This document shows, in pieces, positions 1-64,000 of a stretch of 64,000 bases of DNA. The translations under genes and the position numbers were made by a program. Below the pieces are notes generated by a model. It was not told where the DNA came from, ran no database searches, and saw only the letters and a list, made by a program, of their open reading frames with translations. This DNA comes from Sulfolobales archaeon (GTDB taxonomy: Archaea > Thermoproteota > Thermoprotei_A > Sulfolobales > NBVN01): the NCBI GenBank assembly GCA_038841535.1, contig JAWBTQ010000004.1, positions 1 to 64,000 on the forward strand. Direction: 5' to 3'. Positions within the stretch are counted from its first letter, which is position 1. Every line of letters starts with the position of its first letter.

Positions 1-449
1 ATCAAATAATAAGGAACTCTATAGCCTTTGCCGAAGCTCTAGCGATGGAGGGCTTTAAGGTACTGGCCGAGCAATTGGGTTACACTAGGTCGCATACAAT
101 AGTTGTTGATGTGAGGCAGCATGGTGGAGGAGCTAAAGTAGCGAAGGCTCTAGAGGATGCGAACATTATAGTAAATAAGAATCTCCTACCCTGGGATCCT
201 CCAGAGGCAGTGAGAGATCCGAGTGGTATAAGACTTGGGACACAGGAAATGACCCGGTTCGGAATGAGGGAAGAAGACTTTAGGTATCTAGCTCGATTAA
301 TTAGAGAAGTAGTCATTGACGGAAAAGACCCTAGAGAAGTTAAAAAGAAAATCATAGAGTTCCGCAAGAACTTTCTGGAGGTTAAGTACACGTTCGAAAT
401 GATTAAGGACCTTGAAAAAAGTCCTATCAAGATTCCGATGATACTCTAA
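1..449 (+). CDS. glyA: Serine hydroxymethyltransferase, C-terminal part (5' truncated by window)
   Basis: Motifs [17 protein letters not shown] and [16 protein letters not shown]; the frame is open back to the window start. Confidence 0.95.
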
Positions 450-668
450 GGTTTTAGAGCAGTCTACGTTACATTTCTGTCAGTATAATCCATAACACGT
501 ACTGTTTTAGATTATGCCCACAGTGTCGAGGTTATGCCTCACTATTGATTTAACTAAAACTTTGCGACTTCTGTGATGGCAGAGAAGGACAGCTTAGCAG
601 GTCTATGGGTTTACGTATATTCTTTCATAGTGTTGGCAGTTGCTTATTTAGAGTTGGAGCACTAGACT

Positions 669-890
669 TTAGGTTGGGGAGGTAGTAGAAGTCTCGTTAG
701 TGTAGGTGCTTTGTGGTGGAGTCCCCGGAGTCTCAGTGTATGTAGAAGTCTCGATCGGGGTTTCAGTCTTAATAGTTCCAGTCCCAGAGGTAAGTAGTTT
801 GTTGCCGTAGATCCCGAGAGCTATGGCGGAGCCTACTAAGACTAGAAGGAGTAAAGCCCCCGGAAGAGTTCTTCTTTTTTGTTTTGGCAC
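669..890 (-). CDS. Small membrane-anchored Thr-rich protein (possibly a truncated surface protein)
   Basis: Basic N-terminus, one hydrophobic helix, then a T/E/P/S-rich linker that ends abruptly. Confidence 0.5.
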   Translation of the reverse strand: MPKQKRRTLPGALLLLVLVGSAIALGIYGNKLLTSGTGTIKTETPIETSTYTETPGTPPQSTYTNETSTTSPT

Positions 891-987
891 TTCTTGATCC
901 CTAAATGCTAGGATCAGTGGAAATATATAGCTTAAGGGAGTTAAAGTACTTATTTGGTTTATGAATATCGATCAGTTAGGTGGTCCT

Positions 988-1236
988 TTGGTTAAAGTTA
1001 GGTTTTTCGGCTCTCTTAGGGCTATAGTAGGTAAAGATTCGTTGGACTTAGACGTAGCAAGGCTTGACGAGCTACTGAGAGCTTTAAAGGAAAAATACGA
1101 CGAGCTTGCGAAACTAATAGATAATGAGGGCTTTTTGATTTTAGTAAACGAAAAGCCCGTATCCAGGAGAGAGTTTAACGTGGTGCTCGGTAGAGAGGAC
1201 TGCGTCGATATACTTCCTGTAGTATCCGGTGGTTAA
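988..1236 (+). CDS. moaD: MoaD/ThiS/SAMP ubiquitin-like sulfur carrier
   Basis: VKVRFFG N-terminus, ILVN, C-terminal VSGG. TTG at 988 after a GGTGG SD is preferred over the ATG at 961. Confidence 0.85.
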   Translation: MVKVRFFGSLRAIVGKDSLDLDVARLDELLRALKEKYDELAKLIDNEGFLILVNEKPVSRREFNVVLGREDCVDILPVVSGG

Positions 1237-1243
1237 GGTGCTT

Positions 1244-1372
1244 CGAATCAGCTCTCGCATTGGTTTATGTAAGTTAGTGTCGTCACTGCACTTCTTTCCC
1301 AGCATTGGTCTCAGGTTTTCCGTCGTCCTCGGGGGCGTTCAAGGAGACTCCAGATACTCCAAATCTTGAGTA
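1244..1372 (-). mobile_element. Degenerate IS200/IS605 (tnpB) right-end/omega-RNA-like remnant, copy A
   Basis: Minus strand CTCAAGATTTGGAG..GAACGCCCCCGAG..CATAAACCAATGCGAGAGCTGA aligns by eye with copies at 1676, 9137, 43402 and 62786. Confidence 0.65.
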
Positions 1373-1675
1373 CTTCAAGCTTCAAGAACGGATTTATGCC
1401 CTCAACCATGTCTCTACAACGGTAAATAGCGTCCGGGCTTATCATTACATCTTGAGCAAGAGGGTGAGGTGTTGCTCACATCAACGTACTTAGTCTCCAA
1501 TTCTCTTTAAAAAGGCATTAAAGCTACCGTGAGCTTCTGTCTCCTATGAAACCATGGCGGCAACATTTTGTTAAACGAGCTGCCCAACTAACCATGTCTT
1601 TCAAAGCACGGTTCCAACGTTGGGCGGACAAAACTGCCTTAATGAACTCTCCACGCGCTTAGGTGTTAGTACCGG

Positions 1676-1864
1676 GAGCCTAACGCAACTGCTTCGGGTT
1701 TTATATCTTTCTTATTAGTTGACGTATATGGAAACGTTGCTCAAGATGTGGGGTGCCCGGAGTCGCCCCGGACGCCCCCAAGGGTGGTGCAAACCCAAGA
1801 CCGATGCGGGGGGAATTGAGGTAATGAAATCAACAAACACAAACCAACACAGGAGCTGAACCCC
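1676..1864 (+). mobile_element. Non-autonomous IS200/IS605-derived element (left-end hairpin plus tnpB 3' end), copy B
   Basis: Left end GAGCCTAACGCAACTGCTTCGGGTTTTATATC.. is near-identical to the reverse complement of 9137-9328. It contains CAAGATGTGGGG (KMWG, typical archaeal TnpB C-terminus) and ends GCTGAACCCC. Confidence 0.75.
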
Positions 1865-1905
1865 ATTAGGAGGAGGCGACTACGCTAAGGTTTATAGGGT
1901 ACAGC

Positions 1906-2382
1906 TTATCTTAACTCAAAGTTTGCCGGTCTCTCTAAATCTAGGGCAAAGTCATATGGGTAAGATAGAGCTAGTTGAAATATAGTAGAGTAATTTCTTC
2001 TTAACTCAAATAGCTGGGGTTCGTAAATAAGTAATCTCTCACTTTGATACTCAATGCCTAATATTTTACTTACTAGCTCTACAGCGTATTTATCCTCGAT
2101 TACGCCAACGAAGCCTTTCGCTTCTGGAATTATAGTTATAACGATTGGTAGGAGAACGCGGTCCCAGTTCTCACTATCAATAAGTGCTGAAACCCTCTCT
2201 AGTTCGCTCCGCCTGAAAAAGTGCTGTGTCCCATCTCTGCACGATACGCTGGGAAATTCCTCTTTCAGTAACTCTTTTAGAGACTTCCTGTAATGGGGGA
2301 GATGCTTATTGGCTATCTTGAGTTCCTCTCTTAGCAGTACTTCAACCAAGTCATCACTCCCCATAACCTTCCCATCTAACAA
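1906..2382 (-). CDS. DUF61 family protein
   Basis: NKHLP..RKSLKELL..CRDGTQH.F...EL..LPI pattern. Confidence 0.75.
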   Translation of the reverse strand: MLDGKVMGSDDLVEVLLREELKIANKHLPHYRKSLKELLKEEFPSVSCRDGTQHFFRRSELERVSALIDSENWDRVLLPIVITIIPEAKGFVGVIEDKYAVELVSKILGIEYQSERLLIYEPQLFELRRNYSTIFQLALSYPYDFALDLERPANFELR

Positions 2383-2441
2383 TAGCTCTTGCGGGTAATA
2401 TGCTCAAGATATCGGCGTATTAAACGTACTAAGTACTATGC

Positions 2442-3695
2442 CTATTCCGTAGAACTCCCAGTTTCTAGATATGGTATGCTAGAACACTCTTTTAGCGGCC
2501 CAATTAAGGTAACTTCGACTTTGCTACCCTCATCGTATCCCTCAAGATCCTCAGGTATCTCAAGGATGGCATTGGCTTTTAACAAAGTTGAAAGTATACC
2601 TGAGCCCGTGAGTCTGAGTGGCACTATCATGACTTCACCTCGGTCTTGACACGCAATGACTCTATAGAAAGACCTGAATCCCACCTCGTTGGATAGTCTT
2701 CGCACTAACTTCCCACTAATTGTCGGTTTAACCTCTAAAGAGCTACCGAAGGCTTTATTCAGTATAGGGGTCAGAAGTAGCTCTAAGCTTATGTATGCTG
2801 CTACCGGAAGACCCGATATTAGGAGTACAGGCTTACCGTTTACGACATAGGCACTAGCAGTTCTTCCTGGTCTAATTCTAACACCGCGAAAAATCTCTCT
2901 AGATGACTCTAGCCTTAGAACAGCATCTGGGGCTAGGTCTCGCGACCCAACTGAAGTTCCTCCAGTAATAATTGCTACATCAGAAACCCGTAATGCGTTT
3001 CTCAAGGCTTCCGCTATCTCCTCAATGTCATCGGGAATCACTTTAGCGTAAACAACTTCTCCACCCATCTCTTTAATGTATGCGGCGATCAGGTAGTAAG
3101 TTGTGTTAGGAACTAGTCTCTTCAGTATTTCATCGCCGGTATTTAATACTGCGATCCTCGGCTTTCTAAAAACCTCGATTCTATCGTAACCTGATGCGGC
3201 TAGGGTAGCTACATGCCATGGCTTTAGCTTGGTGCCTTTACGAACTATGGTATCTCCTACTCTAAGGTCCTCTCCACGAAATGATATATTAGAGTACCTT
3301 GAGTACGTTCTGTATAAATAAACTAAGTCATCCCTTACGAGGCAGTACTCGAGGGGGATCACCACATCAGCTCCACTAGGTATTGGGGCTCCAGTTGACA
3401 CTAGCGCTGCTTCAGATCGACCAATCGACGTAACGTCACTACTGTCTACGTCTACTCTACCAACTAACTTAAGTAGCACGGGTGAGCTCTCTGAGGCTCC
3501 AGCGATATCGGAGAATCTTGCCGCAACACCGTCTACAGCAGACCTATCGAATGGAGGTAGATCGACTTTTGAGACGTAGTCTCTATAGACATACCTTCCA
3601 ATAGCATCCTGAACATCGACGATCTCTCCTCCAATGTCTACTGAGATCTCGCTAACGAGTCTCTCGAGGGCTTCACTAGCACTCACAAACTTCAT
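2442..3695 (-). CDS. moeA: Molybdopterin molybdotransferase MoeA
   Basis: PPFDRSAVDG, TGAPIPSGAD, TGDE, ITGGTSVG, RPG, SG.LSTL. The longer ORF start overlaps the tRNA, so ATG 3695 is used. Confidence 0.93.
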   Translation of the reverse strand: MKFVSASEALERLVSEISVDIGGEIVDVQDAIGRYVYRDYVSKVDLPPFDRSAVDGVAARFSDIAGASESSPVLLKLVGRVDVDSSDVTSIGRSEAALVSTGAPIPSGADVVIPLEYCLVRDDLVYLYRTYSRYSNISFRGEDLRVGDTIVRKGTKLKPWHVATLAASGYDRIEVFRKPRIAVLNTGDEILKRLVPNTTYYLIAAYIKEMGGEVVYAKVIPDDIEEIAEALRNALRVSDVAIITGGTSVGSRDLAPDAVLRLESSREIFRGVRIRPGRTASAYVVNGKPVLLISGLPVAAYISLELLLTPILNKAFGSSLEVKPTISGKLVRRLSNEVGFRSFYRVIACQDRGEVMIVPLRLTGSGILSTLLKANAILEIPEDLEGYDEGSKVEVTLIGPLKECSSIPYLETGSSTE

Positions 3696-3800
3696 AGCCT
3701 TACCCACTTCTCGGCACCCAACAACGCCAGCAACCTTACTTCCAACGTGTTGTTTCAGTAGCCAACCTTTATAAGCCAGTATCATCAAAGTGTATCTGGT

Positions 3801-3875
3801 GCCGCGGTAGTATAGCCCGGCCAAGTATGCGGGCCTTTCGAGCCCGTGACCCGGGTTCAAATCCCGGCCGCGGCA
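3801..3875 (+). tRNA. tRNA-Glu (anticodon TTC), intronless, CCA not encoded
   Basis: Acceptor stem GCCGCGG/CCGCGGC, anticodon arm CGGGC-CTTTCGA-GCCCG, T-arm CCGGG-TTCAAAT-CCCGG, TATA TTTATAAG at 3768. Confidence 0.97.
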
Positions 3876-3981
3876 CTAATTATGACGCCGATAGCTATCT
3901 CCGATGGCCTAAATAACTTAACGAAGTACTGCGGATAACTTATTAAACTAGGTTATAAAGAATACTCGGTGAGCTACTTAA

Positions 3982-4335
3982 GTGTCATCGGAAGGTGAGA
4001 TTGAAAAGAAGAGGGATATAAAAGTCCTCCTCTCAGTGATACCTCCAGCAGAAGCCTTGAGAAAACAAAGGAGCTCTCCACAAGAGAGGAGAGTGAAGCT
4101 GAAGTACAACTCTGTAGTAAAGACCGGTAGTCTCCACGTAAACCCAGAGCTGGCTAGAGAGCTCTCCATAGGTGATTACGCCGAGATCTCAGTTCACGGA
4201 AAGAGAGTAAAGCTGAAAGTTGTAGTAAGCGAGAAAGTTCCGCAGGGTGAAGTGTGGGGTTCTGCCGATTTGAGAACTCAGGGAATAGCCGATAACAGTA
4301 TCGTCACCATCAGGTCTGCTGCCCAGCAGAGCTGA
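3982..4335 (+). CDS. Hypothetical protein, likely double-psi beta-barrel (Cdc48-N / molybdopterin-dinucleotide-binding-like)
   Basis: GGTGA SD. Two similar halves, V(N)PELAREL.IGD.AEI and GEVW....LR..GIADNS.VTI, are typical of this fold. Confidence 0.6.
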   Translation: MSSEGEIEKKRDIKVLLSVIPPAEALRKQRSSPQERRVKLKYNSVVKTGSLHVNPELARELSIGDYAEISVHGKRVKLKVVVSEKVPQGEVWGSADLRTQGIADNSIVTIRSAAQQS

Positions 4336-4338
4336 GAA

Positions 4339-4346
4339 CTTAAAAG
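4339..4346 (+). promoter_or_regulatory. Putative TATA box for a leaderless aRF1 mRNA
   Basis: CTTAAAAG lies 30 nt before GTG 4369, the usual archaeal TATA-to-TSS distance. An alternative TATA-like TTATATA lies at 4354. Confidence 0.45.
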
Positions 4347-4368
4347 AGCCTTCTTATATAGTTCTTGG

Positions 4369-5485
4369 GTGTCGAGCATTTAGCTTTGAAAACCTCGAGA
4401 TTAGCAAGGAGGGGCTCAAGCCCCTCATCAAGGAGTTAAAGAAGTGGAATGCTCACGCAACAACCCTTCTATCTCTTTACGTACCTTCAGGTAGACCAAT
4501 AGGCGACGTAGTGAATATGCTTAGACAAGAGCTCTCTATTACTGAGAACATAAAGCTAAAAAGAACCAGGTCTAGAGTTCAGTTCGCTCTTGAGTCAGCT
4601 ATAGATAGGCTCTTGAAAATACCGAAGATACCCAGAAATGGACTCGTAGTGTTTGCTGGAGAACACGATGAAACGGGTGAAACTATAGTGCTAGTGTTCT
4701 CACCTCCTGAACCAATCAACGTGTTTTTCTATAGGACGGATAAGTACTTCCACACGGAGTTTCTTGAGAGCATGGTAGAGGAGAGTGACGTATACGGTCT
4801 AATAGTCATTGAGCGCGATGAGGCAACTATAGGCCTCTTAAAGGGTGGAGCTGTAGTAGTTCTAGATGAACTAGAGGCATACATACCTGGAAAACACAGT
4901 AAGGGAGGATGGTCCCAGAGGAGATACGATAGAATAATTGAGGAGATGGTCGAGGAGTTCTATAAAAAAGTTGGTGAGAAAGCTGGTAGCTACTTTATAC
5001 CACTACTAGAAGGAGGCAAGCTAAGGGGTGTCATAGTCGGAGGTCCTGGGTACTCGAAGCTGGATTTCGTTAAGGGTGGATACCTTGACTATCGCCTTCA
5101 GAAAGCGGTTCTAGGGAACCCTCTAGACGTGAGCTCTCAGGGTGAGCCTGGTCTCAGGGAACTAATTGAAAAAGCAAAAGAATTTATCAAGGAGACGAAG
5201 TATCATAAGACTAAGGAGGTCTTAGATGAGTTTAAGTACCACCTAGCAAAAGACGATGGACTGGCCACGTACGGTGAGCTAGAGATAGCTAGGGGACTTG
5301 AGTTAGGTGCTGTTGAGGCACTCATCATCGTAGAGGATTATCCTAAGCTAGCAGAGCTGAAGAATCTAGCTGAGTCGAGGGGTACTAGAATAGTAGTTGT
5401 TAGTGAAGAGTTCATGGAATACGAGTGGCTTAAGAAGGCTTTTGGCGGAGTCGTAGCTATACTAAGATATCCGCTGATTAGCTAG
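4369..5485 (+). CDS. prf1: Archaeal peptide chain release factor aRF1 (5' end needs a +1 frameshift; GGW in place of GGQ)
   Basis: The frame from 4379 reads FSFENLEISKEGLKPLIKELKKWNAHATTLLSLYVPSGRPIGDVVNMLRQE, followed by NIKLK, YRTDKYF, GKHSKGGWSQRRY and FGGVVAILRY. There is no in-frame ATG/GTG/TTG between the stop at 4286 and 4511. Confidence 0.9.
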
Positions 5486-5768
5486 TTTCCTCGCCGCCTC
5501 CTTCCTCTTCGCTGAGGAGGTCTAAGAGAATTTCGTAGAACTCTTCTTTCTCCTGCTCAATTTCCTCCTGGCTTCTCGTCAGCCCTCTCCCTTCACTCAC
5601 GATAGACGTAGTCTTTACTTTAGATTCCGAACCTGCTTTACCAGATAGCCTGTACTTTTCTCCTCTCTTAGATACCTCTTCATAACCGCAACTTGGGCAT
5701 TTGTATATGTAGTTATTATCTCTTTTCTGAGGCACCATTACTGTTCCACACTTAGGGCAGAACTTCGT
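5478..5768 (-). CDS. TFS/RpoM-family zinc-ribbon protein (TFS2-like: N-terminal ribbon plus acidic tail)
   Basis: (ACG)KFCPKCGTVM..YKCPSCGYEE..TTSIVSE..acidic tail. It lacks the C-terminal ribbon with the catalytic DE motif. Confidence 0.8.
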   Translation of the reverse strand, partial: TKFCPKCGTVMVPQKRDNNYIYKCPSCGYEEVSKRGEKYRLSGKAGSESKVKTTSIVSEGRGLTRSQEEIEQEKEEFYEILLDLLSEEEGGGEETS

Positions 5769-6042
5769 AGTAGCTCACCTTAAACACTAGGAGATTAGAC
5801 ATTTATAAGCTTTTGTGCTTAAGCCTCCACCAACTTTGAAGCCGTTTCGAAAGCAGTTCAAAGAGTGAGCAAGTAGTTGGGTGGAATTTGAGAGATACTC
5901 AGATAGATCAAAGAGTATGTAAATTTTCTATTCAGAGGTCAAATGGGTTCAGCCACCTACCTCAGGAGCCGTGTCTCGTATGCAGTAATGCTTTAGATAC
6001 GGTAGTTAAAAGCTCCGTAAGTTTACTGCTATAGGGAGCTAG

Positions 6043-6933
6043 ATGAAGATAGCCATAATTCATGAAGCACCGGTACCGACCTCAGCTAGCAGGCAGCTTA
6101 TGATGGCGTTTATGAAGCGTGCTGTAAAAGTAATGTACTTGAGACTCTCCCGGTTAGTGTCCTATATTTCAAGTAGCGAGGGTTGGGTTAGTGTTGGCTC
6201 AGACGCGAAGCTTGAAGAGCTTGATGCTGCTATAATTCGAGGCCTCGGTAGTGTTGCTACACTTGAAACACTCCTCCGTAGAGTTAACTTACTAAAGCAA
6301 CTAGAGTCGCGAGGAACTGTGGTGGTAAACCCTGTAAACTCTATCATGGTAGCTCGCGATAAGCACCTCTCTATCATGGAATTACGTAGAGCCGGTCTCG
6401 CAGTTCCCGAAACTGCTGTAGTAGAAGACGTGTTTGATGCTGTGGAGATAGCTAAAAAGTGGGGTAAAGTCGTCATAAAACCGCTCATAGGTAGCATGGG
6501 ATATGGAAGCATTCTCGCAAGCGACCCTGATATGGTATACAACGTCGGTAGACTCCTACAGATGCACGGACTACCTATTTACATACAAAAGTACGTCCGA
6601 AAGTACGAACGAGACATTAGAGTATTCGTAGTAAAAGACAGAGTCTTGGGAGCTATGTATAGATACTGCCCAGAAGGAACATGGAAAACTAACGTATCTC
6701 AAGGAGCTAGAACCGAGACTGCTGAGTTAACTATAGAACTGACAGAAGTAGCTCTAAAAGCTGCGAGAGCATTAAATCTTTTCTACACCGGTGTAGATAT
6801 TGGTGAAACAGACGAAGGTTATGTAGTATACGAGGTTAATGCTACTCCACAGTGGGAGGGCTTCATGAGGACCACGGGAATCAACCCTGCTGAACACATA
6901 GCAGACATGGTAATAGAGATCGTGAAGAACTGA
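6043..6933 (+). CDS. RimK/LysX family ATP-grasp ligase
   Basis: VVNP..ARDK, VIKP..GS.G.G, DIRVFVV, WKTNVSQG, EVN..P. Confidence 0.9.
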   Translation: MKIAIIHEAPVPTSASRQLMMAFMKRAVKVMYLRLSRLVSYISSSEGWVSVGSDAKLEELDAAIIRGLGSVATLETLLRRVNLLKQLESRGTVVVNPVNSIMVARDKHLSIMELRRAGLAVPETAVVEDVFDAVEIAKKWGKVVIKPLIGSMGYGSILASDPDMVYNVGRLLQMHGLPIYIQKYVRKYERDIRVFVVKDRVLGAMYRYCPEGTWKTNVSQGARTETAELTIELTEVALKAARALNLFYTGVDIGETDEGYVVYEVNATPQWEGFMRTTGINPAEHIADMVIEIVKN

Positions 6934-7335
6934 AATAACACATTCACATTCCGCCAATGGTTGTTGCTCGTTTTCACGAATTTGTGGCGTTGCTTTCGCG
7001 TCGCTTCTCGAACCTGTTACGACTCAGCTCTCTCAGTAATATCGAGTAGTAGCGAAGATCGTGACCAAAACTATTCATAAGGGAAACTCGGTAGCGTGGA
7101 TAGAAGACTCGCGCCGTAAAGTTCGACATATGCTCGCTACTTTACTGTGGATAGAAGTAGCTAAGTACGAGAGTGCGCTAGCTAGTTAAACGAGCATCAG
7201 TGGATCGAAGAAAAACTAGGTGGCTACGATATCACATAAGTAAACAGAGAACTAGTGGTTTGACTAACATTTTGAAAATGTTTTAAGATACGATTCGTGA
7301 AAAACTCTCTTCTCAGTTTACCAGGAAAGTTTACG

Positions 7336-8985
7336 CTATTCTTCTTCCTTCTTCTTCTCTTCTTTCTTTTCTTCCTTAGCTCTCGAGGCAGCTATGATGT
7401 CGTCAATTCTCAGTATCATCGTAGCTGCCTCAGTTCCTGCTTTCAAAGCATTAGTCTTAACTATCAATGGCTCCACTACCCCCATTCTTCTAGAGTCATC
7501 GATCGACCCTGTGTATACATTAATACCGAAGTATCTACCATCAGCCTGACTGTGAGCTCTCCTGAGTTCACTAAGTTTTTCTATTGGGTCTAGTCCAGCG
7601 TTTTCCATTAATGTGGCAACAATTCCTTCAAGAGCTTTAGCAAAAGCCTCTATTGCTAAGGACTCCTTACCTCCCACTTTGTTGGCGTAATCTCTTATGT
7701 GTCTAGCTAGCTCTATCTCAAAGGCTCCAGCTCCGTAGACTACCTTAGGTACCTTAACTACGTCAGCTACAACGCTGAGAGCGTCCCTAAATACTCTCTC
7801 AGCTTCGTCGACTACTCTCTCGAGACCTCCCCGAATCAATATGCTGACCGCCTTCGGGTTTTTAGTGCCCTCAACGAACACCATCTTGTCTTCGCCAACC
7901 TTTCTCTCTTCTACGAGTTCTGCGTATCCTAGGTCGTTCTCCGTCAGGTCCTCGATGTTGCTGATTATCCTTCCTCCTGTTGCTCTCTCTAGTTTCTCCA
8001 TGTCAGACCTCTTCACTCTTCTAACAGCTAGAATACCCTTCTTAGCTAAGAAGTGCTGAGCAACATCGTCAATACCCTTCTGACACACAACTACACTAGC
8101 ACCAACAGCAACGATCTTGTCGACCATGGATTTGAGAATGTTTTCCTTTTCCTCGAGGAATCTCCTCATCTGTTCTGGGTCACTGATTCTTATCTCAGCA
8201 TCTATCTCGGTCTTTTCGATCTCTAGTGGAGCATCTAAGAGTATTATTCCAGCTTTCTCCACTCTCTTCGGCATCCCTGGGTGAACTACTTCTTTATCGA
8301 GTATTATCCCATAGACTAACTTAGTATCGGCAAGAGAACCTCCATGCTTCTTTATTATCTGTATGTTGTCTATATCGACGTACTTCCTTCCACCTCTCTC
8401 TTCAACAACCTGCTGCACGGCTCTGACAGCTATTTCAGCAAAGTGGTCTTTAACTCCGTGAACTGCTTTACTAGTTAAAGCCGTTGAAGCTATCTTTTTG
8501 AGGAGCTCGAAGTTCTGCGGGTCTATATCCTCCGCTATTTCACTGGCATACCTAGAAGCCTCTTCTAAAGCTTTCTTATACCCGTTAATTATAACTGTTG
8601 GATGGACATTTTTCAGTAGAAGTTCCTCAGCTGCTTTAAGCAACTCCCCAGCGAATATCACGGATGTCTTGGTTCCATCACCTACTTCTTCGTCCTGACC
8701 CTTAGCTATCTGAACAAGCATCTTAGCTGTGGGGTGCTGAACATCCATTTTGTCGAGTATAGTAGCGCCATCATTAGTTATAGTTATGTCTCCGATAGTG
8801 TCAACCAGCATCTTGTCCATACCGCGAGGTCCGTAGGTTGTTCTAAGCATTTCTGCTACCGTTATGGCAGCCATCATGTTGTTTCTTAGAGCTTCGAACC
8901 CTGCTGTTCGCGTAGAGCCTTCTTTTAGTATGAGTACGGGTATACCCTGTGTCGGTACCAATGCAGCTTTGGCTTTTTCTGCCAT
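7336..8985 (-). CDS. thsB: Thermosome (group II chaperonin), beta-type subunit
   Basis: [36 protein letters not shown]. Confidence 0.95.
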
Positions 8986-9136
8986 CTTATACCCCATAGT
9001 TTTAACATAAAATTCTTCTATTTAAGCTTTTATGAAGCTGAACCGCCCCTGCTTACTGCCTGACGATAAAGCTTAATGCTTCGTTAAAGGTGAATTCTGT
9101 TAGAGAGGACTGCTTGAAGCAACTCTGTGTAGTGGA

Positions 9137-9328
9137 GGGGTTCAGCTCCTATATAGGTTTATATCAGGTGGTGTCATCGCCTTATCTCTGTTCACCCTCA
9201 TTCCGCTCGGGGCCTCATCGGGCTTTGGGGCGTTCGGGCGGCCCCAGACACCCACATCTTGAGTAACGTTTCCATATACATCAACCAATAAGAAAAGATA
9301 TAAAACCCGAAACAGTTGCTTTAGGCTT
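9137..9328 (-). mobile_element. Non-autonomous IS200/IS605-derived element, copy C
   Basis: Minus strand AAGCCTAAAGCAACTGTTTCGGGTTTTATATC..ATGGAAACGTTACTCAAGATGTGGG..ATAGGAGCTGAACCCC. Confidence 0.75.
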
Positions 9329-9418
9329 CACGAGGACTATTAAGCTGATAATATTAAAAGTACGGTACATGATAAAACCTATATTTACTTGGTTCATTCC
9401 TAAGTGTTTGGTGTCTGA

Positions 9419-9724
9419 TTGAGCGATATCGTAATGAGTATAGAAGCTGAGGCAGAGAAGGTACTTGAGAGGGCCAGGAAGAGAGCTCAAGCTATACTAA
9501 CTGAGGCTAAAGCTGAAGCTGAGAGGATTCTTGCTGACGAGAGCTATAGGAAAGAACTCGAGGAGCTCAAAGCGTCATTAGAAAGGTCTTTAGAGAAAGA
9601 GATTCGAGAGATAACTTTGCGTGCTGAAGAGGAAGTGAGAAGGCTGATGTCTTTGTCTGAAGATACTTTGGACAGGCTTGCTAAGAAGATTGCTTCGAAA
9701 GTTGCGGGGATTCAGATTGAGTAG
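9419..9724 (+). CDS. A-type ATP synthase subunit H (peripheral stalk)
   Basis: Charged coiled coil; first gene of the ATP synthase cluster. Confidence 0.7.
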   Translation: MSDIVMSIEAEAEKVLERARKRAQAILTEAKAEAERILADESYRKELEELKASLERSLEKEIREITLRAEEEVRRLMSLSEDTLDRLAKKIASKVAGIQIE

Positions 9725-11654
9725 TATTAGACAGGCTATTCTAAGCGATCCAGATGTAGCTGTGAAAATTGTGGTGATAGTGCCAAAAGACTACGTCAGT
9801 AAAGTTACAGAGCTCATGGTGAGGAGAGGAGTAATAGAACCAGTAGTTCTGGAATCAGGGAGTCCGGCGCTTAAAGAAATCGAAACCTACTTTACTTTTT
9901 TAGATAAAGCAAAAGAAGTGTATCAGTACCTTGAGTCAAATCTCGAGGAGAAGACCGTAGTGCGTATAGAGGTACCTCAGGATAGCCTCAAGGCAGTGCT
10001 AGAGTCTCTAACCAACAGCTTGGAAGAAGTAAGCAAAAGAGTTAGGAACATTAATGAGTTAATCTCTTTGCGTAGAGCAGAACTAGAGGAATTAGAGGCA
10101 ACAAAGAAAATAGCGGAAGTACTAATTAGTAGATACCCCGGCGGTAAGGTTTCACTGCTAAATTACACCGGGAGGCTCGTAGTCATCAGGTCAGTAGTAG
10201 CTACCGAAGGATCCTACGAACAAATAAGAGAAAAGTCTGTTGCCGTGCTTGGAGAGATTCAGCATGGGAGGAAAGTAGTAGCCTCTTTAGCGTTTGCCCC
10301 AGGAGTATTCGAAGACTTAGTTAAGACCTCCGGAATAGATTTGAGGGTACTGGACGTTAGAGAGTATTCAGATGAACGCTTAGAGACTTTCATTGTCAAG
10401 CTCGGGGAAAAGATAGCTGAGATAGGTAAGTCTATAGAGGAACTAAATAGTAGAAAAAGTGAATTACTCAAATCTGTAATCAGGGATATAGCATTATTGA
10501 AGTCCTTAGTTGAAAGCGAGCATGAAAGGCTTAAAATTCTTCGGAGTGCTATGAGCTCTAAGTACGTTACTGTGATATCGGGTTGGGTACTTAAATCCAA
10601 GGTAAGAGACCTTCTTAGATCATTAAGCTCCTACCCTATCTACATTAACATGATCTCTGATGGAAATCCTCCAGTAGAGTTCAATAATCTTGAACCCTTT
10701 AAACCATTTGAGCTACTGACAGAGCTTTACGGTATGCCATCACCACATGAGTGGGATCCAACTCCACTACTAACTTACTCCTTTCTGCTCTTCTTTTCCT
10801 TAATGATGTCTGATGCGGGTTACGGGTTGGGGGTCATTCTAGCTACAAGGTACATATTACCTAAGTTCGCTTCAGATCCAGAGTCTCCAGGATTCTTGAG
10901 GTTAAAGAAAATTCTCTATATTGGAGGAGTTCTCAGCATAGTTGCTGGGATAGCATCCAAGAGCTTTCTCGGCTCTCTAGTGGGTAGATTTATACCGATA
11001 GAAAAACCACTTATTAACACTTTTAACATAATGGAGCTAATAGGACTTAGCCTAATCATAGGTTTCGCATTCACTTTTGTATCGCACCTCATAGCTTTAG
11101 CTAAGAACATAAAGCTTCGTAAGAACTATGACTCAATATACGAAGTGGGCATACTGGTCTTAATGATTGGGGGATTATTCGTTGTGACGCGTGTATTTAA
11201 TTTAGGTTGGATGTACGTCGCTGATGAACTCTACACAACAACACAATCTTTAACTATTGTAGGCATAGCTATGATAATCTTTGCTAAGATCAAGACAACT
11301 GGCAGTGTTGGAAGTTTTCTGTGGCTTTTCGATGTCGTGGGGATAGTGGGTGATGTGTTCTCTTACGTTAGGATAGCCGGTATAGCTGGTGGCACGGCTT
11401 TCTTAGCAGAAGCGTTTAATAGCATACTCTCTGGAGTAGTCGGCAGTATAATAGAGTTCAACTACGTTATAGGTTTAGTTGCTGGAGTATTCTTAGTGTT
11501 GATTATACATACTTTAAATTTAGCCCTCTCAGCTGTGAGCCCGTTTGTCCATTCGTTAAGACTCTGCTTATTTGAGATATCGTCTAAGTTTTTTGAAGCT
11601 CAAGGAAGGAGGATCAAGCCGGTAAAGGTAGTTATCGGGAAAATAATCATATAG
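9717..11654 (+). CDS. atpI: A-type ATP synthase subunit I (a)
   Basis: YGMPSPHEWDPT, DAGYG, GDVFSYVRI, HSLRL..E..SKFF. Confidence 0.92.
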   Translation: MSSIRQAILSDPDVAVKIVVIVPKDYVSKVTELMVRRGVIEPVVLESGSPALKEIETYFTFLDKAKEVYQYLESNLEEKTVVRIEVPQDSLKAVLESLTNSLEEVSKRVRNINELISLRRAELEELEATKKIAEVLISRYPGGKVSLLNYTGRLVVIRSVVATEGSYEQIREKSVAVLGEIQHGRKVVASLAFAPGVFEDLVKTSGIDLRVLDVREYSDERLETFIVKLGEKIAEIGKSIEELNSRKSELLKSVIRDIALLKSLVESEHERLKILRSAMSSKYVTVISGWVLKSKVRDLLRSLSSYPIYINMISDGNPPVEFNNLEPFKPFELLTELYGMPSPHEWDPTPLLTYSFLLFFSLMMSDAGYGLGVILATRYILPKFASDPESPGFLRLKKILYIGGVLSIVAGIASKSFLGSLVGRFIPIEKPLINTFNIMELIGLSLIIGFAFTFVSHLIALAKNIKLRKNYDSIYEVGILVLMIGGLFVVTRVFNLGWMYVADELYTTTQSLTIVGIAMIIFAKIKTTGSVGSFLWLFDVVGIVGDVFSYVRIAGIAGGTAFLAEAFNSILSGVVGSIIEFNYVIGLVAGVFLVLIIHTLNLALSAVSPFVHSLRLCLFEISSKFFEAQGRRIKPVKVVIGKIII

Positions 11655-11993
11655 CAACACATAAACCTCAATACATTGTGACGTAAAGTACCTAACATAG
11701 ACCTCAATCTAAGAGTCGTCTCGTAATCATTACGTAAGAAGCGTAAGTGATATTTGCTGATGGTTCTTCTAAGAATAGCTAAAAGACGGTAAGTGTCGGG
11801 ATGAAGCATTTAACCCCTCATTGAAAGCATATAGAGTGCCTATATAAAGACTCCACGGCTTCTAGACGAAGACAACCGGTTAGTAGGAAACAACTCTTTA
11901 AGTAAACTAAAAACATTAAGTTAATTCATACCTACTACCGTGGGGCTGTAATGCTTATATAGTGATTCTATAGTTGATTTAGGAGATTTAAAC

Positions 11994-12473
11994 ATGGAGG
12001 CGGGTGTAATAGCGTATCTGGCTCCCGCTTTAGCTGAAGCTTTAGCTGTCATAGGGACAACTCTGGGTATTAGGAGAGCTGCTTCTGTCGGTCTCTCTAT
12101 AATATCTGAGGAGCCTGCTATGCGAGCACCCGTACTGCTCTTAACGTTCTTTCCAGCGTCTCAAACCCTCATATATGGCTTCGTGTTCGTTTACTTTATG
12201 TATTCACAGTATTTACCAGCAGCTTTAGCTAAATATGGAGGTATTATACCGATAACAACCGCGTTAGCGTTCTTAGGAGTATCACTGTTCGTAGGATTCG
12301 CACAGCTGTTTTCGGCGTGGATGCAGGGGATAGTGTGCGCAGATGCCATATCCCTCCTAGTGAAGACTAGGGGAGGCATATTCTCTATGGGGCTAATCTT
12401 AGCTGCCTATGAAGAGCTCTTCGGAATGTTAGGATTAGTATACGGTTTTCTTATGGTTTCATTGGTGGTTTAA
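11994..12473 (+). CDS. atpK: A-type ATP synthase subunit K (c), duplicated 4-TM form
   Basis: 159 aa with four hydrophobic helices; PASQ..IYG, QG and EE motifs; AGGAG SD. Confidence 0.88.
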   Translation: MEAGVIAYLAPALAEALAVIGTTLGIRRAASVGLSIISEEPAMRAPVLLLTFFPASQTLIYGFVFVYFMYSQYLPAALAKYGGIIPITTALAFLGVSLFVGFAQLFSAWMQGIVCADAISLLVKTRGGIFSMGLILAAYEELFGMLGLVYGFLMVSLVV

Positions 12474-13072
12474 TGAGTTCTATAGAGTCACTGAGAGAAG
12501 CTGTTTTAAAGAAGGCGCGTGAAGATGCTGAGAGAATAGTTGCTGCTGCTCAAGAAGAGGCTAGAAAAATTTTAGAGGAAGCTAGGGATAGGAAGAGAGC
12601 CATCGTCGAATCAGAGAGAAAGAAGGTAATATCAGAACTAAGCTATGAGGCTAAAATAGCTGAAGCTAAGATGAAAGCTAGACTCACCGTGAATAAAGCT
12701 AGGTACGAGCTTGTTAACAAAGCTACCTCTAAGGCAGCGCTGTTCCTAGAGGAATTAAAGCCTGAGTATAGGTTTCTATCCTTGAAGAATCTCTTGGAGG
12801 AAGCCATCGATGTAGCTGAGAATAGTTTAGGAAAACTAAGCAAGCTAATAGCGTATGTATCTGAGAGAGACTTAGAACTGGCTAGAGAAGTTGTAGAGGA
12901 GCTAGCTGTGACCCGTAGGATAGAGCTAGAACTGCGGACAGCAGGGATTTCTGGTGGTGTTATTGTTGAAGACCCCGAGGGTAGAATAAGAATAGATAAC
13001 AGTTACAACTCCAGGATCAAAGTATTTCTCTCCAGGTTGAGCAAAGACGTCATACAAGAGGTGGGTCTTTGA
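12473..13072 (+). CDS. atpE: A-type ATP synthase subunit E
   Basis: Coiled-coil N-terminus, ISGGVIVE..G.IRIDNS. Confidence 0.9.
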   Translation: MSSIESLREAVLKKAREDAERIVAAAQEEARKILEEARDRKRAIVESERKKVISELSYEAKIAEAKMKARLTVNKARYELVNKATSKAALFLEELKPEYRFLSLKNLLEEAIDVAENSLGKLSKLIAYVSERDLELAREVVEELAVTRRIELELRTAGISGGVIVEDPEGRIRIDNSYNSRIKVFLSRLSKDVIQEVGL

Positions 13073-13923
13073 GGCCTTCAAGAGAAGTGTCAGTAGGTTT
13101 GATCCAGACCCTAATGAGTAGACCTCCCAGAATGCTCGATATGCTCGAAATAGCTTTAAGAGATTTAGACATTAGCATAGAAACGGCATCTCAACAGTAC
13201 GGTTTTAGGCTAATGCTCATAAACCTCCGTGATGTGAGGTCTTACGAAGAACTTGATCGGCAAATACACGCAGTTCTTAAGAATGAGATCGGTGAGGTTG
13301 TAAAGTATTTGCCACAGGTTTACCTTAACTACGTTAAGGCATTTTTTGAATTAGGGGAGCTAGAGCTTAGGTGTCTAGGTTCTTCCAAGGCTGCAGGACC
13401 AGCATCTTACGCTCTATCTCTACTAACTGGCAAAGATGTGGAGGAGAAGTCAGCCGTTATCACTCATTTTGAGCATGGTACCTGTAGAAACGGAATCGAA
13501 GGTCTATTAATAGAGTACTTAAATAAGGTGCGAAATTCCTTTAACGAAATAGGCGAAGACTGCACATGGGTTTACGAGGTGATCAAGTCATTAGCTGTGC
13601 TACACTACTTTAGGTATTTAAGAAACGCCGAGCTCCTCGGTTTAGTATCTCCTAAACTCGATCAGTTTCTAAGACTCCTTAACTTAAGTCCTCTTACTGA
13701 GATACCCCTTAAGAGAGCAGTTGAATCACTGGAGCGAGTTGATAAGGCAGGGTTAATTAAGTACACTGTTTATGAGGCAGTCGAAGCTCTCAACATAGCT
13801 AATAGGCTACTGTCACACAGAGATGGGCTAATCAATTTACTAACTCTCTACTTAGTGACTAAGTACTACGAATCTAAGATACTGCGATACGTTTTTCTAC
13901 CCAAGATGCTTAAGAGGTGGTAA
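13069..13923 (+). CDS. atpC: Probable A-type ATP synthase subunit C (divergent)
   Basis: Lies between E and F, is alpha-helical and of plausible size; few motifs recognisable. Confidence 0.55.
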   Translation: MRPSREVSVGLIQTLMSRPPRMLDMLEIALRDLDISIETASQQYGFRLMLINLRDVRSYEELDRQIHAVLKNEIGEVVKYLPQVYLNYVKAFFELGELELRCLGSSKAAGPASYALSLLTGKDVEEKSAVITHFEHGTCRNGIEGLLIEYLNKVRNSFNEIGEDCTWVYEVIKSLAVLHYFRYLRNAELLGLVSPKLDQFLRLLNLSPLTEIPLKRAVESLERVDKAGLIKYTVYEAVEALNIANRLLSHRDGLINLLTLYLVTKYYESKILRYVFLPKMLKRW

Positions 13924-13925
13924 GT

Positions 13926-14264
13926 ATGTCCGGAGTTAAAAAGCTCAAGCTGGCTGCGGTAGTAAAGAAAGAGCTAGTGCCTCTAGTCAAGATCTTGGGA
14001 ACAACTAACGTGGTAGGCGTTGACGATGGGGTAGGAGCGTCTATGGCTGTAACAGAGTTCTTGAGATCGGGAGATGTAGCAGTAATAGCCGTACAAAAAT
14101 CTCTTTTTAGAGCAATGAAAGTGCCTGCGGAGGTCTACGCTAGACTCTATCCTATACTGATAGAGATCCCCGACGAACCCAGGGATCTCACAGCAGACCC
14201 TCAGGAGTACTATCGAGATCTCATACGTAAGTTTATCGGGTATGAGGTTTACTTAGGTGAGTAG
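13926..14264 (+). CDS. atpF: A-type ATP synthase subunit F
   Basis: P.LIEIP..LIRKFIG pattern and operon position. Confidence 0.85.
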   Translation: MSGVKKLKLAAVVKKELVPLVKILGTTNVVGVDDGVGASMAVTEFLRSGDVAVIAVQKSLFRAMKVPAEVYARLYPILIEIPDEPRDLTADPQEYYRDLIRKFIGYEVYLGE

Positions 14265-16035
14265 TGTGGATAATGTTGGAAGGATATACAGGATCTCGGG
14301 TCCTCTCATCGTAGCTGAAGGTCTAGTGGGCGTTATGATGTACGAAGTCGTTAAAGTAGGTGAAGAAGGTCTAATAGGTGAGGTAATCGCTATTAGGGGC
14401 GATAGAGCCTACATTCAGGTTTACGAAGAAACTTCAGGTTTAACTGTTGGTGAAAAAGTTTCGGCTACCGGTAGACCTCTATCGGCTGAACTAGGTCCTG
14501 GTTTAATAGGTTCGATCTATGATGGTCTTCAAAGACCGGAGAAAGATATAGGTGTTAGAACTGGGAGTATATTCATAAAGCGTGGCGTTAGCGTTCCATC
14601 TCTAAACCGAGAGGTCAAGTGGAGTTATGAGAGAAGTAGGGATGTAAAGCCTGGGGACAAAGTACTCCCAGGAGATGTAATCGGGTTTGTTAGGGAGACA
14701 CCGTTGGTGGTGCACAAGATAATGATCTCACCCGGGGTAAGCGGGTACATCAAGTGGATTGCTGAAGATGGTGAGTACACTGTTGATTATTCTGTGGCCA
14801 TAGTGGCTTCAGGTGATAGAGAGTACGAAGTAAAGATGTATCAGCTTTGGCCCATTAGAAAGCCGAGACCCTACTCTGAGAAGCTTAGTCCCGTGGAGCC
14901 GCTAATTACGGGTATAAGGGTAATAGATTATTTGTTCCCTATAGCAAAAGGAGGTAAAGCAGCCATACCTGGAGGCTTTGGTACGGGCAAAACCGTAGCT
15001 CTCCAGGAAATAACTAAGTGGAGCCACTCCGATATAGCTATCTACGTAGGCTGCGGTGAAAGAGGTAATGAGATGTCAGATGCTCTCACGAGCTTCATGA
15101 AGCTCATGGATCCGAGGAGGGGTAGGCCCATGATGGAGAGGTCGGTGTTCATAGCCAATACGAGTAACATGCCGGTAGCTGCCAGAGAAACTAGCGTGTT
15201 TCTAGGTATAACTATCGGAGAGTATTTTAGAGATATGGGCTATGATGTGGTCATGGTTGCTGATTCCACTAGCCGATGGGCGGAGGCAATGCGAGAAATA
15301 AGTGGCAGAATGGAGGAAATGCCTGGTGAGGAGGGTTTTCCAGCATATTTATCGAGTAGACTTGCCGAGTTTTACGAGAGAGCTGGTAGGGTCATGACCT
15401 TGGGTAGACCTGAGAGGTACGGTAGCCTCACGGTATTTGGAGCCGTGTCACCTCCAGGTGGAGACTTTAGTGAGCCAGTTGTTAGATCGACTGTTAGGTA
15501 TGTTCAGTGCTTTTACGCACTAGACTATGGTTTAGCTACTCGTCGCCACTTCCCGGCAATCAATTGGCTCCTCAGCTACAGTCTGTACATAGACTTCGTT
15601 AGAGATTACTGGAACAAGCTGAGTAGCTGGAGTGAGTATAGAGATGCTGCGTTAAAGATTTTACAGCGCGAGGCAGAACTAAGCGATATAGTAAGATTAG
15701 TCGGTCCTGAAGCACTTCCAGAAGAGGATAAGCTAGTGTTGGAAGTCTCTAGGATGATACGTGAGGACTTTCTGCAGCAGAGCGCTTTAAATCCTGTTGA
15801 TGCGTATTCTCCACCAGAAAAAGATGCGATGATTATGGAGGCTATCATGGAGTTCTACCGGCTCTCCAGAAAGGCTTTAACCAAGGGTGTCACTGTCTCT
15901 AGAATTAGGGAACTCAAGAGTAGGTCTGAAATAGCTCAAATGAAGTATTACACTTTCGAACAACTAAAGGAGGGAGCGTACAACAAGATTATTGAGAGCA
16001 TTAAAGCGGATTTCAAGGGGCTAGTGGGTGATTAA
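14257..16035 (+). CDS. atpA: A-type ATP synthase subunit A
   Basis: [38 protein letters not shown]; no intein. Confidence 0.97.
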
Positions 16036-17449
16036 ATTGCTGCGCGAGAGGCTCTACGTTAAGTCCACTAAGCAGATCTTTGGGGTTAGAGGCTCACTAC
16101 TATTCGTGAGAGCTATAGGGGGAATAAGATATGGCGAATTAGTTGAGGTATCAATTAACGGTTCCTCAATACTGGGTCAGGTTATAGACGTCAGTAGAGA
16201 CGTAGCGATTATTCAGGTTTTTGGTAGCACTACTGGAATAACTCCTGGAGTAAGTATCGTGAAGTTCTATGGTGAAACAATAAAGATTCCAGTATCTTTA
16301 GACATGCTCGGTAGGATTTTTGATGGATTATCTAGACCCATTGATGGAGGTCCTCAGGTAATTCCAGAAGACTACTTAGACATTCATGGAAGCGCTCTTA
16401 ATCCAGCTCTTAGAGTTCCGCCTTCAGAGCCTATTGAAACAGGTATTTCGGTAATAGACGGACTTCTGACTTTAGTGAGAGGTCAGAAGCTACCCATATT
16501 TAGTGGTTCCGGGCTTCCTCATAACAGAATAGCGATGCAGGTCGTTAGACAGGCAGCTGTTAGGGGGTCAGAGGAGAGATTCGTTGTTGTCTTCGGTGCT
16601 ATAGGAGTCACTTACGAGGAAGCAGCTTATTTTCTGCGTGAGCTTAGGTCTATGGGTGCTCTAGATAGAACCGTTGCCTTCATAGCCCCTGCTTCAGCTT
16701 CTACGGTCGAGAAACTAGCACTACCAAGAACTGCTCTCACCGTAGCCGAGTTTCTAGCTTGGAATTACGATATGCATGTCTTAACTATACTAACGGATAT
16801 GACAAACTATGCGGAATCCCTTAAGGAGATTTCAGCTGCTAGAGAGGAAGTACCGGGCAGAAGGGGCTATCCCGGTTACATGTATACTGACTTAGCGACT
16901 ATATACGAGAGAGCCGGTAGAGTTGGGACTAGGAAGGGAAGCATGACTATAATGCCCATACTCACCATGCCTGATGACGATATAACTCACCCGATTCCAG
17001 ACCTAACTGGGTACATAACCGAGGGTCAGATAGTTTTGTCTAGGGATATGTGGCGTAAAGGTATATACCCACCAGTCGACGTTTTTCTCTCTCTGTCGAG
17101 GCTGATGAAGGAGGGTATAGGTAAGGACAAAACCAGGGAGGACCACAGAGAGCTATTCTCTCAGCTCATATCGGCATATGCTGAAGCGCAATACCTTAGA
17201 GAGCTGTCGGCTATTGTTGGAACGGAGTCTCTTTCTCTCAGAGATAAGAGGTATCTAGAGTTCGCAGACCTCTTCGAAAGAAAGTTCATAAATCAGGGGG
17301 AGTATGAGAGAAGAACTTTTGAACTAACTTTAGACCTAGGGTGGGAGATGCTTTCTCTACTACCTGAGGAAGAGCTAAAGCAGATAAGCCCCCAAACGCT
17401 AAAGAAGTACCACCCCAAGTATAGGCTAGAGCTAGTAGGTAGGAGGTAG
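16028..17449 (+). CDS. atpB: A-type ATP synthase subunit B
   Basis: [44 protein letters not shown]. Confidence 0.97.
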
Positions 17450-18085
17450 ATGAGTTCTGGAGATATAATAAAGATCTCTAGACCTACCAAAATTGAGCTA
17501 ATAAGGCTGAGAAGGAGGCTTATACTAGCCAGGAGATTACATAGAATACTGCGCGATAGATTAACCCTTCTTGTGCAAGAGTTCTATATAGCTTTGCGGA
17601 AGGCACTTGAACTAAGAAGGAAGTTCAATGAGATGCTATTGGAGGTATACCAAAGCTACTATAGTACGCTGAGAATCCACAGCTACGAACTCTTAGACTC
17701 TATCTCTAGTTCTGTTGCGGTAGACCTCAGGGTTGTTGCTGGAACTAGGAATGCTGTAGGTGTCTCTGTGCCCATGCTGGAACTAAGAGACGTACCTCAA
17801 AGCTCTCCTTTAATTCCCATAGAGTCCTACAGGATCCAGCTCAAGAGGAGGGAATTGCTTGAGTTAATTGTTCTACTGGCAGAGTACGAAAAATCTCTTA
17901 TACTAATAGGTAGCGAGATAGCTAGAACGAGGAGGAAAGTAATGATGCTGGAGAAAGTCCTCATACCTAGGATTATGAGGACGATAGCATACCTCAAGAT
18001 GAAGTTCGACGAAATGGAGAGAGAAGAAAAAGTCAGATTAATGAGGACTAAGGTTATGCTTGAGAGAGCTCGCGCTTCTCAATAG
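17450..18085 (+). CDS. atpD: A-type ATP synthase subunit D
   Basis: PTKIEL.RL, TRRKV..LEKVLIP, E.EREE..RL. Confidence 0.93.
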   Translation: MSSGDIIKISRPTKIELIRLRRRLILARRLHRILRDRLTLLVQEFYIALRKALELRRKFNEMLLEVYQSYYSTLRIHSYELLDSISSSVAVDLRVVAGTRNAVGVSVPMLELRDVPQSSPLIPIESYRIQLKRRELLELIVLLAEYEKSLILIGSEIARTRRKVMMLEKVLIPRIMRTIAYLKMKFDEMEREEKVRLMRTKVMLERARASQ

Positions 18086-18779
18086 CTTTCAGCATAGCCT
18101 CAACCATGCTTCTCAAAACTCCCTCGGGATTGTGGGACTTCATTACTGCGGACGATACTAATACCCCACTAGTTCCTAAGAGAACTGCGGCTTCCGAATC
18201 TTCGGCTGAAGATATCCCAGCACCAGTAAGTATTATGATGTCCTTGTTATATCGCCTTATAGTTATAGTAGAGTTAGTGATTACTTCAGGTTTTACTCTA
18301 GATACCGCGAGTCCAGTGCCAATCAGCTCGGGTGGCTCTACAGCCACCATGTCCGGTTTCAGTATCGAGATAGCAGCTGCTTCTTCAGGTTTTGTAGCGC
18401 ACACTAAAGTCCTTAGCTCCAGGTGCTTAGCTCTCTCTATGAGGAAGCTTATTTCGTCAAGTCTGAGTCTCCTCTCACTGTGGTTAGCTATAAATCCAAC
18501 AGCTCCAGCATCCTTAATCGCTTCTGGAGGTATGGCACCAGTATTGGCACCCAGCTCTACGGGGTCAGCGTGTTGAGCGAAAACCGGGATTTCTAGGGTC
18601 TCTGAGAGTGTTCTCAGTTCAGTAAATGGTGGAGCAATGATTACTGTAGCTAAGCCTTCGAAGTCTAGGTGTACTTTCTCGGCGGCTTTACCTATGGCGA
18701 GGGCTCTTCTTCCTATGGAGGAATCGTACACCTTGAAGTTTACAACGAGTAGCGGCTCTTTCAAAGCCACTGAGATCAT
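18054..18779 (-). CDS. tpiA: Triosephosphate isomerase (archaeal type)
   Basis: NFK, NHSE, AVEPPELIGTG, GAGIS. Confidence 0.95.
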   Translation of the reverse strand: MISVALKEPLLVVNFKVYDSSIGRRALAIGKAAEKVHLDFEGLATVIIAPPFTELRTLSETLEIPVFAQHADPVELGANTGAIPPEAIKDAGAVGFIANHSERRLRLDEISFLIERAKHLELRTLVCATKPEEAAAISILKPDMVAVEPPELIGTGLAVSRVKPEVITNSTITIRRYNKDIIILTGAGISSAEDSEAAVLLGTSGVLVSSAVMKSHNPEGVLRSMVEAMLKAIEKRELSQA

Positions 18780-18800
18780 GTCGACCCTCTTCTTGTTAAG

Positions 18801-19976
18801 CTAATCTCCCTCCTTAGTCTCCTTACTGAGTAGGTCTGTTTTTAGTTTAGGTTCAACTGCTTTAGCGGCTCCTTCGACCTTAGTAAACCTATGCTTTAGC
18901 TTTTCCAGAACTTCAGGTAAGGTAGTGTACTCCATTTCCTCTGGTCCAAGCCTATGCGGCATGAATGGTCCATGTCTCCTCACATAGTCAGCTATTGTCT
19001 GAGCTAACCTCCTGGTTTCGTCGAAAGCAGGATCGTCAAAGAGATCTACTGGGCCTATCAGCTTAGAGTTCTTAACTTGGAATCCTAAGCCTACTAGCCT
19101 TGGTGGTCCATCAAACCTAGTGCATCTAGAGTATCTCTGCGGTACGGGCATGAGGGGACCGTGGTGAGATCCCCTCATCCACCCAGCTACTAAGTGTGGA
19201 AGTGCGAATGCTTCTAGTATCTCACCGATCGCTGGGAAACCTGCTTGAGCTCTAACTACTGCGACTGGGTCGTCTTTACCGACGTATCTCCCGGCTATTA
19301 GGCTTAATCTCTCTACACTGACTGTTGCAGCAATTTCATCATCTAACCTTCTATAGACTCTTCTCACAATATATCTCCCAGGAGTTCCAATCAGCGCCAA
19401 AATGTCGTATATTTCCTCTGGGGAGTTCAGTAGGACAGACCTACCTTCGAATACATCGTATACCTCAAACTTAAACCCAGCATGAAGCTTTGGGTCGATG
19501 ACTAAACCAGCAGTATTAAACGGGTCAGCGAAAATTCTGAACATCGGCAAGTTGAAGGCCCCCGGCTCAGTCTTGTCCGCCATAAACACAGCTACTGGTT
19601 CGGACGGCCTCTCGTAGAACTCCATTTCGGCGACACCAGGTCCTAACCCGCGCACGTTACCTGAGAACGCATCACTTAGTAAGTCCTGACCCGCTGCGTA
19701 AAGACCTAGTTCTCTAGCAACCTTAGCCGCCTCTCTAAACGCAGTCCACGCTAATTCGTGAACTTCGGGTGAGTCAACTCCCTTCCTATGAGTCATTATG
19801 AGCTCGAGGTCATCACCTGCGTTAGTTACGTAGAAATCGAATATGACCCCCCTAGCTTTAGCTTCAGCAAGAACTCTAGTAGCAGTAGCAACAGTATCTG
19901 GGTGAACAACTACGTGTCCGGCAACTGAGCCTATGTCAGCTTTAATTACAGAAACCGTGGTCTTCACTTTCTCCAA
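18801..19976 (-). CDS. fbp: Bifunctional fructose-1,6-bisphosphate aldolase/phosphatase (class V)
   Basis: SVIKADIGS..GH, GQDLL.DAFSGN, YVGKDDP, GWMRGSH.GP. Confidence 0.96.
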   Translation of the reverse strand: MEKVKTTVSVIKADIGSVAGHVVVHPDTVATATRVLAEAKARGVIFDFYVTNAGDDLELIMTHRKGVDSPEVHELAWTAFREAAKVARELGLYAAGQDLLSDAFSGNVRGLGPGVAEMEFYERPSEPVAVFMADKTEPGAFNLPMFRIFADPFNTAGLVIDPKLHAGFKFEVYDVFEGRSVLLNSPEEIYDILALIGTPGRYIVRRVYRRLDDEIAATVSVERLSLIAGRYVGKDDPVAVVRAQAGFPAIGEILEAFALPHLVAGWMRGSHHGPLMPVPQRYSRCTRFDGPPRLVGLGFQVKNSKLIGPVDLFDDPAFDETRRLAQTIADYVRRHGPFMPHRLGPEEMEYTTLPEVLEKLKHRFTKVEGAAKAVEPKLKTDLLSKETKEGD

Positions 19977-20110
19977 ACTCTCACCGAGAATAGTAGAGAT
20001 GGAAACATATAAGGTGTTTTCATTGATTGGGCTTAAATTCGATAGCGATAGCAGCTAATTAGTAGCCGAGAATTATTATTACCTAGAAAACTCTATCTTT
20101 TGGTGGTCTC

Positions 20111-20431
20111 ATGTCTATACCTAGGTTTGAGCTGAAGAAAGCTGAAGACTATAAGACTCTTCATGCCAGCGGAGCTATCGTTACCTTAAATCCAAATGAG
20201 GCAACCATAATATTCTTCATTGAGAAACCGGTTCCAAGAGTTAATCCGGATGGCTCTATGGCTATTGAGACTGTTGAGCGAGAACTATTAGTTGAGATAA
20301 AACTGTCTCCAGTTGGAGTGAAGTCTCTTACACTTGCTCTACTTAATAACTTGCAGAGCTTCGAGAAAAGGTTCGGTGAAATAAAGATCCCCACAGCACT
20401 TGAGAAAAAAGAGCGTGAATTTAGTATATAG
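20111..20431 (+). CDS. DUF3467-like protein
   Basis: EIKLSP...K.L...L..NL..FEKRFGEI pattern. Confidence 0.65.
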   Translation: MSIPRFELKKAEDYKTLHASGAIVTLNPNEATIIFFIEKPVPRVNPDGSMAIETVERELLVEIKLSPVGVKSLTLALLNNLQSFEKRFGEIKIPTALEKKEREFSI

Positions 20432-20511
20432 TGACAAAGCGAGACACTTAATCGAGAAATACATTAAAAGGTTTAAATGTATAGATGACTACATATCGGA
20501 AAATCGACTAA

Positions 20512-20560
20512 GTGATGAGTGTGGCGGTCTCGGATAGGTGAAGACTTAGGAGCCCCCTGA
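20512..20560 (+). ncRNA. C/D box methylation-guide sRNA
   Basis: C GTGATGA, 12-nt guide, D' CGGA, C' GTGAAGA, 12-nt guide, D CTGA; TTTAAA upstream. Confidence 0.85.
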
Positions 20561-20787
20561 TCAAATCACGCTACTCTAGCTACGCACGGAAGCTTGCAGT
20601 TTAGTAGAGCGCTAAAGCCATGAGCTCCATATAAATGCTTATAGCGAATTAATGCGAGTAAGAACATAGAGGGTAAATACTTCTTCTGTATCTTTCCAGC
20701 ACTAGTCTTCCTACTTAAAACATCCATTATTTATTCTCTTTTATGATATCTATGTGTCGCATATATGCGTTCGAGTCCAGGATTGTG

Positions 20788-20895
20788 ATGTTTGGTGGTG
20801 ATAAACCAACAATACCGGAGTCGGGTAAGGAAAAAGAGAAACTACTAAAACACCATGGAAACGGAATCAAGGTAACGGTATTGGTGGAAGAATAA
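20788..20895 (+). pseudogene. 35-aa remnant of a small crenarchaeal AbrB-like protein
   Basis: IP..KEKLLKHHG..IKV.VLVEE resembles the C-terminus of such proteins; recognised from memory only. Confidence 0.3.
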
Positions 20896-20995
20896 AGACA
20901 TATTCACAGTTATTTAGAAATGACCACAGAGAACATCAAATACTAAACAGGCTTTCTAAGCTAAGAGGTAACTTAAAAATACGAGAATGCGTGAT

Positions 20996-23900
20996 TTAGA
21001 AGGTCTCCTCCGCTGTTACCAGTCTCTCTGCTAGTTTAGTTCTCAACTTTAAGGCTATTATAACTACTGCGATGGCTACGACTGCGAGTGCGATGATGTG
21101 TGCGAACCTGCCAACTAGGGTTATTAGAGTTGGTCTTAATCTTGGTGTTAAGGTGCTGTCTCTATCTAGGTAAACCATGTCCGCGTACTCTTGATAACCT
21201 CCTTTCATAACCCTTACTGATGTGGCTCCAGCAGGTATGCTAATCCTAGCTTCACCATTTTCATCAGTATAGACTGACGATATCTCCAGTCCAGTACTTG
21301 GGTCAAGAGCCTGTATGTATACGTTACTTAGTCTTTCCTCAAGATCGTTTACTACTATCACTACAAGCGTATATAGCCTCCTGTTCAGTCTAATAGTGTG
21401 GCTAACATCAGAGAACACGTTAATGATTATCGGTGATGGTGCCGCATAAACCTTTTCAGTAACATCTGCGGGTGTTATCGTCAGCAAGTACTTACCGTAA
21501 GGTATGGATACGTTGAAACCTCGTGATGCTGTAGGTCCATCAACTACTAAAGTCGCTGTTGTATTTAGACTGACCCTAAACTTCCCCTCTAGGTATCCGC
21601 GGGCACTAATATCAGTGAACTTCAGGGTTAGAGTATAGTTCTGTCTAACAATATCAAGTATCAGCCTACTATTCGATAGCAAACTAAGAGTTTTCTCGAG
21701 AGGAATATAGCTGTTCGGATGTTCCTCGATGGGTTCTACACTAACGACATAGTTTGCTGCCCTTAGTGGAAGCGATATGACTGGTGCGACCGTTGTCGAG
21801 TAGAGGCTGCCGTTAATTAAGACTTTTAATGGTACTACGGGCTTCTCAGAGTACTTATCTCTGAAAACAATTTCGAGAACATATACTTTTCTAAATACTA
21901 GTACCGGCACCTTTATGTCAGAGCTAAGAGTGAGCTCAGCAACACCAGCTGAGTAGATGTTGGCGTGCTCCTCTAGTGGGATTACTTCAATGGAGTAGTA
22001 GGCATACAGTAGACTAAAGACTTTCGGTAATAGACCTCTGTATGCTTCAGTTCCATTGATGTATACCGACGCTCTAATAGGAACTTCTAGTCTGGTGAGC
22101 TCGTCGAGAGCTGATACAGTGAGGCTGTACATTACTCTACTAATAACGACATCTAAGGTGGCACTTCTATTGACTACCGCTATGAAGGAGTGCTTGCTGT
22201 ATATATCGCTCACCTCTTTTGACGGAATAACGGTAACGTTGATTGCCCCTGCCGGGACAGTTACTGAGAGAACGGATTCTTGGTTCGGATAGTGCACTGA
22301 ACCATTGATGTAAACAACTAGGCGAGGTTCTACCGCTCGCTTAGTTAACCCATCAATAAATAGCATCGTCAGGTTATACCTTACCCTCCTAAGCACTAGG
22401 GTTACCTCCTTATTTGTCTCTATCTTAACCTGGGTGCTGTAAGTTAGGTAGTACTGATCAAGTGATTCTATGAGAATTTCGTGATAGCCGTAAAGTAGCC
22501 TCAAGCTTAACCCTTCTGGTGCCCTATAGCTGTAAACCTTTCCGTCTATAGCAACATTTAGCCTCCCAAGTAGGGAGCCTCCGAATTCGTCTCTTAGAAT
22601 TAGGTTAAAAGAAAAGTCTCTGTATTTTAGATTTGCTGGGATTATTATGTTCTGGCATTTTTCCTCACAGTACTGGACGTCAACCACAGTGGTGTAATTG
22701 CATATATAGTCCTTCGGTGGTATTACGGATACAGAGTACCTCATACCAGGAACTATATTCGTGAACTCCACATCTCCTCGTGTAAATATCTTAGTTATTT
22801 CCTTCTTTATACCTCCAATTTCGTATTCTAGAATCACTCTCGAACCATTAACCTGTTCTTGAGGAGCAGGTGGTAGTACCCTAACGAATAGCGATGGTGC
22901 TAAATAATCACTCAAGTTTACCGGGGAAGGCGATGCTATAGCTAGACCCAGGTTCATAACTACATAAAGCTTAGATGGTGTTACCAAAGCTAGCAGCCCG
23001 GCCCCAGGTAGTGATGAGGCTGAAACCAATCCCTCGACTGAGAACTCAGCTTGAAAACCGACTCTCAGTATTGGTAGCTGGTATGGTGTAAGAGTTACAA
23101 CCTGCACACCTCTAGTGGAGAAAGTAAAGTAAGATGAGTCAGACACCGGCAGCATCCTCACTAAGGAACCTAGGGTGACTATTGATTGAGCAAAATCGTA
23201 GCTGTTCCTTAAGCTATCGAACCTGTAATGCTTAACTCTGCCATCCGAGAACCCCACGACTATATTGTCTCTAGAGTACGCTATTATGTCTACTATAGAT
23301 ACCGGTGACATTCCTAGGTATTCCGTACCAGCGGAGGTGGAGGGTCTTAAGCTAAACGTGTAATCGAGGTTGTAGAGCTCCATGGAAGTCTTATTCATTA
23401 TGGCAATTATGTAGCCTCCTCCATAATCGATAAAGTGAGGTAAAGCTACGGTTGGATAAAACTCCTTATCGAGAGACTTTATAACTCTATAGCCTGCTGG
23501 AGCGTTTGTGGTGTCTAGAAAGTCTATGTAGTATTTAGCAAAGAATGGTATTCCGTATACCTCCTCTGCTAATTCCGTAGAGGCCCTTTCCGGTATGGTT
23601 ACTTCGACTCTAAATTTCTTTGCTATAGCCGACGTATTGATGTTCTCTCTTACCAGAAATCTCCTAGCTGTCCCGATTACTGTTATGTTGGCTAGGTAGC
23701 CCCTAGGTACTGGAATAAGAGCTTTACCATTACTATCGGTATTCCAACCATAAACCCTTCTTACCTTAGTGACAGGGTCTCGTAGTGATACCTCGATTAG
23801 AGCTCCCCCAGCCGGCTCAATCAGAGTTGCGTTAACAGCGTGACTCACGTTTAATTCCGCGATCACCGTGTCTACATAAGGTGCCCAAAAGAGGGCTACG

Positions 23901-24574
23901 CTGTCTGCCCTATAGTAGTAGCCGTCGGGAGTGTAGAGCCTAGCTGGAACAGCGACTTGAGGGTAAACACGCTTATAGTAAGTAGTTGCAGTAGTAATCG
24001 TGTGAGGAGAAATTACGAAAGCCCCTAAGAGGTCCTCATCGAAGATATACACGTAGCAGTTAGTGCATAAACCTGTTGGAAGTCCTTCACTTACTGTTGC
24101 TATTATCTTATATCTACCGGCAGCTCTAGCTACAAAGAGGTTAAGGACTCTAAAGTCAGCACCCTGTATAAGGTGTAGTAGCTGATAAAGTCTTCCCCTA
24201 TCAATCTTGAAGAGGTATATCTCACCTCTATCACTACCTACTGCGAATCGAGTTGGCGGATAGCCGTCTACAGCTGTAGTTGTTACTTTACCAGCTAAGG
24301 GATAGGATTGCACTATCCTCGGTCCTTCTATGGGGTCCTCCAAGCTAACTACAACGACAGCTGAGTGCTCCCTATAACTTACTACTAATACTAAGTGGGT
24401 AGTGTTTAGAGCTAAGACGTCGACTATTGTGAAGTTGAAATCATATTTTAAAACTATCGGGTGTGGAATATCTGCGTACCTGATAGCGGGCGAGGCCTCG
24501 GGTGTAATTACTGGTGCCACTGTTCCAACTAAAGCTAGAATTAGTAGTACTACCGAGTACTTAAACCATACCAC
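20996..24574 (-). CDS. Large membrane-anchored surface protein/adhesin (beta-propeller-like head, tandem prealbumin-like domains)
   Basis: Signal peptide, about six ~80-aa beta repeats (R..Y.L...D...(Y/L)INGS), many N-x-S/T sequons, C-terminal TM helix with basic tail, GGAGGTG SD. Confidence 0.8.
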   Translation of the reverse strand: MVWFKYSVVLLILALVGTVAPVITPEASPAIRYADIPHPIVLKYDFNFTIVDVLALNTTHLVLVVSYREHSAVVVVSLEDPIEGPRIVQSYPLAGKVTTTAVDGYPPTRFAVGSDRGEIYLFKIDRGRLYQLLHLIQGADFRVLNLFVARAAGRYKIIATVSEGLPTGLCTNCYVYIFDEDLLGAFVISPHTITTATTYYKRVYPQVAVPARLYTPDGYYYRADSVALFWAPYVDTVIAELNVSHAVNATLIEPAGGALIEVSLRDPVTKVRRVYGWNTDSNGKALIPVPRGYLANITVIGTARRFLVRENINTSAIAKKFRVEVTIPERASTELAEEVYGIPFFAKYYIDFLDTTNAPAGYRVIKSLDKEFYPTVALPHFIDYGGGYIIAIMNKTSMELYNLDYTFSLRPSTSAGTEYLGMSPVSIVDIIAYSRDNIVVGFSDGRVKHYRFDSLRNSYDFAQSIVTLGSLVRMLPVSDSSYFTFSTRGVQVVTLTPYQLPILRVGFQAEFSVEGLVSASSLPGAGLLALVTPSKLYVVMNLGLAIASPSPVNLSDYLAPSLFVRVLPPAPQEQVNGSRVILEYEIGGIKKEITKIFTRGDVEFTNIVPGMRYSVSVIPPKDYICNYTTVVDVQYCEEKCQNIIIPANLKYRDFSFNLILRDEFGGSLLGRLNVAIDGKVYSYRAPEGLSLRLLYGYHEILIESLDQYYLTYSTQVKIETNKEVTLVLRRVRYNLTMLFIDGLTKRAVEPRLVVYINGSVHYPNQESVLSVTVPAGAINVTVIPSKEVSDIYSKHSFIAVVNRSATLDVVISRVMYSLTVSALDELTRLEVPIRASVYINGTEAYRGLLPKVFSLLYAYYSIEVIPLEEHANIYSAGVAELTLSSDIKVPVLVFRKVYVLEIVFRDKYSEKPVVPLKVLINGSLYSTTVAPVISLPLRAANYVVSVEPIEEHPNSYIPLEKTLSLLSNSRLILDIVRQNYTLTLKFTDISARGYLEGKFRVSLNTTATLVVDGPTASRGFNVSIPYGKYLLTITPADVTEKVYAAPSPIIINVFSDVSHTIRLNRRLYTLVVIVVNDLEERLSNVYIQALDPSTGLEISSVYTDENGEARISIPAGATSVRVMKGGYQEYADMVYLDRDSTLTPRLRPTLITLVGRFAHIIALAVVAIAVVIIALKLRTKLAERLVTAEETF

Positions 24575-24645
24575 GCGCTACACCTCCTAAAATTTATCTA
24601 ACGGATATTTATTGGCAAATAACAAATCTACGGGGGCACTATTAG

Positions 24646-26262
24646 GTGAAGTTGAAACTACCTAAGCTTTTGGTGAAGAAGAGTTCAGAAGGTAAAGATA
24701 AGGATGTAACAGACTCTATAGTAGATGTTGAGCCGGTTAAACCGATAGTGAGCCCGGAAAGGCTCAGACTATCAGTGGTTCGCGGAGATGCTAAGCTTCT
24801 TGAGACTTACGCGCTCTATGAGCCATGGGCCTACGCTTACATAACAGAGGACTTAGCTACTGGCACTATAAACTACGTAGTATACGAGATAGGTCTGACT
24901 CCCCAAGAGGAGTCCGTCTACAAGAATATCGTGGACTACATAATGTGGGAGCTAGAGCCGCCCAAGATCCCCATAGAGGACGTAAGGGAGTATATCTCTA
25001 GGTTTGCTAGGAGGGCTATAAGGCTTTTTCAGCTTAGACTCGGGAGAACGCCTGGTTTATCGTGGAGTAAGATAGGATACTACATAGAGAGAAATATTAT
25101 TGGGTACGGTCCTATAGATCCCCTAATGAGGGACCCTAGTATCGAGGATATATCTTGTAACGGTCCAGGAATCCCAGTCTATGTTTGGCACAGAAGGTAT
25201 GAGTACCTGCCGACATCAGTAGTTTTCAGAACTTCGCAAGAGCTAGACGAGTTCGTAGTGAAACTAGCACACCTCGCTGGTAAACATATCTCAGTTGCTT
25301 ACCCAGTTTTGGATGCTATAATACCCGGAGGACATAGAGTGGCAGCAACTTTTCAGAAAGAGATTAGCACTAAGGGTTCAACGTTCACTATAAGAAAGTT
25401 TAAGGAAGACCCGATAACGATAGTAGACCTTGTAAACTATGGTACTATATCGCCCGAGATAGCGGCGTACTTCTGGCTTGCAATGGACTTTAAGATGACG
25501 ACCCTCATCCTGGGTGTGACAGGTGCGGGTAAAACCTCAACTCTGAACGCTCTAGCCAATCTTCTCAGGCCTACCTACAAAATCGTCACGATAGAGGACA
25601 CTCCGGAGCTTAGGTTACCTCAGGAGAACTGGGTTCAGCTAACAGGTAGACCCTCATACCTTGTCTCCGGAGTTTCCGAAATAAAGCTCTACGATTTGGT
25701 CAAGATATCCCTTAGGTATAGACCTGACGTAGTTATAGTTGGTGAGGTTAGAGGTGAGGAGGCCTACGTACTCTTTCAAGCAATAGCTACTGGACACAGC
25801 GGAATAACTACACTACACGCAGAGGATATAGATGCTGCGGTGAAGAGGCTTACGTCCCCACCTATGAACATACCTAATGCTTACATACCTTTAGTCAACA
25901 TGGCGTTAGTAATAAAGCGAGTAACTAAGCTTGATGAAACCGGAAGGCCTAGACCCGTAAGAAGGATCACAGCTATATGGGAAATAGAAGACTACAGTAA
26001 GTACAAGGAGCTAGCTTCTTGGGACCCGGTAAGGGATAGGTTTAAAGTGAACCTTAAGGAGTCACTTATTGTGGAGAGAATAGCAAGGATGAAGGGTCTT
26101 GACGTCGGAGAGGTTGTAGAAGATATAATAAAGAGAAAGTCCATACTCGACTACCTAGTGGCCACCGGGAGGAGATCGTATAAGGAGATAGCTACATACG
26201 TTTACAACTACTACCATAAACCTGGAGAGGTGCTTAAAGAAATTGGCTTCAAAGAAGGGTAA
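24646..26262 (+). CDS. Type IV pilus assembly ATPase (TadA/VirB11-like)
   Basis: IEDISCNG, TIRKF, Walker A GVTGAGKT, IEDTPEL, RYRPD...VGEVRG.EA, TGH. Confidence 0.93.
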   Translation: MKLKLPKLLVKKSSEGKDKDVTDSIVDVEPVKPIVSPERLRLSVVRGDAKLLETYALYEPWAYAYITEDLATGTINYVVYEIGLTPQEESVYKNIVDYIMWELEPPKIPIEDVREYISRFARRAIRLFQLRLGRTPGLSWSKIGYYIERNIIGYGPIDPLMRDPSIEDISCNGPGIPVYVWHRRYEYLPTSVVFRTSQELDEFVVKLAHLAGKHISVAYPVLDAIIPGGHRVAATFQKEISTKGSTFTIRKFKEDPITIVDLVNYGTISPEIAAYFWLAMDFKMTTLILGVTGAGKTSTLNALANLLRPTYKIVTIEDTPELRLPQENWVQLTGRPSYLVSGVSEIKLYDLVKISLRYRPDVVIVGEVRGEEAYVLFQAIATGHSGITTLHAEDIDAAVKRLTSPPMNIPNAYIPLVNMALVIKRVTKLDETGRPRPVRRITAIWEIEDYSKYKELASWDPVRDRFKVNLKESLIVERIARMKGLDVGEVVEDIIKRKSILDYLVATGRRSYKEIATYVYNYYHKPGEVLKEIGFKEG

Positions 26263-28015
26263 GCCTACCTACAGTCTCTCCGAAGCTTATACAGCACTAG
26301 CTCTCGTACTCTTTGAGAAAGCAGCGAGAAAAATGTCCGAGGTATTTCAGCTAGATACAGTATTTAGGCGTGCTGCTATAACGTCACATCCTGTAGCCTA
26401 CTCAGCGAAGATAGTTCTAAACACCACAATATCTGCTGTTGCTATAAGTGTCCCATTACTTATTACGGCTATAACTATGAACCTACCAATAGTTGTTAGA
26501 GTAATATCCGCTATGGTGGCTATAATAGTCCCTATAATCGTACTTGCCTTCGGATTCGCCTATCCGTACCTAAAGGTCTCATCCAGGAATACCTCTGTCT
26601 CGAACGAGCTTCCCTTCTTTCTTGTTTATGCTGCGACTCTATTTAGAGGTGGAGTAAGTCTTGAAAAAGTTATGGAGAGAGTGGCAAGCCTCAAGTTGTT
26701 TGTGGGCATGAGGGCGGAAGCGCAAAGGGTTTTAGCTAGATATAAGTTCTTCGGCGAGGATCCTGTAACAGCTATAGAGAAGGTGGCTATAGACCACCCG
26801 AACAGCAGGTTTAGAGACGTTATCTTAGGGTACACGACGACATTAAAGACTGGGGGTGACGTTCTTCACTATCTACAGATAAGAACGGAAGAAATACTTA
26901 ATAACAGAATGAACGATATTAGAGCTCTAGTCAGCAGACTAGCTTCGTACTTGGAGGCGTATATAGTATTCGGTGTAGTAGTATCCTTAACAGTCTTTGT
27001 CTTATTTGCCTCTATGGGGGCGGTGGGACTCGCAGCAGGTGGAGCAACTATAGCTCTTCCAGTAGGGTTATCTACAGACACCACATTCCCCACTCTTTAC
27101 AACTTCGTAGTTGTCCCAGCAATAGGAATGCTTGTTCTGTTTGCTATATACAGCACAATACCGCGAACACCCATAGGCATGAGGGAGCCCTTGCTACTCC
27201 TGCTAATCACTCTACCTATAGGGGCTATAATTGGAGTTGCTACAGCACTCACACTATCTCCCAGGCTGATTGGTGGTATCGCGAATGGCAAGGATCTAGC
27301 GTCACTACTTATTGGGTTAGCCGTATTCACTATAGTAGCTTTTACTCCACCGGCAGTGGATTACTTCAGGATATCAAGGAAGCAGAGAGGATTAGTGAGG
27401 AATACAGCGTCGTTCCTAAGAGACCTAAGTGAGACACGAAAAACCGGTTTAAGTCCTGAGAGATGCATCATAAACCTTTCGGCGAGACCCTATGGGGCAC
27501 TATCTCCTGTAATAAGGAAAGCAGCTGCTGCTCTCTACTCTGGCATGTCTGTCGATATCGCTGTTAGAAAAGCCTTAACAGGGGTCCGGGACTGGTTTAC
27601 TCTAGTAGTGTTTAGGTTCTTAGTGGACTCGATATCGGTAGGTGGAGGTTCACCAGAAATAGTGGACTCTCTTGCTAGGTTCACGACAGTTCTCGCGGAG
27701 TCCGAGATAGAGCTTAGGAGAAGGTTGAGGGCTTACGTATTATTACCCTATTTTGGGTCAATTCTACTTGCTTCAGCACCAGTTATAATACTGTGGATGC
27801 TCACCTCTTTCGTAGGAACAGTGCAACCCGCGAGCTTGATTCCCATAGTAACGTCTTTAACTATGGGCTCGTACATTAATTCCATGATTATGGGCTTAAT
27901 AGCAGGTATTACATCAGAGCAGGTCGTATGTGCTGGCTTTAAGCACATAATAGCCATGACGCTAGTGTCCATATCTACAACCATAGTCACTCTATACTAT
28001 ATAGGGGTAGTGTAG
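26243..28015 (+). CDS. Type IV pilus platform membrane protein (TadC/T2SSF, two domains)
   Basis: NELPFF..Y, FLRDLSE..KTG, multiple TM helices; follows the ATPase. Confidence 0.9.
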   Translation: MASKKGKPTYSLSEAYTALALVLFEKAARKMSEVFQLDTVFRRAAITSHPVAYSAKIVLNTTISAVAISVPLLITAITMNLPIVVRVISAMVAIIVPIIVLAFGFAYPYLKVSSRNTSVSNELPFFLVYAATLFRGGVSLEKVMERVASLKLFVGMRAEAQRVLARYKFFGEDPVTAIEKVAIDHPNSRFRDVILGYTTTLKTGGDVLHYLQIRTEEILNNRMNDIRALVSRLASYLEAYIVFGVVVSLTVFVLFASMGAVGLAAGGATIALPVGLSTDTTFPTLYNFVVVPAIGMLVLFAIYSTIPRTPIGMREPLLLLLITLPIGAIIGVATALTLSPRLIGGIANGKDLASLLIGLAVFTIVAFTPPAVDYFRISRKQRGLVRNTASFLRDLSETRKTGLSPERCIINLSARPYGALSPVIRKAAAALYSGMSVDIAVRKALTGVRDWFTLVVFRFLVDSISVGGGSPEIVDSLARFTTVLAESEIELRRRLRAYVLLPYFGSILLASAPVIILWMLTSFVGTVQPASLIPIVTSLTMGSYINSMIMGLIAGITSEQVVCAGFKHIIAMTLVSISTTIVTLYYIGVV

Positions 28016-28016
28016 C

Positions 28017-28520
28017 ATGGTCGGAAGATATTCTCTCAGAAAGTTTAGACGCGGGATTTATCCATTGATTGTTAGGGTCCTATTAGTGGCTGTAGCCCTA
28101 GTCTTAATTTTAGCTATCGTAAGTTACATATATAGCTTAGTAATATCGACTAAAGAATACTTCGAGCTCAAACCACTACTGTATATAACCTATAGTGGGT
28201 TAAACCCTGTCCCAGTTCTCTCAATCTACGTTCATAATGATGGAGCCAGATCTGAGACCTTACTCAAGGTCGAGATTATGGCCGGTGGTGGCAGCTTTCT
28301 ATGTGTAAAAGAGGTGCTAATAGAAGCTGGTTTTCGAGGTTATATAGTAGTAATCGAACCTTCCGTAGACCAGCCAGTAGGTCCAGGCGATAAGTTAGTC
28401 AAGTGTGAGTGGGAGATTCAAGGAACTCCCGAGTTAGTGGGAGGAGACTTCTACATTGTGAAGCTTTACACGGCTCGTCACGGCATAATAACCCTCAACG
28501 TGTTATGTCGAGAAATTTAA
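28017..28520 (+). CDS. Archaeal type IV pilin-like protein
   Basis: Class III signal peptide KFRRG|IYPLI followed by a long hydrophobic helix. Confidence 0.75.
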   Translation: MVGRYSLRKFRRGIYPLIVRVLLVAVALVLILAIVSYIYSLVISTKEYFELKPLLYITYSGLNPVPVLSIYVHNDGARSETLLKVEIMAGGGSFLCVKEVLIEAGFRGYIVVIEPSVDQPVGPGDKLVKCEWEIQGTPELVGGDFYIVKLYTARHGIITLNVLCREI

Positions 28521-28762
28521 AGTTACCACACGGATAATGCTGCAGCGTGAGAAGCCAATTAATCGTGCGTGCTTGTCAGTGTTCGTATTCACACCATGTT
28601 GCGGTAGGAGTTTGTGAAGTATGTAGCAAAGGCATTGAAAGGGGATATGGAGGCGTACGACCGCTGTACGGTGAACTACGCTATGATGTAGAGTAGAGGG
28701 CTCTCCAGTGAAGAGGTTAGAGGTATTTAAGTTTAAGAGGCTAAGATTACTTCGGTGTGTTG

Positions 28763-29782
28763 ATGGGCTCTAGGAGCGCTTTGACAGAGCTTTTATGGGC
28801 TGAAAAGTATAGACCCAAGTCTCTACAGGAAATGGTGAATCAGGAAGATGTTGTCAAAAGGCTACAAGTATTCGTTAAAGAGAAGAACATGCCTCACTTA
28901 CTCTTCGCAGGCCCTCCGGGGACTGGTAAGACTACAGCTGCGCACGCTCTGGCACACGATCTGTACGGTGAAGACTACAGGCTATACATGCTAGAACTAA
29001 ACGCCTCAGATGAGAGGGGTATTGATGTTATTAGAACCAAGGTAAAAGAGTTTTCTCGAAGCAAGCTACCGGTGGGTATACCTTTTAAGATAGTGCTACT
29101 AGATGAGGCAGACAACATGACAGCAGATGCGCAGCAAGCACTAAGGAGGCTCATGGAGATGTATGTGGATGTAACTAGGTTCATACTTATTGCTAACTAC
29201 CCAAGTAAGATAATAGAGCCTATTCAGTCTAGGTGTGCTGTCTTTAGGTTTACGTCTCTCAAGAAGGAGGATGTGGTAGCCAGACTGAAGTGGATATGCT
29301 CGCACGAGAAGGTGGTTTGCGACGATAGGGGGTTGGAAGCAATATACGAGGTATCTGGGGGAGACATGAGGAGGGCTATAAACGTCCTGCAGGCAGCGGC
29401 GGCGCTAGGTGAAGTAAACCTATCTAACGTGTACAAAGTCGTTGGCTTAGCTACACCTGCTGAAGTCAGAGCTTTACTGAAGACCGCTCTTTTCGAGGGG
29501 GATTTCTTAAAGTCTAGAGATACCCTTAGAAAGCTTATGGTTACATATGGATTGTCTGGTGTAGACATAGTTAAGCAGCTACATAGAGAGATATTCAGCT
29601 CAGAGGTTTCTATGCCGGAGGAATTAAGAGTAGAAATAGCAGACTACTTAGGTGAGGTACAGTACAGACTAGTCGAAGGAGCAGACGATGAAATACAGCT
29701 TAGCGCTCTCTTAGCTAAGCTCATCCTACTGGGTAAGCCTCTTAGACAGCAACTCCAGCCTGCTAAGCCCGCAAAGCGGTGA
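28763..29782 (+). CDS. rfcS: Replication factor C small subunit
   Basis: WAEKYRP, GPPGTGKT, ELNASDERG, DEAD, QSRC; no intein. Confidence 0.97.
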   Translation: MGSRSALTELLWAEKYRPKSLQEMVNQEDVVKRLQVFVKEKNMPHLLFAGPPGTGKTTAAHALAHDLYGEDYRLYMLELNASDERGIDVIRTKVKEFSRSKLPVGIPFKIVLLDEADNMTADAQQALRRLMEMYVDVTRFILIANYPSKIIEPIQSRCAVFRFTSLKKEDVVARLKWICSHEKVVCDDRGLEAIYEVSGGDMRRAINVLQAAAALGEVNLSNVYKVVGLATPAEVRALLKTALFEGDFLKSRDTLRKLMVTYGLSGVDIVKQLHREIFSSEVSMPEELRVEIADYLGEVQYRLVEGADDEIQLSALLAKLILLGKPLRQQLQPAKPAKR

Positions 29783-29786
29783 ATCA

Positions 29787-31199
29787 ATGTCTCTAACTAA
29801 AAAACTTCCTTGGGTGTTTAAGTACAGACCAAGGAAGGTCGATGATGTAGTTAACCAAGAAGAAGCCAAGAGACTCTTTATTGATTGGCTAAATTCTTGG
29901 TCTCAAGGGAAACCAGAGAAAAAAGCTGTTCTCTTACACGGACCTCCGGGGTCGGGTAAGAACTCGCTTGTTGAGGCGATAGCTAGAGAGAGAGGGTTAG
30001 AGATTATTGAAATGAATGCTAGTGACTACAGACGGTCTACTGATATAGAGAGAATAGCCGCAGTGTCTTCAAGGGGTGGAAGTCTAAAGAGTGCGCGTGG
30101 GAAGATCATAGTATTAGATGAGGTAGATGGTGTATCTGCTACAGCAGACCTCGGCGCAGTCGAATCAATAATGAACCTAATTGAAAACACATCGCACCCC
30201 GTTGTACTAATAGCAAACGACCCGTGGGATCCCAAGCTTAGAGATCTACGTAACGCTTGCGTGATGATAGAGTTCAGGAGATTAACTAAGACAGATGTGA
30301 AAAAAGTCCTACGTAGCATTTGCTTGAGTGAAAGACTAGAGTGCGAAGAGGAGGCAGTAAACTACATTGCGGAAAAAGCCGAAGGAGATCTCAGGTCTGC
30401 TATAAACGACCTAGAGGCTGTTGGAGAAGGATTTGGTAAAGTCACTCTCGCTATCGCTAGAGTTCTTCTTAGAGCTAGAGATAGAGACCTTAATGTGTTC
30501 GATGTTGTCAGAAGAATAATGATATCGAAGTATGCCTGGCAAGCTAGAGAGGCTTCTACTCAAACAGACCTAGCTCCTGACGAGCTGATTAAATGGGTCC
30601 ACGAGAATCTACCTAGACAAGCTTTAGACCCCGAAGATCTTTGGAGAGCTTACGAGGCTCTTTCTAGGGCAGACGTATACCTTTCCCGAATAGTGAGAAG
30701 TGGCAACTGGGATCTTTTATCTTATGCTGTCGATATGATGACCTCGGGTGTCGCTCTCTCTATAAAGAACGAAAACTACAAGTATAAATGGGTTAAGTAC
30801 TCATTTCCTGAAACAGTACGACTTATGGCTAAGACTAGGGAAGTTAGGCAGGTGAGAGAGGATTTAGCTAAGCTGATAGCGTCTCACTTAAAGTGCTCTA
30901 TTTCAGTAGCTAAATCTGATGTAATACCTTATCTGAAAGTAATCTTCGACAACAACCCTGAGTACGCAGCAAAACTGGCACTAGGGCTAAACCTAAGTGA
31001 CTCCATGATCAAGTACCTTTCAGAAAGCAGAGGAGATATAATATTAAAGCAAGTTGATAAGTTCAGACAAGAAATCAGGAAGACGAAGGCAGAAAGTAAA
31101 ACGACTAACAAGATTCCTGAAGGTAGACTCGGCTCTAGGCACACCGAGAAAAGAGAGGTAAAGAGTTCTAAGGGTTTAGAAGACTTCTTTAAGAGGTAA
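29787..31199 (+). CDS. rfcL: Replication factor C large subunit
   Basis: PWVFKYRP, EMNASD, DEVD, GDLRSAINDL, C-terminal PIP-like LEDFF. Confidence 0.95.
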   Translation: MSLTKKLPWVFKYRPRKVDDVVNQEEAKRLFIDWLNSWSQGKPEKKAVLLHGPPGSGKNSLVEAIARERGLEIIEMNASDYRRSTDIERIAAVSSRGGSLKSARGKIIVLDEVDGVSATADLGAVESIMNLIENTSHPVVLIANDPWDPKLRDLRNACVMIEFRRLTKTDVKKVLRSICLSERLECEEEAVNYIAEKAEGDLRSAINDLEAVGEGFGKVTLAIARVLLRARDRDLNVFDVVRRIMISKYAWQAREASTQTDLAPDELIKWVHENLPRQALDPEDLWRAYEALSRADVYLSRIVRSGNWDLLSYAVDMMTSGVALSIKNENYKYKWVKYSFPETVRLMAKTREVRQVREDLAKLIASHLKCSISVAKSDVIPYLKVIFDNNPEYAAKLALGLNLSDSMIKYLSESRGDIILKQVDKFRQEIRKTKAESKTTNKIPEGRLGSRHTEKREVKSSKGLEDFFKR

Positions 31200-31464
31200 A
31201 TAGGTCTCTTATTGCTCTAGCTACGGGGTTAGAGTAGTTCAACCTATAGGCTCTAACTCTTCCGATGATTATCTCGTTGACTATGCCTTGCTCGACTAAG
31301 TAATCTAGGTTTTCTTTAACTATTTTGTGGTTGAGCTTGGTTTCTCTAACTATAGCAGATATATTGAGAGACTCCCTCTCTACTAACAACCTCAGTATCT
31401 TGACTCTCACTCTGCTAGACATTACTTCGACTACTAAGTCTCTTGAGCTACTCACCGACTTCAC
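31189..31464 (-). CDS. ArsR-like winged-helix transcription regulator
   Basis: S..RVKILRLL...LNISAIVRET.LNH..V...L; coupled to the cdc6 3' end. Confidence 0.8.
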   Translation of the reverse strand: MKSVSSSRDLVVEVMSSRVRVKILRLLVERESLNISAIVRETKLNHKIVKENLDYLVEQGIVNEIIIGRVRAYRLNYSNPVARAIRDLFTS

Positions 31465-32701
31465 GCCTCATAGCTATTACCTTCTCGAGAACGTTTAGAA
31501 GGCTATCTAATGGAGCGGCACCGAAGCTGACGTAACTGCTTCTACCTCTTCTTCCCTTCAAGGTCTTCTTAGTCATTATGATTCCACGACTCGCTAGTTC
31601 TGATACGTAGTAATAGACTTGGGTATGTTTTCTAGGCTTGAGGCCTAGGCTACTGCAGAGCCTTTTGTATACTTCTTCGACGTACCCTATGCTTACGTAA
31701 TTGTCTCCGGTTTCCCTAAGCCCTAAGGCTATTGATTTAAGCAGTAGTAGCTGGTGAATGTTTAAGTAGTTTAGTGAATCTAGAACGTGTATTAGACTTA
31801 GGTCCTCACTAGCTGAAACTGCTCGAACGTGCTCAACGAGTATTCTCGAAGCTCTACCTTCTTCAATTTCTCTCTCTGCTAGCTTTCCAGCTGCGTAAAG
31901 TATTGCCAGGGCTTTTCTGGCATTACCATCACCACCAGTCTCATAACCCACGAGGTTCGATATGTACTCAAATACTTCGCTACCGACGACGCCAGGATAG
32001 AAAGCTTCCTCGGCTCTGTACTTGAGTATGTCGTAAAGTTCTTTTGATTTATAGGGATTAAAGACTATAGTGTTCCTCATCATGTAGCTACCCGATATCT
32101 CGTCTAGAGTCCTAATGATGTCATTTAACCGCATTCTGCTTATGTATATAAAGTTCAACCTCATTACTTCCGCATGGAACACATCGTAAAACCTTACGAG
32201 AGAGTACTTATCTTCGGTCTTAAAATTGAGGAGAACAGAATCGAATTCATCAAGAGTAACTACAGCATATAAATCCTCCATGTCCATTTCTTTCAGTAGT
32301 GCTTGAGCAAACTCCGAGAAACCTAGTCCCCTATCCGGTATGCTTAGACCGAGCTGGTTCTTTATCTCTCTGAGTACTGAGAGCGCTGACTTGGAGCTAG
32401 CGCAGTTTACGTGTACGTATCTAAGTTTTACACCTTTCTCACTGGCCAGCCTGGTGATAACCTTACCAAAAGATATGGCCGTCGCCGTCTTACCTGTTCC
32501 TAGCGACCCGTAGAGAACGACCCTGGCAGAGGAGGAACCGGGCGATATAATGACGTGTTTAAACATCTTAGTGAGCTGCTTAAACTGCTCCTCTCTATGC
32601 GGTAGAACGTCTGGAACGTACTCCGGATAAAGCTTTGTTTCATCGAGAAAGACTCCGGGCTTCTTTAAAATGCTTTCAGCTATCTCTCTAAGATTAAACA
32701 T
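31448..32701 (-). CDS. cdc6: Orc1/Cdc6 replication initiator family protein (Orc1-2-like by synteny with rfc)
   Basis: YVPD.LPHRE, GSLGTGKT, HVNC, LDEFD, GNARKA, C-terminal winged helix with GRRGR. Confidence 0.92.
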   Translation of the reverse strand: MFNLREIAESILKKPGVFLDETKLYPEYVPDVLPHREEQFKQLTKMFKHVIISPGSSSARVVLYGSLGTGKTATAISFGKVITRLASEKGVKLRYVHVNCASSKSALSVLREIKNQLGLSIPDRGLGFSEFAQALLKEMDMEDLYAVVTLDEFDSVLLNFKTEDKYSLVRFYDVFHAEVMRLNFIYISRMRLNDIIRTLDEISGSYMMRNTIVFNPYKSKELYDILKYRAEEAFYPGVVGSEVFEYISNLVGYETGGDGNARKALAILYAAGKLAEREIEEGRASRILVEHVRAVSASEDLSLIHVLDSLNYLNIHQLLLLKSIALGLRETGDNYVSIGYVEEVYKRLCSSLGLKPRKHTQVYYYVSELASRGIIMTKKTLKGRRGRSSYVSFGAAPLDSLLNVLEKVIAMRREVGE

Positions 32702-32767
32702 ACTTTCATTTACCGCTCGAATACTTACACCCAGAAATAATAAAAACACATAAACTGTTCGCCTGAA

Positions 32768-33505
32768 CTATTTAAGTGAGGTGTTACCGGATTCTTCGTA
32801 GCGTTTCTTTCTTGCTTCGTACTCATCTCTTTTCATGATCGGCTTAGCCGGCACTCCAGCAACAACGGTATCTGAGTCTACATCCTTCGTAACAACAGCT
32901 CCAGCAGCAACGACAGCTCTTCTCCCGATCCTAACTCCGGCAACTATAGTCGAGTTCGCACCTATTACAGCGTCATCTTCTATTATTGTTTCGACGATTC
33001 TCTTGCTTGGGGGGTATCTATCGTTAGTTATAACGGCTCTAGGGCCTATAAAGACCCTATTGCCTATTTTAGTTGATATCGGTATATAGACTCCGGATTG
33101 TATGTTGCTGTTATTTCCGATAGTAGTGTGCCCATCAACTATGGTGCCAGTCCCGATCTTCGTTTTCGCATTCACCACGGTACCCTCCCTAATGAGGACG
33201 TTGTGACCGAGTTCGACTTCGTCGTGTAGCTCCACGTTTTCATATATCACGCAGTGAGACCTAATCGTGACTTTTGTTCCAAGTCTGCTGCCTGAGCTGA
33301 GCTTATCTAGTTCCTCAAGAGCTGCTTGGTTAGTTTTGAAAAGCTCGACCAACTTTTTCTTTATAGGAAACCCCAGGAAGGTGTAGCTAAATAAAATAGA
33401 TCCGGAACCTACGTGAGTAGGTCCAAGGATAGTAAGCGGAGGCATGAGGTAAGCGACAAAGCCTATTACAGCCCTTTTCGATACGAAGTGCGCAGTGACG
33501 CCCAA
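32768..33505 (-). CDS. Hexapeptide-repeat acyltransferase
   Basis: Left-handed beta-helix repeats, TNDRYPP, GAVVTKDV...VVAGVPAK. Confidence 0.88.
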   Translation of the reverse strand: MGVTAHFVSKRAVIGFVAYLMPPLTILGPTHVGSGSILFSYTFLGFPIKKKLVELFKTNQAALEELDKLSSGSRLGTKVTIRSHCVIYENVELHDEVELGHNVLIREGTVVNAKTKIGTGTIVDGHTTIGNNSNIQSGVYIPISTKIGNRVFIGPRAVITNDRYPPSKRIVETIIEDDAVIGANSTIVAGVRIGRRAVVAAGAVVTKDVDSDTVVAGVPAKPIMKRDEYEARKKRYEESGNTSLK

Positions 33506-33558
33506 GGTCGAACCCTCGGTAATAAGGGTATGTAACGCTATATAAGTGTACGGAAGAA

Positions 33559-33834
33559 GTGGGTGCGGTATTGAACTTAGCTGAGTTCGTTAGGCAAGTA
33601 ACAGTTGCAGTCATGAGTGTAGCATGGTTTGTATTCTTAGTATCCTGGGCAGTTGGTTGGGCACTAAGAGGCTCTCCAATACCTTTCAGGAACTTAAAGA
33701 GGACTGGGCAGAGTTTAATAGAGGACTCTGTTTTAGCAGCCTTCTGGCTCGCGCTTGGGACGACTATATTTGCCTTAATCTCGTACATAGCTTCCTCTAT
33801 CTCTCTTCCAATGCCTCCTCCACCAACGCCGTAA
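33559..33834 (+). CDS. cedA1: Ced DNA-import pilin CedA1
   Basis: Two TM helices with W..GWALRGSPIP and GQ.LIED...AAFW.A.G. Confidence 0.88.
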   Translation: MGAVLNLAEFVRQVTVAVMSVAWFVFLVSWAVGWALRGSPIPFRNLKRTGQSLIEDSVLAAFWLALGTTIFALISYIASSISLPMPPPPTP

Positions 33835-33838
33835 TGGA

Positions 33839-35185
33839 GTGTCTCTAATGGAGTTCCTCTCGTTAGCATACATGCTTTCTTTGCTTACTTACAGTCTGGG
33901 TGCGGTTTTTTACGGCTCTCCACTACCACTTAAATCCGTAAAGAAATGGGGAGTGCTTATGATGTATGATGGCTTAGCTTCAGCAGTACTAGTATCTACC
34001 TACAGTTTGTTATTAAAACTGGGAGACTACTTTCTCGCTATCCTGAACGCGAGCTGGCCCAACTTCATAGCCTGGTTAACGGGTAGAGCAACTACTCTTG
34101 TAGTTTCATACCTAGCTATTCAGTCTATAGCGGCAGCACTTAGGGTTTCTGGAGCAGACATCTTAGTTGAGCTAATGAAGCACGTCAGCAGTCTAGTAGC
34201 TACTTCCCTTACTGCTATAAAGATGATCTACTTAGTATCCACCGTTGTCTATAGCCTTAGAGATAAAATACTTGCTATAGGGATTCTTCTATACACTATC
34301 CCCTTGAGGATGGGGAAGAGTGTGGGAGCCGCAATGATAGCTCTTTCAATAGTTTATTACATTGGATTACCACTCATGCCAGCATTCGCATCAGCATTTG
34401 AATCATCTCCACTGCCAATAGCTTACGACAGATACGGTGCTATCACGGGGAGCATTGTAGATGCGCTTGGGAGTCCTATTCCCCACGCTGTAGTAAAGCT
34501 TTATAGGAGTTCGAGAGACCCTGTTGTCGTGGTTTTAGGAGACTCTGAGGGCAGGTTTTATGTAGGCCCGCCTCAGGACTTGCTGGCATTAGAAGATGAA
34601 TTCAAAGCCGAAGTAGTGTTCATGGGGTACGCCTTTGAAGCCGATCCGCAGGTAATTAAGGTTCCATGGTCCGGCTCTCTAAGGATTAGCAACATGTTTT
34701 ACGCAGGTAAAGGTCTATCCGTCGTGGTTATCGGGATAGTGGAGATATCGTCTATAAATCTCATGTCGGAATCAGTGATATTAGACCTAGAAGTATTGAG
34801 TTCTGAAGCTACTATAGGCTTTCTGAAACTTGCGTCGGTTGAGGTAGAAAATATCTTTATAGGAGTAGAACCCATAGAGTGTCGTTGGAATTCATTTAGC
34901 TGGGAGGGGCTTGAGGTTGAGGAGTGCTTTATCTCATTTAGTGAGGGAAGGTACTCAATCCAGCTGAACTATCTTGGGAGCTACGTTCCTAGACCAAAAG
35001 TCGAGGAAAAACACTACATAGACGTTGGAGATATTGTTGGATACCTCAATACGATTCAAACTACCGCGGTTTCTTACTTATATTCGTACTTACTGCTTCC
35101 ATCAGCATATCTGATCATCCTCTCGGCATCATCTTATGCCTTATCCAAGTTTCTAGGAGGTGGTCTCCGATTAAGAATTATCTAA
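33839..35185 (+). CDS. cedA: Ced DNA-import membrane protein CedA (long form)
   Basis: TY.LG...YGSPLP...KKWG..MM.DG and PLR.GK..GA..IA...V.YIGLP.MP.F; follows cedA1. Confidence 0.85.
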   Translation: MSLMEFLSLAYMLSLLTYSLGAVFYGSPLPLKSVKKWGVLMMYDGLASAVLVSTYSLLLKLGDYFLAILNASWPNFIAWLTGRATTLVVSYLAIQSIAAALRVSGADILVELMKHVSSLVATSLTAIKMIYLVSTVVYSLRDKILAIGILLYTIPLRMGKSVGAAMIALSIVYYIGLPLMPAFASAFESSPLPIAYDRYGAITGSIVDALGSPIPHAVVKLYRSSRDPVVVVLGDSEGRFYVGPPQDLLALEDEFKAEVVFMGYAFEADPQVIKVPWSGSLRISNMFYAGKGLSVVVIGIVEISSINLMSESVILDLEVLSSEATIGFLKLASVEVENIFIGVEPIECRWNSFSWEGLEVEECFISFSEGRYSIQLNYLGSYVPRPKVEEKHYIDVGDIVGYLNTIQTTAVSYLYSYLLLPSAYLIILSASSYALSKFLGGGLRLRII

Positions 35186-35319
35186 GAATTTACTGTAAGT
35201 CTTTAATATTGAGCATTCTTATTTTGTTGGGTTTCGTAATAAATCTATCTTCAGATAGTGTATTGAGACTTTTGCAGATATTTTCACTAATTATGGCGGT
35301 AATCGCCCTCTGGATTTTC

Positions 35320-36345
35320 TCATTTAGAGATTTTGCTTAAGTACTCTACTACAGCATCTACCAGCTCACTTAGTCCCTCTTTTCTTAGAGCGCTTATCGC
35401 CACTATCTTAGCACTTGGCAATACACTAGCTACAGAATCGGAAACCTTCTCAACTCTATCCATACTCACTCTATCGACCTTGTTAATTGCTACCAAGATA
35501 TTGGCATTAACCCACTTCTCGAGAGATTTTAGAAGATCAAGCTGGCTCTCTAAACCGTAGTAGAAGTCTTCTGATGGATCTACCAAGAATAAGACTAAAT
35601 CAGCCACTTCCGTTACAGCTATTAAGGCCTTCCTCTCAACTTCGTTCATATCGCTAGGAGGTCTATCCAGTATTCCCGGTAGGTCTAAGATCTGAAACCT
35701 CCTGAATCCCACGTTTACGTGACCCATAATTATCTCCCTAGTGGTAAACGGGAACGGTGAGGACTTAGGCTTAGCTGTCGATAACGCTGAGACAAGGGTA
35801 GACTTTCCGACTTGAGGTAGTCCAGCAACTGCAACCACGGGAACTGATGGGTCTATGCAGGGAGTTCTTTTGAGTTCAAATATGGCATCATTAGCTAGCT
35901 CAATAAGCTTTGATAGTCTTCTGACTATAGACAAAACCCTTCCGACATACTCTCTATATAGCTCTCGAGCTTCAGCTGAATCGAAGCTTACAGCAATTTT
36001 CGATTTGTACTCTAGCGAAAGTTTGTCAGCTACTCTGAGCTTTCCCAAGAGCTTATTAGTAACTTCTTTAGCAGATACTCCATTCGGTAACGTGTTCGTA
36101 GCAATTTTTTCGTAAAAGCTAACTTCGAGAATTTCCCTCAAAGCTGATAGAGGGTTTAAGACGTTTTTTATCAAGTACTCGCGTATCTTGTCGATTTTAG
36201 TGTAGTACTTAACTAGAGCTTTCTTACTGACTGATCTCGGAAGAGCTAGAGGTTCCTTACTCACTCTAAGTACGTATTCTCTCACTTCTCTATAAGCAGG
36301 TAGCTTCTTCAGGGTCTCGTCTGGACACCCTGGCCTCTTTTCCAA
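35320..36345 (-). CDS. Nog1/Obg-family GTPase
   Basis: G.PQVGKS, PFTTR, DLPG.LDRP, NKVD, ISA; helical N-terminal domain. Confidence 0.9.
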   Translation of the reverse strand: MEKRPGCPDETLKKLPAYREVREYVLRVSKEPLALPRSVSKKALVKYYTKIDKIREYLIKNVLNPLSALREILEVSFYEKIATNTLPNGVSAKEVTNKLLGKLRVADKLSLEYKSKIAVSFDSAEARELYREYVGRVLSIVRRLSKLIELANDAIFELKRTPCIDPSVPVVAVAGLPQVGKSTLVSALSTAKPKSSPFPFTTREIIMGHVNVGFRRFQILDLPGILDRPPSDMNEVERKALIAVTEVADLVLFLVDPSEDFYYGLESQLDLLKSLEKWVNANILVAINKVDRVSMDRVEKVSDSVASVLPSAKIVAISALRKEGLSELVDAVVEYLSKISK

Positions 36346-36584
36346 AGAAGCTCACCGCTAACCCTTATCTCCACAATACGATGTAAAGGTATCTGAGTAT
36401 CGGAATCTGCTAAAACGACACGGTCCTTCATCAAGATAGCACTATCTGATAGCCTAAAGGTCTTCACTCCTCTTGTGGTAGACCTATCGGTCACTATCAA
36501 CTCTATCTCAGGCAAATTAAGCCCTCCGGACCTTGACATCCAGAACAGCTTTTTCAGTACTTCGTATGACTCTAGTCTACCCAC
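36309..36584 (-). CDS. DUF504/MJ1316 RNA-end recognition domain protein
   Basis: DR....IPLHRI.EI...G..LWKR. Confidence 0.75.
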   Translation of the reverse strand: MGRLESYEVLKKLFWMSRSGGLNLPEIELIVTDRSTTRGVKTFRLSDSAILMKDRVVLADSDTQIPLHRIVEIRVSGELLWKRGQGVQTRP

Positions 36585-36814
36585 TACTCACTCCAGCATA
36601 TTATCACGTAGAATCTTAATAGCACTAACTTTACACCGCAATTGGTTTAATCTCGTCTTTTAATGGATCTATTCTCTCAACTATACCAGAATTTAGTTCT
36701 CGCTCTCTAACTTGTAACACCTCAGTTGAGGTATATTACTAAGGAGAATTGAGAGATATCAATAGTAATTAAAACATCGTGTTTACTTCAGACTCCTTCA
36801 TCTACGGCATCCAT

Positions 36815-37129
36815 TTAGCTCGAGGAGGTTCTCTGTGATTCAGTTGATAAAGTAGCACTCTTGGTCTCGCTTTCAAGCTTCTTCAATTCCTCCTCAATCT
36901 CTTTCTCTATTTCCTCTATAGGTTTAGGAGGAGGAGTCGTGGCTAATGTGTAACCTATCCAGCCTAGAATGCCGAACACTCCGGCTATGGCTATAAAACC
37001 GGTGAGCTTTAAGACCAATAGGTAGTAATCGGTTAGAAAGACTAACCAGCCATAAATAACTACTATGGCGGCAGAAACGACTAACAGCAGACCTCCGATA
37101 ACTCTATCTCGAGTCACTAATACCCCCAC
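36815..37129 (-). CDS. Conserved archaeal 2-TM membrane protein
   Basis: WIGYTLATTPPPKPIEEIE motif after two hydrophobic helices. Confidence 0.75.
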   Translation of the reverse strand: MGVLVTRDRVIGGLLLVVSAAIVVIYGWLVFLTDYYLLVLKLTGFIAIAGVFGILGWIGYTLATTPPPKPIEEIEKEIEEELKKLESETKSATLSTESQRTSSS

Positions 37130-37248
37130 TATATAAAAAGCGATAGATATAAAAGTGTGTCGTATTCTCTTTCGGGAGTGTTGCTCAAGCTATACCATTA
37201 TCAGTATAATTTAATACCGGTGTTGAGATATGTCTTGGTGCACGATCC

Positions 37249-39024
37249 GTGGTAGTCAAGAGCTTAGTGGATATTTCTAAGATAATTGAGACATTAGTCT
37301 ACGTCCCAAGGTACGCAGTAGAAGGTGTTGCTAGAAGATATTTAGTATACGGCTCTACTGAGGGGGGTGTGTATAGTGCGTACTCTATAGATCTAGAAAC
37401 GGGGATGAAGAAGCTTATAGCACCGGAAGTACACATGCTTATAGAAGTTCATGAGTCTTCTACGAGGGTCGTATTCTTAAGGGATATAAGTAAGGGATTT
37501 GAGCTATCAAAGGTTTATGCTCACGATATCGAGACAGGTGAAGAAATTGTCGTGTCTGAGGGTATCGAACCGCAAAGAATAGCTGGACTAGCTTTCGATG
37601 GTGCTAGGGTTGCGTGGTCTGGAGCAACGAGAACTGGTGCCGGAATATATCTAGCTAATATGACAAAAAGAACCATCGAAAAAGTTGCTGAAACCAAGGG
37701 TAGAGAATTTGTCACTGATGTTAGCGAAAGGTACATAGTCGGCTTCGGTCACCTCACTGGCAACCCGTTTTCAACAGAGCTACTGATAGTCGATACCCTT
37801 ACAGGTGTTCAAGAGGTATTCACACCTAAAGAGGGATCGAGCAATTCTCGCCCCAAGCTTCATGGAACTAAGTTACTATTTACCAGCAACTTTGAAGATG
37901 GAGACAGGATGAGGCTTTACATATTGGACCTCGATGTGAGAGAAGTTAAGAGAGTGGGGTTCAGGTACTCAGATATAGACAGTTATGGACCTATTGAGTT
38001 TGTTGATTTCGGGTGGACTGCTGACGGTAGGGTTTGGGCTATTGGTAAGAAGCAGGGTAACTCGAAGCTGTTCATAGATGGAAGAGGTTTAGGACCGGAC
38101 ACCGGCTTTGTGTCGTCAGCTACATTGTATCGTAGCAAGTTCTACATAGCTTACTCGACTCTTAAAACTCCCTCGAAGATCCTGGCGGTAGATGTTGATA
38201 GTGGTGCCACCGACGTTGTTATAGATAACCCACTACCTCATGAGATATCTGGGAGACTGGGTGAGGTCAAGTTTGTCGAAATAGAGTCATTCGACGGTCT
38301 GAAGATACCGACGTACGTTCTCGAGTCGAGAGCCTCACAAAAGCCTGGACCTAGCGTAGTATATCCGCACGGAGGTCCGTGGTCCGAAGTAGCTAACTCC
38401 TGGACACCTATAGTAGCTGCTTTAGCTGCCTTAGGGTACCACGTAGTTGCTCCTAACTTTAGGGGCTCAACAGGATACGGCGAGAGGTTTAGATTGATGG
38501 ATATAGGTGATCCAGGTGGTGCTGACATGGAGGATGTTGCAGCAGCTAGGAGATGGGCCGTAGAAAGCGGGCTTAGTAAAGATGGTGATGTCTCGATAGT
38601 GGGCTACAGCTACGGCGGATATACTACACTCATGCAGTTAACTACTAGACCTAAGCTTTGGAAATGTGGTGTTGCTGGTGCTCCAGTAGCTGACTGGGAG
38701 ATGATGTATGAGCTGGCTGACAGGTACTTTAAGACTTTTCAGGAGGTTCTCTTCGCAGGTAGGAAGGAGTTGTTCAAAGAGAGGTCCCCAACAACTTATG
38801 TAGAGAGCCTAGAATCCCCTCTATGCATAGTACAACCTCAAAACGACTCTAGAACACCGATACAGCCTGTATTAAACTTCGTTAACAAGCTTGTAACTCG
38901 TGGTAAGACCTTTGAGCTCCACGTCTTACCAGATATAGGACACACAGTATCATTAAGTAACGAAGCTCTAGCTAAATTCCTAACATATGCGGCTATGTTC
39001 CTTACTCGATGCTATCCGAGCTAA
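37249..39024 (+). CDS. S9 family acylaminoacyl/prolyl oligopeptidase
   Basis: HGGP, NFRGSTGYG, GYSYGG nucleophile, NDSRT, GH; N-terminal propeller. Confidence 0.93.
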   Translation: MVVKSLVDISKIIETLVYVPRYAVEGVARRYLVYGSTEGGVYSAYSIDLETGMKKLIAPEVHMLIEVHESSTRVVFLRDISKGFELSKVYAHDIETGEEIVVSEGIEPQRIAGLAFDGARVAWSGATRTGAGIYLANMTKRTIEKVAETKGREFVTDVSERYIVGFGHLTGNPFSTELLIVDTLTGVQEVFTPKEGSSNSRPKLHGTKLLFTSNFEDGDRMRLYILDLDVREVKRVGFRYSDIDSYGPIEFVDFGWTADGRVWAIGKKQGNSKLFIDGRGLGPDTGFVSSATLYRSKFYIAYSTLKTPSKILAVDVDSGATDVVIDNPLPHEISGRLGEVKFVEIESFDGLKIPTYVLESRASQKPGPSVVYPHGGPWSEVANSWTPIVAALAALGYHVVAPNFRGSTGYGERFRLMDIGDPGGADMEDVAAARRWAVESGLSKDGDVSIVGYSYGGYTTLMQLTTRPKLWKCGVAGAPVADWEMMYELADRYFKTFQEVLFAGRKELFKERSPTTYVESLESPLCIVQPQNDSRTPIQPVLNFVNKLVTRGKTFELHVLPDIGHTVSLSNEALAKFLTYAAMFLTRCYPS

Positions 39025-39302
39025 CCTCTATACAAGAAAAGCTCTCGAACACTCATTAAGAAAACAACCTCTACAGTCGCTCGCAAACTGTGGTTCTATT
39101 TTGACTTTACAGGTAAGCTAGCCTAAACGCTTTCTTGTTCTAGACTGGCTACCACTCCCACGTAAGCAGGTGTTTTATTGTGAGGCAAGGGATTCATGCT
39201 CCGTGGGGGCGCGATTCAGCACTAAACATACTCTATGAAGAGAAAGAGAGTCAGAGCGAGGGGTGTTTTTATTAGTAAGACTCGATTAGTATGGGTTATT
39301 AA

Positions 39303-40172
39303 ATGACCAGCTCAGACTCTCTCCAGGTAGTAGGTGTTGAAGTTGCTGTTCTGGTCGACGATTACTCTGGGTTTACGAAGTTCTTAGCAGAGCATGGATT
39401 TAGTGTGCTGGTTTCTGTACTGTATGGTGGCGAAAGAGTGTTTAGAGTTCTCGTGGATACTGGTAGCTCCGGAGGTGTTCTCCTCAAGAACGCTTCATCA
39501 CTAGGGGTAAGCCTTGAGTCTGTAGACATAATTGTGTTATCTCACAGACACTATGACCACAGCGGAGGATTGGCTAAGCTAGTAAAGGCTGTAGGCAGTA
39601 AACCTGTAGTGGCTCACCCCGACGTACTCAAGCCTTGCTATAGCAAGTCTCACGGGTTCACTAGGTTTGATGTAGGTCTACCTCCTGCGGTCAGAAGATC
39701 TCTTCAAAGGCTTGAGTTAGTGCTAGCTAAAGAGCCTCTAGAACTAGCGCCGGGTGTTTGGTTTTTGGGTGAAGTAGATAGGTATTACGACAATAAGTAC
39801 GCTATAAAAAACTTTAAAACCATATCTGGTGGTGTTATAGTGGATGAGCCGCTTCTAGACGACACAGCTGTAGTAGTCAGCTTAGGTGAGAGAGTTATAG
39901 TAGTCGCAGGTTGCTCCCATTCTGGAGTAGCTAATATTGTTAAGCAAGCAAGAAGGTTAACAGGTGCTAAGGAGGTAGTAGTCCTAGGAGGCTTCCACTT
40001 AGCGAATGCTGACCCCGAGACCATAGCTAAAGTTGTAGAAGAGCTAGTTTACGAGGGTGTTGTCAACGTGTACGCAGGGCACTGTACTGGATTGAGAGGA
40101 GAGGCAAAGCTCTTGGAGAGATTTGGCGATAAAATGACTAAGATACACGCAGGCTATAGGTTAAGAGTCTAG
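39303..40172 (+). CDS. Metallo-beta-lactamase fold hydrolase
   Basis: AEHG, DTG, SHRHYDHSGG, GCSHSG, GGFH, HCTG. Confidence 0.9.
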   Translation: MTSSDSLQVVGVEVAVLVDDYSGFTKFLAEHGFSVLVSVLYGGERVFRVLVDTGSSGGVLLKNASSLGVSLESVDIIVLSHRHYDHSGGLAKLVKAVGSKPVVAHPDVLKPCYSKSHGFTRFDVGLPPAVRRSLQRLELVLAKEPLELAPGVWFLGEVDRYYDNKYAIKNFKTISGGVIVDEPLLDDTAVVVSLGERVIVVAGCSHSGVANIVKQARRLTGAKEVVVLGGFHLANADPETIAKVVEELVYEGVVNVYAGHCTGLRGEAKLLERFGDKMTKIHAGYRLRV

Positions 40173-40206
40173 TTGTGCCTGGAAGCTCCAGCTTTACTAG
40201 GATGAG

Positions 40207-40737
40207 CTAGTCTAAGAGTATCAAGGGGTCTCCAACATTTACGAAGTCTCCAGGTCTTACTCTCACTTCTTTTACTTTACCGCTCTTATCGCTAAAGATT
40301 TCTACCTCCATCTTCATCGACTCTAATGTAGCGACGAGCTTTCCGGGATTTACGGGATCCCCCGGATTAACCAAGACTTTCAGAACCTTACCCGGAATCG
40401 GGGAAGCTATAGCAGCACCGCCCGTAGCAGCTACTGGAGCCGTAGGTGCAGCTGTTGGAACTGCTGCCTTCAGCGTTATTCCAGCATCGGCTTCAGGCTT
40501 CTTGCTGCCTTCACCAGATGGAGGCTTGGTCTCAGTAGAGGAGGTCTTAAGTTCTGTAGGGCTAGTGGCACTCGTATTATGTTGAGGTCTTGCGGCAACC
40601 TGCCCGCTCTCTACGAACACGTCGAGCTCTGTGTCCTCTACTAGTACTCTAAATCTACCCTCTCCAATAGGTTTAACGAGCACGTTGTAGGTTCTGTCTT
40701 TAACCCTCACTACATAGCCGTACGGATACTCGCTCAT
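40207..40737 (-). CDS. Biotin carboxyl carrier protein (decarboxylase gamma-like)
   Basis: SPIPG, ESMKME biotinylation motif, Ala/Pro/Thr linker. Confidence 0.88.
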   Translation of the reverse strand: MSEYPYGYVVRVKDRTYNVLVKPIGEGRFRVLVEDTELDVFVESGQVAARPQHNTSATSPTELKTSSTETKPPSGEGSKKPEADAGITLKAAVPTAAPTAPVAATGGAAIASPIPGKVLKVLVNPGDPVNPGKLVATLESMKMEVEIFSDKSGKVKEVRVRPGDFVNVGDPLILLD

Positions 40738-40922
40738 TAGCTTCCGCCGTAAGTAACTATCAATCATAGCTTTTAAGTTTTGAAGAGAGCAAAGGAGCGG
40801 CTATTTGGTTGCTGGTTGAACCAGGATAGGTGTAATAAAGTTTTCGTGAAGTATTCAGTTTCGGTTACTAGATCTGAAACTCCACAGTACTCTTAATACA
40901 CAAATCAATAACTCGTTTGGGA

Positions 40923-42512
40923 ATGAAGTTGAGGATAGCTGTAGTAGATTGTCTTGCTACTAGTCCAACTGGTAAAAGAGTTTCTAGTGTTGACGTAATA
41001 GGGGCTGGTCCAAGGCTTGTAGTCGGTATTTTAAAGAAGCTCGGCGTAGATGTCTACCTATTCGAGTGTAATACTGCTTTAAAAGGTCCTATAGGTAGTC
41101 GGCAGGACTTTGACGCATTAATGGTTTCCGGAATGTCGGCAGATGTGGCCACTATGGGGATGGTCTTAAAGAAGTGGAAACACGTAGAATGGTCTATCGC
41201 TGGAGGTCCAGCTTGCGTTGATTACGAAGACCTTTTGAGGTTGGGGTTTAATGCCGTCGTCTGGGGTGAGGCAGAGATATCGCTTCCAAGCTTAGTTAAG
41301 GCCTTGAGAGCTGGTGACCTACGCGATGTTCCAAATCTGATATTTAGTGAAGAAGGCGGTAATATAGTTTCCAAAATAGTTGAGGATTACGCTCGGGAAC
41401 CTCTTCTCTGGTCTTTTACTCCCGACGTAGAGTCTGTAAAGAACTATAAGTACTATTGGGCGTGTAGAGTCTATGTAGAGACAGTTAGAGGCTGCAGTAA
41501 CTTCTACAGAACGACTTTACCAGTATTGTTACAAAACAAGACGGTTAAGTGTGAACACTGTGACATTTGTAGAACCAGCAACTTAGAGGAAAGATTGTCA
41601 TGCCCTCTAGGGATCCCACCAGGCTGCGGCTACTGCCTAGTTCCGAGACTACACGGTCCGGCAAGGTCTAGACCTGTAAACCAGATCGTGAAGGAGATCG
41701 AGGACCTTGTTGAACTCGGCGTCGTAAGGGTAGTGTTGAGTGCTCCCGACATATTAGACTACGGTCGGGACTGGCTTGTGAGACCTAAGCCGCTCACGGA
41801 CCCTAGGTACCCTCCTGCCAACATAGACGCCCTCGAACAGCTCTTGAGCGCTATATCCTCTATACCCGAAATAGAAAAAGGGAGGGCATACTTGATGGCT
41901 GAGAATGTGAAGCCGAACTTAGTTACAGAAGAAGTAGCAAAAGTGTTAGGAAGATACTTGCGGGGAAGTACCATAAACATAGGCTTAGAGACGGGAGACT
42001 GGGAGCACCACAAACAACTGGGGAGACCGTCTACTATTGAAGAAGTCTTAAGGGCTGTTAAGCTATTGAGAGATTCAGGCCTCGTACCCTACGTGTACGC
42101 TATTTACGGGCTGCCCGGGGAGAGTTGGAGAACAATCAGGAAAACTATAAAGGTTTTGAAGAAGGCTACTAAGCTTGGTGCTGAGAGAGTAATTCTATAC
42201 AGGTTCAGACCCCTTAAGGCCTCAGCTTTAGGAGGCTATCCTCCTCCACGCACTGATCCCAAGGGAAGGGCCCTCAAAAACTTCGTGAACACACTAGAGA
42301 TCTCGGCTAAGAAGAAACTCTTGGGGAAGAGCCTCAAAGTCGCAGTCGTAGATATCAGCGGAAAAGATGCCTACATTGGCTACACCTTACCCCACGGCCC
42401 TGTTGCTATAGTCAAAAGCCGTGAAGACCTGCGCGGCAAGGTTGTCGAAGTGTTAGTTCAAAAAGTTAGAAGAAGAGAGGTGGAGTGCGTTCCTAAAACA
42501 GTTGGTGTTTAG
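40923..42512 (+). CDS. B12-binding-like radical SAM protein with C-terminal TRAM-like domain
   Basis: GGP..GEAE, ETVRGC...GCGYC, RSR, IGLETG, GLPGE. Confidence 0.85.
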   Translation: MKLRIAVVDCLATSPTGKRVSSVDVIGAGPRLVVGILKKLGVDVYLFECNTALKGPIGSRQDFDALMVSGMSADVATMGMVLKKWKHVEWSIAGGPACVDYEDLLRLGFNAVVWGEAEISLPSLVKALRAGDLRDVPNLIFSEEGGNIVSKIVEDYAREPLLWSFTPDVESVKNYKYYWACRVYVETVRGCSNFYRTTLPVLLQNKTVKCEHCDICRTSNLEERLSCPLGIPPGCGYCLVPRLHGPARSRPVNQIVKEIEDLVELGVVRVVLSAPDILDYGRDWLVRPKPLTDPRYPPANIDALEQLLSAISSIPEIEKGRAYLMAENVKPNLVTEEVAKVLGRYLRGSTINIGLETGDWEHHKQLGRPSTIEEVLRAVKLLRDSGLVPYVYAIYGLPGESWRTIRKTIKVLKKATKLGAERVILYRFRPLKASALGGYPPPRTDPKGRALKNFVNTLEISAKKKLLGKSLKVAVVDISGKDAYIGYTLPHGPVAIVKSREDLRGKVVEVLVQKVRRREVECVPKTVGV

Positions 42513-42952
42513 CTGACTATGCACTACAACTATATAAACTAACTGGAGCTAGGACTTAAGTATAACAACTGGGAGTCTATGAGGGTATCCGACAGCCTGT
42601 TTAGTGCCATAGGTCGCTGTAGGTTGGCTTATGTGAGTCACGCATTGGCTCTGGGGTTCACAGTAGAGTACTAGCTATATCATAGTGGAGTAGTGGCACC
42701 AATCGAGCTCAGCAACTATGGGCAGCTCTAAAGTGAGAAAAGGGTTCCTGGGTGTCCCAGGAATACCGCTATACATAAAGCTCTTGAATAAGCCACCTTC
42801 CAGGCGAAAGGAAAAGAGTCTTCAGAGCAGAAGGATAGTGTCTTAACGCATATCTGCCTCCTTAAATGCGATATTTCGACAGTAGCTTACTCTCTTAAGC
42901 GAGTGATAACTAAGTTTTAACATATTAACTCACTTGCGAACTACCTAAGTGA

Positions 42953-43003
42953 GTGATGAAGCCGCTCCAAGAGCAGATCTGTGACGACCTCGCGACGATC
43001 TGA
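42953..43003 (+). ncRNA. C/D box methylation-guide sRNA
   Basis: C GTGATGA, guide, D' CAGA, C' GTGACGA, guide CCTCGCGACGAT, D CTGA. Confidence 0.85.
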
Positions 43004-43401
43004 AAATAACTAACCGGTAACTTCCCGCTGTTTTATTACCCATATCTATTTTAGCCGATTTTTGTTTTCCTTTATCGTCCTAGGTAGTTCGAGAACAGTT
43101 TCGAGTCCAGGACAACGAGTTCTACTTAAGAAATTGTGACCGGTAGAGATAAGTAAGTGGCGTGTACTGGTAGGACAAAGTCGAACAATTCCGGAAGCAA
43201 CGCCTTCGTCATACATTCAATATACACGAAAGCCTTGTAGAATTGTTTCTGGTTTGTAGTGATTGATGCTACTCTCGGTAATGCGTTAGAGGCACCTATA
43301 AACGTCTCTCTATAAAATGAAGCCTCTTGATGAGCGTGCAAGAGCTCGTAGGGGAGCTGAGAATCGGGCTCCCCCGAGAGCAGCCACTGAAGTCGGTCAC
43401 A

Positions 43402-43525
43402 CAAAATGTGGGGTGCTAGGGGTCGCCCCGAACGCTCCCGAGCCCGATGAGAACCCGAGCGGGATGCGGGGGAAGAGGATGAGGAGATGAAACAACAAAT
43501 ACGAACCTATATCAGAGCTGAACCC
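43402..43525 (+). mobile_element. IS200/IS605 tnpB right-end/omega-RNA-like remnant, copy D
   Basis: AAAATGTGGGGTGC..CCCCGAACGC..CCCGATGA..GATGCGGGGGAA..GATGAAA..GAGCTGAACCC. Confidence 0.75.
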
Positions 43526-44617
43526 CTATAAAACTACCTCTCCCTCATTCCAAACGCTTTCACTTATCTCTTTATATGGTAAGATATAATTGCGCTTGTT
43601 TATGAACACCTCATCGGCTATGCTCACTTGATCTCCTATTATCGTTCCACTCTCTATTCTAACCCAATTACCTATTGAGCAGCTTTCTCCGACTACGGAG
43701 TTCTTTATATACGTAGAAAAGCCTATTTTACTACCCTTCATTACGACAGAGCCCCTAACCATAGAAAAGTCGCCAACTGATACTTGGTCAAGCAAAACGG
43801 TGTTTGGTCCTATGATGCTACCTTTACCTACAATAACCTCGTTACCTATGTATGCTGGCCCCACAACTTCCCCTCGAATATCCGAAGCTCTCGATATGAA
43901 CCCGCTTGGATAGAGAGTATTGAGTGCGACAATGTTAGCTTTAAGGTAGTCTTCAGGGATGCCTATGTCAAACCATATTCCCTCGTGAATATACGCATAG
44001 ACTCTCCCGACCTTCAGCACTTTAGGCATGAGGTCTACGGAGATCTTCTGCTTTTTACCATCATCGACGTACTTAAGAATCTCGGGTTCAAATACGTACA
44101 CACCAGCATTAGCGAGGTTTGACTGAGGTCTATATGTAGGCTTCTCAACGAAGTTTACTACTCTACCTTCTCCATTGACACTAAGAATTCCGTATCTCTC
44201 CGGGCTATCTACTCGCACAGCAGTTAAGGTCATTAAGGCATTCTTGATTTTGTGAAGCTCTACCACCATGCGCACGTCGACATCCGAAAACACGTCTCCG
44301 TAGAGTACGAGAAAGGTCTCACTCAACCCTATCTTTTTGTCTACGAGCTTCAGGGGCCCAGCGTCACCGAGCGGGTGCTCTTCCTCTACGTACTCTATAG
44401 CCACACCTAACTCACCCCCATCTCCCAGGAGGTCAACTATCTGGTTAGACATGTACTTAACGGATATTATTAGCTCACGCACACCAGCTTTCTTAAGGCT
44501 GTCGATAAGCCAGAGGATTAGAGGTCGTCCGAGGATGGGTAGGAGAGGTTTAGGTCTAGTAAGGGTTAGTGGCCTCAATCTGGTAGCATAACCACCTGCG
44601 AGTAATACGGCCTTCAT
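43526..44617 (-). CDS. NDP-sugar pyrophosphorylase (mannose-1-phosphate guanylyltransferase-like)
   Basis: LAGGYATRLRPLT..RPKP, FVEKP, WFDIG, C-terminal beta-helix. Confidence 0.93.
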   Translation of the reverse strand: MKAVLLAGGYATRLRPLTLTRPKPLLPILGRPLILWLIDSLKKAGVRELIISVKYMSNQIVDLLGDGGELGVAIEYVEEEHPLGDAGPLKLVDKKIGLSETFLVLYGDVFSDVDVRMVVELHKIKNALMTLTAVRVDSPERYGILSVNGEGRVVNFVEKPTYRPQSNLANAGVYVFEPEILKYVDDGKKQKISVDLMPKVLKVGRVYAYIHEGIWFDIGIPEDYLKANIVALNTLYPSGFISRASDIRGEVVGPAYIGNEVIVGKGSIIGPNTVLLDQVSVGDFSMVRGSVVMKGSKIGFSTYIKNSVVGESCSIGNWVRIESGTIIGDQVSIADEVFINKRNYILPYKEISESVWNEGEVVL

Positions 44618-44783
44618 CACACCCCCATCTCCAGTACTAGAATATTGTAAATAAGTTTACTCTCCCTATTTAAGTATACATGCTACTACGAACACTATTG
44701 GTAGATTAGTAATACTTTAAGACAAACTTAAGTAGTTAATATTTAAATACTGGTAAAACTCAATAGTATGTAGGTGTCTCTAA

Positions 44784-45026
44784 GTGAAACCTAAAGAGAC
44801 ACTTGGAGTTATTATTAGTGTGATAGCCATCATCTTAATTCTATACGAGTTGCTGTACGTTAACCTAATGGCAGGCTCTATAGGCGTAAAGGGGGCTATA
44901 ACGAATGACGCTATTCTCATATCGTTAGGCTTTCTACTTATCCTAATAGGTCCCTGGCTGTGGCTCGGAGAAGTACCAGTTGCTGTGAAAAAGCTTATTG
45001 AGGCAAAAACCGGTAGAAAGCTCTGA
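44784..45026 (+). CDS. Small 2-TM membrane protein, first gene of the cstA operon
   Basis: Two hydrophobic segments, GGTG SD, coupled to cstA. Confidence 0.7.
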   Translation: MKPKETLGVIISVIAIILILYELLYVNLMAGSIGVKGAITNDAILISLGFLLILIGPWLWLGEVPVAVKKLIEAKTGRKL

Positions 45027-45036
45027 GGTGGGATGC

Positions 45037-46845
45037 GTGTACCCCATTCTAATACTATTAGTCGTCTTATTGATATATGGAGTAGCCTACGTGCTTTACG
45101 GAAAGAACCTCCTTGAGAGAAGGATCGTTAAGGCCGACCCAAGCAGACTGACACCGGCGTATGAGAAATTCGATGGAGTAGATTACGTTCCAGCAAATAA
45201 GTACGTGCTCTACGGTCACCACTTTGCTTCCATCGCTGGAGCTGGACCTATAGTAGGACCCGCAACCGCGCTTGCCTGGGGCTGGTTCCTCCCGCTGCTA
45301 TGGGTTCTCTTCGGAAACATCTTCATTGGGGCAGTTCACGACTACACGGCACTAATGGCTAGCGTTAGACACGGCGGTATATCCATAATGACCATCTCGG
45401 AAAACGTTATGGGTAGGAAAGCTAGGTACATCTTCCTAGCATACGTGTGGTTTGCTCTAATACTGGTTCTCGCAGCATTCCTTAGTGTGGCATCAGCTAC
45501 CTATGTTGATGTGCCTACAGCAGCTACTTTGGCGATAATATACATGCCCATAGCCCTACTCTTCGGCATACTAGTGTATAAAGTAGGTATCAACGTAAAA
45601 TACGCCACGGTAATAGCTCTTGCTTTAGTTGTAGCTGGTATAGCTTACTCCTTTTACGCACCTACACACTTAACATACGAAGGTTGGGTTGTCGTACTAG
45701 CCCTCTATTCCATAATCGCCGCGGCTTTACCTGTATGGTACTTGCTCCAACCTAGAGACTACTTAAACGCTTACTTGCTCTGGTCTTTCGTAATACTAGC
45801 TATTATAGCTCCTCTGCTACTTCCAGTTATTAGGTTTACCGGTCCTCCAATAGTGAGCTTCGTAGCTAAGGGAGGAGTTATAGGGGCGCCAACAGGAACA
45901 CCACCATCTGGAGCATATATAGCGTGGTTCTGGCCTACAGTACCGCTAACCATAGCATGCGGCGCTCTATCGGGGTTCCACTCAGTTGTTGGCTCTGGAA
46001 CCACATCAAAGCAGCTTTCCAACGAGCTCGATGCGTTGCTAGTAGGATACGGTGGCATGCTAACCGAGGGAGCTGTCTCATCACTAGCAGTAATACTCCC
46101 AGCTGCCTTAGTGTGGGATTTCGCTGCTGTAGCACAAAGTGCCGGCTTATCGGCAAACTTACTGCTTAAGGCAGGTTTAAACCTAACCGCTACACCTAAC
46201 ATACTAAGTTTTACTGGAGCAGCTAGGTTCTACACAGCTTACGGGTTCGCTCAAGCTCTCGCCTGGTCGAGACTCATGGGTGTGGAGCTATTCCCACAGC
46301 TATTCATAGGGTTTAGAACGTTCGCGGCGTGGGCACTAACGTCGTTTGTTCTAACGACGCTAGATACATCAAATAGGTTAGCTAGGTTTGCGTGGGTAGA
46401 GATGTTCGACTGGCTTAAGGTGAGCAGTCCAACTACCTACCGGATCCTGGCGAACAGGTGGGTTGCAGCGATCATTCCAGTCATCCTCGGAGCCGTAATG
46501 GCCTACCCGACGATCCCGGGTATTGGTAGAGCGTACCTAGTCTTGTGGCCTGCGTTCGCCGGAACTAACCAGTTACTGGCAGCACTAGCTCTACTCACAT
46601 CCACGTTATGGGTCTACGCAGTACTAAAGGTGAGGGGAGCGCCAAGCCTCTTGATGCTACTGCCCGCAATGTTCCTGTGGGTCACAGTTACGCTAGCCCT
46701 CATAATCTGGCTCGTCCTCATAGTGCCGTACCTACCGTTACTATACATACTCGGTACTGGAGTAATCGTAGCTGTATCTGTAGGACTAGACTTTCTCTTA
46801 ATAGCCCTCTTTGTTAGAGGACTGATGGCCGCGAGGAGCATGTAA
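45037..46845 (+). CDS. cstA: Carbon starvation protein A (CstA) family transporter
   Basis: DGVDYVP, GHHFASIAGAGPIVGP, LLQPRDY, IACGALSGFHS, GYGGML.E. Confidence 0.95.
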   Translation: MYPILILLVVLLIYGVAYVLYGKNLLERRIVKADPSRLTPAYEKFDGVDYVPANKYVLYGHHFASIAGAGPIVGPATALAWGWFLPLLWVLFGNIFIGAVHDYTALMASVRHGGISIMTISENVMGRKARYIFLAYVWFALILVLAAFLSVASATYVDVPTAATLAIIYMPIALLFGILVYKVGINVKYATVIALALVVAGIAYSFYAPTHLTYEGWVVVLALYSIIAAALPVWYLLQPRDYLNAYLLWSFVILAIIAPLLLPVIRFTGPPIVSFVAKGGVIGAPTGTPPSGAYIAWFWPTVPLTIACGALSGFHSVVGSGTTSKQLSNELDALLVGYGGMLTEGAVSSLAVILPAALVWDFAAVAQSAGLSANLLLKAGLNLTATPNILSFTGAARFYTAYGFAQALAWSRLMGVELFPQLFIGFRTFAAWALTSFVLTTLDTSNRLARFAWVEMFDWLKVSSPTTYRILANRWVAAIIPVILGAVMAYPTIPGIGRAYLVLWPAFAGTNQLLAALALLTSTLWVYAVLKVRGAPSLLMLLPAMFLWVTVTLALIIWLVLIVPYLPLLYILGTGVIVAVSVGLDFLLIALFVRGLMAARSM

Positions 46846-46926
46846 TCTTAAACCTTTTTGCTTTCTTAGTAATTCACAAATTCTTTTAAGCTTTCGTTCA
46901 GCAATATTTTAGGAGATGTCTTAATA

Positions 46927-47220
46927 ATGTCGGACACTGTGAGAAAAGCAGTTACCGAGTTAGTGAAGTTCATTAAGGGCGTTAGACAGGCTCTAGTAGA
47001 AGGGAGTGTGAGTGCTCTTGAAGAAGAGTTCATTGAGCTAGAGAGTGCCTACCTCTTACTAGTTTTAGGGCCTCTCGTCGGTGTAAAGACTATTACCCCA
47101 CTACTTAGTCTAGAGCTACTTGAGCCACTATCTGCGGAGTTAAGAATACTAGAGAGTAGGGCGTTTAAAGGCGAAGACGTCTTAGCTGATTTAATGGCAG
47201 CACTTGGAGGAGAGTGGTGA
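46927..47220 (+). CDS. Small CstA/ArsA-associated protein
   Basis: LEEE..ELE..YLLLVLG.LVG pattern; lies between cstA and the ArsA-like gene. Confidence 0.65.
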   Translation: MSDTVRKAVTELVKFIKGVRQALVEGSVSALEEEFIELESAYLLLVLGPLVGVKTITPLLSLELLEPLSAELRILESRAFKGEDVLADLMAALGGEW

Positions 47221-48167
47221 TGAGTTTAGCCGAAGCACTTGAGCCACTCAATTGCTGTCCTCACTTAGTTGTAGTAATAGGTAAGGGAGGTGTGGGTAAG
47301 ACTACGTTGTCTATATTGATTGCGATGGAGCTAAATCGCCGAGGTAAAACTCTGTTGCTGAGTCTAGACCCGGCGAAACACTTAACTAAGTACCTAGGCC
47401 TCTCAGGAGAAGGTGTCGAGGAGGTTAAGAATTGCTTCCACGCTATGCAGATCTCTGTAGAGAAGGAAGTGAGTAAGTTAACATCCAAGTATGCAGGGCT
47501 TCTTCGGGAGCTTATGCCGTCTCTCGTGGTACTGAATCTAGATAACGTAGTCAGCGCCATAAAGTACACTCCAGGTGTTGAGGAGGAGATCTTACTCAGA
47601 AAGTTAGAGGAGGTGTTAAGGAGTGAGTACCACTACATCGTGGTAGATACTCCCCCTACTGGCGTCACACTCCGAACTCTTATCTTACCCAGGCTCTACC
47701 TCACTTGGTTGAGTAAACTAATCGAGATTAGAGAGAGGATAGTCTCTCTACGTTACGTGATATCTAGGACCTTGGGAAGAAGCGTAGATGTTCGGGATAG
47801 AGCGCTACTCAAGCTATACGATATGCGTGAAGAGTTTAAGCTTCTCGACTCGGCACTCCGCTCGGACGCTAGAACGTCATACGTTATAGTGTCTACGCCG
47901 GAACCCCTACCAATGTACGAACTCAAGGAGACCTACGAATTCCTCAGGAACAACCTAGGGGTAAGGCCTAAGCTTCTTGTGCTTAACAAAGTACTGTCAG
48001 ATGACTTAGCTTCCGAGCTGGGTCAGCTGAAGATGCAACAGGACTTCCTTAACGAACTCAAGAGTTTCGGTATTAACTATGCTGTAATAGAGCACCTAAA
48101 GAAGCCTACCGAGAGCGTATCTGACCTCGAATTGCTAAAGAGAAAGATAAGGGTGTTCAAGCAGTGA
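47220..48167 (+). CDS. ArsA/Get3-family ATPase (single domain)
   Basis: GKGGVGKTT, SLDPA, PG.EE, DTPPTG. Confidence 0.9.
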   Translation: MSLAEALEPLNCCPHLVVVIGKGGVGKTTLSILIAMELNRRGKTLLLSLDPAKHLTKYLGLSGEGVEEVKNCFHAMQISVEKEVSKLTSKYAGLLRELMPSLVVLNLDNVVSAIKYTPGVEEEILLRKLEEVLRSEYHYIVVDTPPTGVTLRTLILPRLYLTWLSKLIEIRERIVSLRYVISRTLGRSVDVRDRALLKLYDMREEFKLLDSALRSDARTSYVIVSTPEPLPMYELKETYEFLRNNLGVRPKLLVLNKVLSDDLASELGQLKMQQDFLNELKSFGINYAVIEHLKKPTESVSDLELLKRKIRVFKQ

Positions 48168-48826
48168 CGGTATTGGCCGACCTTATAATCATAGCTTTTC
48201 TGTCCTTCCTCGCAGTAGCTTCAGTAACTTGGTATTTTAGGATGAGGCGGAAAACTCTGGTGCTAACCAAGAGAGTAACGGAGGAGCTAGAAAAGGTGTT
48301 TAAACCCGTAGATAAAACGTACGTTCTATTGGGCTATCTTGTTGGCTACAGAGCTAAGTACGAGCTAGAGAATGGCGATAGAGTGTACATACTATTTACT
48401 ACAGCCCCTAGGCACTCGATCCTCTACTACCCTATAGCGAAAGCTCTCAAGAGAACAGATAGAATAGAGATAGCTATAGAGAACTCTAAACGTTATGTAG
48501 CGAGAGACCTTCATGCAGTTGCTTTGAGCGACAGCAGGCTGCTTAATATTTTGCTTAGAGATCTCGGTTCGAAAAAAGAGGTGATATCTAAGCGAGCTAT
48601 TGAGACGTCCAGGGGTGAGTACATGGTCTATTACGAGGACTCGGGTGACATAGAGCTTGTGAAGAGGTTTATCGATTCGGTGGAGTTGAATATATACAGA
48701 TTATCAGCTTTTACTAGAAATAACTTAGTTGAACTAGTTGCTGAGATACGGGAAGACTCTGTCCAGAGTTTGGTTAGAGCACTAAGAGAGCTGAATAGAT
48801 ACGTAACTAAGAGTAGCAGTCAGTAA
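48164..48826 (+). CDS. Membrane-anchored hypothetical protein
   Basis: N-terminal TM helix, P.DK.Y..LGY.VGY.A.Y; GTGA overlap with the ArsA-like gene. Confidence 0.7.
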   Translation: MTVLADLIIIAFLSFLAVASVTWYFRMRRKTLVLTKRVTEELEKVFKPVDKTYVLLGYLVGYRAKYELENGDRVYILFTTAPRHSILYYPIAKALKRTDRIEIAIENSKRYVARDLHAVALSDSRLLNILLRDLGSKKEVISKRAIETSRGEYMVYYEDSGDIELVKRFIDSVELNIYRLSAFTRNNLVELVAEIREDSVQSLVRALRELNRYVTKSSSQ

Positions 48827-48850
48827 GAGCAGGTAGATCCAGCTTCTCAA

Positions 48851-49180
48851 CTAAAACGGTGCCCCTATCCCAAGAGAGTTTGTGACCTCCCGAATACCCA
48901 TCTTAAGAGCTACTACATCTAGCTCTAGCTTCATAAAGTAGCATCTTTGCTCTAAGACTTCTCTACCGTCTATATACACCACGATCACTACCTCTTCTAA
49001 ATCCCTACTAACTCTATATGACCCGTATGCTATAGCCTCCTTTGAGGTATCTTCTAAAGCTCTAAGAACTCTGATTACGTAGTCGTTTAACTTCTCATTA
49101 TTACCTAAATAGGCAACGACAGCTATTCTACTGCTGTAAACGAGCTTTCTCACGTCCTCTACGTCACTTAGTAGTCTCAT
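48851..49180 (-). CDS. Hypothetical protein (thioredoxin-like fold without CxxC)
   Basis: 109-aa ORF coupled to the upstream gene; ..VYIDGREV..Q pattern. Confidence 0.5.
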   Translation of the reverse strand: MRLLSDVEDVRKLVYSSRIAVVAYLGNNEKLNDYVIRVLRALEDTSKEAIAYGSYRVSRDLEEVVIVVYIDGREVLEQRCYFMKLELDVVALKMGIREVTNSLGIGAPF

Positions 49181-50015
49181 TTGAGCACCTCGACTGATAT
49201 ATTTTCTTTACCATCTCTTTCTCGGATTTATTCAAGAATACTTCTATGTCTACTGGGAGGCGGTTACCCGACGGAAGCTTTATCTCTAGGTCGTTCATTA
49301 AGACGTAATCGTACTTTAACATTTTCCCGAGCTCCGAGCAGTCCAACGAGAGCAGTACCTCCATGAGCCTGTTGCAAAAGTTTGTAGATACCTTAACTTC
49401 CTTTTCTGACACTGTGGCACCACAGATTAAACACACTAAGTCGGGCATCAATGAGTTAAAACCGCACCTAGGGCAAGCAACTGGAAGCACCGGGGTTCTG
49501 GTTTTAGACCAGGCAACTCCCCATTTGTACCTCAGTGAGTCCAATAAGTCGCTTCTACCCAACCTAACGATCCAGTGGTAGATTTTAGGAGCTAGCTCGA
49601 GTATAGGATCTCCAACATATGCGACAATAAACTCTAGCTGATCTGCCGACGGATTCTCGAGGAGATTTGTAAGTCTAGCTACTATAACTGGAAAAACTTT
49701 GTCTGAGTTTCTAGTCAGTCTTTTTGCTATGTCTTCAGCAGACTTATAGCTACTAGTCGATCCGTAGAGCTCTACTAGTATGTCTTTCAGTACCTCGACC
49801 CATAATTCTCTATTGATGCCAAGGTAATCTAAGCCAGCTCTAGACACAACTTCATCGATGTTTTTCTCAATCCATGACTCGAGATCCACTTCTCTTTTAC
49901 TTGAAGGCTTCTTACGGAGCTCCTCTTTCTTTTCTTCGACCTGCTTCTTTGGTTTCTCTCGGCTCTGCTTAGCCGGCTCTTCCTCGTCAGCAGACCTCTT
50001 GCTTTTCCTCGCCAC
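49164..50015 (-). CDS. Hypothetical zinc-ribbon protein
   Basis: CPRCGFNSLMPDLVCLICG, charged N-terminus, GGAGG SD. Confidence 0.7.
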   Translation of the reverse strand: MARKSKRSADEEEPAKQSREKPKKQVEEKKEELRKKPSSKREVDLESWIEKNIDEVVSRAGLDYLGINRELWVEVLKDILVELYGSTSSYKSAEDIAKRLTRNSDKVFPVIVARLTNLLENPSADQLEFIVAYVGDPILELAPKIYHWIVRLGRSDLLDSLRYKWGVAWSKTRTPVLPVACPRCGFNSLMPDLVCLICGATVSEKEVKVSTNFCNRLMEVLLSLDCSELGKMLKYDYVLMNDLEIKLPSGNRLPVDIEVFLNKSEKEMVKKIYQSRCSNETTK

Positions 50016-50130
50016 AATCCTCCCATAAGCTTATTGCTCCGGGGAATAATAAACTACGTCAAATCACGCGCAGTATACACCTTTCAAATGCATCACGATT
50101 TCCTCACATAGAAGTTGAGTTATGGATTGC

Positions 50131-50178
50131 TCAGAGGAGGTTCATTCACTCATCAATCGTCTCGGCAACGCTCATCAT
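50131..50178 (-). ncRNA. C/D box methylation-guide sRNA
   Basis: Minus strand: C ATGATGA, GCGTTGCCGAG, D' ACGA, C' TTGATGA, GTGAATGAACCTCCT, D CTGA; AT-rich promoter upstream. Confidence 0.75.
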
Positions 50179-50414
50179 CAAGCGTCAAGACTTATACGTT
50201 TTAGTAAATAAAAATAGGCACTTCACGTTAAAACTAAACCTTCTTCAAGAGCGTAGTTTAACGCATAGATTCCGGTACGGGTCTTCTATCGTCTTTTAAG
50301 GTACGATATTCAATCATTCACTGACGTAGAGCAAGTCCGACTACACGAATATGAACGATAGCAGGAGCTCTGGGGAACCATCCGTGTGTAAAATCGGTAA
50401 GAGCGCTAGAAAAT

Positions 50415-52265
50415 CTACTTCGGGAGGTAGTTTAGTGTAGGCCTCTTACTTAAATACAGGGGAGTTGCTTGAGGTATCTGGGGATAAGAGCCGACATCTT
50501 TCTTGATGACTTCGACTAGTTCTTCTAACTTCATAGCTTTCTGCGTCCCTCCCTCTCTGATTCTCACATTAACTGTTTTTGTACTGTATTCTCTCTCACC
50601 AACTACTACACAGTATGGAATCCACTCTACTCCAGCTTCTCTTATTTTCTTTGCGAGACTGAGATCTCTATCGTCTAGGTCTGCTCTTATTCCGCAACCT
50701 ACAAGGTAGTTTAATACATCCCTTGCGTAATCCAAGTACTTCTGGGATACAGGGATTATTCTCGCTTGGATGGGAGCTAACCAGGTAGGAATTATTGGGA
50801 CTTGCCCACGCTTCTTTCTGAATATAGCCGTATCTATAACGGCGTAGATGTATCTCTCAATAGAGCCTATAATAGCCGTGTGAATTATTATTGGGTAGCT
50901 CTCCTCTCCGTTTTCGTTAACGTACTTAATGCCGAACCTCTTGGCGTTACCTACGTCGATCTGGAAAGTAGCGATCTCGGCGGGCTTACCCAAAGTGTCT
51001 ATGATGATGTACTCAACATTTACAACCCAATAATACATGCCTGAGGGTAGTATGGCTACTAGGGCAGCTCTACCATCACCCCTAACGAGCTTAACTAAGT
51101 CATCAAAGTGTTCTCTATAGAAATCCTCCGTCACGTTATAGAGAGCGACATACCTACGTCCGAGCCTCCCCATCTCTTCGTGTATCTTTCTTTGAACTAG
51201 CTCACTAAGTTCTAAGGCTTCCTGAATATCTTTCGCGAATATGTGGAGATCAGGCATTGAGAATTTTCTCAACCTAAAGCATATCTGTAGTTCACCTGGT
51301 TGTTCGTATCTATAGCTATCAGCTACTTCGAAGACGCCGAAAGGCATATCTCTATAGCTGATTATCCAGTCCTTAACCATTGCGAACTGTTGGTGGCAGG
51401 CAGCATATCTGAGTACGTGAGTACCTCTGTCAGTTTCAACTTCGTACAGCCTATCTCCAAAGAGCTCGGCGTGTTCCTTTATCGGCTTGAACCTAGTGTT
51501 GAACATGTTAGTGCCTCTAACCCTCATCAAGGGTATGCCGAGAGACTTCGCAACTTCCCAAGCATAATTCGAAACAGCTTCTACCATGACCGTAGCGTGC
51601 GGCCCATACCTCATGTGACCGGCATCGGACATAGGTTCCCACTCGAATCCAAACCTATTGCAGGCCTCAGAAACCTCAGGCTCACCCCCGGGAAGCTCCT
51701 TCTTGAAGACCTCCTTCGATATGAGGATCTTAAGTTCCTGATCTTCTCCATTACTTAGGTAACTCCCAGGATCGACTACTTCACCGGTAGGCAGTAAAAC
51801 AACGTACCTTTTCTCGACAGTCTTAGCCTTTCTAACTTCTTCAGCTTTAAACTCTCGTGAGAGCTCTGACAGTGGATGTCCAAAGCACTCGAGTTTAAAT
51901 TCTTTGTACCAGCCGAAAGGAGCTCTATAAACTTTAATACCTCTGCTCCCTAACTCCGCCTCCAGCTCGGAGAGCAGCAGTAGGGATTCCTCAGGATCTG
52001 CCAGATTCTTGGATAGGTGGGCGTACGGATAGAGAACGACTGTGTCAGCCCTAACGCTAGTGAAGACCTTAACTACATCATCAGCCGCACTTCTTACTAG
52101 AGCGTGAAGAGCAGAGCCATCACCTCTCTCAACTGTAATAAAAACTACTAAGGCATTAGAGAACTTTCCAGAAGAGTTCTCAGTTGTTAGGGGTTCCGCA
52201 GTATCTATAGCTTTCTCTAAGGCATTGTACTCAAAGTTCCTAGCGTGTATGAGTAGAGTTCTCAT
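50415..52265 (-). CDS. thrS: Threonyl-tRNA synthetase (archaeal type with N-terminal editing domain)
   Basis: LYPYAHLS, RAPFGWYK, GHPLSELSR, YAACHQQ, TFQID, H..IIGSIER. Confidence 0.96.
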   Translation of the reverse strand: MRTLLIHARNFEYNALEKAIDTAEPLTTENSSGKFSNALVVFITVERGDGSALHALVRSAADDVVKVFTSVRADTVVLYPYAHLSKNLADPEESLLLLSELEAELGSRGIKVYRAPFGWYKEFKLECFGHPLSELSREFKAEEVRKAKTVEKRYVVLLPTGEVVDPGSYLSNGEDQELKILISKEVFKKELPGGEPEVSEACNRFGFEWEPMSDAGHMRYGPHATVMVEAVSNYAWEVAKSLGIPLMRVRGTNMFNTRFKPIKEHAELFGDRLYEVETDRGTHVLRYAACHQQFAMVKDWIISYRDMPFGVFEVADSYRYEQPGELQICFRLRKFSMPDLHIFAKDIQEALELSELVQRKIHEEMGRLGRRYVALYNVTEDFYREHFDDLVKLVRGDGRAALVAILPSGMYYWVVNVEYIIIDTLGKPAEIATFQIDVGNAKRFGIKYVNENGEESYPIIIHTAIIGSIERYIYAVIDTAIFRKKRGQVPIIPTWLAPIQARIIPVSQKYLDYARDVLNYLVGCGIRADLDDRDLSLAKKIREAGVEWIPYCVVVGEREYSTKTVNVRIREGGTQKAMKLEELVEVIKKDVGSYPQIPQATPLYLSKRPTLNYLPK

Positions 52266-52575
52266 GCTTGCCCGTAGAGAAAACTAAAACGATAAAATAA
52301 GGCTCTAATATAGCTCAAACCCCAGTTTATACTCTGGGTTGTTCCAAGTCAGCCTAGAGGTGCTTATCACTCCTTCAGGTAGTTCTCCTATGGGAACTAT
52401 AAGTCCCTGAAACCTAGGTTTGCTAATGGGTCACTAAACTGAATATTAAGATAGCTCGAAGGGGTTAATTTCATCGAGCTAGTAGGTAGCACCTCAGATT
52501 AAAGTACTTTAGAGTCGTTGAGAACTAAAGAAATCTCTAAACCGAAATACGCGGGCAACTTATAGTCCGCACTAA

Positions 52576-53811
52576 CTAAGTTCTTGAAATCACCATTTTC
52601 TCTGGGTCCAGCAGCTTAGTACTCAATAGGATTAGTACTATAGAGAACGCTAAAGAATAAGTTAAATACGCAACTGCTCTTAAAAGCTCTCCGAGCGATG
52701 TCCTGATGACCGCAGACGCTAGTGAGGCGTAAGGTATGGCTAGTAATATAGACATCGGCACTCTGAACTCGTCTAGGTTAACAAATAAAGAGGCTAGATA
52801 TGTTACTGAAGCTATCCCTATTACTGATGCGGATGAGATGCTTGCTGCCCTTATGGATGGAGACCTGAGGACTATAGGGAGGGATATAGAGAGAGACACA
52901 AGTATCGAGGTGTAGGAGGAACAGAAGAGCACTACTAGAACCTCTGGAGAGATATATTTAGCTACATTGGTTGAGTATACTACAGTTGGTGCTAAGTAAA
53001 GTAGTACAGCACCTACTACACTACTAACACCTCCGACTAAGCCGACTAAACTAGCAGCGAGAGACTTTCCTAGGATGAAAGATCTTCTGCTAATGGGTGT
53101 CGAGAGAAGCTTCTCAAGAGTTTTTCTCTCTTTTTCTCCAACTAGCGAGTCAGCTATATAGGACGCCGCTGGTGTTGTTACAAACGCTAGACTAACCGCC
53201 AGCATTCTACTCAAATAGAGGCGGAGCTCCTCCCCAGCTTCGGCAGGTCTTCCGGCAGGTGTTAGCACAACAGTCCTTAGAGCTATAGGGTTAAGAACGG
53301 CTTCTGTTTTTACAACTAAATTAGCTAGCCTCCCAAGGTTATAAATCTTAGCTTCCGAAACCGCTCTTGAGATGTGATTAAGCAACAGCTCTACGTAGGT
53401 AACAGCTTGATCGACCCTGGGCGAGCCAAGTCTTTTAACTAAAATTACGGATGCTTGGTGTTCGTAGCTAGTTAAGTTTGCTACAAAGCCCACCGGAATC
53501 TTGAGGATTACTTGGGCTACCTCGGTTTCCTCACTTGTAGTAAGAAAACCAAAGTGCGTTAGATAATCTCGCAAGAAGAGCGCTATGGATTGTGAGCTTA
53601 CACTAAAGTTACCTATAGACGCCTCAGATAGGTCTTCGTCTATTACGGCTATGACTACTTCCTGAACTGCTGGTAGATAAACGAGTACAACACCCATAAA
53701 CGGGAGGGTCACGATAGGTGTTAAAATGACCATTAGCAAGGTCTTTTTATCCCTAAGCATCTCCTTAACTTCTTTCCAGAGGACTATGCTGAGGTCACGC
53801 ATTTTCGCCAC
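52576..53811 (-). CDS. ABC-2 type permease (NatB-like)
   Basis: KE..E.LRD, GEKERKTLE.LLSTP. Confidence 0.88.
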   Translation of the reverse strand: MAKMRDLSIVLWKEVKEMLRDKKTLLMVILTPIVTLPFMGVVLVYLPAVQEVVIAVIDEDLSEASIGNFSVSSQSIALFLRDYLTHFGFLTTSEETEVAQVILKIPVGFVANLTSYEHQASVILVKRLGSPRVDQAVTYVELLLNHISRAVSEAKIYNLGRLANLVVKTEAVLNPIALRTVVLTPAGRPAEAGEELRLYLSRMLAVSLAFVTTPAASYIADSLVGEKERKTLEKLLSTPISRRSFILGKSLAASLVGLVGGVSSVVGAVLLYLAPTVVYSTNVAKYISPEVLVVLFCSSYTSILVSLSISLPIVLRSPSIRAASISSASVIGIASVTYLASLFVNLDEFRVPMSILLAIPYASLASAVIRTSLGELLRAVAYLTYSLAFSIVLILLSTKLLDPEKMVISRT

Positions 53812-54556
53812 CGGCTAATTTAACGAATGCTTCTTCAAGATCTCCCGCTCCCGCATCGGCTAATATCTGCTCTATACTACCAACAGCAACGATTCTTCCG
53901 GAATGAATTAAGGCTACTCTATCACATAGCTTACTTACTTCAAACATGTTATGAGAAGAGAAGATTATGGTAGTACCAAACTCTTTGGCAAACTGCTTTA
54001 TTATCTCTCTAACGTATCTTGCCGAAACCACATCTAAGCCTACCGTTGGTTCGTCAAGTATAGCTAGGCGCGGTTTAACCATTAAGGTTGATGCTACAGC
54101 AACTCTTCTAGACATTCCCTTGCTATAGGTCTCAGCTTTTCTCTTTAAGTCTTGTTCGGAGATGCCGGCAATGGACACACCTAATCTCACGATTTCATCG
54201 ATGTTTTTCGAGCCGAAGTATGTCATCGCGAATAGCTTCATGTTCTCAGATCCAGTAAGCCTTCCGTAGAGATTTGCCTCCTCCGGAAGGTAACTTACGA
54301 ACCTTCTGATTTTATCCACATCCTTTGGTACTCTAAATCCAAAGACTTCGACCTCTCCAGCAGAAGGTTTTAACAGTCCTGCCACGATCCTGAGAAGGGT
54401 GGTCTTACCGGCACCGTTTGGACCAACGATGCCGAAGACCTCTCCTTCAGTTACCTCGAGGTTTATTCCACGTAAGACCTCTCTTTTCCCAAATGACTTA
54501 CGTAAGTTTAAAACTCTAACTACCACCGAGTTACTGAGTCTCAACAAGCTTCTCAC
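53795..54556 (-). CDS. ABC transporter ATP-binding protein (NatA-like)
   Basis: GPNGAGKTT, YSKGM, LDEPTVGLD, SSH. Confidence 0.92.
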   Translation of the reverse strand: MRSLLRLSNSVVVRVLNLRKSFGKREVLRGINLEVTEGEVFGIVGPNGAGKTTLLRIVAGLLKPSAGEVEVFGFRVPKDVDKIRRFVSYLPEEANLYGRLTGSENMKLFAMTYFGSKNIDEIVRLGVSIAGISEQDLKRKAETYSKGMSRRVAVASTLMVKPRLAILDEPTVGLDVVSARYVREIIKQFAKEFGTTIIFSSHNMFEVSKLCDRVALIHSGRIVAVGSIEQILADAGAGDLEEAFVKLAGGENA

Positions 54557-54788
54557 CCACTTTAATGACTTCTAGCGATAGGTAGGCTAACCTAATCAGG
54601 GAATTAAGTGTTGCCCTAAGTGCGGATTCATCTTCAGCGTCGATGATGATGGTGAGACAGCTTCCGAGCAGTTTTAGATAAACCTTAACATTCCTAAGAG
54701 TAATCTTGCTCTCAGGAATTAAAGCCCTCCAAATAGCTGTCGCCACATCCTCGGAACCAAGCTCGAGGTTTATCTCTGCTCTATGCAC
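54531..54788 (-). CDS. pcc1: KEOPS complex subunit Pcc1
   Basis: AL.PE..L.I.I.A.D.SALRA.LNS..RL. Confidence 0.85.
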   Translation of the reverse strand: MHRAEINLELGSEDVATAIWRALIPESKITLRNVKVYLKLLGSCLTIIIDAEDESALRATLNSLIRLAYLSLEVIKVGEKLVETQ

Positions 54789-54868
54789 TCACCACACACC
54801 AGAGAATAATTAGCGGAGAACTTATCAAGGCACGCTTTTGGTTTCTTCCGAGAAAGGCTTAAACGCAA

Positions 54869-55040
54869 AAGCCTAAAGCAACTGTTTTGGGTTTTGTGTT
54901 ATTTTATGTTGCTTGGTAGTTGCGTGGAGGTTACTCGATGGGAGATGAGAGCCTCGTAGATGGGGTAAGGATTCTCCCCGCGGGTAAACCGAGATTTGGA
55001 GGTCTCGGGCATCCCGAGCGCATATCAAAGTTGAACCTCC
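54869..55040 (+). mobile_element. IS200/IS605-derived internally deleted element, copy E
   Basis: Left hairpin AAGCCTAAAGC-AACT-GTTTTGGGTTT, then CCGAGATTTGGAGGTCTC and the end AAAGTTGAACCTCC. Confidence 0.65.
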
Positions 55041-55075
55041 TACTGAGAGCGGGCAGCGCATCGCTCAAGAGCGAG

Positions 55076-55534
55076 CTACTTAGTTTCGCTTAATATTTTT
55101 TTAACGGCTCTCAGGATGTTTATATATCCTGTACACCTACATATATTCCCGATTAAAGCTCTCTTAACATCCTCTATGTTTCTTATCCCTTTGGTGATAG
55201 CGGCATATATTGTAGTGAGAAAGCCGGGAGTACAATAACCGCACTGAATAGCTCCTTCCTCAAGCATGGCGTCTATGATTATCTTGCCTACATGTGTTTG
55301 AGCTATATAGTCTGGTGTGACGACCTCGTAACCGTCAACTTTGGCAGCTAATACCAAGCAGGAAGTTACTGGTTTACCGTTCAAGAGTACGGTACATGAA
55401 CCGCACTCACCAACGCCACAACCATACTTTACGCTCTTTACCTTCAGCTTGTCCCTTAAGACATTTAAAAGAGTCTCGTGAGGCTCTACTTCTACTTCAG
55501 TGACTACCCCGTTTAGTCTAAACTTGATCTTCAT
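55076..55534 (-). CDS. Xanthine dehydrogenase-family small [2Fe-2S] subunit
   Basis: GCGVGECGSCTV, QCGYC, GNICRCTGY. Confidence 0.95.
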   Translation of the reverse strand: MKIKFRLNGVVTEVEVEPHETLLNVLRDKLKVKSVKYGCGVGECGSCTVLLNGKPVTSCLVLAAKVDGYEVVTPDYIAQTHVGKIIIDAMLEEGAIQCGYCTPGFLTTIYAAITKGIRNIEDVKRALIGNICRCTGYINILRAVKKILSETK

Positions 55535-56436
55535 TATTTGTCACCTGCTTGGAGGAATCTCTCATAGGCTTTCCATATAGCGTCTCTAACAAGGATTTTC
55601 GCTACACGGGACCTGTACCAAGCAGTTGACCTAACGTCGTCTATCGGAGCTATCTCGCTTACTACGAGCTCAGAGGCTCGGACGGTAGCTTTCTCCAAGC
55701 TCAAACCGGTAATAGACTTCTCCGTATTCCTCGCCCTTACTGGTGTGGGAGCTACAGAACCAAGAGCTATCCTTACTTCAGATACGATGCCGTCCTCAGC
55801 TCTAAGGAGGACGGCGACACTAACTTTAGCTAAATCGAAAGATGTTCTTCCAATTTTGGCATAACTCCAGCCAAACTTTTGCTGACTTAGAGGTACTTTT
55901 ATCGAGCGAAGTATTTCTCTGCGTTCGAGAACAGTCTTTTTTGGTCCAGTAAAGAACTTCTCTATTGAAACCATTCTGGGACCGTTGAGTGATGCTAACT
56001 CAAGTTCAGCATCGTATGTAAGTAGAGGAGGTACCGAGTCAGCAGCAGGGGATGCGTTGCATATGTTTCCACCTATGGTAGCGAGGTTTCTAATCTGCCA
56101 GGACCCGATCGATTCTACTGCTTCAACTAGTAGAGGCAGAGATTTCTTAACGATCTCGCTCTCCACTAATTCCTGCATAGTTACCGCACTACCAATCTCG
56201 ATGTAGTTACTGTCTGTTCTAATAAACCTCAGCTCACTAAGCTCCGATACATCAATCAATGCCTTTGGCACTACTCTTCTATACTTTAAGTCTACTACGA
56301 GGTCCGTACCACCAGCCACTATCTTAGCGTCCTCGATACTGTTGAGAAGCTCGAGGGCTTCACGAAGATCTCTGGGCTTGTAGTATTCAAACTTTTGTGG
56401 AATCCTATAAGTGTTCACTGAGTTTATTGCGAGCAT
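55534..56436 (-). CDS. Xanthine dehydrogenase-family medium FAD subunit
   Basis: AGGTDL, QIRNLATIGGN..NASPAAD, PIDDVRS. Confidence 0.95.
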   Translation of the reverse strand: MLAINSVNTYRIPQKFEYYKPRDLREALELLNSIEDAKIVAGGTDLVVDLKYRRVVPKALIDVSELSELRFIRTDSNYIEIGSAVTMQELVESEIVKKSLPLLVEAVESIGSWQIRNLATIGGNICNASPAADSVPPLLTYDAELELASLNGPRMVSIEKFFTGPKKTVLERREILRSIKVPLSQQKFGWSYAKIGRTSFDLAKVSVAVLLRAEDGIVSEVRIALGSVAPTPVRARNTEKSITGLSLEKATVRASELVVSEIAPIDDVRSTAWYRSRVAKILVRDAIWKAYERFLQAGDK

Positions 56437-58782
56437 CTAGTCACCTCCCTTGAGGGATTTAAGCACTTTTTCGGGAGTTATCGGAATCTCGTAGAACCTA
56501 ATGCCGATAGCATTATAGATGGCATTAGCAACAGCAGCGATTACCGGGTTCGACGCCGCCTCTCCAAGACCTTTAGCACCGAAAGGTCCGTAGGGCTCGT
56601 AGGTAGACGCAAAGACTACTTTAAAGCTCTCATCGCCCGGAAGGTCCATAATTGTGGGTAACTTGTAGTCGGATAGACTTAGCCTGTGTGCGGGCTCACC
56701 ATCTTCTAAGTAAACTACTTCGTCTCCTACGGCCCAGCTCCACCCTATAGCAAAGCCCCCGTGGATTTGACCAGCCGCTAACTCAGGGCTAATAACTGTA
56801 CCGATGTCGGCCCCAGCCGCAACTCTAACGGGTTTAATAATTCCGGTTTCAGTATCTACTTCCACTTCAACGAAATACACTGTAAAGCTGGGTGGAGCGA
56901 CAGTCGCTCTGTAGCTCACCGAAGCTGATATAGAGCCCCAATTCCTTTGCCAAGCGATTCTAGCTACCTCACTCAAGGAAATTCTCTTCTCTGGAGCCCC
57001 TTCGACAAATATAACGGCGTCGTTTAATTCCTTATCGTACTGGATCCTCAAGGCTTCTGGGCTAACAGCATCTAGTATTCTGGCAGCATATTCCAGAATC
57101 TTCTTTTTTACCTCTGAAGCCGCTCTCCTGGCAGCCTCACCACCAGCAAAAACTCCTCTAGAGGCGTGTGTGCACACGTCGTAAACGGTTGTCGAGCTGC
57201 CGGACCACACTATTCTTATCTTACTTGGTGGAATCTTCAGTTCCTCAGCAATGATCTTGGCGTGGGCATCTAGAGTACCACCACCATGATCCTGGAGAGC
57301 GGTTATGTAGTCGATCGTCCCGTCCTCGTTTACCTTAACTATCGCGCCTGTGTAATCTATAACGGCACCCGAGAGAGGGCCTCCGGCTCCTGAAGTATGA
57401 AAACCCCTTCCAACGCCGATGCCTCTTCTATACCTACCGGTCTTTTCTTTTGGGTTTCCCCTATTTTTCCAGCCTATGAGCTCTGAGCATTTACTTAATA
57501 GCTCTGGGACTCCGTCGCTTCTAATGATAGACCTAACTGTAGGACCTTGACCCCAGAAGATCTCGCCCTTCCCTCTATAGTTTACCAACCTGAAATCAAG
57601 AGGGTCGATTCTCAGTTCTTCAGCTATCTCATCTATTACCGTCTCGACCGCCCAAGTGATTTCTGGGGCACCATAGCCACGTATGGCACAGGAAGGTACC
57701 TTATTTGTGTAAACTGCCTTACCGTGATACCTCAATGCCTTCCACTTATACAGTGAGACGAACCAGCCCAAGCTAGCACCGAGGAGTGGATAAGCTTGTA
57801 TTTGATGAGCACCTATATCAACGATATTCTCTAGCTCTCCAAATGTGATAATACCCTCGCGAGTAGCTCCAGCTCTAACCTTCATATAGAACTCGTAGCT
57901 TGTGTGGTCGTGAACCATGTCTTCTTCTCGGGTTAGTACTAACTTCACCGGCTTTCGGGATTTAAGGCATAAGCTAACAGCTATCAAAGTAACTAGGTTT
58001 GTGTGTATGCTAGACCCGAAACCTCCCCCTATAGGAATCTTTCTTACCTCTAACTTATTCATGGGTATTCCATAGACTTGCGAGATCAGTATCTTAGTGT
58101 TGTGAATAGTTTGTGTCGTAGTCCACACAGTTAGAGACCCGTCTGCCTCTATCTTACAGACAGCTCCCTTGGGCTCCAGCTGCGCGTGATATCTCCTGGA
58201 TGCGTGGAACTTTCTCTCTATAACGACGTTGGATTTTCCTTCTTCCGTTTCTAGGTCACCCTCGGAGTACTTAATTTCAGCAGCAACGTTGTTTCTTACT
58301 TCTATCCACTGCCTTCCTCTCTGAATTCTGTCGTGAATAAGCCTAGTGCCCGGGGACATAGCCCCAAACGGGTCTAGCATGGGTTCGCAGACTTCTTCGA
58401 ACTCCACTCTTAAAGCCTCGAGAGCTTTCTGAGCTGAGTCTTCTGTAGCAGCAGCTACAGCGGCTATTGGTTCGCCGACGTACCGGGGTTCTCTTGTCAG
58501 GATTCTCCAGTCTTTAAATGTGTCCTCTTCCACGCTAACAAGCCTGGGATTAAACAGCACGTCAGGAACGTCTTCCGGGGTTAAAACTACAGCACCCATG
58601 GCCTCTGCTAGAGAGCTATCAATTCTTCTAACTCTAGCGAATGCGTGAGGACTCTTGAGTATTCTCCCGTAGAGCATGCCAGGGATCTCTATGTCGAAGG
58701 TGTACTCAACAAGCCCAGACGCCTTAGCGAAGCCGTCATGGCGTGGTAGACTTTTTCCTATAAATTCATACACTAACTCCAC
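56437..58782 (-). CDS. Xanthine dehydrogenase-family large molybdopterin subunit
   Basis: IGGGFG, AIRGYGAPE, GQIHGG, GAKGLGE; lacks the CO dehydrogenase AYxCSFR motif. Confidence 0.93.
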   Translation of the reverse strand: MELVYEFIGKSLPRHDGFAKASGLVEYTFDIEIPGMLYGRILKSPHAFARVRRIDSSLAEAMGAVVLTPEDVPDVLFNPRLVSVEEDTFKDWRILTREPRYVGEPIAAVAAATEDSAQKALEALRVEFEEVCEPMLDPFGAMSPGTRLIHDRIQRGRQWIEVRNNVAAEIKYSEGDLETEEGKSNVVIERKFHASRRYHAQLEPKGAVCKIEADGSLTVWTTTQTIHNTKILISQVYGIPMNKLEVRKIPIGGGFGSSIHTNLVTLIAVSLCLKSRKPVKLVLTREEDMVHDHTSYEFYMKVRAGATREGIITFGELENIVDIGAHQIQAYPLLGASLGWFVSLYKWKALRYHGKAVYTNKVPSCAIRGYGAPEITWAVETVIDEIAEELRIDPLDFRLVNYRGKGEIFWGQGPTVRSIIRSDGVPELLSKCSELIGWKNRGNPKEKTGRYRRGIGVGRGFHTSGAGGPLSGAVIDYTGAIVKVNEDGTIDYITALQDHGGGTLDAHAKIIAEELKIPPSKIRIVWSGSSTTVYDVCTHASRGVFAGGEAARRAASEVKKKILEYAARILDAVSPEALRIQYDKELNDAVIFVEGAPEKRISLSEVARIAWQRNWGSISASVSYRATVAPPSFTVYFVEVEVDTETGIIKPVRVAAGADIGTVISPELAAGQIHGGFAIGWSWAVGDEVVYLEDGEPAHRLSLSDYKLPTIMDLPGDESFKVVFASTYEPYGPFGAKGLGEAASNPVIAAVANAIYNAIGIRFYEIPITPEKVLKSLKGGD

Positions 58783-58862
58783 CTGCAGGTTACTAGTACC
58801 TTTAGATAAAAGCTGAAGCTAATATTTGGTATGTACCTATTAAGTTTCGGAGATGATGGGAT

Positions 58863-60209
58863 ATGGGGGTTTTACTTAGAGGCGGTGCTTTAGTATTTAG
58901 AGACGCTCTCATCGAGGCGGATATCCTAATAGAAGACGGTAAGATATCAAGAGTTGGAAGATCTGTTGACTCAGGTTACTCTAAAACCGTAGATTTGCGG
59001 GGTAAGCTCATAATGCCTGGAGCCGTCGACCCTCACGTACATGGTAGAGAGCCCGGATTAGAGTACAAAGACGATTTTCTTCATACCTCCAAAGCGGCTC
59101 TTCTTGGAGGAGTAACTACAGTACTCGAAATGCCCAACACCATTCCTCCGGTAGACAGTCCCATTAAGCTTTTTGAAAAGAAGTCTGTCTTATCAAACAG
59201 GTCTTACGTAGATTTCGGTCTTTACGCAGTACTATACGACTACGCTGACGACATAGATCGCCTAGGCTCGAGGATGGTGGAGTTAGTTGAGAGTGGTGCC
59301 ATAGCATTCAAAGCGTTTATGGCTCAAACTACTGGGAACCTTCCCCCACCTAGCTTCATGACCGTTCATACAGCACTAGAGCTCTCCAAGAAGCTAGGCT
59401 ACACTGTGGTCTTTCATGCTGAAGACCGAGGCTGTGTCGAGTTCTTCACGTCTAAGGTAAGGAAGGAGGGAAAAGGGGGTCTTCGAGCATACAGTGAAGC
59501 CAGGCCCCCGCTATGCGAGGAGTTAAGTATAGGGTACATAGCGTCTATAGCTGAAGCAACCGGTGGAAGAGCCTACATAGCTCATCTTAGTACCGCCTCA
59601 GCCTTAGGAATTATAGACAAGTATAGGAAGGCTTTGACCAGCATCAACGTTGAAGTAACACCAACATATCTGTTCTTCGACTACGAAGAGCACGAAAGTC
59701 TTGGTACACTGGTTAAAGTGAATCCACCAATAAGAAGCCATAAGAATAGAGCGAAACTTTGGGCAGCCCTAGCTAGAGGACTAATTGACGTTATAGCATC
59801 GGATCACGCACCACACGCTGAGCACGAAAAGAAGACCGACTTCTGGGAAGCAGCAGCTGGGGTGGCATCAGTACAACACCTAGTTCCCCTCATGTTGGCA
59901 TCAGCTCTAGACGGGCTCATACCTCTAGGTAAAGTAGTTGAGCTATGTTCGGAAAACCCAGCTAAAATATTCGGTCTCTATCCTATGAAGGGCTCGCTAC
60001 TACCCGGAGCGGACGCAGACATGGTCGTAATAGACCCATCAGTTGAGTACGCAATTGCGAGGGAGTCTCTAGCCTATAAAAACAAGCTTACTCCCTACAT
60101 AGGGAGGAGGCTCAGGGGGCGTATAGATAAAGTATTTCTAAGAGGAGAGCTTGTAGTAGACGGAGGCAGCGTTTTAGTAGAAAAACCTACTGGTAGGGCT
60201 CTAAAGTAA
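58863..60209 (+). CDS. Cyclic amidohydrolase (allantoinase/dihydroorotase family)
   Basis: DPHVH, EMPNT, FKAFM, HAE, KVNPPIR, SDHAPH. Confidence 0.88.
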   Translation: MGVLLRGGALVFRDALIEADILIEDGKISRVGRSVDSGYSKTVDLRGKLIMPGAVDPHVHGREPGLEYKDDFLHTSKAALLGGVTTVLEMPNTIPPVDSPIKLFEKKSVLSNRSYVDFGLYAVLYDYADDIDRLGSRMVELVESGAIAFKAFMAQTTGNLPPPSFMTVHTALELSKKLGYTVVFHAEDRGCVEFFTSKVRKEGKGGLRAYSEARPPLCEELSIGYIASIAEATGGRAYIAHLSTASALGIIDKYRKALTSINVEVTPTYLFFDYEEHESLGTLVKVNPPIRSHKNRAKLWAALARGLIDVIASDHAPHAEHEKKTDFWEAAAGVASVQHLVPLMLASALDGLIPLGKVVELCSENPAKIFGLYPMKGSLLPGADADMVVIDPSVEYAIARESLAYKNKLTPYIGRRLRGRIDKVFLRGELVVDGGSVLVEKPTGRALK

Positions 60210-60416
60210 TAGCTAGCTCGGCAAGTAAAATCAACGAATCGTATAAGTCATTACCATCCTTAAATCCCTGGAGTACTCGTTGTTATATGTTTCGTACAAT
60301 TTGTCGGATCCTCCATACTCTTTATCGATAGGATCATCTACGCGTACAGACACCTAGTTTAAGACCTAAGAAAGCCCTGTTTTACTTAATCTTATTTTCT
60401 TAGCAATAATTAATTA

Positions 60417-61289
60417 ATGGGTTCGGTAGATTTGGAGGATGTTGTACTTGTATCAACAATAATGGAGTACCTAAAGAAAGGGATGAAGGTTGCTCTTTGT
60501 GAGGTAGTATATAAAGAGGGTTCGGCTCCTAGAGATGTAGGAGCTAAGATAGTCGTCGGTGAAGATGGGCTTAAAGTAGGGACGATTGGTGGTGGTTTAT
60601 TTGAATCTGAGCTTGTATCAGACGCTCTCAAAGCTATTGCGGAGGGTAGGTCGAGGTTGGTGAAGTACTCGTTTACTGGTAAAGCTGTTGAAGGAGCGAA
60701 AGACACCGGTCTATTGTGTGGTGGGGTTCTCTGGGTCTTTATAGATGTTTTTGCGCCACCTCAGAGAGCTCTAGTTATTGGCCTAGGAAATGTTGGTAGA
60801 CCCCTATCCCACATCTTGAAGCTAATGGGTTTCGAAGTTCACGCTTTAGATACAGATAAAGAAACAGAGAGAATAGCCGGGGATTTGGGTTTGTCGTCCG
60901 TCTTCGTGGGAACTATAGAGGGAATAGCTAGTAGGATACGCGAGATCACTAAAAGAGGAGATCAGGTATTCGTAGTGTATGGAGACGTACACGCAGACTA
61001 CGTGTTTGTCAAAGAATCACTTAAAACAGAGGCAAGTACCATCTGGCTACTAGGTAGCAGAAGGAAGGTAGCCGAATTCGTTAAGAAACTAATTTCGGAG
61101 GGGTTTAGTTCCGAGGACTTAATCAGGAGATTAAGAGCTCCAATAGGTATAGATATAGGAGCTGATACTCCAGAAGAAGTAGCTATAAGCGTAGCAGCCG
61201 AGCTCGTGGCCCTGAGGCGAGGTGCTAACGCTAGGAGCCTAAACGCAGTGCCTCAGCTAGTAGCAGAACTCACGAGAAGTAGCACTTAG
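60417..61289 (+). CDS. xdhC: XdhC/CoxI family Moco insertion chaperone
   Basis: GSAPR..GAK, GTIGGG, CGG, LGSRRK, APIG.DIGA.TPEE.A.S. Confidence 0.92.
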   Translation: MGSVDLEDVVLVSTIMEYLKKGMKVALCEVVYKEGSAPRDVGAKIVVGEDGLKVGTIGGGLFESELVSDALKAIAEGRSRLVKYSFTGKAVEGAKDTGLLCGGVLWVFIDVFAPPQRALVIGLGNVGRPLSHILKLMGFEVHALDTDKETERIAGDLGLSSVFVGTIEGIASRIREITKRGDQVFVVYGDVHADYVFVKESLKTEASTIWLLGSRRKVAEFVKKLISEGFSSEDLIRRLRAPIGIDIGADTPEEVAISVAAELVALRRGANARSLNAVPQLVAELTRSST

Positions 61290-61365
61290 CTCGTACTTTT
61301 ATCGTTTGAGTAAACCTCAACTTAATTAGGCACTTTACTAAGTATATTAATGGATAGAGAACATA

Positions 61366-62436
61366 ATGATTAGCACTAAGTTGATTAAAGCTAGGCTGTC
61401 GTCCCTATCATGGCTTCTAATACTTCTAGCACTGATAACTAGCTCTCTCATTGCTTCAGCTAGTTCGAGTCTTGATAGGCACAGTCCTGATTTTCAGTAC
61501 CGCTTAACTAGCTATGGTGATGTCTGGACTCAAAACGAGGTCTTGGCTCTTACAGAGGTTTTAAATAGCTTAAAGCAGTATGGGGTAGCGCATGTCTCTA
61601 CTGCTGTCCGAGACTCTGGGGAAGTTTTAAACAAGTTGATCAGCAAGTTGCAACTCGTTGACGAGAGGATTTCACTAGCTCTAAGAAGCTTGCTAGGTTT
61701 ATCTAAAGACCTACCCGAGGACCTATCTTCGAGAATAAGTAATGTCTCTATTAGTAGTAAAAACGCAAGTCGATTGATTAAGGTAATAAACCACCTTTAT
61801 TCTAATGGAGAGCTAAGCGGTGTTGACTATTTAGTGCTTATAGGACATGTAGCTAACGAGCTCAAAGAAGGTTACGTTGAAGATTCTGAAACTATTACCA
61901 ACTTGCGGAGGGCTATTGATGAGATTTCCTCTATTATCACGAAGTCAACAATCCCACCGCTACCGGAGCCGGATATATCTTCTAGGTATAATGGGGCGGT
62001 ACTCTTAATTAAACCCATCGAAGTCCCCAAACCTGTCTTGATAGCAATTTTACTTGTCGTGCTCGTCCCTCCCGCTACACACGCTTCTCTCAGCTTCCGC
62101 ACGCGTACTTACTACTCTAAGCTTTTACGTAAAGCCCAGCTAACTTCAGACTTAATCGTTTCAAGTCTCAGTTTCCCTGAGGATACCGTTTCCGCTTACT
62201 GGGTAGCAGTAGGCATACTATCTAAAGTAATAACGGTCAATCCATGGGAAACTCATAGAGAGTTTTTAGCTAGATTAGGAAAAGAACTTAAGAATCAGCA
62301 AGTACTGTCCGTCTTTAAAACCCTTACAGAGGAATATGAGAAAGTCCGATTTGCCGGTGAAGTGGGTTCCCTAAGCCGGAAACAGTTGGTCGATATTGTG
62401 GTGTATATAGCAAACGAAGTTCGATATATAGATTGA
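61366..62436 (+). CDS. Membrane protein with DUF4129-like C-terminal domain
   Basis: Signal/TM helix, internal TM, ETHREF..LT..YEKVRF. Confidence 0.7.
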   Translation: MISTKLIKARLSSLSWLLILLALITSSLIASASSSLDRHSPDFQYRLTSYGDVWTQNEVLALTEVLNSLKQYGVAHVSTAVRDSGEVLNKLISKLQLVDERISLALRSLLGLSKDLPEDLSSRISNVSISSKNASRLIKVINHLYSNGELSGVDYLVLIGHVANELKEGYVEDSETITNLRRAIDEISSIITKSTIPPLPEPDISSRYNGAVLLIKPIEVPKPVLIAILLVVLVPPATHASLSFRTRTYYSKLLRKAQLTSDLIVSSLSFPEDTVSAYWVAVGILSKVITVNPWETHREFLARLGKELKNQQVLSVFKTLTEEYEKVRFAGEVGSLSRKQLVDIVVYIANEVRYID

Positions 62437-62520
62437 AGTCCAAAGATTTAAAGAAATTAAACATATTCAAAGATTGGTGTATTTATTCAATACAACTTTT
62501 TCCATATCGTAGGTGATACC

Positions 62521-62759
62521 ATGGCTCCTCTGAAGGCTCAAGAGTAGCGTTCGAGCTAGCGCTGAGGCCCGGTGGGAGACCACTCATGATGTTAGCTGCT
62601 ACACTTCTCGGAATAATTGCTGGACTGGTTATCGGTGAGCCGATCACCTCCACTAAGTTCCTAGGAGATATATTTCTCTACCTACTTCAATTTGTAGTCG
62701 GCCCATTAGTCTTTGTCTCAATAGCGTGGCTATTCAATAAAGGGAAGAGTGTTGCGTAG
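62521..62759 (+). pseudogene. 5' fragment of a GltP/DAACS dicarboxylate-amino acid:cation symporter
   Basis: AGGTGA SD and ATG followed by stops and a frameshift. 62586-62759 reads LLGIIAGLVIG..KFLGDIFLYLLQFVVGPLVFVSI, like TM1-2 of GltPh-type transporters. Confidence 0.7.
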
Positions 62760-62785
62760 GTGAGTTGTGGCTCTCCATGTGAGTG

Positions 62786-62913
62786 AACCGAGTTGTGGAG
62801 GTCTCAAGGTGGCCCTAAACGTTCCCGAGTTCGATGAATTTCCGGTCGGAAGGTGGGGGGAGAGATGAGTCGATGAAATCAACCCATATAGACCAATGCG
62901 AAGCTGAACCTCC
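62786..62913 (+). mobile_element. IS200/IS605 tnpB right-end/omega-RNA-like remnant, copy F
   Basis: CCGAGTTGTGGAGG..CCCTAAACGTTCCCGAGTTCGATGA..GATGAAATCAAC..GAAGCTGAACCTCC. Confidence 0.65.
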
Positions 62914-63039
62914 CTCAGGAGCTTCGCTTATCTACGTGCAATTGTTGCGTCTATATCACTTAGCGTATTCACATGAAGCACTCGGGTCAATAAACGTAAA
63001 GTTAGGTAGTGGTATCTGGGGCTAGATGGGGATATCAAG

Positions 63040-64000
63040 CTAAGGCTGTGTGTTGGATAAGTGCAGTAGGTGTACTGAGCATGATATGCACGGGTCATAG
63101 CTTCTAACGATCCTCTTAGCGATGTCGATGGCTCTAGTATCAGCACTTGCACCAAAGAGCTTGCTCATTATCACATTTTCCATCGAAGCCAGATTTTGAG
63201 CTGTTGGAGTCACTATGTTGCTATTTCGAACTCTCAGTTCTCTATCTAAGTTATACCTATGGTATAGGATCCCCCTAGGTGCTTCTGTAGCCGCTACGCA
63301 AGCACCTCTTGGTGCCGTCCTAGGTTCGGTTCTAGTAACCGACCTCTCTCGATATTCGTCGAAAAACTCCTTGAGTTCTAAGAGAGTATGGTATGTTTCA
63401 GCTATTCGAGCTACTACACTCTGGTAGATGTTCTTGAGGCTCTCTCCGTAGCCATATTCGCTAATTAGCTCTTTAGCTTCCTCCCTTAAGTACTTGTAGT
63501 AGAGATTGTACCTTGCCAGAGGTCCAACAGCGTAGGGCTCTCCAGTTATCAATCTATACCTAAGCGCATTAGAGTACCCTACCTGCTCAGTGAGTACGAA
63601 GTTCTCAAAAGCTTCTACTTTAGCAGAAGAGCCGTCATCAGCAACTACACCACTCCCAACCCACGGGTACCGGGTTCCGTTTTCTACAGCCATATACCTT
63701 AGCCTATGGACTTCAACCGGTATGCTGCCGAGGTCTAGCACGAACTTAGCTATGTCTATAAAGTCTCTTATTACTTTAGGTAGGTCATGCTTAAGTTTTT
63801 CGACTTTACTAGCACTCGGGAAACTATATACCCCACCAACACGTATGTTAAGCACGTTATGAAATCTTCCTCCTAGGGTTTCCATAACCTTTCTAGACCA
63901 GAGAACTATTTCTGTACTCTTGCTAAAGATATGTGAATAGCTTTCCGAAAGCTCTTTCAGAGAGCCGATCTCGAGAAAGTCCGGTAAGTGGAGAAGAGCT
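63040..64000 (-). CDS. [NiFe] hydrogenase large subunit, probably group 3b (5' end outside window)
   Basis: VGPLAR, EAPRGILYH.Y, IVTPTAQN, RSYDPCISCSVH plus a cleavable C-terminal tail. Confidence 0.92.
   Translation of the reverse strand, partial: ALLHLPDFLEIGSLKELSESYSHIFSKSTEIVLWSRKVMETLGGRFHNVLNIRVGGVYSFPSASKVEKLKHDLPKVIRDFIDIAKFVLDLGSIPVEVHRLRYMAVENGTRYPWVGSGVVADDGSSAKVEAFENFVLTEQVGYSNALRYRLITGEPYAVGPLARYNLYYKYLREEAKELISEYGYGESLKNIYQSVVARIAETYHTLLELKEFFDEYRERSVTRTEPRTAPRGACVAATEAPRGILYHRYNLDRELRVRNSNIVTPTAQNLASMENVIMSKLFGASADTRAIDIAKRIVRSYDPCISCSVHLLHLSNTQP

What the first reader, a model, noticed from the sequence alone, without database searches (positions are those of the whole stretch)
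4339..4392. Candidate stop-codon-dependent +1 frameshift autoregulating archaeal release factor aRF1
Seen: aRF1 homology (ISKE.LK.LIKELKKW..ATTLLSLY.P.GRP) extends more than 40 codons upstream of the first in-frame start (4511), and that frame has no ATG/GTG/TTG after the stop at 4286. In the neighbouring frame, GTG at 4369 (30 nt after CTTAAAAG, suggesting a leaderless mRNA) reads GTG TCG AGC ATT TAG CTT TGA. Both stops follow an NTT codon, so a +1 slip onto TTT at either enters the aRF1 frame, giving MSSISFENLEISKE for the first site. Known: CTT-TGA is the bacterial prfB (RF2) shift site, where termination competes with frameshifting to autoregulate release factor level. I know of no described archaeal equivalent. 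Inference: low aRF1 allows slippage at UAG, or readthrough followed by slippage at UGA. Caveats: a single extra T in ATTT would explain it as an assembly error; AUU-to-UUU re-pairing is weaker than CUU-to-UUU; there is no room for the internal SD that prfB uses; a missing base after TTG 4386 or a non-canonical start are alternatives.
Basis: partly seen in the sequence, partly recalled or inferred. Interest (0 to 1): 0.85.

Follow-up and report, generated by a model that had tools for sequence, protein, structure and literature searches.

The report
Frameshift-gated archaeal release factor gene
The gene for this hot-spring archaeon's stop-codon release factor can only be read in full if the ribosome slips one base forward at a stop codon four codons in, a layout shared by many relatives including Sulfolobus and resembling the self-regulating release-factor-2 gene of bacteria.

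Summary
GTG4369 opens a mini-ORF, GTG TCG AGC ATT TAG. The aRF1 frame is the +1 frame and has no ATG/GTG/TTG before 4511, 44 conserved codons too late. Contigs of 4 runs from 4 studies carry the same letters with no indel.

I read 153 aRF1 5' regions by script and by eye. In 86 there is a start codon, 2-4 sense codons and a stop, with aRF1 in the +1 frame. These lie in 8 of 13 families of the order and in one genome of a neighbouring order. They include all 22 Sulfolobaceae examined, which carry ATG AGT CTT TGA or CTT TAG. In 84 of 86 the last sense codon is NTT, so a +1 slip lands on UUU. All three stop codons occur. Sixty regions have an ordinary in-frame start, 4 keep the stop but lack an in-frame start, and 3 are unresolved.

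Best reading: a programmed +1 frameshift that competes with termination, and so probably feeds back on aRF1 level. That feedback is inferred, not shown. Six literature searches found no paper describing it. This scan noted the same thing before on other DNA (e1-2382775). Side finding: this aRF1 has GGW in place of the catalytic GGQ.

The parts
4339..4346 (+). TATA-box-like CTTAAAAG, at -30 to -23 from GTG 4369; it predicts a leaderless or nearly leaderless mRNA
   Evidence: Sequence. The box is conserved in 8 of 10 genus loci, the two without it being L009 and L011. The promoter geometry is recalled knowledge, and no transcription start was measured.
4367..4371 (+). GGGTG, complementary (with one G-U pair) to the 16S rRNA 3' end ...GGAUCACCUCCU; it overlaps the start codon
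   Evidence: 16S 3' end of the window's own genome. Sister genera have GGTGATC at the same place. Its role is not tested.
4369..4383 (+). Mini-ORF GTG TCG AGC ATT TAG (M S S I stop), the zero frame
   Evidence: A start in frame with the stop is found in 86 of 153 related regions.
4378..4384 (+). Shift site ATT TAG C: P-site AUU, stop codon in the A site, +1 re-pairing on UUU 4379-4381, next codon AGC 4382-4384
   Evidence: NTT before the stop in 84 of 86 mini-ORF loci. Stops are TAG 65, TGA 19, TAA 2 (my count).
4382..5485 (+). Body of aRF1 in the +1 frame (367 codons plus stop TAG 5483-5485); the predicted product is MSSI + SFENLEISKEG..., 371 aa
   Evidence: Codon-wise synonymous and conservative change starts right after the site (alignments).
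4910..4912 (+). TGG codon: Trp in place of the catalytic Gln of GGQ (GGWSQRR)
   Evidence: GGW is seen in 21 of 30 loci, all in family f1.
4400..4402 (+). ATT used as the start in the public annotation (MSKEGLKP..., 361 aa); rejected as the real start
   Evidence: The equivalent codon is ATT, ATA, ATC or GTA in genus relatives.
4511..4513 (+). First canonical in-frame start codon; rejected because it would remove 44 conserved residues

Best explanation
The aRF1 gene is expressed through a programmed +1 ribosomal frameshift. Translation starts at GUG 4369, at or near the 5' end of the mRNA, and reads three more codons (UCG AGC AUU). UAG then sits in the A site. Either aRF1 terminates there, releasing a tetrapeptide, or peptidyl-tRNA-Ile slips from AUU onto the overlapping UUU. 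In the second case AGC is read next and the full 371-residue aRF1 is made. The protein made is the factor that reads the stop codon, so its level should set the ratio of termination to shifting. That is negative feedback as in bacterial prfB. Shown here: the gene layout, its conservation, the absence of any other usable start, and protein-level selection directly after the site. Inferred: the start at GUG, the slip itself, and the feedback.
For: (1) Layout in the window.

(2) It is not an error. Contigs of 4 runs from 4 studies match 4250-4650 (one of them only to 4630) with 0 differences and 0 gaps, at depths 4.2 to 188.7.

(3) This is the only aRF1. The window's own genome holds this gene plus one 35%-identical pelota-like hit. 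Each of 41 related genomes has one match.

(4) Conservation. 86 of 153 aRF1 5' regions have ATG/GTG/TTG, then 2-4 sense codons, then a stop, with aRF1 in the +1 frame. By family: f1 30/39, f4 7/7, f5 1/1, f6 4/5, f7 5/5, f10 15/15, f12 1/3, f13 22/22, and f15 of another order 1/1.

(5) The start sits 9, 12 or 15 nt before the stop, always a multiple of 3. It switches between ATG and GTG within families f4, f6 and f10, while the codons in between vary freely.

(6) 84 of 86 have NTT before the stop (ATT 44, CTT 26, TTT 11, GTT 3), so UUU is offered in the +1 frame. All three stops occur (TAG 65, TGA 19, TAA 2), as expected for a factor that reads all three.

(7) The 12 Sulfolobaceae share an invariant GGGATGAGTCTTTGA, preceded by GAT in all 12 and one variable base, while the codons after it change synonymously. 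The other 10 Sulfolobaceae loci carry ATG AGT or AGC, then CTT, then TGA (6) or TAG (4). CTT TGA C is the prfB heptamer.

(8) In S. acidocaldarius (G308) the aRF1 frame opens with TGA GTC TTT and has no canonical start before codon 32.

(9) Public annotations begin at scattered internal codons. This shows that no ordinary start exists.

(10) Outgroups start in frame with ATG AGT TTT AAA (MSF...). One extra T therefore explains the origin of the site.
Against: There is no expression data: no transcript start, no N-terminal peptide, no ribosome profile.

Three genomes of genus g11 (G236, G237, G239) keep ATT TAG but have their GTG 13 nt upstream, out of frame. One genome (G048) has ATA where others have ATG. 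By this model these four could not make full-length aRF1. They may use a TTG 10 codons downstream. Alternatively the GTG may matter as part of an anti-SD-complementary element rather than as a start.

Two loci (L020, L021) have TAT TAG, which re-pairs poorly after a +1 slip. AUU-to-UUU and GUU-to-UUU re-pairing leave a first-position mismatch.

The SD-like element lies 6-7 nt from the shift codon, not about 3 nt as in prfB. A prfB-like stimulation is therefore not supported.

In some Ignisphaera-like loci the aRF1 frame stays open upstream. L064 has a GTG 13 codons upstream, and the public protein P0092 starts MFEGCPFS.

The window's aRF1 has GGW instead of GGQ. That it releases peptides in the standard way is assumed.
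Confidence: 0.72

Rival explanations
1. The frameshift is real but constitutive. An ancient one-base insertion in the 5' end is simply 'corrected' by ribosomes at a fixed rate, without any regulatory use.
For: Outgroups carry ATG AGT TTT AAA in frame, so the site looks like a single T insertion. Lineages have lost it again without visible harm: 6 of 9 g11 genomes have an in-frame GTG.
Against: The shift codon is followed by a stop in all 86 cases and never by a rare sense codon. That stop is read by the gene's own product, so sensitivity to aRF1 level follows almost unavoidably. The site is held invariant across at least 8 Sulfolobaceae genera while neighbouring codons drift.
Confidence: 0.12
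2. There is no frameshift. aRF1 starts at a non-canonical or internal codon in its own frame, such as ATT 4400 as annotated or the V/I codon before S-K. The mini-ORF is then only a tiny upstream ORF, or part of a ribosome-binding element (GGTGA is complementary to the anti-SD).
For: The public annotation uses ATT 4400. Several f1 genera have GTG at that codon (a GTG 15 codons before the Trp codon of the conserved KKW motif, in L013-L016 and L020). The three g11 genomes with an out-of-frame GTG have a TTG 10 codons downstream. The SD-like element sits at a spacing typical of initiation.
Against: The codon at 4400 is ATT, ATA, ATC or GTA within the genus, and CTA, ATA, TTA, CTT or ATC in Sulfolobaceae. 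Residues upstream of it (F-S-E-Y, F-D-K-Y) are conserved with synonymous codon changes, so they are translated. In many loci the aRF1 frame has a stop 1-3 codons before TTT and no start-like codon in between. This reading does not explain why the upstream start is always in frame with the stop.
Confidence: 0.12
3. The mRNA rather than the ribosome is changed: transcriptional slippage or editing removes one U of the UUU run.
For: A T run is present at the site in 84 of 86 loci.
Against: The run is only 3-4 T long, and 2 T in L020 and L021. That is far below the lengths known (recalled) to give useful polymerase slippage. A stop codon would not need to be conserved for such a mechanism. No RNA data were available.
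Confidence: 0.03
4. It is an assembly error or a decaying pseudogene in this metagenome-assembled genome.
For: The genome is a 40-contig, 84%-complete assembly.
Against: The sequence is identical in contigs of 4 runs from 4 studies. The same layout occurs in complete genomes of cultured species. This is the only aRF1 in the genome, and the rest of the frame is intact and conserved.
Confidence: 0.01

Closest known systems
Bacterial prfB (release factor 2) autoregulatory +1 programmed frameshift, CUU UGA C (recalled: Craigen and Caskey 1986; Baranov et al. 2002)
   Same: The gene encodes a class-I release factor. An early zero-frame stop is read by the gene's own product. The P-site codon is NUU, so a +1 slip lands on UUU. 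The Sulfolobaceae heptamer CTT TGA C is identical. C is the commonest base after the stop. The layout is broadly conserved, with secondary losses.
   Different: The protein family is unrelated (aRF1/eRF1 fold, not RF2) and the domain of life differs. The site is at codon 4-5 of a 3-5 codon mini-ORF at the very 5' end, not at codon 26. All three stops are used, mostly UAG. AUU is the commonest shift codon. The anti-SD-complementary element overlaps the start codon and lies 6-7 nt from the shift codon, not about 3 nt.
Mimivirus R726 / Megavirus mg280 eRF1-type release factor with a frameshift plus a readthrough (PMC3521657; passages read)
   Same: An eRF1/aRF1-family release factor whose synthesis needs recoding at stop codons. 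It is interpreted as autoregulation.
   Different: Those are viral genes with two recoding events, one of them a readthrough. That paper states that such mechanisms are absent from eukaryotic and archaeal homologues. Here it is a cellular, single-copy, presumably essential gene with one shift.
Eukaryotic antizyme +1 frameshift at a stop codon (recalled)
   Same: A +1 shift at a zero-frame stop, used as a sensor in a feedback loop.
   Different: Antizyme senses polyamines, not the termination factor. It uses downstream RNA structure. No conserved structure was found here.
Saccharolobus solfataricus fucA1 -1 frameshift, given as the only programmed frameshift reported in Archaea by the 2021 review PMC8211752 (passages read)
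   Same: Ribosomal frameshifting in a crenarchaeon of the same order.
   Different: That case is a -1 shift on A-AAA-AAT in a non-essential glycosidase of one strain. It is not at a stop, not in a translation factor, and not widely conserved.

Membership tests
aRF1/eRF1 class-I release factor (NCBIfam TIGR03676; Pfam eRF1_1/2/3) | Profile score above the curated cut-off over all three domains | tested here: met
   431.6 bits against a cut-off of 234.7. PF03463, PF03464 and PF03465 are all above their cut-offs. The match to 3AGK has E-value 6.5e-123.
aRF1/eRF1 class-I release factor (NCBIfam TIGR03676; Pfam eRF1_1/2/3) | Catalytic GGQ motif | tested here: not met
   The window has GGWSQRR, with TGG at 4910-4912. 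GGW is seen in 21 of 30 loci, all in family f1; the other 9 have GGQ. The protein is therefore an aRF1 orthologue by descent, but standard catalysis is not shown for this lineage.
aRF1/eRF1 class-I release factor (NCBIfam TIGR03676; Pfam eRF1_1/2/3) | NIKS stop-codon recognition motif | tested here: inconclusive
   NIKL is found in all 30 loci. The solved A. pernix aRF1 also reads NIKLK (alignment), so NIKL is this order's normal form.
prfB-type autoregulatory +1 frameshift | An early zero-frame stop codon that the encoded factor recognises | tested here: met
   TAG 4381-4383. A stop stands at the site in 86 of 86 mini-ORF loci. That aRF1 reads all three stops is recalled knowledge.
prfB-type autoregulatory +1 frameshift | A slippery P-site codon that can re-pair in the +1 frame | tested here: met
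   NTT followed by the T of the stop in 84 of 86 loci. Re-pairing is full for UUU and CUU (37 loci). It has a first-base mismatch for AUU and GUU (47 loci, including the window).
prfB-type autoregulatory +1 frameshift | A Shine-Dalgarno-like stimulator about 3 nt 5' of the shift codon | tested here: not met
   An anti-SD-complementary element exists (GGGTG; GGTGATC; GAGG) but ends 6-7 nt before the shift codon. Only when GGTGATC pairs fully is the gap 3 nt.
prfB-type autoregulatory +1 frameshift | Phylogenetic conservation of the site | tested here: met
   Found in 8 of 13 families of the order and in one genome of a neighbouring order. Absent in 22 of 23 regions from other classes, the other one being unresolved.
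prfB-type autoregulatory +1 frameshift | Shift efficiency responds inversely to the level of the release factor | not testable with these tools
   This needs reporters or in vitro translation with aRF1 titration.

The most novel reading that the evidence does not exclude
A large crenarchaeal clade gauges its own termination capacity with a 3-5 codon mini-ORF at the 5' end of the aRF1 mRNA. The clade includes Sulfolobaceae, Desulfurococcaceae, Ignisphaera and the Zestosphaera family. The mini-ORF's stop codon must be bypassed by a +1 slip. This would be the first programmed +1 frameshift in a cellular archaeal gene and the first feedback loop on an omnipotent release factor. It would also differ mechanistically from prfB: it acts within the first five codons of a (near-)leaderless mRNA, with the start codon embedded in an anti-SD-complementary element.
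Probability: 0.55. Interest if true: 0.9.

Novelty: new variant of a known kind. Interest (0 to 1): 0.85.

Why it matters
Release-factor feedback by frameshifting has been regarded as a bacterial (and giant-virus) speciality. One paper I read states it is absent from archaeal and eukaryotic factors (PMC3521657). The 2021 review of archaeal recoding lists a single -1 case and never mentions aRF1 (PMC8211752).

If the reading holds, three things follow:
- The same solution evolved independently on an unrelated protein fold.
- It is present in genetically tractable Sulfolobus species, so it can be tested directly.
- Current database entries for aRF1 in these organisms have wrong, truncated N-termini.

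It would also give a natural, very short +1 frameshift cassette that works at high temperature.

Tried and rejected
- **Assembly error.** Rejected (and independent genomes).
- **Second site CTT TGA (4384-4389).** Not conserved in the genus.
- **Start at ATT 4400 or GTG 4511.** Rejected.
- **A second aRF1 or a bacterial-type RF domain in the window's own genome.** None found with the aRF1 protein or PF00472. The genome is 84% complete, so absence is not proven.
- **Conserved RNA structure after the site.**
  - In 12 Sulfolobaceae, 9 pairs are predicted and none has a compensatory change. The only feature is a weak hairpin, UYAGGGA-UGAG-UCUUUGA, over the site itself.
  - In 10 genus loci, a helix pairs UUAGCUC with GAGCUNA 50 nt downstream, again without compensatory change, and it is absent in other families.
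  - The window alone folds well (z = -3.85), but that fold is not conserved.
- **'1 TAG inside' flagged for aRF1 of family f22.** It is only the natural terminal stop.
- **Earlier scan notes by sequence.** Nothing found.
- **Lost script machine.** It was lost. No species tree, gain/loss reconstruction or dN/dS could be computed, and later counts are by eye from alignments.
- **Literature.** Searches found no description of an archaeal aRF1 frameshift. One search found no paper holding GGW, GGQ and 'release factor' together. Subscription journals and supplements were not searched.

Full report
**What is in the window**

GTG 4369 is followed by TCG AGC ATT, then TAG (4381-4383), then CTT and TGA. 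The +1 frame is open from 4289 to the stop at 5483-5485. Its first ATG/GTG/TTG is GTG 4511.

Read from TTT 4379, that frame is an aRF1:
- It scores 431.6 bits on NCBIfam TIGR03676, against a cut-off of 234.7.
- It has all three eRF1 Pfam domains.
- Residues 4-366 align with residues 8-370 of the solved Aeropyrum pernix aRF1, 3AGK.

A start at 4511 would therefore remove 44 conserved residues. CTTAAAAG (4339-4346) lies at -30 to -23 from the G of GTG. By recalled knowledge of archaeal promoters, that is where a TATA box sits before a transcription start. The mRNA is thus predicted, not shown, to begin at or just before GUG.

**Not an error, and the only copy**

Contigs of four public runs from four studies (2017-2023) were laid on 4250-4650. 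They match with 0 other letters and 0 gaps, at depths 4.2 to 188.7. Three of the four runs may be the source of this DNA. The fourth (X12) is not marked as a possible source; it covers 4250-4630.

The window's own genome (40 contigs, 84% complete) has no other aRF1. The only other hit is 35% identical at E = 5e-10 and is pelota-like by its score against TIGR00111. Each of 41 related genomes has a single match. In the whole order, 309 of 325 genomes have a match.

**Relatives**

I examined 153 aRF1 5' regions: 70 by script and, after the script machine was lost, 83 by eye on alignments.

| Class | Regions |
|---|---|
| Mini-ORF: ATG/GTG/TTG, 2-4 further sense codons, a stop, aRF1 in the +1 frame | 86 |
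| Ordinary in-frame start | 60 |
| Stop kept, but no in-frame canonical start | 4 |
| Unresolved (L035, G325, G383) | 3 |

Mini-ORF loci by family:

| Family | Mini-ORF / examined |
|---|---|
| f1 | 30 / 39 |
| f4 | 7 / 7 |
| f5 | 1 / 1 |
| f6 | 4 / 5 |
| f7 | 5 / 5 |
| f10 | 15 / 15 |
| f12 | 1 / 3 |
| f13 | 22 / 22 |
| f15 (one genome of a neighbouring order) | 1 / 1 |

Ordinary in-frame starts by group:

| Group | Regions |
|---|---|
| f2 | 6 |
| f3 | 1 |
| f8 | 8 |
| f9 | 3 |
| f11 | 7 |
| genus g11 of f1 | 6 |
| f12 | 2 |
| other orders of the class | 5 |
| other classes of the phylum | 22 |

The four loci that keep the stop without an in-frame canonical start are G048 and the g11 genomes G236, G237 and G239. 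The sampling favours f1 and is not random. Related genomes are not independent.

**Names**

Record titles and source names tie some family codes to known groups:
- f13 is Sulfolobaceae (Saccharolobus islandicus, Acidianus, Metallosphaera, Sulfodiicoccus).
- f10 is Desulfurococcaceae (Thermogladius, Thermosphaera).
- f4 is Ignisphaera.
- f2 is Pyrodictiaceae (Hyperthermus butylicus, Pyrodictium occultum).
- Genus g11 of f1 is Zestosphaera.

G308 is S. acidocaldarius. Its aRF1 translation is identical to the modelled part of PDB chain 8hku_ARF1 (the paper is PMC10516650, passages read).

**Why the pattern points to a frameshift**

1. The upstream start lies 9, 12 or 15 nt before the stop, always a multiple of three. 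It switches between ATG and GTG, and between these distances, inside families f4, f6 and f10. The codons in between vary freely (TCG AGC, CCG AGC, CTA GGT, ATG CGT, AGT, GGT, TCT and others).

2. The last sense codon is NTT in 84 of 86 loci (ATT 44, CTT 26, TTT 11, GTT 3; TAT in L020 and L021). Every stop codon begins with T, so the +1 frame offers UUU to the P-site tRNA. By standard pairing rules, G34 tRNAs keep two pairs (Ile, Val) or three pairs (Leu, Phe) after the slip.

3. All three stop codons occur (TAG 65, TGA 19, TAA 2). This fits a factor that reads all three.

4. The 12 Sulfolobaceae genomes cover 7 genus codes. All carry GAT, one variable base, then an invariant GGGATGAGTCTTTGA. 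The codons after it change synonymously (AAG/AAA, TAC/TAT, TTA/CTC, CAA/CAG). The other 10 Sulfolobaceae loci carry ATG AGT or AGC, then CTT, then TGA (6) or TAG (4). CTT TGA C is the heptamer of bacterial prfB.

5. In many loci the aRF1 frame has a stop one to three codons before TTT, with no start-like codon in between. In S. acidocaldarius it reads TGA GTC TTT, and the first canonical start is codon 32, inside the conserved LSLYIPPGRP core.

6. Right after the site, the aRF1 frame shows the substitution pattern of a translated sequence, both in the window's genus and in Sulfolobaceae.

7. Public annotations start at scattered places:
   - the window's protein at ATT 4400 (MSKEGLKP..., 361 aa);
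   - Sulfolobaceae at MKALIKELKKW, MKKW or LYIPPGRP;
   - in-frame relatives (H. butylicus, P. occultum) carry the whole N-terminus.

**Likely origin**

Thermoproteaceae-like outgroups begin ATG AGT TTT AAA (MSF...), and family f11 begins ATG AGC TTC CAG, both in frame. One extra T in ATG AGT TTT AGC gives ATG AGT TTT TAG C, the form seen in f10. The residue encoded by the shift codon (I, L, F or V) stands where in-frame relatives have F.

**What does not fit**

- Three Zestosphaera-group genomes have GTG 13 nt before TAG. Neither the stop frame nor the aRF1 frame has a start there. They carry a TTG ten codons downstream. Six other g11 genomes read GGTGTG and so have a GTG in the aRF1 frame.
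- One genome (G048) has ATA where others have ATG.
- In some Ignisphaera loci the aRF1 frame stays open upstream, and an in-frame start cannot be excluded.
- The start codon is embedded in, or abuts, a sequence complementary to the 16S 3' end. That end reads ...GGAUCACCUCCU in the window's genome and ...CCUCAU in S. acidocaldarius. The complementary elements are GGGTG here, GGTGATC in sister genera, and GAGG or AGGG before ATG elsewhere.
- This element ends 6-7 nt before the shift codon. That is the spacing of an initiation site, not the roughly 3 nt of prfB. Its role is open. It also keeps alive a reading in which the GTG matters as part of a ribosome-binding element.
- No conserved RNA structure follows the site.

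**Mechanism proposed**

Ribosomes start at the mini-ORF start codon, read two to four codons, and meet a stop. aRF1 then terminates, or the NUU-decoding peptidyl-tRNA slips onto UUU and the body of aRF1 is made. The product reads the stop, so low aRF1 should favour shifting. The layout and its conservation are shown. The start, the slip and the feedback are inferred by analogy with prfB (recalled: Craigen and Caskey 1986).

**Comparison with what is known**

- PMC3521657 (passages read) describes recoding in the eRF1-like genes of Mimivirus and Megavirus. It states that such autoregulation is absent from eukaryotic and archaeal homologues.
- The 2021 review of archaeal recoding, PMC8211752 (passages read), reports only one programmed frameshift in Archaea, the -1 case in fucA1. 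It contains 'aRF1' zero times.
- The first 300,000 characters of the 2016 frameshifting review PMC5009743 also contain 'aRF1' zero times.
- The GeneTack survey PMC3711429 (passages read) names only magnesium chelatase for archaea in the passages I saw. Its supplements were not read and might list more.
- Searches gave no paper on an archaeal aRF1 frameshift.
- This scan noted the same layout before on other DNA (e1-2382775), and an RF2-style site in a viral aRF1 (e1-6059954).

**Side finding**

The window's aRF1 reads GGWSQRR where the universal catalytic motif is GGQ (TGG at 4910-4912). GGW occurs in 21 of 30 loci, all in family f1; the f1 genera g5, g7 and g8 keep GGQ. Zestosphaera tikiterensis also has it. 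No second aRF1 and no bacterial RF domain were found in the window's genome. No paper holds GGW, GGQ and 'release factor' together. The frameshift layout is shared by GGQ lineages and does not depend on GGW.

**Verdict**

This is a real, conserved feature and most likely a programmed +1 frameshift gating aRF1 synthesis. It is a new variant of a known kind of device, and it can be tested directly in Sulfolobus.

Noticed in passing
window 4904-4924 (TGG at 4910-4912): The sole aRF1 has GGW instead of the universally conserved catalytic GGQ (KHSKGGWSQRRY). GGW is conserved in 21 of 30 related loci, all in family f1, including Zestosphaera. The f1 genera g5, g7 and g8 and the other families keep GGQ. 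No second aRF1 or bacterial RF domain was found in the genome, and no paper was found on it.
   Followed up: partly
L072 (G236), L073 (G237), L076 (G239), around the ATT TAG site: Three Zestosphaera-group genomes keep ATT TAG, but their GTG lies 13 nt upstream. Neither frame has a start there, and a TTG lies 10 codons downstream. Six sister genomes read GGTGTG, which gives an in-frame GTG. This looks like a lineage caught while losing the frameshift.
   Followed up: partly
L253 (G383, other class), oriented positions 51-62: A Thermocladiaceae-like genome has ATG GTG TCC TAG just after a TATA-like box. Here the aRF1 frame is -1 (or +2) from it, not +1. The start of this aRF1 is unresolved.
   Followed up: no
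window 3801-3876: tRNA-Glu (anticodon TTC) lies on the + strand, overlapping the 5' end of the ORF list's longest (TTG-started) version of the minus-strand MoeA-like ORF (2442-3860). That ORF's real start is probably further in.
   Followed up: no
window 5478-5738 (minus strand): An 86-aa zinc-ribbon-like ORF converges on the aRF1 3' end and overlaps its last 8 bases. It has only a weak match to transcription factor S (24.4 bits against a cut-off of 64.75).
   Followed up: no
window 4369-4470: The 5' 100 nt of the mRNA fold unusually well in this genome alone (-36.7 kcal/mol, z = -3.85). GAGCAUU at the shift site pairs with AAUGCUC 70 nt downstream. The pairing is not kept in genus relatives.
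   Followed up: yes

What the first reader, a model, noticed from the sequence alone, without database searches (positions are those of the whole stretch)
4904..4918. aRF1 ortholog with GGW-S-Q in place of the universal GGQ
Seen: GGA GGA TGG TCC CAG gives PGKHSKGGWSQRRY. Gln to Trp needs at least two substitutions, so a single base-call error is unlikely. The decoding motifs (NIKL, YRTD) and all three domains are otherwise intact. Known: GGQ is near-invariant in class I release factors and its Gln is the target of HemK/Mtq2-type methylation. GG(W/F)SQ loops occur in aeRF1-derived rescue families such as baeRF10 and acVLRF1. Inference: either a housekeeping aRF1 with altered chemistry (backbone catalysis or use of the +2 Gln, and no methylation), or a paralog drifting toward ribosome rescue. 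Weaker termination would fit a need for the feedback cassette.
Basis: partly seen in the sequence, partly recalled or inferred. Interest (0 to 1): 0.75.

Follow-up and report, generated by a model that had tools for sequence, protein, structure and literature searches.

The report
Release factor with GGW, not GGQ
The only translation-termination factor of this hot-spring archaeon, and of a whole group of its relatives, carries tryptophan where all known release factors carry their catalytic glutamine, so the textbook "universal GGQ" has a natural, testable exception.

Summary
Confirmed and real. Window 4904-4918 reads GGA GGA TGG TCC CAG, giving GGWSQ, in a gene that is a clear aRF1 ortholog (TIGR03676 431 bits; 3AGK E 7e-123).

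It is the only aRF1 in the genome. The same GGW is fixed in 42 of 52 species genomes (10 of 13 genera) of its family. These form one clade (bootstrap 99) under strong purifying selection (dN/dS 0.02-0.07, as in GGQ relatives). No GGW aRF1 was found in the 273 genomes of the order outside the family.

The Mtq2 glutamine methyltransferase ortholog was found in 0 of 42 GGW genomes. It is also missing from one GGQ genus. The peptidyl-transferase centre of 23S rRNA is unchanged.

The +2 glutamine is invariant. GGWSQ is also the commonest loop of archaeal VLRF1-like (DUF460) proteins and occurs in baeRF families. The most likely reading is a working housekeeping factor that switched to a VLRF1-type loop without methylation.

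Not supported: a paralog drifting toward rescue, or a link to the "feedback cassette". That +1 frameshift cassette is order-wide, in GGQ genomes too.

No paper was found that describes this. The scan had not noted it on other DNA.

The parts
4382..5485 (+). aRF1 main reading frame, from the first codon after the proposed +1 shift to the TAG stop at 5483-5485. There is no ATG/GTG/TTG in this frame before 4511.
   Evidence: frame; eRF1_1 4430-4777, eRF1_2 4793-5191, eRF1_3 5207-5476. TIGR03676 431.6 bits against a cut-off of 234.7; 3AGK E 7e-123. AF2 model pLDDT 87.2, TM 0.71-0.74 to 3agk.
4904..4918 (+). Catalytic loop codons GGA GGA TGG TCC CAG, giving G-G-W-S-Q.
   Evidence: The identical motif occurs in 42 of 52 family genomes.
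4910..4912 (+). TGG (Trp) in place of the Gln of GGQ.
   Evidence: alignment. In an 83-row alignment it is the only column that separates GGW from GGQ proteins.
4916..4918 (+). CAG, the +2 Gln. It is invariant in GGW and GGQ relatives and is the candidate relocated catalytic Gln.
   Evidence: S172 and Q173 are invariant in A1. The loop equals the GGxSQ loop of aVLRF-1/acVLRF-1. In the AF2 model this residue is the first of the long helix H173-204.
4547..4558 (+). NIKL, the lineage-typical form of the NIKS stop-codon recognition motif.
   Evidence: A. pernix aRF1 has NIKLKRT. N50 I51 K52 L53 are invariant in A1.
4730..4741 (+). YRTD, the lineage-typical form of the YxCxxxF region.
   Evidence: Y111 R112 T113 D114 are invariant in A1.
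4369..4383 (+). Context, not specific to GGW: a short uORF GTG TCG AGC ATT TAG in the frame one base ahead of aRF1. It is a proposed RF2-like +1 frameshift site (A TTT AGC).
   Evidence: The cassette occurs in 61 of 84 distinct upstream regions of the order.
4340..4346 (+). TTAAAAG, a TATA-like box about 26 nt upstream of the uORF GTG. It would give a leaderless mRNA that starts at the uORF.
   Evidence: Read. cTTAAAAg is conserved at the same distance in genus relatives. This is an inference; no transcript ends were mapped.

Best explanation
This is the single, essential class-I release factor (aRF1) of the organism.

Shown:
- In one ancestor of a large subclade of its family (uncultured hot-spring and hydrothermal Desulfurococcales-like archaea; the record of Zestosphaera tikiterensis is a member) the Gln of GGQ (CAR) became Trp (TGG).
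- The change has since been kept under strong purifying selection through the divergence of at least 10 genera.
- The stop-codon reading domain, the two glycines, the rest of the loop (SQRR[YF]) and the aEF1-alpha-binding C domain are unchanged.

Inferred:
- The factor still decodes stop codons and still puts its loop into the peptidyl-transferase centre.
- Thermoprotei aRF1 ancestrally carries GGQSQ, with two glutamines. In this clade the water-coordinating role has passed to the second one. That makes a GGWSQ loop of the kind used by VLRF1-like and baeRF proteins (GGxSQ / GxuQ).
- The backbone amide at the W position still contributes to catalysis.
- Because the canonical Gln is gone, N5-methylation by Mtq2 has no target, which fits the absence of an Mtq2 ortholog.
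For: Orthology and uniqueness.

Clade-wide fixation:
- 42 of 52 family genomes carry GGW, 8 carry GGQ, and 2 incomplete genomes carry neither.
- 39 of the best 120 protein clusters are GGW, 80 are GGQ and 1 is GGK.

Single origin: the careful ML tree with the W/Q residue masked has 83 distinct rows. GGW is one side of a branch at UFBoot 99 / SH-aLRT 95, and 98% of bootstrap trees need only one change.

Selection: dN/dS is 0.016-0.066 in 9 measurable of 12 GGW pairs, against 0.015-0.059 in 7 of 10 GGQ pairs. The W/Q column is the only one that separates the groups.

No change in the 23S PTC: the A2451, G2505-U2506, U2584-U2585 and A2602 motifs are the same in 10 GGW and 20 non-GGW genomes.

Mtq2:
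- Mtq2-like class A methylase is in 0 of 42 GGW genomes.
- It is in 19 of 24 non-GGW genomes.
- The result was repeated with the nearest ortholog as query.

Precedent for the loop:
- Burroughs and Aravind 2019 (passages) state that aVLRF-1 and acVLRF-1 carry GGxSQ.
- GGWSQ is the commonest loop (34 of 149) among representatives of the archaeal DUF460/VLRF1-like family, and 67 of 149 keep the +2 Gln.
- GGWSQRR[FY] occurs in baeRF family 2, baeRF family 10 and acVLRF1 proteins from metagenomes.

Backbone catalysis: stated for bacterial RFs in PMC6742477 (passage).
Against: - No biochemical data exist for any member. All GGW genomes are metagenome-assembled, and no cultured representative was seen.
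- The peptidyl hydrolase activity of the archaeal VLRF1-like and baeRF proteins is itself only predicted.
- All GGQ relatives also have the +2 Gln, so its invariance is not specific to the GGW clade.
- Mtq2 is also not found in 5 of 5 genomes of a GGQ genus (g8). Its loss therefore does not require, and is not explained by, the Q-to-W change.
- A HemK-like paralog (class B, with NPPY) is present in 6 of 42 GGW genomes and could methylate something.
- In yeast a Q182E eRF1 could not be propagated (PMC12440015, passage). The position is therefore not freely substitutable elsewhere.
Confidence: 0.55

Rival explanations
1. The factor is a functional housekeeping aRF1, but catalysis rests on the loop backbone amide and the two glycines alone. 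The side chain at the Q position is dispensable. Trp only fills the pocket (stacking, or exclusion of other nucleophiles), and the +2 Gln plays no catalytic part.
For: PMC6742477 (passage): the Gln backbone amide catalyses hydrolysis. [quoted passage not shown] Mtq2 is lost in a GGQ genus as well, which suggests that the side chain and its methylation were already under weak constraint in this family. The PTC is unchanged.
Against: Trp has been kept without a single exception in 42 genomes, although many one-step neighbours of TGG exist. This argues for a specific role and not mere tolerance. W/M/F followed by S-Q recurs in other aeRF1-superfamily loops. That co-occurrence is not explained if the Gln is irrelevant.
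Confidence: 0.3
2. The GGW aRF1 only decodes stop codons and recruits recycling factors, in a Pelota-like way. The ester bond is cut by another protein.
For: Dom34/Pelota shows that aeRF1-fold proteins can work without catalysis (passage).
Against: No other candidate was found. There is no bacterial RF-1 domain and only one eRF1_2 domain. The DUF460/VLRF1-like protein has no Gln in its loop in any family member looked at: own AGGSSANRF, others GGSRS/GGSSA. Inactive relatives lose loop conservation, whereas here GG.SQRR is invariant.
Confidence: 0.07
3. It is a paralog drifting toward ribosome rescue, or a decaying gene. The true GGQ factor would lie in the unassembled 16% of the genome.
For: The own genome is 83.8% complete.
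Against: GGW genomes that are 97-99% complete (G005, G012, G017, G019) also show only this aRF1 plus pelota. dN/dS is 0.02-0.07. The protein branches where the species' ortholog should. No GGQSQRR pattern occurs in any GGW genome except one chance hit in a non-coding frame.
Confidence: 0.02
4. The codon is not read as Trp, because of recoding or RNA editing to CAG, or it is an assembly artefact.
For: None.
Against: UGG encodes conserved Trp elsewhere in the same gene. Independent assemblies from several studies agree. TGG is conserved in 42 genomes.
Confidence: 0.01

Closest known systems
Canonical archaeal release factor aRF1 (TIGR03676; solved: Aeropyrum pernix 3AGK/3VMF, Sulfolobus acidocaldarius 8HKU)
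   Same: It is the ortholog by sequence (E 7e-123), by three-domain architecture, by fold (TM 0.71-0.74) and by single-copy position in the genome and in the tree. It has the same NIKL and YRTD decoding motifs and the same loop flanks PGKH..GG.SQRRY.
   Different: Trp stands in place of the Gln of GGQ, and no Mtq2 ortholog is present. The papers read call GGQ 'universally conserved' and say Mtq2 is 'found in all archaea' (PMC6144793, passages).
VLRF1-type loops: eukaryotic Vms1/ANKZF1 (GxuQ), aVLRF-1 and acVLRF-1 (GGxSQ), as described by Burroughs and Aravind 2019; here also the archaeal DUF460 proteins (PF04312)
   Same: The loop sequence is identical, GGWSQRR[YF]. GGWSQ is the modal loop of the DUF460 family, at 34 of 149 representatives. 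Examples are G124 SPGGWSQRRY and G031 GGWSQQRF.
   Different: Those proteins have no stop-codon recognition domain, have other partner domains, and are predicted rescue factors. This protein scores 137 bits on eRF1_2 against 46 bits on acVLRF1 and has a full eRF1_1 domain. It resembles them in the loop only.
Bacterial aeRF1-like families baeRF family 2 and family 10 (PF18844, PF18854)
   Same: The GGWSQRR[FY] loop occurs in long ORFs from metagenomes. Of 10 tested, the best Pfam family was family 2 for 4 and family 10 for 4.
   Different: They are 22-34% identical to this protein over the M domain, bacterial, and of unknown function. They are not the cell's terminating factor.
Bacterial RF2 (prfB) autoregulatory +1 frameshift. 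This applies to the cassette in front of the gene, not to GGW.
   Same: A short ORF ends in a stop codon preceded by NUU. The main frame is +1, and the shift lands on UUU (A TTT AGY here, CTT TGA C in prfB; PMC3711429 passage).
   Different: The uORF is only 3-5 codons long and probably leaderless. The stop is TAG. No Shine-Dalgarno stimulator was shown. The host is archaeal. It is present irrespective of GGQ or GGW.

Membership tests
aRF1/eRF1 class-I release factor | Three domains eRF1_1, eRF1_2 and eRF1_3, with a score above the curated equivalog cut-off | tested here: met
   46.9, 137.1 and 75.4 bits. TIGR03676 431.6 bits against a cut-off of 234.7.
aRF1/eRF1 class-I release factor | Stop-codon recognition motifs (NIKS-type and YxCxxxF-type) in the form used by the lineage | tested here: met
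   NIKL and YRTD are identical to A. pernix aRF1 and invariant in 26 relatives.
aRF1/eRF1 class-I release factor | GGQ tripeptide at the tip of the M-domain loop | tested here: not met
   GGW. The gene is therefore filed as an ortholog by descent that departs from the functional signature, i.e. a new variant, and not as a standard member.
aRF1/eRF1 class-I release factor | Single-copy ortholog that branches with the species' relatives | tested here: met
aRF1/eRF1 class-I release factor | Stop-codon dependent peptidyl-tRNA hydrolysis | not testable with these tools
   A release assay is needed.
VLRF1-like / baeRF (GGxSQ loop) families | GGxSQ or GxuQ loop | tested here: met
   GGWSQ.
VLRF1-like / baeRF (GGxSQ loop) families | Family-specific architecture: no eRF1_1 codon-reading domain, and best profile match to the VLRF1, baeRF or DUF460 models | tested here: not met
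   eRF1_1 is present; acVLRF1 scores 46 bits and baeRF10 41 bits, against eRF1_2 at 137 bits; acVLRF1_NCBI scores 29 bits against a cut-off of 125.
Pelota/Dom34 | Score above the pelota equivalog cut-off, with no conserved catalytic loop | tested here: not met
   TIGR00111 scores 92.4 bits against a cut-off of 177.65. A separate pelota gene lies at G000:C1:199399-199911.
Mtq2-Trm112 glutamine methylation system | Mtq2 ortholog (TIGR00537-type, VYxPSxD...NPPY) in the genome | tested here: not met
   The best own hit scores 36.8 bits against a cut-off of 87, in a 273-aa ORF of another methylase type. It is found in 0 of 42 GGW genomes. Absence is by homology search in incomplete genomes.
Mtq2-Trm112 glutamine methylation system | Trm112 partner | tested here: met
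   PF03966 scores 45.7 bits at G000:C1:130342-130593. Trm112 serves other methylases too (PMC6144793, passage).
RF2-type +1 frameshift autoregulation (the cassette) | Short ORF0 ending in a stop after a shift-prone NUU codon, main ORF in the +1 frame, no canonical start in the main frame, conserved across species | tested here: met
   61 of 84 distinct upstream regions have it, and 49 of these have no in-frame start. The frameshifting itself and its response to aRF1 level were not tested.

The most novel reading that the evidence does not exclude
Life can terminate translation without the 'universal' GGQ glutamine and without its methylation. On this reading the clade has moved the catalytic Gln two residues down the loop, turning a canonical stop-codon-reading release factor into one with a VLRF1/baeRF-type GGWSQ loop. 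The ancestral GGQSQ loop of Thermoprotei would then be the two-glutamine intermediate that links the two loop types of the aeRF1 superfamily.

A bolder form is not excluded by anything seen here: with that loop the chemistry of release itself may differ from canonical ester hydrolysis. A different cleavage has been reported for eukaryotic Vms1/ANKZF1.
Probability: 0.45. Interest if true: 0.9.

Novelty: new variant of a known kind. Interest (0 to 1): 0.85.

Why it matters
GGQ is the one motif shared by the unrelated bacterial and archaeo-eukaryotic release factors. The papers read call it universally conserved and call Mtq2 present in all archaea. What the Gln side chain and its methyl group actually contribute has been argued for two decades from mutants: water positioning, nucleophile exclusion, or little beyond the backbone amide.

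This clade is a natural experiment on that question:
- The Gln was replaced once by Trp in the cell's only release factor.
- The replacement has been kept for a long evolutionary time.
- The peptidyl-transferase centre is untouched.
- The methylase is gone.
- GGQ sister genera are available as controls, including one that has lost the methylase but kept GGQ.

The proteins can be expressed and tested on existing archaeal or eukaryotic termination systems, which makes the question directly testable. The finding also ties canonical termination to the loop type of the VLRF1 and baeRF rescue-like families.

Tried and rejected
- Sequencing error. Rejected.
- A second aRF1 or a bacterial-type RF in the genome. 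None found.
- A GGQCQR pattern hit in G006. It lies in a non-coding frame.
- GGW aRF1 outside the family. There were 9 pattern hits in other families of the order.
  - 5 do not encode Ser after Trp, read from the matched letters.
  - 3 lie in ORFs of 12-56 aa.
  - 1 is a DUF460 protein.
- Compensating changes inside aRF1. None: only the W/Q column separates the groups.
- Compensating changes in 23S rRNA. None near the PTC. One T/C column at position 12 of the 801-nt piece separates 9 GGW from 20 other genomes. It was not mapped or explained, and may be mere ancestry.
- Mtq2-like hits in six GGW genomes. They fall in a separate paralog clade (class B, SH-aLRT 98) that G026, G034 and G015 carry beside their Mtq2.
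- Synteny test for a clean Mtq2 deletion. The neighbours of Mtq2 in G013 are not adjacent in the own genome, so the test says nothing.
- Link between GGW and the loop of the DUF460 protein. None: no family member has Gln there, whether its aRF1 is GGW or GGQ.
- Literature.
  - ('GGW', 'release factor', 'GGQ'): 0 papers.
  - ('acVLRF1', 'baeRF1'): 0 papers, probably because of word splitting.
  - listing only, nothing on a non-GGQ aRF1.
  - badly targeted and uninformative.
  - Shaw and Green 2007 is not held, so what is said of it would be recall, and it is not used as evidence.
  - Figure 2G and the supplementary alignments of Burroughs and Aravind 2019 could not be seen and might already show such a sequence.
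- Metagenome pattern scan.
- Not done: a survey for non-Gln aRF1 beyond the order (class, phylum, other archaea).

Full report
**What is there.** Window 4904-4918 reads GGA GGA TGG TCC CAG, within ...YIPGKHSKGGWSQRRYDRII.... The gene has eRF1 domains 1, 2 and 3 and scores 431.6 bits on the aRF1 equivalog TIGR03676, whose cut-off is 234.7. It aligns end to end with Aeropyrum pernix aRF1 (3AGK, E 7e-123), with the Trp opposite the Gln of GGQ. They are normal for the lineage. An AlphaFold model built on alignment A1 has mean pLDDT 87.2. Its best structural match is aRF1, with TM 0.71-0.74 to 3agk. The loop is the least confident part (block 161-170, pLDDT 65), and the +2 Gln begins the long helix that follows.

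**Is it real?** The stretch 4300-5500 is held at 100% of sampled words in 11 runs of 5 studies of hot-spring metagenomes. Some of these may be the source. A contig of a further study covers the site with no difference, and no indels were seen. More telling, the DNA pattern for GGWSQRR is present once in 42 of the 52 species genomes of the family. TGG is invariant in them, while both Gly codons vary through all four synonymous forms.

**Is it the housekeeping factor?**
- The own genome (1.56 Mb, 83.8% complete) has one aRF1 and one pelota and no bacterial RF-1 domain.
- In a search of 41 genomes, every GGW genome showed only these two hits. This includes genomes that are 97-99% complete.
- No GGW genome carries a GGQSQRR pattern, apart from one chance hit in a non-coding frame.
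- dN/dS between close pairs is 0.016-0.066 for GGW (9 of 12 pairs measurable; the rest had saturated dS) and 0.015-0.059 for GGQ (7 of 10).
- In an alignment of 35 GGW and 48 GGQ distinct proteins, the only column that separates the groups at the 90%/10% level is the W/Q column itself.

**Distribution and origin.**
- Of the best 120 protein clusters in the large protein collection, 39 are GGWSQ, 80 are GGQSQ and 1 is GGKSQ, a single-member cluster. Source names are 'Sulfolobales archaeon', 'Desulfurococcaceae archaeon' and Zestosphaera.
- In the family, 42 genomes (10 of 13 genera) are GGW and 8 (3 genera) are GGQ with CAG or CAA. Two incomplete genomes show neither.
- Among the 273 genomes of the order outside the family, no aRF1 has GGW.
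- A maximum-likelihood tree of 83 distinct proteins, with the W/Q residue masked, puts all 35 GGW rows on one side of a branch (UFBoot 99, SH-aLRT 95). 98% of bootstrap trees need a single change. An earlier quick tree had dropped 5 rows for lack of an anchor.
- The sister group is the GGQ part of the same family. The change therefore happened once, from CAR to TGG, through CGG (Arg) or TAG (stop). The intermediate is an inference.

**The methylase.**
- The papers read say that Mtq2 methylates the Gln of aRF1 in Haloferax and that Mtq2 orthologs are found in all archaea (PMC6144793, passages).
- The own genome has Trm112. Its best TIGR00537 hit is 36.8 bits against a cut-off of 87, in a different methylase.
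- Across 41 relatives at E 1e-5 and all 52 family genomes at E 1e-11, the hits fall into two clades (SH-aLRT 98).
  - Class A (VYxPSxD...NPPY, full-length match, 43-132 bits) is in 19 of 24 non-GGW genomes. These are 3 of 8 in the family and 16 of 16 in other families. In 5 of those 16, GGQ was read directly. In the rest, only the absence of GGW was shown.
  - Class B (FNPTxTLS...NPPYLP) is a paralog. G026 and G034 carry it beside class A.
- No GGW genome has class A; six have class B. A repeat with the nearest class A protein (G013) as query at E 1e-6 gave the same answer.
- Against a simple story, the five genomes of the GGQ genus g8 (82-93% complete) also lack class A. There were therefore at least two losses in the family, and loss of Mtq2 does not need the Q-to-W change.

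**The ribosome.** An 801-nt piece of 23S rRNA that includes the peptidyl-transferase ring was compared in 10 GGW and 20 other genomes of the order. The segments around A2451, G2505-U2506, U2584-U2585 and A2602 do not differ between the groups. The motif identities are recalled from E. coli numbering. One column far upstream (T against C) separates the groups and is unexplained.

**The loop has precedents.**
- Burroughs and Aravind 2019 (passages) state that classical aeRF-1 has GGQ, VLRF-1 has GxuQ, and aVLRF-1 and acVLRF-1 have GGxSQ.
- A pattern hit in genome G124 turned out to be a 566-aa DUF460 protein with SPGGWSQRRY.
- Homologs exist in all 41 relatives searched. Their loops are GGWSQ (2), GGMSQ (3) or lack Gln. 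In the family none has Gln; the own genome's reads AGGSSANRF.
- Among 149 representatives of that family from the 1.84-billion-protein library, GGWSQ is the commonest loop (34). It is followed by GGMSQ (20), and 67 keep the +2 Gln.
- In a capped metagenome scan, 80 loci were read of at least 120 matches. One was a true GGW aRF1 (82% identical). Many long ORFs with GGWSQRR[FY] were 22-34% identical to aRF1.
- Of 10 of those ORFs scanned against Pfam, the best family was baeRF family 2 for 4, baeRF family 10 for 4, acVLRF1 for 1 and eRF1_2 for 1.
- GGWSQ is therefore a recurrent, selected loop of the superfamily. Thermoprotei aRF1, with GGQSQ, carries both glutamines (A. pernix and S. acidocaldarius). 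The Halobacterium factor has GGQSAQ.

**How it most likely works.**
- Shown: an intact, selected, single-copy aRF1 with GGWSQ. There is no Mtq2 ortholog, the PTC is unchanged, and no alternative hydrolase was found.
- Inferred: the factor terminates translation. The +2 Gln does what the canonical Gln does elsewhere, as proposed for GGxSQ loops. The backbone amide at the Trp position still takes part (PMC6742477, passage).
- Main rival: the side chain is simply dispensable, and Trp is kept for packing.
- The two readings differ in one prediction, the effect of Q(+2)A.

**The 'feedback cassette'.**
- The aRF1 frame has no ATG/GTG/TTG before 4511, although 42 conserved residues lie upstream.
- Just upstream, GTG TCG AGC ATT TAG (4369-4383) stands in the frame one base ahead. 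A +1 shift on A TTT AGC enters aRF1.
- A uORF of this kind is ([AG]TG, one or two codons, then ATT, TTT, GTT or CTT, then TAG followed by C or T). It precedes 61 of 84 distinct aRF1 genes of the order: 26 of 36 GGW and 35 of 48 GGQ. These include records named Thermogladius, Staphylothermus, Thermosphaera and Ignisphaera. 49 of the 61 have no in-frame start. One further GGW row, L009, was mis-scored by the script and has the cassette by eye.
- One GGW subgroup (the L027 group) has an in-frame GTG instead.
- The arrangement resembles prfB (PMC3711429, passages). It is older than GGW and independent of it.
- No paper describing it was found (listing; passages).

**Verdict.** The gene is a new variant of a known kind: a canonical release factor that has given up the 'universal' glutamine.

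Noticed in passing
window 4369-4384; loci L005-L114: An RF2-like +1 frameshift cassette stands in front of aRF1: a short, probably leaderless uORF M-x-x-I-stop, then a shift on A TTT AGY. It is conserved in 61 of 84 distinct upstream regions across the order, in GGQ and GGW genomes alike. One genus (L023/L024 group) uses TAT TAG C. No paper describing it was found.
   Followed up: partly
window 4400; proteins P0001-P0120: Database gene calls for these aRF1 genes start at many different places. The window's own record, P0001, has 361 aa, which fits a start at ATT 4400; others start at internal Met, Leu or Val. N-termini are therefore mis-annotated, probably because of the cassette.
   Followed up: partly
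genomes G016, G048-G051 (genus g8): This GGQ genus of the same family shows no Mtq2 ortholog in 5 of 5 genomes (82-93% complete). Glutamine methylation of aRF1 may be dispensable there too.
   Followed up: partly
L139, L144, L156-L161: There is a second HemK-like methylase clade (about 230 aa, FNPTxTLS...NPPYLP). Its distribution is patchy: six GGW genomes, and second copies in G015, G026 and G034. Its target is unknown.
   Followed up: partly
G000:C3:116961-118595 (-), locus L198: The own genome holds a 692-aa DUF460/VLRF1-like protein whose loop AGGSSANRF has no glutamine. In the wider family the modal loop is GGWSQ.
   Followed up: partly
L294 (metagenome contig, 161-aa ORF): A fragment whose best Pfam match is eRF1_2 (59 bits) is 31% identical to this aRF1 and carries GVPSKHSAGGWSQRRFERVIQE. 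It may be another aRF1-like lineage with GGW.
   Followed up: no
P0052: A single-member protein cluster carries GGKSQ in an otherwise GGQ-type aRF1. It may be a real variant or an error.
   Followed up: no
23S rRNA of G012, G029, G030, G047, G054, G058: Matches to the 23S piece break at query position 657/658 and resume several hundred bases further on. This fits an rRNA intron at that place in some genomes.
   Followed up: no
L164-L193, query position 12 of the 801-nt 23S piece: One column (T in 9 GGW genomes, C in 20 others) separates the groups. It lies far upstream of the PTC segments and was not mapped to a helix.
   Followed up: no
window 3982-4335 (+): A 117-aa ORF lies just upstream of the aRF1 promoter. 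It has a weak Molydop_binding-type barrel match (25.3 bits, under the cut-off) and ends at TGA 4333-4335.
   Followed up: no
window 4338-5500, runs X1, X8, X12, X13: A relative about 89% identical (131 differences over 1163 bases) co-occurs in the same runs, at higher depth in X8. A 1285-base contig with about as many differences (122 over 4460-5500), probably the same relative, is in the RNA run X13. Contigs cannot show transcription.
   Followed up: no
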